The notes under the pieces are model-generated. The model saw only the letters and a list, made by a program, of their open reading frames with translations. It made no database searches and was not told the origin of the DNA. Source: an uncultured archaeon (lineage in GTDB: Archaea > Asgardarchaeota > Heimdallarchaeia > Heimdallarchaeales > Kariarchaeaceae). Taken from it: DNA of 23,561 nt. The stretch lies in the NCBI GenBank assembly GCA_964645535.1, contig CAZYCQ010000051.1:1-23561 (forward strand), given 5' to 3'. Shown here piece after piece: positions 1 through 23,561 of this stretch (positions are counted from its first letter, which is position 1; every line of letters starts with the position of its first letter). Position numbers and translations under genes: made by a program.

Positions 1-172
1 TTTTCAGGATATCAGAAGGAAATTTCGCATTGAATTGAAGAACTTGATCGACAAGCCGATTCGGATCCATATCAACTTGAGGAAAATGAGTCCAGACAGA
101 TATCAGCCGTCTCCCAGTAACCTCACCGAATAATTCAGGGAGTTGATCTTTCATTGGATTATTATGGGACAT
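1..172 (-). CDS. Uroporphyrinogen decarboxylase (URO-D/methyltransferase-like) family protein, 5' part only, runs off the left edge
   Basis: Manual translation from ATG 172 (alternative ATG 154) is open to base 1: MSHNNPMKDQLPELFGEVTGRRLISVWTHFPQVDMDPNRLVDQVLQFNAKFPSDILK. The SxWxHFP-xxD...F....D-x-x-K pattern resembles the N-terminus of URO-D-like proteins. Divergent from the ORF at 253. Confidence 0.6.
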   Translation of the reverse strand, partial: MSHNNPMKDQLPELFGEVTGRRLISVWTHFPQVDMDPNRLVDQVLQFNAKFPSDILK

Positions 173-252
173 TAATGTAACAAATTTTTTGCAATGGGCT
201 TGAATTGGTGGCAAAAAGAAAAATAAAGATTGGAATTTAAGAACGTGATTGA

Positions 253-1620
253 ATGGAATTTTACTATTTCTCCTATGGAATCAATATGGCTAAGCGGGTA
301 ATCGAAGCAAGAGGGCTTAATTTTAAATTCGTCTCATTGGGAATACTGCGCGACCATAGAATTGCATTCCATCGGTATTCCAGTGAATGGAATGGATTGA
401 CTGCAAATTTGGAGGTCAAAAGAGGATCTGAAGCATATGGGGTAATATTTCTTACAGATGAACAGGATCTGGAAAAACTGGATATATTTGAGGGAGTGGA
501 TCGTGGAGAAGCAGACAGAACACAGGTTCAGGTTCATCCAAGCAATTCCAAAATTCTTGATGAGCCCATTACTTGCTACACCTATATTCGCAATAGTCCA
601 GACCCAGATGTAGGGAATTTTTCGTTGAATTATCTAACAATTCTTCTGGAAAGCTACAAGGAGTATGGATTTCCAAAACACCTAATTAGAATCATTGAGG
701 ACAGGTTAGACAGAACCTTCATTGTTGATCGAACCCGTAAACGAAGAAGGGCAAGCACAAAAGGGAAATACCTGATTCAGATCGATAAAACAAGTTTAGA
801 CAAGCTTGACCTCAAAGAGGGACAGGACATTGTTGTCGGATACAAAAAACAATATGCCCCTGCCAGAATCCAAGGATTGGAAGGAGAGGAAAACCAAAAG
901 ATCTGCCGTTTGGACAAATCAATCAGAAATGTTTTGGGATTGGAGGAAATGACCCTTCAGAGGGCGACAGTTACGATTTATCCGGTTAAGTTCGAGACAG
1001 TCGATGAAAAGACTGGATGGGATCGAGCAATACAAGTCATCTCCCTCATCGTTTCCATTGTTTTTTTTATTTGGATGCCGTACCTATTGATCAAGAAACG
1101 GATCTATCCTCGAACATTTCTTCTTAAGGTTCAAAGGTTGAAATCGGATATTGTCGAGAAGAATGTTGCGATCGTTCCTAAACAATACTTGAAATTGATT
1201 GGATTGGAGGAAGGAAAATTCATTGACATAGAGGTTCCAGTTTATGCAGATGACCTGTTTGTTTTACGAAGACTCACCATCAGGGCATTCAGTGACGAAA
1301 ATATCGAAAAGGAAGAACAAATGAAATCTCAGCGGATTTATTTGGACGGAACCACTCGAGATCTATTAGGATTACCATACACAATTCCTGATGAAGAATT
1401 TCCATTTGCAGAAATCACCCCGAATCTCAATGCCTTGCTTGCGGAAAGAGGAATTCTGTATCTTGCAACCATTCTGTTTTTGATCGGCAGATTTCAGACT
1501 CTATTGATTAATTTCGGTAGACCCAATGCCTTATTGGACTTCTGGATTTCCGTAGTCCTGTCCATCTGGTTCATAGGGATTGTCGTCTATTTTGAAATGA
1601 AAAACAAGATCAGATATTGA
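253..1620 (+). CDS. Gamma-glutamylcyclotransferase (GGCT/AIG2-like) domain fused to two double-psi beta-barrel-like domains and membrane segments
   Basis: N-terminal YFSYGINM, A-Y-G-V-I-F, LDIFEG (putative catalytic Glu80) and SLNYLTILLESYKEYGFP fit the GGCT fold. aa ~155-245 and ~285-390 resemble CDC48/VAT N-domain barrels. Hydrophobic segments at aa ~260-280, ~401-419 and ~427-447. Confidence 0.75.
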   Translation: MEFYYFSYGINMAKRVIEARGLNFKFVSLGILRDHRIAFHRYSSEWNGLTANLEVKRGSEAYGVIFLTDEQDLEKLDIFEGVDRGEADRTQVQVHPSNSKILDEPITCYTYIRNSPDPDVGNFSLNYLTILLESYKEYGFPKHLIRIIEDRLDRTFIVDRTRKRRRASTKGKYLIQIDKTSLDKLDLKEGQDIVVGYKKQYAPARIQGLEGEENQKICRLDKSIRNVLGLEEMTLQRATVTIYPVKFETVDEKTGWDRAIQVISLIVSIVFFIWMPYLLIKKRIYPRTFLLKVQRLKSDIVEKNVAIVPKQYLKLIGLEEGKFIDIEVPVYADDLFVLRRLTIRAFSDENIEKEEQMKSQRIYLDGTTRDLLGLPYTIPDEEFPFAEITPNLNALLAERGILYLATILFLIGRFQTLLINFGRPNALLDFWISVVLSIWFIGIVVYFEMKNKIRY

Positions 1621-1677
1621 TCAATTTGAACGATTGAAAAGAAGAACCTTCAAGAATAGAGAGAAAAACGCGAAATC

Positions 1678-2535
1678 ATGCGTGAAATCAAGAAGATTCT
1701 GGTACTTGGTCTTGGCACAATGGGAAACGGTATTGCCCATGTTGCCGCACAAGGAGGATATGAAGTCGTAGCTTACGACATCAAGCAAGAGTTTTTGGAC
1801 AGGGGAGTAGCCACCATCAGGAAGAACCTGAGTAGGGGACTCAAAAAAGGGAAAATTACGGAGGAAGAGATTGAAAAAATCATGGCAAGAATATCTACAT
1901 CCACTGATTTAGAAAAGGCAGCAGAGGGAGTGGACTTTGTCATCGAAGCGGTCTATGAAAACCTTGAAGTGAAGGTTGACTTGTTCCAGCGACTAAACAA
2001 GGTACTCCCAGAAGATGTCATCTTTGCTTCGAATACCTCATCAATTTCCATTTCTCTTCTTGCAGGAAGTTCTGGACGACCTGAACGGTTCATTGGAATG
2101 CATTTCTTCAATCCAGTCCCTGTCATGAAACTGGTGGAAATTATTCGAGGGATATTGACGACTGATGAAACATATGAAGTTACCAAGCAAATCGCAGAGA
2201 AAATGGGGAAGGAAACCATTGTAGCAAAAGACAGTCCGGGATTTGTGGTCAATAGGATACTGGTCCCTATGCTTAATGAGGCAGTATTTGCCTATTCAGA
2301 GGGATTGGCAACCGCAGAGGACATTGATAAGGGAATGGTGCTAGGCACAAACATGCCGATTGGTCCCTTGGCATTATTGGACCTGATTGGATTGGATACA
2401 GCTTTGATGGTCTCAGATGAATTCTATAAGCAATTCCAGGACAGCAAATACAGGGTTCCTCCACTCATGAGACAGATGGTTGCCTCAGGCCTTCTTGGAA
2501 GAAAGTCGGGAAGAGGGTTCTACAAGTATGACTAA
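1678..2535 (+). CDS. hbd: 3-hydroxybutyryl-CoA / 3-hydroxyacyl-CoA dehydrogenase
   Basis: Rossmann GLGTMGNG, IEAVYEN, ASNTSSIS, GMHFFNPVPVMKLVE, PGFVVNR, DLIGLD, LGRKSGRGFY; 285 aa. Confidence 0.95.
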   Translation: MREIKKILVLGLGTMGNGIAHVAAQGGYEVVAYDIKQEFLDRGVATIRKNLSRGLKKGKITEEEIEKIMARISTSTDLEKAAEGVDFVIEAVYENLEVKVDLFQRLNKVLPEDVIFASNTSSISISLLAGSSGRPERFIGMHFFNPVPVMKLVEIIRGILTTDETYEVTKQIAEKMGKETIVAKDSPGFVVNRILVPMLNEAVFAYSEGLATAEDIDKGMVLGTNMPIGPLALLDLIGLDTALMVSDEFYKQFQDSKYRVPPLMRQMVASGLLGRKSGRGFYKYD

Positions 2536-2536
2536 C

Positions 2537-2938
2537 TTACTTCTCCTTGAGACCCATTGAGGTGGTTGCAGTCGGACCAATGGTCAGCGGCAGTATAAGG
2601 AAAAATTGATCAAGTAGTTGTTCCCCTTGAACCGACAATGATCCATTTTCAATAAGAATGCTTATTAGAAAACCCAACATGGCTCCAGCGTTGCAAAACA
2701 ACCATGCAATGAGAAACTTGACGGATATAAATCCAAAGGGTCTTTCGTCGGTTCTGGAAGCACCAAACCATGTCCCTACGCAGATGAGGAACCAGAAAAG
2801 CGCATTCAATAATGCCTGAATCTGTTGTGGCTCAAGATTGCCAAGGGAATTCACTCCAAGGTTATTAAAAATCAACGAAGAAAGAATAGTTCCCAATGCG
2901 GCAGCAACCAATGTGATCACATAGAGTACGAAGCTCAT
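2537..2938 (-). CDS. Hypothetical small membrane protein (3-4 TM)
   Basis: 133-aa ORF with several hydrophobic helices that fills the gap between hbd and ndk; AT-rich box upstream. Confidence 0.7.
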   Translation of the reverse strand: MSFVLYVITLVAAALGTILSSLIFNNLGVNSLGNLEPQQIQALLNALFWFLICVGTWFGASRTDERPFGFISVKFLIAWLFCNAGAMLGFLISILIENGSLSVQGEQLLDQFFLILPLTIGPTATTSMGLKEK

Positions 2939-3045
2939 ATGATGAAATTTGCTGTGGCAAAATAAAGTTTATGCGGCACAGTCAAATGCTGAGAAAGTAT
3001 CACTGAACATATAAAACACTAGACCATCACTGAATTTGATCCAAT

Positions 3046-3495
3046 ATGGAAAAAGAATTTGTCATGCTCAAACCAGATGCTGTCCAAAGAGGACTCATTG
3101 GAACACTGATTAACAGACTTGAAAGAACAGGCTTGAAAATCATCGCAATGAAATTTCTGCAAGTTACCCAAGAAATGGCAGAGAAGCATTATGAAGTTCA
3201 CAAAGGAAAGCCCTTCTATCCTTCTTTGGTAGAATTCATTACTTCTGGACCTGTCGTAGCCATGGTTCTTGAAGGAAAGGATGCAGTAAGCATTACCCGA
3301 AAGATTGTCGGCGCCACAAATCCAGCAGAGGCTGCGCCAGGAACCATTAGAGGAGATTTCGGCATCAATATTGGAAGAAATCTCATCCATGCTTCCGACA
3401 GTCCGGAAAATGCATTGACAGAAATTGCAGTTTACTTTACCGATGATGAACTGGTTTCATGGGAACCAACCCTTTCGAAGTGGTTTACAGAGTAA
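3046..3495 (+). CDS. ndk: Nucleoside-diphosphate kinase
   Basis: MLKPDAVQRGLIG, GATNPAEAAPGTIRGDF, and NLIHASDS carrying the phosphorylated His. Confidence 0.98.
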   Translation: MEKEFVMLKPDAVQRGLIGTLINRLERTGLKIIAMKFLQVTQEMAEKHYEVHKGKPFYPSLVEFITSGPVVAMVLEGKDAVSITRKIVGATNPAEAAPGTIRGDFGINIGRNLIHASDSPENALTEIAVYFTDDELVSWEPTLSKWFTE

Positions 3496-3497
3496 AT

Positions 3498-4169
3498 CTA
3501 AAGAAATTCGTCAAGATTGGTTTGGGGAAACTTTTCAATAATCTTTTGAACAGTCTTCCATTTAATTCTGGCTATGTTAGGCATTTCGTTGAATCGTCGA
3601 TAATATTCCTCCAAGAAATTTCTTGCATTGGTAGGATAACCCTTTCCGAAAGAAGGCAAGTCGGGATATTTTTTTGCATATTCCTTTTGGAGGAGTTGCA
3701 TTTGACGATCTCGTTCGGTTTTTGCTAAAATGCTGGCAGCAGCAACAATTTCATATTTGCTGTCCGCCTTGTGTTCCGCAACCACGTCATCAACTAGATC
3801 CGTGAAGTGGTTTCCAAACCGTTCCGCATTGACATCTGCCGCATCAAGGAATAGTTTTGAAACTTTTGAGGCATAGGGTTGCAAGAGCTGTCGAAATTTA
3901 ATAACCTCTATTTGATTCAATGTTTTTTCAGTCATAAGTACATTGAGTTCGCTTGCTGGGACAACAAGAACCTTTGCAATTGAAACCGCAGACCTTATGC
4001 TTTCTGCAAGTTGTATTCTTTTTTTTTCGGTAAGCGCCTTGCTGTCGTCCACGCCTATTTCACGTAATTCAGCAAGTTCAGAAGGAGTGGCGGCTACAAG
4101 TCCAATTACTAGTGGTCCAAGGACTGGTCCCCTTCCTGCCTCATCCATGCCAGCTACCAAATCATTCAA
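3498..4169 (-). CDS. rnhB: Ribonuclease HII, archaeal type, with C-terminal PIP box
   Basis: GMDEAGRGPVLGPL, VDDSKAL, DAADVN, EHKADSKYEIVAAASILAK, GxGYP; ends in QTNLDEFL; TTG start. Confidence 0.96.
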   Translation of the reverse strand: MNDLVAGMDEAGRGPVLGPLVIGLVAATPSELAELREIGVDDSKALTEKKRIQLAESIRSAVSIAKVLVVPASELNVLMTEKTLNQIEVIKFRQLLQPYASKVSKLFLDAADVNAERFGNHFTDLVDDVVAEHKADSKYEIVAAASILAKTERDRQMQLLQKEYAKKYPDLPSFGKGYPTNARNFLEEYYRRFNEMPNIARIKWKTVQKIIEKFPQTNLDEFL

Positions 4170-4192
4170 TATTCTTGCAAATTCAGAAGCAG

Positions 4193-4241
4193 TTTAAATC
4201 TCGTTGGTTCAATCCAGAAAAATTGGGCGGAAAGGTTAATA
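4193..4241. promoter_or_regulatory. Divergent archaeal promoters for rnhB and the MDR dehydrogenase
   Basis: TTTAAA at 4193-4198 lies 24-29 nt upstream of the rnhB start. Purine-rich GGAAAGG (BRE-like, 4229-4235) and TTAATA (4236-4241) lie 23-28 nt upstream of ATG 4264. Confidence 0.55.
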
Positions 4242-4263
4242 CCATTAGCAGAGGACAACGGGT

Positions 4264-5355
4264 ATGGATCGATTCGAAGCTGTATTTTTACATGAAGACG
4301 GATCTGTCACCAAAGAGACTGTAGACAAACCAGTTCTTGAACAAGGAGGCATCCTCATTAAAACACTCTATTCAGAAATCTGTGGAACTGATGTGCATCT
4401 CAAACACGGCAGGCTATCGGGGGTTCCCTATCCCATCATTCCGGGTCATGTCTCTACGGGAGAAATTGCAGAAATTTCAGGACAAGTTGAAGACATTGAA
4501 GGAAACGTGCTGGAAAAAGGAGACATTGTTACATTTTTGGATGTCCATGAAACATGCAACAGCTGTTGGTTCTGTCTTGTGGCGAAAGAGACAACAAGAT
4601 GTCCAAAAAGAAAGGTCTATGGGATAACTTACTCTGCCAAAGACGGTCCACTTGGAGGCTGGAGCCAATACATTTACCTCAAACCAGGGGTCAAGGTAAT
4701 CAAATTACCATCAAAAGAGTTCGCAAGAAAATTTATCGCGGGAGGCTGTGGTCTTCCGACAGCCATTCATGCCATCCAAAGGGCAGAAATTCAGCTGGGA
4801 GACACTGTTGTCGTGCAGGGAGCCGGTCCAGTTGGACTGATGGCTGCAATACTTGCTGAGAAGAGGGGTGCCCATAAAGTCATTCTTGTAGGCGCTCCTA
4901 CCTTGCGGTTGGAAAAAGCAAAGAAATTTGGCATCATGGAGATGTTGAACATTGAAGAGCTAGATCCCATGGAAAGAGTCAGAAAAATATTGGAGTTGAC
5001 AGATGGAAGAGGTGCAGACCGGGTCATAGAAGCAACAGGAGTGCCAAATGCTCTCAAAGAAGGTATGCAGATGGTCAGGGACGGGGGAACCTACGTTGTG
5101 GTTGGTCAATATACCGATGCGGGTGATGTCAGGATCAATCCCCATCAGGACATAAACCGCAAACATTTGACAATCAGGGGATCATGGGGATCGGACTTTT
5201 CCCATTTCTTTCTAGCGGTAAGGTTTGTAATGAAGCATGAAAGTCTCCCTTGGGAAGAGATCATTTCCAAAGACTATTCCCTTGACGAAATGGGACAGGC
5301 ACTTGACGATCTTGAAGCGTATCGGATCATGAAGGCAGTTGTGAAACCAAATTGA
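4264..5355 (+). CDS. Zinc-dependent alcohol dehydrogenase (MDR superfamily), substrate unknown
   Basis: ICGTD, PGH(V), structural Zn site CxxCxxC-x7-C, third ligand in GCGLPT, Rossmann GAGPVG, GADRVIEATG. Confidence 0.92.
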   Translation: MDRFEAVFLHEDGSVTKETVDKPVLEQGGILIKTLYSEICGTDVHLKHGRLSGVPYPIIPGHVSTGEIAEISGQVEDIEGNVLEKGDIVTFLDVHETCNSCWFCLVAKETTRCPKRKVYGITYSAKDGPLGGWSQYIYLKPGVKVIKLPSKEFARKFIAGGCGLPTAIHAIQRAEIQLGDTVVVQGAGPVGLMAAILAEKRGAHKVILVGAPTLRLEKAKKFGIMEMLNIEELDPMERVRKILELTDGRGADRVIEATGVPNALKEGMQMVRDGGTYVVVGQYTDAGDVRINPHQDINRKHLTIRGSWGSDFSHFFLAVRFVMKHESLPWEEIISKDYSLDEMGQALDDLEAYRIMKAVVKPN

Positions 5356-5476
5356 AACTAATTTCCAAAAATCCACCAGATTTTATGGATTAATGATAAT
5401 AATTTTTTAATGTGTTTAATAATTGTCCGCCATAAATAAAACTATCCTTAAATATAGCAAGATCTGAAAATATATC

Positions 5477-5980
5477 ATGGGTAAGCTAGTAGAAAAGCCA
5501 CCCCTTACCTTCAATGAAGGATTGCTTAAAGAAATTGACCTCAAAATTGTCAGTTTCAGCCGAAAATATGAGGATAGATTCGTTCGTTGGGCCATGGGAA
5601 TAGTTTTTATTTGGTTTGGCATTCTCAAGCCATTGGGAGTGAGCCCCGCAGAAGGCATTGTCAGCAAAACGAGCAGTATGGTTCTTCCATTTGTCAATCC
5701 ACAAGCCATGGTTTGGTTTTTAGGTATTTACGAAGTTTTAATCGGTTTGTTTTTGATCATCAAGCAATTAAACCGTTTAGGTATTCTGATGCTGGCATTT
5801 CAAATGCCTGCCACAATGTTGCCACTTCTCTTGTTCCCTGAAGAAACATTCACACACATCCCATGGGGATTGACTCTTGAAGGGCAATACATTGTCAAAA
5901 ATTTTGTTCTCATGGCAGCAGCCATAGTAATTGCAGGAAGAGTGAGGGAATCAGAGGGAGAAGAGAAAATCGAGAATTGA
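5477..5980 (+). CDS. DoxX / YkgB(RclC)-like membrane protein
   Basis: RWAMGIVFIWFGILK, GIYEVLIG and LTLEGQYIVKNFVL motifs; about 4 TM helices. Confidence 0.8.
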   Translation: MGKLVEKPPLTFNEGLLKEIDLKIVSFSRKYEDRFVRWAMGIVFIWFGILKPLGVSPAEGIVSKTSSMVLPFVNPQAMVWFLGIYEVLIGLFLIIKQLNRLGILMLAFQMPATMLPLLLFPEETFTHIPWGLTLEGQYIVKNFVLMAAAIVIAGRVRESEGEEKIEN

Positions 5981-6793
5981 GTTCCAGACATATCCGTCAT
6001 TTCGTTCCTTGTTTTCAAAATTCTGTATGTGAAGCCATTGGATGAAGGCAGGAATGATTTCATCTATGTTCTCAGGTTTCCTTTCAAGGAAATGTATTTC
6101 GTAGAGCTTTTCTCCGATTTTCCAATAGAGGTCATCAGTGAGTTTGGTAATATCGTTGGGATCCTCTCTTTCCAAAAGAGTAAGAGAATAGAGGTCAAAT
6201 ACCCGTCTAAGTTCAAAAGTCGCATTGGGATGATCATCCACCCTCACATCTACGTAAATATCACTTCCATCATAACCGCTCCCTTTTTTCAGAATCTTTA
6301 AGTGAGCAGATTGTTGCCCACGTTTGTCACCACCGGCCTTTTGTCCGGACTCAAGTGCACACATCAATTTCTCTGCCAGATCCCCATCTGTTTTCAAGAA
6401 GGTGTCAAGCATCTTTTCCACGACTTCTTCCCCCACCAGAATATTTCCTTGAACTGCTACAGCTTCTGCGGTTTTTCCTCCAGCCCAAGGATAACAGTCG
6501 GAACCGGTAAACGACACGCTGTTGCCCTTGAGATCAACGATTCCAACCTGCCTTTGGCTGTTAAGAGGGTCATTTTCTAGAAGAATGTCCAACGTCTGTC
6601 TTGCTGTTGCTCCACTTGCAAGAAGTTTCAGGCCTTGGGTTCCATAGCGTATATTTGCCAAAGCCTGTGTGGCAATTGCCCCACCATCCAAGGAAATCCA
6701 CGGAACAATGGAACCGACGGCAGGAAATTTGCTTTGCACTGCAATTCCAAGTTCACCTGTTTCCTTATCCAATGCAATGATCGAAAAGGTCAT
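5951..6793 (-). CDS. DUF1028-family Ntn-hydrolase-like protein with small C-terminal helical domain
   Basis: MTFSIIA..GIAVQSKFPAVG, GAIATQA, RQVGIVD, QGNIL, GGDKRGQQSA, DVRVDDH; the N-terminal Thr would be exposed after Met removal. Confidence 0.9.
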   Translation of the reverse strand: MTFSIIALDKETGELGIAVQSKFPAVGSIVPWISLDGGAIATQALANIRYGTQGLKLLASGATARQTLDILLENDPLNSQRQVGIVDLKGNSVSFTGSDCYPWAGGKTAEAVAVQGNILVGEEVVEKMLDTFLKTDGDLAEKLMCALESGQKAGGDKRGQQSAHLKILKKGSGYDGSDIYVDVRVDDHPNATFELRRVFDLYSLTLLEREDPNDITKLTDDLYWKIGEKLYEIHFLERKPENIDEIIPAFIQWLHIQNFENKERNDGYVWNSILDFLFSL

Positions 6794-6846
6794 GAGCTGA
6801 TTTGATCATTTCTGAATTTAAAATTGCCGTGATGTCGCAATTGCTA

Positions 6847-7476
6847 TCAGGATTCGCAAATCTCCTCAAGCTCGGTTATTTCGCGTTTGAAAACCTGAGC
6901 TTGGAACTTGTAGACAATGGTCTGCTCATCAGACAAAAGATGGAATGGCATATTTGCCTTTTGGCACAAGGCATAAACAAATTGTTCAGCATCCCAGTTA
7001 TACTTTAGGGGGACAACGGGCAAAAGAAGACCAGAATAAGGCGGGGATTCCACCATAAGTCCATCCTTCCCGACTTCTATCTGGTCAATCAATTCTTCGA
7101 CACTTTGATACTCAATTTTTTCCATTTCTGAGAGAACTTCTAGTTCAATGGTCAGATCCGGAACCTCTTCAGCAGAAACCGGAAGAAATCGGGGATCGCT
7201 GCAAAGGGAGGAAAATGTTGCTTTGGCAATCGCGATGCCAAGTGGGAAGACGGGTCGGGGAAGACCCACACAGCCACGCAGGTTTTCCTCACCTTTTGCA
7301 TTTTTGAGGTAAAGAGTGATGAAGACTCCCCGGTTTTTCTTGAACTCTGGTGGAAGTTGTTCAAGATTTGGTTCAAACTGTTTACCAGTCGTCATATATT
7401 CATCAATTGTCTGTTTGACAATACAAAATGCAGTTTTTTCACTTTCATTCGAAAGAACCGAATAATTCTGCGACAT
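6847..7476 (-). CDS. AMMECR1-domain protein (TIGR00296-like)
   Basis: GVFITL, LRGCVG, DPRFxPV, IELEVLS, GKDGL, GLLLPxV, LCQKA, FQAQVF. Confidence 0.92.
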   Translation of the reverse strand: MSQNYSVLSNESEKTAFCIVKQTIDEYMTTGKQFEPNLEQLPPEFKKNRGVFITLYLKNAKGEENLRGCVGLPRPVFPLGIAIAKATFSSLCSDPRFLPVSAEEVPDLTIELEVLSEMEKIEYQSVEELIDQIEVGKDGLMVESPPYSGLLLPVVPLKYNWDAEQFVYALCQKANMPFHLLSDEQTIVYKFQAQVFKREITELEEICES

Positions 7477-7573
7477 CGATTAATATTAGAATTAAGAGAT
7501 TAAATACTCTAGGTCTAGGGAATTGTTGTAAATTCAGTCAGAAAAAAGAATGTCTTTTACTTTGTTCCGCCGT

Positions 7574-7590
7574 TAGGTTCCAAGAACCTA
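7574..7590. repeat. Perfect inverted repeat TAGGTTC-CAA-GAACCTA
   Basis: 7-bp arms with a 3-nt spacer, about 100 nt upstream of the AMMECR1 start, in non-coding DNA. Function unknown. Confidence 0.5.
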
Positions 7591-8018
7591 TCACCATTAT
7601 AATTGATCATATATGACTGCTGAAATCGAACGACCATTATAGAACTCAAGGGACCTTTGGACACATTCTAGGATAAGTATAACCAATAGCTTTCCAACAC
7701 CAACCGCTGGATGCAAAAATGTAGGAGGAAATGGAAACATGATTTTTGTAAGGATGTGTTCGACAATATTTCGAGGAGTGAAAGATTGTCCACACTCCGT
7801 TTTTGTTTGACGATTCCTAGTTGAGACCTCTCACTCTACAAGATCATATCACCAAGTGAAAGGGAGATAAGGAATTTCACAGATCCCACATTCCTTTATG
7901 GAAGTAATTTAATATAAGGTCGTATACAACTTACTAAAATTGTCGATTTGAATGCCGCAAAATATATGGAGGGAGGTAACTGTCAGATTGATACAATGGA
8001 CGCAGAAAGCACACACGA

Positions 8019-8468
8019 TCAGTTTTTTGTCTGTTCCTGTTCACCTAACCTTTGGATTAGTTGGCTTAATCGTCCAAGGAGAGGCTGAACCTTGGATTCG
8101 AAATGAATGCTGATCTGATTCTGAATTGTTTCGGGAGTTATCCTTTCTTCTTTTTGTCGTTCTTCCTCTAACGCCTGGATTCTGGCACTTAACCCTTTGA
8201 TTTTGTTGTCTAGTTCATTGATCTTGTCCTCAAATTGCGAAGAAGTGTTAAGTTCACTGGTGATTTCAGAAATCGCCAGTTTCTGGGACATTTCATCATC
8301 GTGTACATACCCTCGATCCAGATAAATCTCGACAGCCCTATTGATTAGGTCTGTTGTAGTTGATCCCATGCGTGCAGCGGTCTGTTGCAATCTTTCCTTA
8401 AGCTTCTTATCGAACCAGAATGTTGTGGCCACTCGATCCTTTCGTCTTGTTGAAACCATCTCATTCAT
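8019..8468 (-). CDS. Ribbon-helix-helix (CopG/Arc-like) DNA-binding domain plus coiled-coil protein
   Basis: RVATTFWFDKKLKERLQQTAARMGSTTTDLINRAVEIYL fits the RHH strand-helix-helix pattern; heptad repeat in FEDKINELDNKIKGLSARIQALEEE. Start moved from 8624 to ATG 8468 (or 8459) because the longer version overlaps cysS. Confidence 0.7.
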   Translation of the reverse strand: MNEMVSTRRKDRVATTFWFDKKLKERLQQTAARMGSTTTDLINRAVEIYLDRGYVHDDEMSQKLAISEITSELNTSSQFEDKINELDNKIKGLSARIQALEEERQKEERITPETIQNQISIHFESKVQPLLGRLSQLIQRLGEQEQTKN

Positions 8469-8594
8469 ATTTGGGGCAACTGGTACAAAAATCTGTTGGA
8501 ATTTAGCCTGTATCTTCCTGCATTCGCAGTTGAACCTTGAAATGCCTTCTAAGATATGATTTATTAAATGCAAATTGCTAAGCTCATTCGACAG

Positions 8595-10046
8595 ATGGCA
8601 TCTAAAGACCACCCACAGACTCACATCGATCTTCAGATCTATGATTCACAGACACATTCAGTCAGGAAGTTTGAACCAATAGAACCTGGCTTAGTTAAGA
8701 TGTACGTGTGTGGTCCCACGGTTTATGATGATGCGCATGTCGGTCATGCACGAAGTCAAATCGTCTTCGACGTCATCAGAAGAGTGTTTGAGTATTTTGG
8801 GTATAGAGTTTTCTACGTTTCGAATTATACGGACATTGATGACAAAATGATCAATAGAGCCGCTGAAGAGGGCATCTCTGTTCAGGAACTGGCCAAGCGC
8901 ATCATTCGGAGTGTAGAGGATGATTTCAGGAGCTTGAACATACAGCCACCGACTGTTCGGCCGAAGGCAACGGAACATATAGACGGGATGGTACAGATAG
9001 TTCAGGGTCTTATCAACAAGGGATATGCATATGCGAAGGATAGTGGAGTCTATTTCAGGGTTCAATCATTTCCGGGATACGGAACCATGACGAATTTCAA
9101 ACTGGAGGATTCTCAATCGACGGAGGATGATGGAAACCCCCTTGACAAGGAGCACCGTGCAGATTTCGCTTTGATGAAGAAATCAAAAGAGGGAGAACCC
9201 TTTTGGGAAACACCGTGGGGCAAGATGCGACCAGGGTGGCACATCGAATGTTCTGCGATGTCAATGCATTACCTGGGAGAAACCTTTGATATCCATGGTG
9301 GAGGGCAAGACTTGGCCTTTCCGCACCATGTCAATGAGATTGCCCAATCAGAAGCATACACAGGGAAAAAATTTTCGAACTTTTTCATTCATCATGGCTT
9401 TTTGACGACCAACAAAGAAAAGATGAGTAAAAGTCTCAAGAACTTCTTTACCATCAAAGACGTTCTGAAGAAATATGATGGGGATACTTTGAGATTCTTT
9501 ATGCTTCAAGCCCATTACAGGAAACCTTTGGAGTATGCAACCGAAGGCCTTGAAGAAGCCCAAGTCCAAGTGAAGAAATTCAAGACAACTTTGGAACAGA
9601 TAGAGGCTGCATCCAAGCGAAAGGGAAGCTTTGAGAAAATCGAGGACATGGAACAATTGGCGGTTAAGGCAGTCAAATTCGAGATGGAGTTTGTCAAAGC
9701 ATTAGCAAATGACTTCAACACACCCGACGCCCTTTCTACACTCTATGCGTTCCAGAAAGAGATCAATAAGGTACAACGGAAGGTTGCAGACATAGATGGC
9801 ACTTTTTGGGGAGACATTGTCGCAAGATTCAAACGAATGTTACGGGTTTTAGGTCTTTCATTTGCAGAAGGACAGGTTTCAGAGGATTCACTGTCAACTG
9901 AATTAATGGATCTAATAATCAATATTCGACAGGAAGCCAGAAAGAGAAAAGATTGGGAAACTGCAGATCAGATAAGAGATCAACTTAAAGAGATCGGAAT
10001 TGTTCTTGAGGATGTTAAAGGGCAGACCGTCTGGAAAAAAGCATAG
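8595..10046 (+). CDS. cysS: Cysteine--tRNA ligase (class I)
   Basis: [14 protein letters not shown] (HIGH motif), [54 protein letters not shown] 8595 preferred over 8568. Confidence 0.98.
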
Positions 10047-10781
10047 TCATTTAAATCTACGTCTATAAAGCCAAGGTTTCCTCTTGAAGAAATTTTTCAG
10101 CATTACTCCAGGAATGGTCCAAGTGTCCCTGAACAGAGAAAATTTGGACACACGATCTTCGAAGTATAAGGAGGGCAAGTGAATCGTTGCAATTTTCATT
10201 CCTTTGATTCTTGCATCAATCAGGATTTCCGTTTCTGCCTCAAAGCCATATCTTCCTTTTTTCTTTGGTCTGAAATCCAAAACCTTGACAGCAGTATTCC
10301 TATAAGCACGATAACCGTTCTGTGGATCTTCTACAACAAACCCGTTGTACAGAATCCATAGTCCAAAACGGGAAAGAAGATTGGAAAGTTTCCGTAAGAA
10401 CGGCATGTTTTCCACCCAATCAACAGTTCCGAACCGTGAAGCAATCACCATATCAACAGTGGGATCTTGAAACGCCTTCATGAATTTGGGGATGTATTCC
10501 GGTCTATGTTGACCATCGCCATCAATTGTGAAAAGGAAATCAAAACCCGACTTGAGGAAATACTGTGTACCAATGTAAATTGCAGTGCCCTTTCCCATAT
10601 TGGGATTGTATGAGACAACTGTTGCACCATGTTCTAAGGCAATCTCTTTTGTTTGATCGGTGCTTCCGTCATTGATGACAACAACTTTGTCGACATAACT
10701 CTTGACGGAGTCGACCGTCTGTCCTATGGCCTTCTCCTCATTGAAGGCGGGGATAATTGCCATTACTCTGCCTTTTGCCAT
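10047..10781 (-). CDS. Glycosyltransferase family 2 (DPM/DPG synthase-like)
   Basis: IIPAFNEE, NDGSTDQT, NMGKG, IDGDGQH, ASRF, DPQNGYRAY, FEAETE. Confidence 0.92.
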   Translation of the reverse strand: MAKGRVMAIIPAFNEEKAIGQTVDSVKSYVDKVVVINDGSTDQTKEIALEHGATVVSYNPNMGKGTAIYIGTQYFLKSGFDFLFTIDGDGQHRPEYIPKFMKAFQDPTVDMVIASRFGTVDWVENMPFLRKLSNLLSRFGLWILYNGFVVEDPQNGYRAYRNTAVKVLDFRPKKKGRYGFEAETEILIDARIKGMKIATIHLPSLYFEDRVSKFSLFRDTWTIPGVMLKNFFKRKPWLYRRRFK

Positions 10782-10961
10782 AGAAACGCACTACAAATAT
10801 CCACATGTTTGTCTGTTCAAAATCTGTTCGGTAAGTATTGTGCAAAATGGACAGTTATGGAAAAATGCATTCAGCCCATAGCGAAAAAATCAAGTTTTTT
10901 GTTACCCTTCGAGGATAAACAAATATTAACATTTATATTTAGGTAGCACGATAGATTAATT

Positions 10962-12119
10962 ATGGTGAAAAACAAGACTGCCTTGGATCGATTCTTTACC
11001 CATAGTACATGGGTAATCAAACGATTTCTTACATTTGTCTTTATACTGACCATTCTTGGAGTGGTTTTGTATAACTCATCCAACCCTGTTTGGACATCAA
11101 CATATCTTGGTGAGGGAAAGACATCCGTTGTTATTGATCTCAATAAATCTGGACAAACCCAGTTTCTCATTTTTCCATCCAATTCGAACCATGACCAATA
11201 TGTTGATTTCAAAATCAGTCTATTTGCCGAAATAGACGGAAATTGGACATTTATTAAGACATTTCCCAGTGAAAGGGTTGTTCATATCATTTCTTTGGAT
11301 AAAGGAACCTACAAGCTAGAGTTTGAAAATTCGGGAGTCTTGCGCACAAATATAGAAGTTGTTGTTGCTCAAGCGGATCCAACATTTCTGATCTTATTTT
11401 TCGGTGCTTTAGTGGCATTCGGAATTTTTCTTTTCCTTGTCCAATTGATCTTTCCCTTATATTTCATCTTACTTGTCATTTCCCTTCTGAGAACACCATA
11501 TGAAGAGGAAGGTGTGGGAAGCATAACTCGCGGAACAGCCACCCCAACCAAAAAGGGGACATCCCTGTTGGGGATTCCCGAAGAAGATTTGACCCAAAAT
11601 GATAAGATAGGATTTGCTATTGCAGGTCTCTTCGTAACAATAGGGTTAATTGGGTATGCATTTCCCATGATACTATTTGGGGCATTGATTTTTGTTGGTA
11701 CCTACACCAATGCACAGAACAGGTCGAAACTTAGGAAGAGATTCATCAATTTTGTCAATCATCCTCCCTATCCACATTCATATACTTTGAAGGAAATTTC
11801 GTTTGTACTTGGAGAAGATATTGGTAAACTTGAAACTCTTGTTCTTCATATGGCACTGGATCTAGGGTATCCATTGGAATATGACAAGGAAAGTCAAACA
11901 GTGACAGTCATGGAATCATTGACAAGGCCAGAGATAGATTTCCAAAGAAAAATCACGACTATTAACTCTCAAACAGAAGATTATGCAATTGGGGAAGTTG
12001 AAACTGTCGAGCAAGTAGAGCAACCTGCGGAAGGAGTTTTCTGTGTGAAATGCGGAGTTCCATTACCTGATGGCGCAATATTCTGCTACAACTGTGGTTC
12101 AAAGAATCAAAATGCATGA
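10962..12119 (+). CDS. Multi-pass membrane protein with extracytoplasmic beta domain, winged-helix-like region and C-terminal zinc ribbon
   Basis: N-terminal TM, about 100 aa of beta-rich sequence, a long hydrophobic segment, a hydrophobic hairpin, and C-terminal FCVKCGVPLPDGAIFCYNCG (CxxC-x10-CxxC). Confidence 0.8.
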   Translation: MVKNKTALDRFFTHSTWVIKRFLTFVFILTILGVVLYNSSNPVWTSTYLGEGKTSVVIDLNKSGQTQFLIFPSNSNHDQYVDFKISLFAEIDGNWTFIKTFPSERVVHIISLDKGTYKLEFENSGVLRTNIEVVVAQADPTFLILFFGALVAFGIFLFLVQLIFPLYFILLVISLLRTPYEEEGVGSITRGTATPTKKGTSLLGIPEEDLTQNDKIGFAIAGLFVTIGLIGYAFPMILFGALIFVGTYTNAQNRSKLRKRFINFVNHPPYPHSYTLKEISFVLGEDIGKLETLVLHMALDLGYPLEYDKESQTVTVMESLTRPEIDFQRKITTINSQTEDYAIGEVETVEQVEQPAEGVFCVKCGVPLPDGAIFCYNCGSKNQNA

Positions 12120-12306
12120 GACCGTTCAATTTACACTACGTTTGCCTTAACTTTGGAGATATTAATAACAACGGCTGAAAATCCGAAAATTCAAAGAATT
12201 GTAATTGAACGTTGTACGATTTAAAGGAGAATGTGTTCAAGACGATTTTCGGAAAAAACCAGAAATTTTAGACAGCAGATAGTTTAAAGACCGTTTCAAA
12301 TCACCA

Positions 12307-12323
12307 AAAAACATAATGTTTTT
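12307..12323. promoter_or_regulatory. Palindrome AAAAACAT-A-ATGTTTTT, candidate operator
   Basis: Perfect 8-bp arms around a 1-nt centre, about 60 nt upstream of the paralogous gene pair. AT-rich, so a chance occurrence is possible. Confidence 0.4.
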
Positions 12324-12383
12324 GCCTTTTAATTCCATGAACAACAGTTATTTTTTTTTACTTAAGGTACCCTTTCCGCAGTG

Positions 12384-12752
12384 ATGCCATACGAATTTAG
12401 TGATGAAGAGGCAGAAAAAATGTGGATATTCGGAAACCAAATCATGATTTTCAGCTCTGCACTCTTCGTTATTGGAATATTTGGAGTGGGTGATGTGATA
12501 TTGACTGTACTCAGAGCTCCGTTTACATTTGAAATTTTCGTTAGATTGGTTTCCTTTTTGGGAACAATTGGGATATCGATCTTGCTGATTAGACCTTCAG
12601 ACAATTTCAAGAAAATTTCAGTCAGTGAGGGGAGGGACATTTCAGAATTGATGCAGGGGCTCAGAGAGTTCAACATGGGATTTGTGGTCATTTCAGTATT
12701 GTTGATCTTGATAGGAGTTCTTCTTGGAATTTTGATTGTTAGTGGTGGTTAA
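12384..12752 (+). CDS. Small 3-TM membrane protein, paralog A
   Basis: MPYEFSDEE start and SEGRDISELMQGL loop; similar to the next ORF. ATG 12384 (GTG 12381 alternative). Confidence 0.8.
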   Translation: MPYEFSDEEAEKMWIFGNQIMIFSSALFVIGIFGVGDVILTVLRAPFTFEIFVRLVSFLGTIGISILLIRPSDNFKKISVSEGRDISELMQGLREFNMGFVVISVLLILIGVLLGILIVSGG

Positions 12753-12755
12753 GGT

Positions 12756-13115
12756 ATGAGTTACGAGTTCACACATGAAGAAAATGAGACCTTCCTTGCC
12801 TTTGTAGTAAGGATTTTGCTTCTTTCTTTCAGTTCAATCCTGGCAGGAAGCCTTTTGCTTATCTATTCATTTGATGGAGGGTTCAAAGGAGGATATTTTC
12901 TCTTTTCCATAGGAATGTTTGTTCTGGCGGTAACATTCTTATCTCCAATTAAAAACATTCAGAACATCATTTTGACATCAGGCAATGATATCGAAGAATT
13001 GGTGGAGGGAATTGAGAAAACCAATAAATTTTTTTACGGTTCAATCGTGATTTTTTGGCTTCTCGCAATTTTTACGACGATTACATTCATCATTACGTTG
13101 GTTGAATTTATTTAG
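12756..13115 (+). CDS. Small 3-TM membrane protein, paralog B
   Basis: MSYEFTHEE start and TSGNDIEELVEGI loop; begins 3 nt after the stop of paralog A. Confidence 0.8.
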   Translation: MSYEFTHEENETFLAFVVRILLLSFSSILAGSLLLIYSFDGGFKGGYFLFSIGMFVLAVTFLSPIKNIQNIILTSGNDIEELVEGIEKTNKFFYGSIVIFWLLAIFTTITFIITLVEFI

Positions 13116-13792
13116 AATGAGCGGGAGGAAATCAACCAAATTCCAGAAAATATTACAATTACCCCAACGAATTTTTTGATGATATTCGATGATTTGTTGA
13201 GATCTTTGATAAACGTAGCCTTCAGTTCAGGAGTCAGCAGTGCAATCACCAAAAATGGGATGGATGCACCGGCAGTAAATAGCCCGTATGAAAGAATTTT
13301 TTCCGGTAAAGAAAGAAGGGAGGCCTGTGTCCATGAAAAGAGAAAGTAGGAGGCAGCACAGGGTGCTGCAATTAGGGTAAATGAAACTCCAATAAGAAAG
13401 GAAACAACAGGCAGGCTCGTTTCCTCTTCAACTGAAAAAATCCTGTTCAAGAGGTTCGGTGTTTGGAGGTTTGTGACAAAAGAGGGAGTCCAGACCATGA
13501 AAGCACCAATGACAATTAACAGAAGACCTTGAAAAATTGCGAATGCGGCAGAATTCTTCAGAATAAACTTTGTCATCGAAACCAATGCAGAAGCGACAAG
13601 TCCGAAAATGGTATATACCAACATCAATCCTGCCAATAGAAAAATGAGTGAGAAGAAAACATATAGTCTGTTATTTTGTTTCTCTCGTGCAATTATTGCC
13701 AAATAAGAAGGCAATAAGGGGAAGAGACAAGGGCTTAATGCAGTAAGTATTCCTAGTGGGAATTGAACTGCGAATATCTCTAGGAATCCCAT
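13112..13792 (-). CDS. ccdA: CcdA / DsbD transmembrane-domain thiol-disulfide transporter
   Basis: About 6 TM with two Pro-Cys motifs: GILTALSPCLFPLLPSY and IAAPCAAS; GASIPF. Confidence 0.88.
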   Translation of the reverse strand: MGFLEIFAVQFPLGILTALSPCLFPLLPSYLAIIAREKQNNRLYVFFSLIFLLAGLMLVYTIFGLVASALVSMTKFILKNSAAFAIFQGLLLIVIGAFMVWTPSFVTNLQTPNLLNRIFSVEEETSLPVVSFLIGVSFTLIAAPCAASYFLFSWTQASLLSLPEKILSYGLFTAGASIPFLVIALLTPELKATFIKDLNKSSNIIKKFVGVIVIFSGIWLISSRSF

Positions 13793-13838
13793 AGGTTGAA
13801 GTTTGCCAGTTATTTAAAATATTTTATTAAGTGGGTGA

Positions 13839-15461
13839 TTAGTATCCGGTACTCATTCTTGATGAAAGCATGAGGGTTTGGAATAGTTCATCATACATTG
13901 AAACCAAAGCCACGTGGGCAATTTCACTTTCAAATGTTTCTTTCTTTTCCGTAGTTTTTCCGAAGAGCTTCAGAACCAGCCAGCGAGTAGCTTTGAAAAT
14001 CACCTTGAAAGGAAGAATAATAAATTCGATCAAAGCCACAAATATTTGGCGGACAATGCGACCAATTTGAATCCTCCTTTGTTTCTTCTCATGCGGGGTT
14101 CTGTTTCGGAATTTTGAAATCGATTCCCTCATCTTCTGTGGAGTTGCAAGAAGTTGATTTCTTATTTCTTGGTATCGCAATTTCATAAAGGAAAGAGGAG
14201 ATCGTTTTCGTGTTCCGACAAACTCCGTTACCCAATATTTGTAGAAACCTATTGCATAGGCATAGAAATCCTGGAGAAGGACAATGGGAAGGGCAAAAAT
14301 TCCAATGAAAAAGTTCTTGATGCGCAATTTGATCCGTTCATTTTTCTCACGGAATGAGTAGTGATCCTTTAAAAACTGCCTTGCCCCGAACGCAAGTCCT
14401 GTACTGATTTGACCAAGTTCAAGATCTTCAAAATATTCTGAAAATTTCTGTTCCTCCATGATTATGGCCTTCAAAGCAGCAGTGATAAGCAGATTGTTGA
14501 TGAGATCCTCGTCTTCCTGCCCAGCTTGGATCTTGAAACTCATATTCATCAGATTGAACTCAGCCTCTTCCACAGTCAGATGATATTTCTCTGCAAATTC
14601 TTTGACTGCTTTCTTTCTTTTCCAAGGTCTTAAGGGAAATTCAAGTTGATAATACTGTAATGCAAACTCCCGGGCTTTTTCTTCTCGAATATTTCTGAAA
14701 TCCAGTTTTGAGAGATTTTCTTCACTGGATCCCATAAGTTCAGAGATCATTTCACGTGCTTTTTTGGGCATTTGGCCTTCTTCTCTTCCAAGGAGAGTGG
14801 TCAATTTCTCTGCAACTTCATTGAGTTGTTCGCTCATTTCTTCCTTAAACTCCTCAAGGGAATCTTGGTCGACAGGAGGCATGTCCAGAAGTAGAAATCC
14901 GGCAGAAGTACTAATAAATGGAATGGCAAGAACTGATTCAATGGCTTTGAAAATAACAGCCCCACGATAATTTCCATGCCGCAGGCAGAACAATTTTGCC
15001 TGTTCGGCCAAGGCATAAGGAGGACCAAATATCCCTGCAAATGTTGAAAGTGCCATGGTCGCAGAGCTGAAGATGAAAATAAGTACTGGCCCAAATTCAC
15101 CAAACCGCTCTTGGGAGAAGAAAGCTATCAGACCTAGAGACAAAGCCACACCAGATAAGGCAAAATCAACGGTTTGACCAATTCCTTTTCTTAGAGCATA
15201 TCCTTCAGCTACCTCGTCAACCTTGCTTGCCATTTCACTGAACTGACTCAAAGCCTGCTCAGCCTCAAGACGTTTTGGATCAGCCAATAATCTGGATAAG
15301 GCCAGTAGGAAAGTTCGATTCACTTCCAAAAGGGGAACATATTCTTGAAACTTTGGGGGAAATACTGCATCATAGATAACCAAAATGAGGTTTGAAATGA
15401 TTGCAACCAAAAATATCGGCAATGTCAATATGTTTACCAAAAACCGACCAATTAAGCCCAT
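13839..15461 (-). CDS. Hypothetical alpha-helical membrane-associated protein (about 540 aa)
   Basis: Long ORF. ATG 15461 preferred over TTG 15506 because an AT-rich promoter-like tract lies between them. Hydrophobic hairpin, acidic helical core, basic C-terminal part. Confidence 0.8.
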   Translation of the reverse strand: MGLIGRFLVNILTLPIFLVAIISNLILVIYDAVFPPKFQEYVPLLEVNRTFLLALSRLLADPKRLEAEQALSQFSEMASKVDEVAEGYALRKGIGQTVDFALSGVALSLGLIAFFSQERFGEFGPVLIFIFSSATMALSTFAGIFGPPYALAEQAKLFCLRHGNYRGAVIFKAIESVLAIPFISTSAGFLLLDMPPVDQDSLEEFKEEMSEQLNEVAEKLTTLLGREEGQMPKKAREMISELMGSSEENLSKLDFRNIREEKAREFALQYYQLEFPLRPWKRKKAVKEFAEKYHLTVEEAEFNLMNMSFKIQAGQEDEDLINNLLITAALKAIIMEEQKFSEYFEDLELGQISTGLAFGARQFLKDHYSFREKNERIKLRIKNFFIGIFALPIVLLQDFYAYAIGFYKYWVTEFVGTRKRSPLSFMKLRYQEIRNQLLATPQKMRESISKFRNRTPHEKKQRRIQIGRIVRQIFVALIEFIILPFKVIFKATRWLVLKLFGKTTEKKETFESEIAHVALVSMYDELFQTLMLSSRMSTGY

Positions 15462-15588
15462 TACTTCAATTAGACAGATCAAGTATTTTAGTTTTTTAAG
15501 TGTCAAAGCAACATTTGTTTAGGACTCTTGGAGGTTTTGGGGAAGAGGGAAAGCAAGCCACATACGTAAATATTCCCCAAGTAGGTTG

Positions 15589-15603
15589 CACCTATAATAG
15601 GTG
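15589..15603. promoter_or_regulatory. Palindrome CACCTAT-A-ATAGGTG centred on a TATA-like element
   Basis: Perfect 7-bp arms; contains TATAA (15593-15597), 25-29 nt upstream of ATG 15622. Confidence 0.5.
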
Positions 15604-15621
15604 AGAAAAGAACCCATCCCC

Positions 15622-15801
15622 ATGGATCGTTATATTGAATATCAAGAAAATGAAAAAATCGCCTTTGTCAACGAGATTTTTGGTTTGATCGACAAATATT
15701 TCGAATTAAAGGATCAGGCCGAAGAGAATCCCAAGCTTCATGCAACTTTGGAGAATATAGATTTACGTTTCAAGGAATTGGTTGAGAAAATTGCCCATTG
15801 A
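15622..15801 (+). CDS. Small hypothetical helical-hairpin protein (59 aa)
   Basis: MDRYIEYQENEKIAFVNEIFGLIDKYFELKDQAEENPKLHATLENIDLRFKELVEKIAH: two amphipathic helices, lies in an otherwise empty gap, TATA-like box at the expected distance. Confidence 0.65.
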   Translation: MDRYIEYQENEKIAFVNEIFGLIDKYFELKDQAEENPKLHATLENIDLRFKELVEKIAH

Positions 15802-15852
15802 TGTCCACATCAATAAACTACACTTTTTATGGTTTTAAACTGAATTTCAAGC

Positions 15853-17925
15853 ATGAAGCCTTTCTTAAGTCAACATCAAGCCCAAGCGCTTTTTTCTCCG
15901 CGGGGCATTGCAATAGCAGGGGTCAGCAGAAATCCTTCATCCTTGGGCAGAAAAGTTTTGGGAAATTTGATAAAGTCGGGATATAAGGGTGAAATTTACG
16001 TTCTTCATCCAAAAGCAAGGGAAATCGATGGCATTCCAGCATTTCGTAATTTGGGTGATATTGAAGGAAGCGTCGATATGGTCGTCAGTCTCATTCCGAG
16101 GGAAGGGGTCAAGAATTTGGCAGAAGCCTGTGTCAAAAGGAATGTTCCGATATTGGTTGTCATTTCTGCTGGTTTCAGCGAAGTTGGCAAGGAAGGTGAA
16201 CAATTGGAACGTGATCTAATAAATTTTGCAGAAGAAAATGGACTTCGGATCATAGGTCCCAATTCAATGGGGGTATACAGTGGGGTTGGCCATCAAGGAA
16301 ATCAAATGGACGTGACATTTACACCAATTCAACCGATGAAGGGTAACTTGGCATTTCTTTCACAATCAGGAGCAATTGGAGCAGTAATGGCCAATCATGC
16401 CAACCAATTGGGGCAGGGGTTTTCAAGGTTCATATCTTTGGGAAACAAGCCGGATATTGACGAAAATGTGTTACTTGAATTTCTGAAAAATGATTCTGAA
16501 ACAGACATTATAGCGTTATATTTGGAATCCTTTACGGATGGTCGAATGTTCATTGATAAATGCAGGGAAATTTCAATATCAAAGCCGATTTTGGCGGTTA
16601 AAAGTGGTCGAACAGAAGCAGGAGCACGGGCTGCGGCGTCCCACACAGGAGCACTTGCCACATCGGATACCATTGTTGAATCGGTTTTTCTTCAATCGGG
16701 AGTAATAAGAGCCAATGACATTGCAGAACTGGCAAATATGGCATATGGACTTTCTAAACTCCAACCAATGCAAGGAAGGAATGTAGCCGTCATTTCAAAT
16801 GCTGGAGGTCCTGGAACCATCCAAACGGATGAATTAGAAGCAATGGGTCTCAAAGTCATGCCAATATCGGAAAAAACCAGGAATCAATTGAAAACCTTTC
16901 TTCCAAGGGAAGCAAGTATTGGAAACCCTATAGACATCCTTCCTTCGGCTTCACCGGATGTTTATCGGCAAACTGTACAAACAGTCCTAGATTCAGAAGA
17001 CGTCAATGCCGTAGTTGTCCTCATCCTTCCACCTGTCCTATTTCCAATTGATGAGATGCTTGATGGGATACGGCAAGTCAATGCTGCAAAGCCATTGATC
17101 GTGGTTGCCATGGGCTGTGAAGGCTTGATCCAAAACATTGCTGATTTTCCGTTTCCAATATTCCACTTACCAAGGGAAGCAGCAATAGTATTGAAAGGCG
17201 CCTATCTTTTCCAGCAATTTCAAACAAGAAGGTATGTCCAAACAGAGACACCACATCCCTCAGGCATCCTGAAATCATGTGATTCTGGATGGTTAAATCA
17301 GGAAACCATTGAAAAATTGATGCAAACATATGATATTCTATTGGCAAAACAAGAAGTAATTGAAAACCGGTCTGAATTGAAAGAGGTATTTGAGAGAATG
17401 GCAAAACCGCTTGTTCTCAAACTTCTTTCAGACAAGCTTGTACATAAAAGTGACGCAGGAGGTGTTATCACAGGAATAAAAAGTTTTGAAGAATTGAGGG
17501 AGGGTTTTGAGGAACTTGAAAGATTGGTAGAAAACAAAGGAATTGAGGATGGAAAGTATTTGGTGCAGGAACAATTGGATAATGAAATCGAAATTGTCAT
17601 AGGAGGTGTAAGGGATCCACAGTTTGGTCCTTTGGTCATGGTTGGAACAGGAGGCATTTTCATTGAACTGATTAAGGATGCAAAGTTTCACATTGCCCCT
17701 CTTTCAGAAAAAGAAGCTATGAATCTTATTGAACAAACGAATCTAGGCATGATTTTGGAAGGCTATCGAGGAAGAAGATCGGTGGATAAAAGAAATTTGG
17801 CAAAACTGATCATGAAAATCGGGGATATGTTGTACAATGAGGAAAACATCAAAGAATTAGATTTGAATCCTGTCCTTGTTCATAATGATGAATTGATACC
17901 TGTAGATATCCGCATTAGAATCTAA
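15853..17925 (+). CDS. ADP-forming acyl-CoA synthetase (ACD), alpha-beta fusion
   Basis: CoA-binding domain (GVSRNPSSLG, ISAGFSE, IIGPNSMG), SQSGAI, SLGNKPD, ASHTGALA (alpha His), SNAGGPG, NPIDI; ATP-grasp part with VHKSDAGGV (beta His), DPQFGPLVMVGTGG, ELDLNP. No GNAT domain. Confidence 0.93.
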   Translation: MKPFLSQHQAQALFSPRGIAIAGVSRNPSSLGRKVLGNLIKSGYKGEIYVLHPKAREIDGIPAFRNLGDIEGSVDMVVSLIPREGVKNLAEACVKRNVPILVVISAGFSEVGKEGEQLERDLINFAEENGLRIIGPNSMGVYSGVGHQGNQMDVTFTPIQPMKGNLAFLSQSGAIGAVMANHANQLGQGFSRFISLGNKPDIDENVLLEFLKNDSETDIIALYLESFTDGRMFIDKCREISISKPILAVKSGRTEAGARAAASHTGALATSDTIVESVFLQSGVIRANDIAELANMAYGLSKLQPMQGRNVAVISNAGGPGTIQTDELEAMGLKVMPISEKTRNQLKTFLPREASIGNPIDILPSASPDVYRQTVQTVLDSEDVNAVVVLILPPVLFPIDEMLDGIRQVNAAKPLIVVAMGCEGLIQNIADFPFPIFHLPREAAIVLKGAYLFQQFQTRRYVQTETPHPSGILKSCDSGWLNQETIEKLMQTYDILLAKQEVIENRSELKEVFERMAKPLVLKLLSDKLVHKSDAGGVITGIKSFEELREGFEELERLVENKGIEDGKYLVQEQLDNEIEIVIGGVRDPQFGPLVMVGTGGIFIELIKDAKFHIAPLSEKEAMNLIEQTNLGMILEGYRGRRSVDKRNLAKLIMKIGDMLYNEENIKELDLNPVLVHNDELIPVDIRIRI

Positions 17926-18326
17926 GCTTCATCGAAATGCGGCAATGGCTGTCCAAATCTGAACAGATAGCCATTGATTTCTCTAATATTGAATTCTCTC
18001 ATACCCCAAGGCATATCTTTCGGTTCAGAGACAATTTCCACACCATTTTCGGCATATCTTTTGAAAAGGACATCAAGGTCCCTGCTTACATGGAAATAAA
18101 ACCAGCCGAAAGGTTTTATCTCACCATCCGCTTGGGAAAGTTGAAGATGTGCATGAGAATGCCCTTCATTTTCATTTCCTATTGAAACACTGGCGTGATC
18201 CAAAGGGTCTCCCCAAGTCCAGTCTATTTTGAATCCTAGTTTTTCAGTATAATAATCCAATGTTTCCGGGAGATTTCTTACAGGAAGCACAGGTTCAAGG
18301 CTAATAGGTACATCTATTGGTTTCAT
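17922..18326 (-). CDS. VOC / glyoxalase / bleomycin-resistance family protein
   Basis: PVLPVRNL...YYTEKLGF and DMPWGMREFNIREINGYLFRFGQ. Confidence 0.9.
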   Translation of the reverse strand: MKPIDVPISLEPVLPVRNLPETLDYYTEKLGFKIDWTWGDPLDHASVSIGNENEGHSHAHLQLSQADGEIKPFGWFYFHVSRDLDVLFKRYAENGVEIVSEPKDMPWGMREFNIREINGYLFRFGQPLPHFDEA

Positions 18327-18457
18327 ACCAGAAATCAGTTTAGGGATATTAAAATCCTCCCAACGCTTCTAGATTATGAAAAAATCCATGGAATTACCTG
18401 TACTTTAATATACAAATTTGCTTATTTTAGAATAGTATAATTTTTTGAGGGGTCATC

Positions 18458-20293
18458 ATGCCAGCTATCGATGCAGTCCAAACTAACCAACCAAAATCCG
18501 AGAAAAAGTTTATGCTTCTGGGAAATGAAGCAGTGGCTCTCGGATTGATTGACGAGGGGGCAAATTATTTTACAGGATATCCAGGAACCCCTTCAACCGA
18601 GATCATGGAATATGCTCTCAAACTGAAGGAAAAGGAGGGGATTTTTGCTCATTGGGGAACAAACGAGGCTGCTGCACTTGAGGATGCAGCGGCAGCGGCC
18701 ATTTCCGGCCATTATGCAGTCTTCACTGCCAAGCATGTCGGTTTGAATGTGGCTGCCGATCCATTTGTTTCATTGGCAACCATGGGGATCAGAGGCGGGC
18801 TGGTTCTATGCATTTCTGACGATCCATCCATGCACTCCAGCCAGAATGAGCAGGATACACGGTGGTATGGAAGATTGGCACATGTTCCCATTATTGAGCC
18901 GACAGACCCCTCAAATGCCTACTATTGGGCAAGGGAAGCAATGAAGCTGAGTATAGAAACCAAACTTCCAGTAATCCTTAGATTGACAACAAGGATTTCA
19001 CATGGATTGGGAACTATTGAAAGAGCTGAAAAAACCAAAAGAAAACCACTCCCCTATGAGCGAGATGTCGAAAGGTTTGTTTCCATCCCGGCTCACGCAA
19101 GGAAAAATAAACTGAGGCAAAATGAGGCATTTGATTACGCAAGGCAAATCAGTGATTCTCCCCAATTTGTAAAGTTGCTTGAGGGAAACGATCCTGAATT
19201 CGGAGTAATCTCATCAGGGATAGCTGCAAGTTATTGCGAAGACCTTTGGCAGGAATACCATTTCAATCTGTTGATTCCACATGTAACCCATCCACTACCA
19301 AGAGAGCAGGTTTTGAACTTTTTAAAAGGTAAAAGAAGGGTTTTGATAGTTGAAGAACTTGATGAAGTGCTTGAGACAGACATCAAGAAACTTGCCTTTG
19401 AAGCAAATCTTTCAATCACCGTTGTCGGGAAAGAGATGATACCCAAGGATTATGAACTTAATCCAAACATAGTCGAGAATACACTTCGCGAACTCATGGG
19501 ATTTCCAGTTGATGAAAATCATTTCATTGAACTCCCATTGGAATCCCTTCTTCCCCGACCGCCTTCCTTCTGTGCAGGATGTCCACATAGAGCAGCCTAT
19601 TATGACCTCAAACGGGCTTTTAAGAATGTAGAGACGATTTATTCAAATGATATCGGATGTTATTCTCTTGGAGCTCTACCCCCTTACAATGAAGCGGATT
19701 CCATTCTCTGCATGGGAGCAAGTATAGGAATGGCAGTTGGATATGCCAAAACCAATCCCGACAAAAAGGTCATTGCAACTATTGGGGATTCAACCTTCTG
19801 GCATTCAGGAATTGCCGCATTGGCCAATGCCATCTGGCAGGATGTGGATTTGCTGGTTGTTGTCTTGGACAATTCCACCACTGCGATGACAGGTACCCAA
19901 GAAAACCCGTCAACCCATGGCAAGTTGAATATTGCAAAAACAATTCAGGGAATGGGGATTCCTGCGTTTGAACTTTCGGCTTTTGAATACAAGGAATTCA
20001 TTGATCTTGCAAGAAGACTGATCAAACTTCCCGGAGTTAAAGCCATTGTTTCAAAACAACCCTGTGTGATCTATGAGAACCATGAAATGAAAAAGCAGAA
20101 TCTTAAGCCGAAAGGCTATGTGGAGGTTGACCATGAGAAATGCACATTATGCGGTCTCTGTGTGGAAGGACTAAACTGTACAGCACTAAGCCTTGTAGAC
20201 GGAAAAATCGAGGTGGATATCGCACAGTGCAATGGCTGTGAATTTTGTTCGACAATATGTCCCAGAGATGCATTTCATTTGAAGGAGGTTTGA
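18458..20293 (+). CDS. iorA: Indolepyruvate:ferredoxin oxidoreductase, alpha subunit
   Basis: LLGNEAVA, GYPGTPSTE, KHVGLNVAAD, DDPSMHSSQNEQD, RPPSFCAGCPHR, DIGCYSL, TPP motif GDSTFWHSG...DNSTTAMTG, two C-terminal 4Fe-4S motifs. Confidence 0.96.
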   Translation: MPAIDAVQTNQPKSEKKFMLLGNEAVALGLIDEGANYFTGYPGTPSTEIMEYALKLKEKEGIFAHWGTNEAAALEDAAAAAISGHYAVFTAKHVGLNVAADPFVSLATMGIRGGLVLCISDDPSMHSSQNEQDTRWYGRLAHVPIIEPTDPSNAYYWAREAMKLSIETKLPVILRLTTRISHGLGTIERAEKTKRKPLPYERDVERFVSIPAHARKNKLRQNEAFDYARQISDSPQFVKLLEGNDPEFGVISSGIAASYCEDLWQEYHFNLLIPHVTHPLPREQVLNFLKGKRRVLIVEELDEVLETDIKKLAFEANLSITVVGKEMIPKDYELNPNIVENTLRELMGFPVDENHFIELPLESLLPRPPSFCAGCPHRAAYYDLKRAFKNVETIYSNDIGCYSLGALPPYNEADSILCMGASIGMAVGYAKTNPDKKVIATIGDSTFWHSGIAALANAIWQDVDLLVVVLDNSTTAMTGTQENPSTHGKLNIAKTIQGMGIPAFELSAFEYKEFIDLARRLIKLPGVKAIVSKQPCVIYENHEMKKQNLKPKGYVEVDHEKCTLCGLCVEGLNCTALSLVDGKIEVDIAQCNGCEFCSTICPRDAFHLKEV

Positions 20294-20295
20294 GG

Positions 20296-20913
20296 ATGTC
20301 AGAAATGAAACCAGCTCAAAAAACATTGCAAATTCAATTGGCAGGTGTAGGAGGACAGGGAATTATCAGTGTTGGGAGACTACTCCTTGCTGTTGGACAG
20401 GATAATGGATTTGAGGTCAAAGGAAACGAAACTCATGGAATGAGTCAAAGAGGAGGGTCAGTAGTCTTTCAGGTTCGCATCGGGAATTTCAAGGGCGTAC
20501 TAATACCCGATGGAGAAGCAGACGTGATTCTTGCAACTGAACCAATGGAAGCAGTTCGAAACCTTAATATCCTTAAGAAAGGAGGCATAATCATCACGGA
20601 CACTCACCATGTGATTCCAGCAATAGCCAATGTATTGGATAAACCCTATCCTGATGATGAACTCCTTTATCAAACCATGAAGAAAAAGACAGACAAGATT
20701 TACAAGGTTCCTGCCAGGGAAATTGCAGAGAGGATTGGGAATATCAAAGGAGCCAACCTTGTTCTTCTTGGCGCATTGGTTGAAATAACGAAGTTTTTTG
20801 ATCCTCTTGCTTTTGAGAAGAGAATTGCTGAAAAATGGCCTAAAGTCAAGGAAAAGAATCTTGAAGCGTTTAGAAAAGGAATGGAGTTCGCAATGAAATT
20901 GAAGCTTCAGTGA
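20296..20913 (+). CDS. iorB: Indolepyruvate:ferredoxin oxidoreductase, beta subunit
   Basis: AGVGGQG, ETHGMSQRGGSV, GEADVILATEPMEAVR, NLVLLGA, NLEAFRKG. ATG 20296 lies 2 nt after the iorA stop, with GGAGG at 20284-20288. Confidence 0.95.
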   Translation: MSEMKPAQKTLQIQLAGVGGQGIISVGRLLLAVGQDNGFEVKGNETHGMSQRGGSVVFQVRIGNFKGVLIPDGEADVILATEPMEAVRNLNILKKGGIIITDTHHVIPAIANVLDKPYPDDELLYQTMKKKTDKIYKVPAREIAERIGNIKGANLVLLGALVEITKFFDPLAFEKRIAEKWPKVKEKNLEAFRKGMEFAMKLKLQ

Positions 20914-23519
20914 TCCAACTCAATTTTTGGAAGGATTTTATCGAGCCATTTGGGTATCCACCAATTCCATTTTCCTGCAAGCCTCATGGCAGCAGGAAGG
21001 ATCATGACACGTGAAACAGTCGCATCAATGAAGATTGCCACAGCCATTGCCAATCCCATCGTCTTGAGGATAAGTATTGGGGATAATGCAAAAACTGCAA
21101 AGGTTGCAATCATGACGGTGGCTGCACTTGTGATAACGCCGGCAGTCTTGGAAAGACCTATGCTTACAGATTGGACATTGATTTCCTGTTGCGAATGTCC
21201 TCCTTCCTTTTGCAGTTTTTCAGTTTCCTCTTTTATTCTGGATATTATGAAAATCGAGTAATCCATACCTAAACCAAGGATAGTGGTGAAAAGGAAGATT
21301 GGAATGAAGAATGTAATTCCAGCAGGTTCGGCACCGAGCAGATCGACGAAGTTTCCTTCTTGGAACACAAACACCAAGGTTCCTATGCCGAAAAGGATTG
21401 AACCTGCTATTGTGACAATTGCCTTGATCGGTAAGATTATGCTTCTGAACAAAACCAACAGAGCAATGAAAAGAGCAATAACAGCAAAGGTCAGCATAAG
21501 GGGTACGTCATCAAACAATTCTTTTCTTGAGTCATAAAGTGAAGCGCTGGCACCGGTAACATAAACCGCTTTCACCGAATCGAGATCATCAAACATCTCA
21601 TGTGCCTTGTCGCGAAGTATTGAAGCCAATTCCAAAGCATCTCCAGAGCCAAAATCCAAATTCGACGTCAGATCCATGACAAGAGTGTCATTGCCATTGT
21701 TGTAATTGACGAATTTCCCGGTATTCTGAATGAAGAAAAGTTTTTGATAGTTTGGAACAGGTTGGAGAGTGTTGTTGGGGGGAACAGGCACCAAAAAGAA
21801 ATCAGGAGATGCAAGTATTTGTTGAACTTTTTCAAGAGACATTGTAACAAGATCTCCTGTTTCAGGATTGGTTTGCACGTTAAGCGTATCAAAAGTGAGG
21901 AAATTCAGAGTATGATGGTTCAATTGCCTTTTGTGTTCCAATTCCATTGCCCACCGTGCAAATTCAATTGTCCGGTTAAACAATTCGGAATTGAAAACAC
22001 CATTGGTTTTTCCTGTATCAATTACCACCTGATAAGGGGTCAATGTTCCCAAGTCAAATTTTTCGACAATGAATTCCAATCCTTCCCTAGATTCAGATCC
22101 TTTAGGAAGATTTTGGATACTGTCGAATGAAAGATCAGCTTGAAGTGACAAGGAGATAAAGGGAGCCAAAATAAGTAGGGAGAGAACCAAGAAAGAAACA
22201 GGCAATTTCATCACCAATCTTGACCAGCTCTCCCAAAATCCTTTTCGTATCTTTTGACCAGCACGCATCTTTTTGATTCGGGTAATTTCACGTTTTTGTC
22301 CGGAAAGGAAATCTGGCCAATCAAGGAAACGACCCCATTTTGCAAGGATTGCAGGAGTAAGGGTTACGGCAGTAAGAATTGAAAGAATGACTACAATCGA
22401 TACCCCAAAAGCCATTGATCTTGTCAAGGATGAATTTACGGTTGCCAAGGCCAGGAAACCGATAATGACGGCGATTCCCGAATAGGTAACCGCTTGACCA
22501 GATGTTCTTACCATGACACTTGCAGATTCTTTCTGAGCGTCCATCATGGTTCCTTTGTTCCAATTGGAGGAGGATTCAAGTGTGGCTTTTCGTTTTCTGT
22601 ATTCCTCACGGAACCGGATGATGCTGAACAGATTGTAGTCAACGGCAACCGCAATTCCAATCATTGCGATGATGCTCGGAAGAAAATCACTGACAGTAAT
22701 GATACCCCCAAGTGATAGAAGATAGGAACCGAAATAGGCACCGTATAGACTTCCCAAAAGGGCAACCATTGGAATTGCAACACCCATTGGGGATTTGAAT
22801 ACCAGTGCCAAGATAATGATTGCCAAAATTACAGAGACAACTTCAGATTCACGGAATGCCTTTTCACTGTTGTGTGTAATATCAACGAACTGTGCCGCCT
22901 CTCCGGTAAGGTAGTACTCATTGGCAGCAATCTCGGTTTCAGAAGCCAGCTCAATTGGAAATGATAGTCTTGCTAATTTTGAGTCAATATAGGAAGAAAT
23001 CGCATCTTCATCATGGAGGCTTTCACGAATCACCTCTACGTCGTCCAAAACCTCATCAGCAGATTTATTGGACGCCTGGATGTTTATCAGCGTGGTATGT
23101 CCATCCTCAGAGATGAGGGAAGAAGCAAAATCCCCAGCCCCGGCAAGAACAAGCAGGGGATAGGAGACAATTGAATAATACGTCATGGAATGGTTGTAGA
23201 AAGTATCATTCAGGTACTGTGTGAAATAAAGCAGCCAATTGGACCATTTTGCATCTGAAAAATTGGCAGATGGATTGTTGATGACAAGAATATGCGTAGT
23301 TCCTGTTTCATTTAGTTGGAAGCGTTCTTGGATGAGATTACTTCCAATACCACTTTCAGAAGTAGGTTCACCAAAGTCCCTTTCATTTTCTATTTGTGAA
23401 TTAAGCAATTGCGGTGCATTAGTACTTACCACAATTCCCACAATCAATAACCAAAGAAAAATAACAACTAAAGGATGGCGAGCAGGAAACGCAAGATTTC
23501 TTTTGTTTATCTGAGCCAT
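20907..23519 (-). CDS. MMPL-family RND transporter (about 12 TM)
   Basis: Two internal repeats, each with a porter loop and a TM bundle; Asp-Tyr motifs GIAVAVDYNLFSIIRFREE and GLGMDYSIFIISRIKEE; YLTGEAA / YVTGASA; IDATVSRVMILPA; GKWNWWIPKWL. Confidence 0.93.
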   Translation of the reverse strand: MAQINKRNLAFPARHPLVVIFLWLLIVGIVVSTNAPQLLNSQIENERDFGEPTSESGIGSNLIQERFQLNETGTTHILVINNPSANFSDAKWSNWLLYFTQYLNDTFYNHSMTYYSIVSYPLLVLAGAGDFASSLISEDGHTTLINIQASNKSADEVLDDVEVIRESLHDEDAISSYIDSKLARLSFPIELASETEIAANEYYLTGEAAQFVDITHNSEKAFRESEVVSVILAIIILALVFKSPMGVAIPMVALLGSLYGAYFGSYLLSLGGIITVSDFLPSIIAMIGIAVAVDYNLFSIIRFREEYRKRKATLESSSNWNKGTMMDAQKESASVMVRTSGQAVTYSGIAVIIGFLALATVNSSLTRSMAFGVSIVVILSILTAVTLTPAILAKWGRFLDWPDFLSGQKREITRIKKMRAGQKIRKGFWESWSRLVMKLPVSFLVLSLLILAPFISLSLQADLSFDSIQNLPKGSESREGLEFIVEKFDLGTLTPYQVVIDTGKTNGVFNSELFNRTIEFARWAMELEHKRQLNHHTLNFLTFDTLNVQTNPETGDLVTMSLEKVQQILASPDFFLVPVPPNNTLQPVPNYQKLFFIQNTGKFVNYNNGNDTLVMDLTSNLDFGSGDALELASILRDKAHEMFDDLDSVKAVYVTGASASLYDSRKELFDDVPLMLTFAVIALFIALLVLFRSIILPIKAIVTIAGSILFGIGTLVFVFQEGNFVDLLGAEPAGITFFIPIFLFTTILGLGMDYSIFIISRIKEETEKLQKEGGHSQQEINVQSVSIGLSKTAGVITSAATVMIATFAVFALSPILILKTMGLAMAVAIFIDATVSRVMILPAAMRLAGKWNWWIPKWLDKILPKIELDH

Positions 23520-23541
23520 ATTTGATATTGGTTATTCGATA

Positions 23542-23547
23542 TATAAA
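23542..23547 (-). promoter_or_regulatory. TATA box for the MMPL gene
   Basis: TTTATA on the minus strand 23-28 nt upstream of ATG 23519; no Shine-Dalgarno sequence. Confidence 0.55.
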
Positions 23548-23561
23548 AAACAATCTATAGT

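Follow-up and report, generated by a model that had tools for sequence, protein, structure and literature searches.

A rare family of proteins joining a GGCT domain to tandem double-psi β-barrels and hydrophobic helices, found in an Asgard archaeon

P0001 is a real and intact Asgard archaeal gene that encodes a GGCT domain, two double-psi β-barrels, a middle helix and a C-terminal helical hairpin in a single chain (Table 1; positions refer to the window, the whole stretch of 23,561 nucleotides that was analysed). Sequence comparison indicates that this architecture is that of a whole, newly recognised family and not a one-off. The protein may well be a γ-glutamyl-cleaving enzyme that is anchored on the cytoplasmic side of the membrane and uses its barrels as a binding platform. 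The open reading frame starts with ATG and is uninterrupted, as judged from the ORF list and the translation, and a single copy was found in its own genome. All sequence features that a first-pass annotation had named in the 455-residue product are present. The model of the full-length protein has a pLDDT of 89.8 and a pTM of 0.85, while that of the C-terminal part (barrels and helices) has values of 88.5 and 0.85. Prediction of a homodimer from two copies of P0001 using alignment A1 gave a score of 0.01, which speaks neither for nor against a dimer.

Table 1. Features of the P0001 gene and its product.
Feature	Residues	Position in window	Strand	Basis
Whole gene, GGCT / barrel / helix / barrel / two-helix protein of 455 aa		253..1620 (including stop codon)	+	ORF list, translation
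GGCT domain of human GGCT/C7orf24 type	1–155	253..717	+	Pfam, structure match, family profile
Barrel 1 (double-psi β-barrel)	152–247	706..993	+	Pfam CDC48_N match below cut-off, VIA-align
Hydrophobic helix-kink-helix, Asgard-clade insert	255–283	1015..1101	+	Alignment, DSSP, hydropathy
Barrel 2 (double-psi β-barrel)	284–391	1102..1425	+	VIA-align, family profile
C-terminal hairpin, two hydrophobic helices and an acidic-basic tail ending in Tyr	392–455	1426..1617	+	Model, hydropathy

The N-terminal domain passes the cut-offs of two Pfam families, AIG2_2 (PF13772; 34.9 bits, cut-off 27) and GGACT (PF06094; 28.1 bits, cut-off 22.8), both of which are matched by 27 of the 30 aligned family members. 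Its model, with pLDDT values of 90–97 over residues 1–110, superposes on 3cry_A in VIA-align (Z = 20.5, rmsd 2.3, 154 aligned residues, 25% identity), and Foldseek gives E = 2.6e-12 with a TM of 0.73 by target. The family profile matches human GGCT with E = 2e-31. The LDIFEG motif noted earlier is indeed intact at residues 76–81, and Glu80 within it (codon at 490–492) aligns with the catalytic Glu98 of human GGCT, the residue that is mutated in 3cry. In the family profile this stretch reads LDkkEG; its aligned counterpart is LDEQEG in 2pn7 and LDEQQG in the E98Q entry 3cry. With both Pfam cut-offs passed, the fold of human GGCT matched and the catalytic glutamate kept, the original assignment of a GGCT-like N-terminal domain stands. 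The conservation of Glu80 in at least 90% of the 30 aligned family members argues for a working enzyme. The substrate loop of P0001 reads Y-F-S-Y-G-I-N-M where the family consensus is Y-F-A-Y-G-S-N-M, and the orthologues of P0001 have Ile or Val at the position of the serine. The Y-G-S-N loop binds via its backbone amides, so this replacement of Ser by Ile need not matter. In favour of such an enzyme, γ-glutamyl metabolism is represented elsewhere in the same genome by a gene homologous to GGT (E = 5e-156) and by one of the hydantoinase-B/oxoprolinase family (E = 6e-198).

Among proteins of known structure, human GGCT (C7orf24; 2pn7, 2rbh and 3cry) is matched in fold over residues 1–155 of P0001, and its Y-F-A-Y-G-S-N loop and L-D-x-x-E-G motif align with the family profile. 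The human enzyme is small and soluble with 188 amino acids, whereas the GGCT domain of P0001 forms the N-terminus of a 455-residue membrane protein and carries the altered loop. YkqA from Bacillus subtilis (2qik; Z = 19.4) likewise fuses a GGCT-fold domain to another domain, but its GGCT domain stands at the C-terminus (chain residues 127–275), and neither double-psi barrels nor membrane helices are present. ChaC, GGACT and BtrG have the fold of the same superfamily and are likewise cyclotransferases, but they match P0001 more poorly than does GGCT proper (ChaC2, Z = 16.3; GGACT 1vkb, Z = 12.5), and the ChaC Pfam family matches only three of the 30 family members. To our knowledge, all characterised enzymes of the GGCT superfamily, including ChaC, GGACT and BtrG, are soluble, and GGCT enzymes are small. 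A conserved membrane-tethered GGCT would thus imply a membrane-linked substrate or mode of regulation that has not been described.

The four related half-motifs that had been proposed to build two double-psi barrels are located at residues 175–195, 218–232, 306–326 and 362–376, and the models bear this proposal out: both barrels are predicted with high confidence and are of the Cdc48/VAT N-domain type (Z = 12–13). Barrel 1 superposes on residues 22–107 of the p97 N domain with Z = 12.4 and an rmsd of 1.7 over 85 residues in VIA-align and on CDC48A-N with Z = 13.3. Barrel 2 superposes on the DPBB domain of the Aeropyrum pernix VCP-like ATPase (7dg9; Z = 12.5, rmsd 1.9, 90 of 90 residues aligned) and on 5e7p_B (Z = 12.0), and designed DPBB proteins are found with the family profile in this region (E = 4e-8). 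The top matches of an independent wide structure search are DPBB-fold proteins only. At the sequence level, Pfam CDC48_N (PF02359) matches residues 170–230 of barrel 1 with E = 2e-6 and 28.3 bits, below the cut-off of 35.1; in the genome scan P0001 scores 18.4 bits. The same family is found in 16 of the 30 family members, and a relative with three barrels from genome G142 passes the cut-off with 70.4 bits.

The expectation that the barrels occur without an AAA ATPase was confirmed, as neither an AAA domain nor the β-clam CDC48_2 was matched in P0001 by Pfam even at E values up to 10. The genome contains three separate canonical ATPases of 734–792 amino acids with CDC48_N. Cdc48/p97/VAT N domains (7dg9, 7dbo, 3qc8 and 9uw1) share the fold of both barrels (rmsd 1.7–1.9), and sequence matches to CDC48_N are weak but specific, that of P0001 being below the Pfam cut-off. 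The Cdc48/VAT ATPases, however, consist of barrel, β-clam and AAA parts, whereas P0001 has two tandem barrels that lack clam and AAA, are tethered to the membrane and are joined to an enzyme. Tandem Cdc48-N-like domains in one chain are also seen in the N-terminal domains of Pex1 and Pex6 (8u0v, 8u0x and 1wlf), which provide the best match across both barrels of P0001 (119 residues, model range 1–239, Z = 11.0, rmsd 3.1). These proteins are soluble, contain an AAA ATPase part, have a barrel and a clam in each N domain and carry no attached enzyme. No solved structure spans the tandem barrels and the helices, the best covering one barrel or the 119 residues of Pex1/Pex6. As far as we know, barrels of the Cdc48 type occur almost only in AAA unfoldases, as the heads that bind substrates or adaptors. 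The tandem barrels described here, which have no ATPase but share a chain with an enzyme and a membrane anchor, would represent reuse of the barrel as an independent binding module, which bears on how the old DPBB fold spread.

There are exactly two copies of the 12-mer GGATTGGAGGAA in the window, at 937–948 and 1201–1212 as described before, against a chance expectation of 0.01, and two or more copies were obtained in none of 100 shuffles. Both copies encode G-L-E-E; that in barrel 1 lies in its second half and that in barrel 2 in its first half, and BLASTP finds no significant similarity between the two barrels (E = 0.26). Since the copies lie in non-equivalent halves of barrels that lack significant similarity, the 12-mer is not a marker of a recent internal duplication, and we discarded that explanation.

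Full-length orthologues with 75, 61 and 48% identity are present in independent assemblies from NCBI, from ENA and from Logan (three assemblies); those most similar to P0001 share synteny with it. One same-genus orthologue lies on contig 15 of genome G026, which is WAKA01000015 of GCA_015523565.1; this genome is listed among the representative Asgard genomes, in support of the Asgard origin of the gene. The analysis recovered about 70 sequence clusters in which a GGCT domain, two barrels and two helices follow one another and the chain ends in ...RY; the majority are metagenomic, and some at least are bacterial. The domain order is almost invariant, and family alignments A1 and A2 are collinear over the full length. 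The family-conserved residues are all found in P0001: Arg225, the ...RY tail and, in barrel 2, which holds most of the invariant positions, Leu291, Glu302, Gly317, Gly321, Arg344, Asp365 and Arg369. An HMM of the C-terminal part, which matches P0001 with E = 1.6e-83, matched 79 of the proteins collected for the analysis. A search for N-terminal partners had been suggested in the first-pass annotation; 74 of these 79 proteins carry a GGCT domain. A protein search with the corresponding profile gave no new N-terminal partners among the at least six matches listed. In the source databases, family members are labelled only 'gamma-glutamylcyclotransferase' or 'hypothetical'. Neither Pfam nor NCBIfam contains a family describing the GGCT–barrel–barrel–hairpin architecture, and a full-text literature search returned no relevant paper on a GGCT/double-psi barrel fusion, in line with the earlier view that the architecture is uncharacterised.

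The family is rare and patchy, with few members in Asgard archaea. A pattern search of species-representative genomes with P0001 gave no match. The same search with P0008 gave 19 loci, none of which matches the C-part HMM, so at these loci the GGCT part is present alone. The family profile found no member in five species-representative genomes or in 401 sampled Actinomycetota genomes, and plasmid and phage collections contained no full-length copy and only stand-alone GGCT genes. Relatives without a GGCT domain include P0007 (310 amino acids, same genus) and P0009 in another Asgard genome, and the G142 relative consists of three barrels and two helices. In the ESM Atlas, clusters of bacterial hypothetical proteins of 361–581 amino acids share the shape of the C-terminal part (TM 0.61–0.69). 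The existence of GGCT-less relatives means that the C-terminal part can function without the enzyme.

The hydrophobic helices are located where the initial annotation had placed them, one between the second and third motif and two at the C-terminus. Residues 262–280 form the most hydrophobic segment of P0001 (Kyte–Doolittle mean of 2.56 over 19 residues). Two further hydrophobic segments near residues 394–421 and 427–447 correspond to hairpin helices 400–420 and 426–453 in the model and are followed by a tail with the consensus D-L-R-x-K-x-R-Y that is conserved across the family. In the alignment, the middle helix is an insert of about 28 columns that is present only in P0001, P0004, P0005, P0006, P0007 and P0009. 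It is therefore a newly recognised insert specific to one Asgard clade, which has remodelled in this way a rare and patchy family common to bacteria and Asgard archaea. According to DSSP, both models contain a helix from residue 255 to 270 or 271, a break at 271–273 (W-M-P) and a second helix from 274 to 283. The rough insertion energy of the middle helix is −1.4 in P0001 and +5.1 in the GGCT-less paralogue P0007, where the homologous helix is too polar for a membrane span. The N-terminal flank of the helix contains two Lys/Arg and three Asp/Glu and the C-terminal flank five Lys/Arg and no Asp/Glu. Family members that lack the middle helix start with the enzyme, without a signal peptide, and end in a hairpin of two helices and a tail of basic character. 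Read by the positive-inside rule, the middle helix would fully cross the membrane and leave the N-terminal half of the protein outside; the helix-less members, the polar helix of P0007 and the W-M-P break in both models speak for a cytoplasmic arrangement.

In the mechanism that we propose, the hairpin would keep the soluble parts on the cytoplasmic membrane face, and the middle helix would most likely be a second anchor that dips into the membrane without crossing it. The GGCT domain would cleave a γ-glutamyl-amine or γ-glutamyl-amino-acid bond and cyclise the γ-glutamyl part to 5-oxoproline. The barrels of Cdc48/p97 are peptide- and adaptor-binding platforms. Those of P0001 may display a substrate or partner or hold the active site in position, and would thereby set the target or the timing of the enzyme.

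The loop change from Ser to Ile, the variable gene neighbourhoods, the hydrophobic middle helix with its basic C-terminal flank and the GGCT-less relatives all count against a membrane-held enzyme on the cytoplasmic side. Should the middle helix cross the membrane as a third span, the GGCT domain and barrel 1 would lie outside and barrel 2 inside, and the protein would act on extracellular γ-glutamyl compounds or signal across the membrane. The hydrophobicity, the insertion energy and the charge flanks of the helix agree with this arrangement, as do its 22 hydrophobic residues and the fact that proline kinks are common in membrane spans. It would, however, call for the export of a folded N-terminal half of 255 residues without a signal peptide, starting from an ancestral family form with all soluble parts on one side; the homologous P0007 helix is too polar to span, and in both models the helix is not straight but interrupted for two to three residues. 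We therefore consider a third span doubtful, if worth keeping in mind. Another reading takes the two barrels and the hairpin as the functional core, for example as a regulator or subunit in a transport process, with the GGCT part as an accessory or non-catalytic binding domain. P0007, whose gene is flanked by those of a DtxR-type repressor and a His-rich P-type ATPase, with an ABC-3 permease gene upstream, points in this direction, as do P0009, the three-barrel protein of G142 and the ESM Atlas clusters. This metal-gene context of P0007 is nevertheless a single instance, and the GGCT domain is kept in nearly all C-part matches together with its conserved catalytic glutamate, which makes this reading quite improbable. 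That the fusion is an artefact of assembly or gene calling can practically be dismissed. Nothing was found in its favour apart from G223, which at first looked like a split, two-gene form; there, the two ORFs are separated by a scaffold gap of 10 N inside the gene. The fused ORF is seen in at least five independent assemblies and in the roughly 70 family members, and the fusion is thus genuine and not the chimera that had been considered as a caveat.

The neighbourhoods, of which about six are readable, vary from member to member and give no support for a pathway. Some of them raise the possibility of a single-gene conflict or defence module, in which the barrels would sense a protein or peptide cue and either the GGCT domain would deplete a γ-glutamyl metabolite (a low-molecular-weight thiol, for instance) or the two helices would perturb the membrane, the Asgard copy deriving from a bacterial accessory gene. 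P0180 ends 2 nt before a SIR2–HerA pair (PADLOC model matches with E = 5e-141 and 8e-234), P0203 is found among resolvases, a HEPN_RES_NTD1/RES gene and a STAND-like NTPase, and P0161 adjoins a transposase; the rarity and patchiness of the family, with no member in the sampled Actinomycetota, fit such a module as well. Other members, however, are found beside ordinary genes (MscS, PAP2, FtsZ and Peptidase_M19), full-length copies are missing from the plasmid and phage collections, and P0001 itself sits among housekeeping genes and is kept across the species of its genus. PADLOC-DB 2.0 gave no match to P0001, P0008 or P0058 at E values up to 1; as this library dates from 2023, the result leaves room for an undescribed defence system. 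On balance we find a defence role unlikely. A related and rather improbable scenario is a one-protein membrane sensor–effector, in which a peptide or protein bound to the barrels would switch on the GGCT enzyme or the two-helix effector in a response of the abortive-infection or stress type. Such a gene would have moved between bacteria and Asgard archaea, and the third Asgard helix might put the enzyme and barrel 1 across the membrane.

Two candidate partners were rejected. The gene for a 3-hydroxyacyl-CoA dehydrogenase downstream of P0001 is not paired with it in G045 and G160 of the same genus. The two 300-residue proteins encoded downstream of GGCT-less forms are unrelated to each other, and the one from G142 matches the GGCT profile with a probability of 2%. 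P0001 is small and its models are of high confidence, and it should therefore be easy to express and test.

P0001, the protein encoded by the fusion gene, carries an LDIFEG motif, four half-motifs, one hydrophobic segment between the second and third of these and two further ones close to the C-terminus, all in the places where the first-pass annotation had put them (see the table). Both AIG2_2 and GGACT from Pfam match residues 5-143 above their curated cut-offs. With a 30-sequence family alignment as input, AlphaFold2 gave a model of high confidence along its whole length (mean pLDDT 89.8, pTM 0.85), and a separate model of residues 152-455 (the C-part) concurs with it (pLDDT 88.5, pTM 0.85). 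Among solved structures, the model matches human GGCT over residues 1-155 (3cry_A; Z 20.5, rmsd 2.3, 154 residues) and the double-psi barrel of the p97 N domain over residues 152-247 (Z 12.4, rmsd 1.7, 85 residues). Residues 284-391 superpose on 7dg9, the isolated DPBB domain of a VCP-like ATPase from Aeropyrum pernix (Z 12.5, rmsd 1.9, with all 90 residues aligned). The family profile also finds human GGCT by sequence (E 2e-31). The motif that contains Glu80 aligns with L-D-E-Q-E-G of human GGCT, the aligned glutamate being the catalytic Glu98, which is a glutamine in 3cry. The earlier structural reading of a GGCT-like domain followed by double-psi barrels is thus correct on all counts.

In a Foldseek-independent comparison of the C-part model with 48,161 chains, the top matches were exclusively double-psi-barrel proteins, among them Cdc48/p97/VAT, Pex1/Pex6, the AMP phosphorylase N domain, RNA polymerase barrels, molybdopterin-enzyme domains and expansins; no solved structure among these chains spans the tandem barrels plus helices. 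Within the GGCT superfamily the enzyme domain is closest to GGCT proper, and the barrels share the fold of the Cdc48/VAT N domain. P0001 is, however, not a Cdc48-type protein: it has neither the clam subdomain nor, as originally remarked, any AAA module, and the CDC48_N match to residues 170-230 (28.3 bits) falls under the Pfam cut-off of 35.1. Searches of NCBIfam and PADLOC gave no matches, and we found no name, family model or paper for the combined architecture, in line with the initial impression that it is uncharacterised. What emerges is a set of known domains in a conserved, uncharacterised, membrane-tethered arrangement.

A 12-mer reported to recur within the gene is indeed present in exactly two copies in the 23.5-kb window (0.01 expected). 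Both copies encode G-L-E-E but lie in non-equivalent barrel halves, and the two barrels show no significant BLASTP similarity (E 0.26). A recent internal duplication was rejected on these grounds, and the repeat is a coincidence of a common short motif.

The fusion is not confined to one assembly. Two contigs of the protein collection carry the identical protein, and full-length orthologues of 75%, 61% and 48% identity come from NCBI, ENA and three separate Logan assemblies, which removes the concern that the gene is a chimera. The closest orthologues keep the flanking order: an opposite-strand URO-D-like gene upstream, then the fusion, 3-hydroxyacyl-CoA dehydrogenase, NDK, RNase HII and alcohol dehydrogenase. 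Within the genus of the window, the fused gene occurs in three of four genomes (G000, G026 and G160), the fourth (G045) having a GGCT-less paralogue only; within the order the family is present in only 6 of 47 genomes. Contig 15 of G026 agrees in its coordinates with WAKA01000015 of GCA_015523565.1, and since a 2025-26 preprint counts this assembly as a representative Asgard genome, the window is of Asgard origin.

Beyond this clade, an exhaustive representative search returned many proteins of 420-470 residues that align with P0001 across both enzyme and C-part at 22-30% identity, and a profile search added 46 family clusters. The sources label these clusters no more specifically than 'gamma-glutamylcyclotransferase', 'ChaC' or 'hypothetical'; for one the label names a Solirubrobacteraceae MAG. 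The alignments are collinear end to end, with a consensus running from a Y-F-A-Y-G-S-N-M start through the catalytic E-G to barrel 1, then barrel 2 with its conserved D-S-E-K entry, the two-helix hairpin and a D-L-R-x-K-x-R-Y C-terminus. The GGCT domain is present in all but five of the 79 recovered proteins that match the C-part HMM. The family is at least partly bacterial, since the contig of one member carries a GGDEF gene, FtsZ and MipZ. It is rare, and was not found among 401 sampled Actinomycetota genomes or in plasmid and phage collections. Several Bacillus phages have annotated stand-alone GGCT genes, gp514 of phage G among them (phage records H17-H26); to our knowledge their role there is unstudied.

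That the fusion is almost constant and the catalytic glutamate conserved argues for an active enzyme whose job depends on both the barrels and its place at the membrane. We give an even chance to P0001 being a membrane-tethered gamma-glutamyl cyclotransferase with the barrels as a binding platform. GGCT chemistry requires a gamma-glutamyl group whose alpha-amine is free, so the likelier substrates are gamma-glutamyl amino acids, peptides or amines rather than protein isopeptides of the Pup/ubiquitin type. The genome (89% complete) encodes a GGT homologue, a hydantoinase-B/oxoprolinase-family protein and a second small GGACT protein, so that some gamma-glutamyl turnover is plausible; neither a GCS2-type ligase nor PxpA was found in it.

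Gene neighbourhoods of family members are no help in assigning function. Two or three of the six resemble mobile or defence regions, which keeps alive the alternative that the family is a conflict system. In particular, the genes next to P0180, a member on a metagenome contig, match the PADLOC SIR2-HerA models (E 5e-141 and 8e-234) and form a bona fide defence pair. The sample of six is small, however, and the Asgard copy lies amid housekeeping genes; we consider a conflict system improbable.

The tethering itself can be read in two ways. Residues 255-283 fall within an insert of about 28 alignment columns that is found only in the clade of P0001 (P0001, its fused relatives P0004, P0005 and P0006, and the GGCT-less P0007 and P0009), while a short polar linker joins the barrels in all other aligned members. 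In the C-part tree these six form one well-supported group (SH-aLRT 98) apart from the other 67 rows. The copy in G223, from another Asgard family, has no insert and nests among the other members (SH-aLRT 96). Its contig is 2.9 kb long and the genome is about 6% contaminated, which calls for caution: the copy may have been acquired separately or be a contaminant. What looked like a split into two genes was rejected, being a 10-N scaffold gap (L016 907-935). The lack of a signal peptide, the hairpin and the basic tail of the insert-less members fit a topology with all soluble parts in the cytoplasm. The insert is more hydrophobic than any other stretch of P0001 and has a strongly basic flank after it; read alone, it therefore looks like a true third span with the N-terminal half of the protein outside. 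Such a span would nevertheless need export of a folded 255-residue half that lacks a signal peptide. In addition, the homologous P0007 segment is too polar to cross a membrane (rough insertion energy +5.1 versus -1.4 in P0001), and in both models a break of 2-3 residues at W-M-P divides the helix into arms of about 16 and 10 residues. A third span is therefore rather unlikely, and we favour, with somewhat better than even confidence, a membrane-dipping second anchor.

GGCT-less relatives show that the barrel-hairpin module is able to stand alone. The P0007 gene is flanked by a DtxR/Fe_dep_repr-type regulator on one side and a His-rich P-type ATPase on the other, all on one strand, and lies downstream of an ABC-3 permease; in this single instance (G045) the module may be tied to metal homeostasis. 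P0009 comes from a second Asgard genome. A three-barrel protein of G142, from the same order, has neither enzyme domain nor AAA module and matches CDC48_N above the cut-off (E 1.5e-19), which shows that a wider 'barrels plus hairpin' module exists in Asgard archaea. Bacterial clusters in the ESM Atlas (361-581 residues) resemble the C-part in shape.

Coordinates of P0001 features, other genes of the window, family neighbourhoods and GGCT-less proteins
Feature	Location	Strand	Description
P0001 ORF	window 253..1620	+	ATG start, 455 residues
L-D-I-F-E-G motif	P0001 aa 76-81		position checked
Four half-motifs	P0001 aa 175-195, 218-232, 306-326, 362-376		positions checked
Segment between second and third half-motif	P0001 aa 262-280		strongly hydrophobic (hydropathy)
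3-Hydroxyacyl-CoA dehydrogenase	window 1678-2535
280-aa protein	window 5951-6793	-
201-aa ORF	window 8019-8624	-	no Pfam match
Cysteinyl-tRNA synthetase ORF	window 8568-10046	+
Fused ADP-forming acyl-CoA synthetase	window 15853-17925	+	690 aa; CoA_binding, Succ_CoA_lig, ATP-grasp_5 domains
TPP-dependent oxidoreductase-like gene	window 18458-20293	+	after acyl-CoA synthetase
MMPL-family transporter	window 20907-23519	-	870 aa; Pfam E 1.6e-64
Family neighbourhood 1			MscS, PAP2
Family neighbourhood 2			GGT fragment, LPG-synthase-like gene, FtsZ
Family neighbourhood 3			Peptidase_M19 immediately downstream
Family neighbourhood 4 (P0180)	L046 727-4852		member ends 2 nt before SIR2 gene, then HerA (DUF87)
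Family neighbourhood 5			resolvases, RES toxin gene, STAND-like NTPase
Family neighbourhood 6			transposase
P0007 with neighbouring genes (G045)	L004 149-3929		310 aa: barrel, helix, barrel, hairpin; no GGCT domain
Three-barrel protein (G142)	L052 715-1776		353 aa: three CDC48_N-type barrels, then two hydrophobic helices

Elsewhere in the window, the acyl-CoA synthetase, the TPP-dependent oxidoreductase-like gene and the 3-hydroxyacyl-CoA dehydrogenase suggest that this region contains genes for acyl-CoA fermentation. The MMPL-family transporter belongs to a type of exporter (MMPL/RND) best known in bacteria. The orthologue of the 280-residue protein in related contigs has DUF1028 and the peptidoglycan-binding domain PG_binding_2, which is odd in archaea, as these have no murein. 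The 201-residue ORF overlaps the listed start of the cysteinyl-tRNA synthetase ORF by 57 nt on the opposite strand, and one of the two starts was probably called too early.
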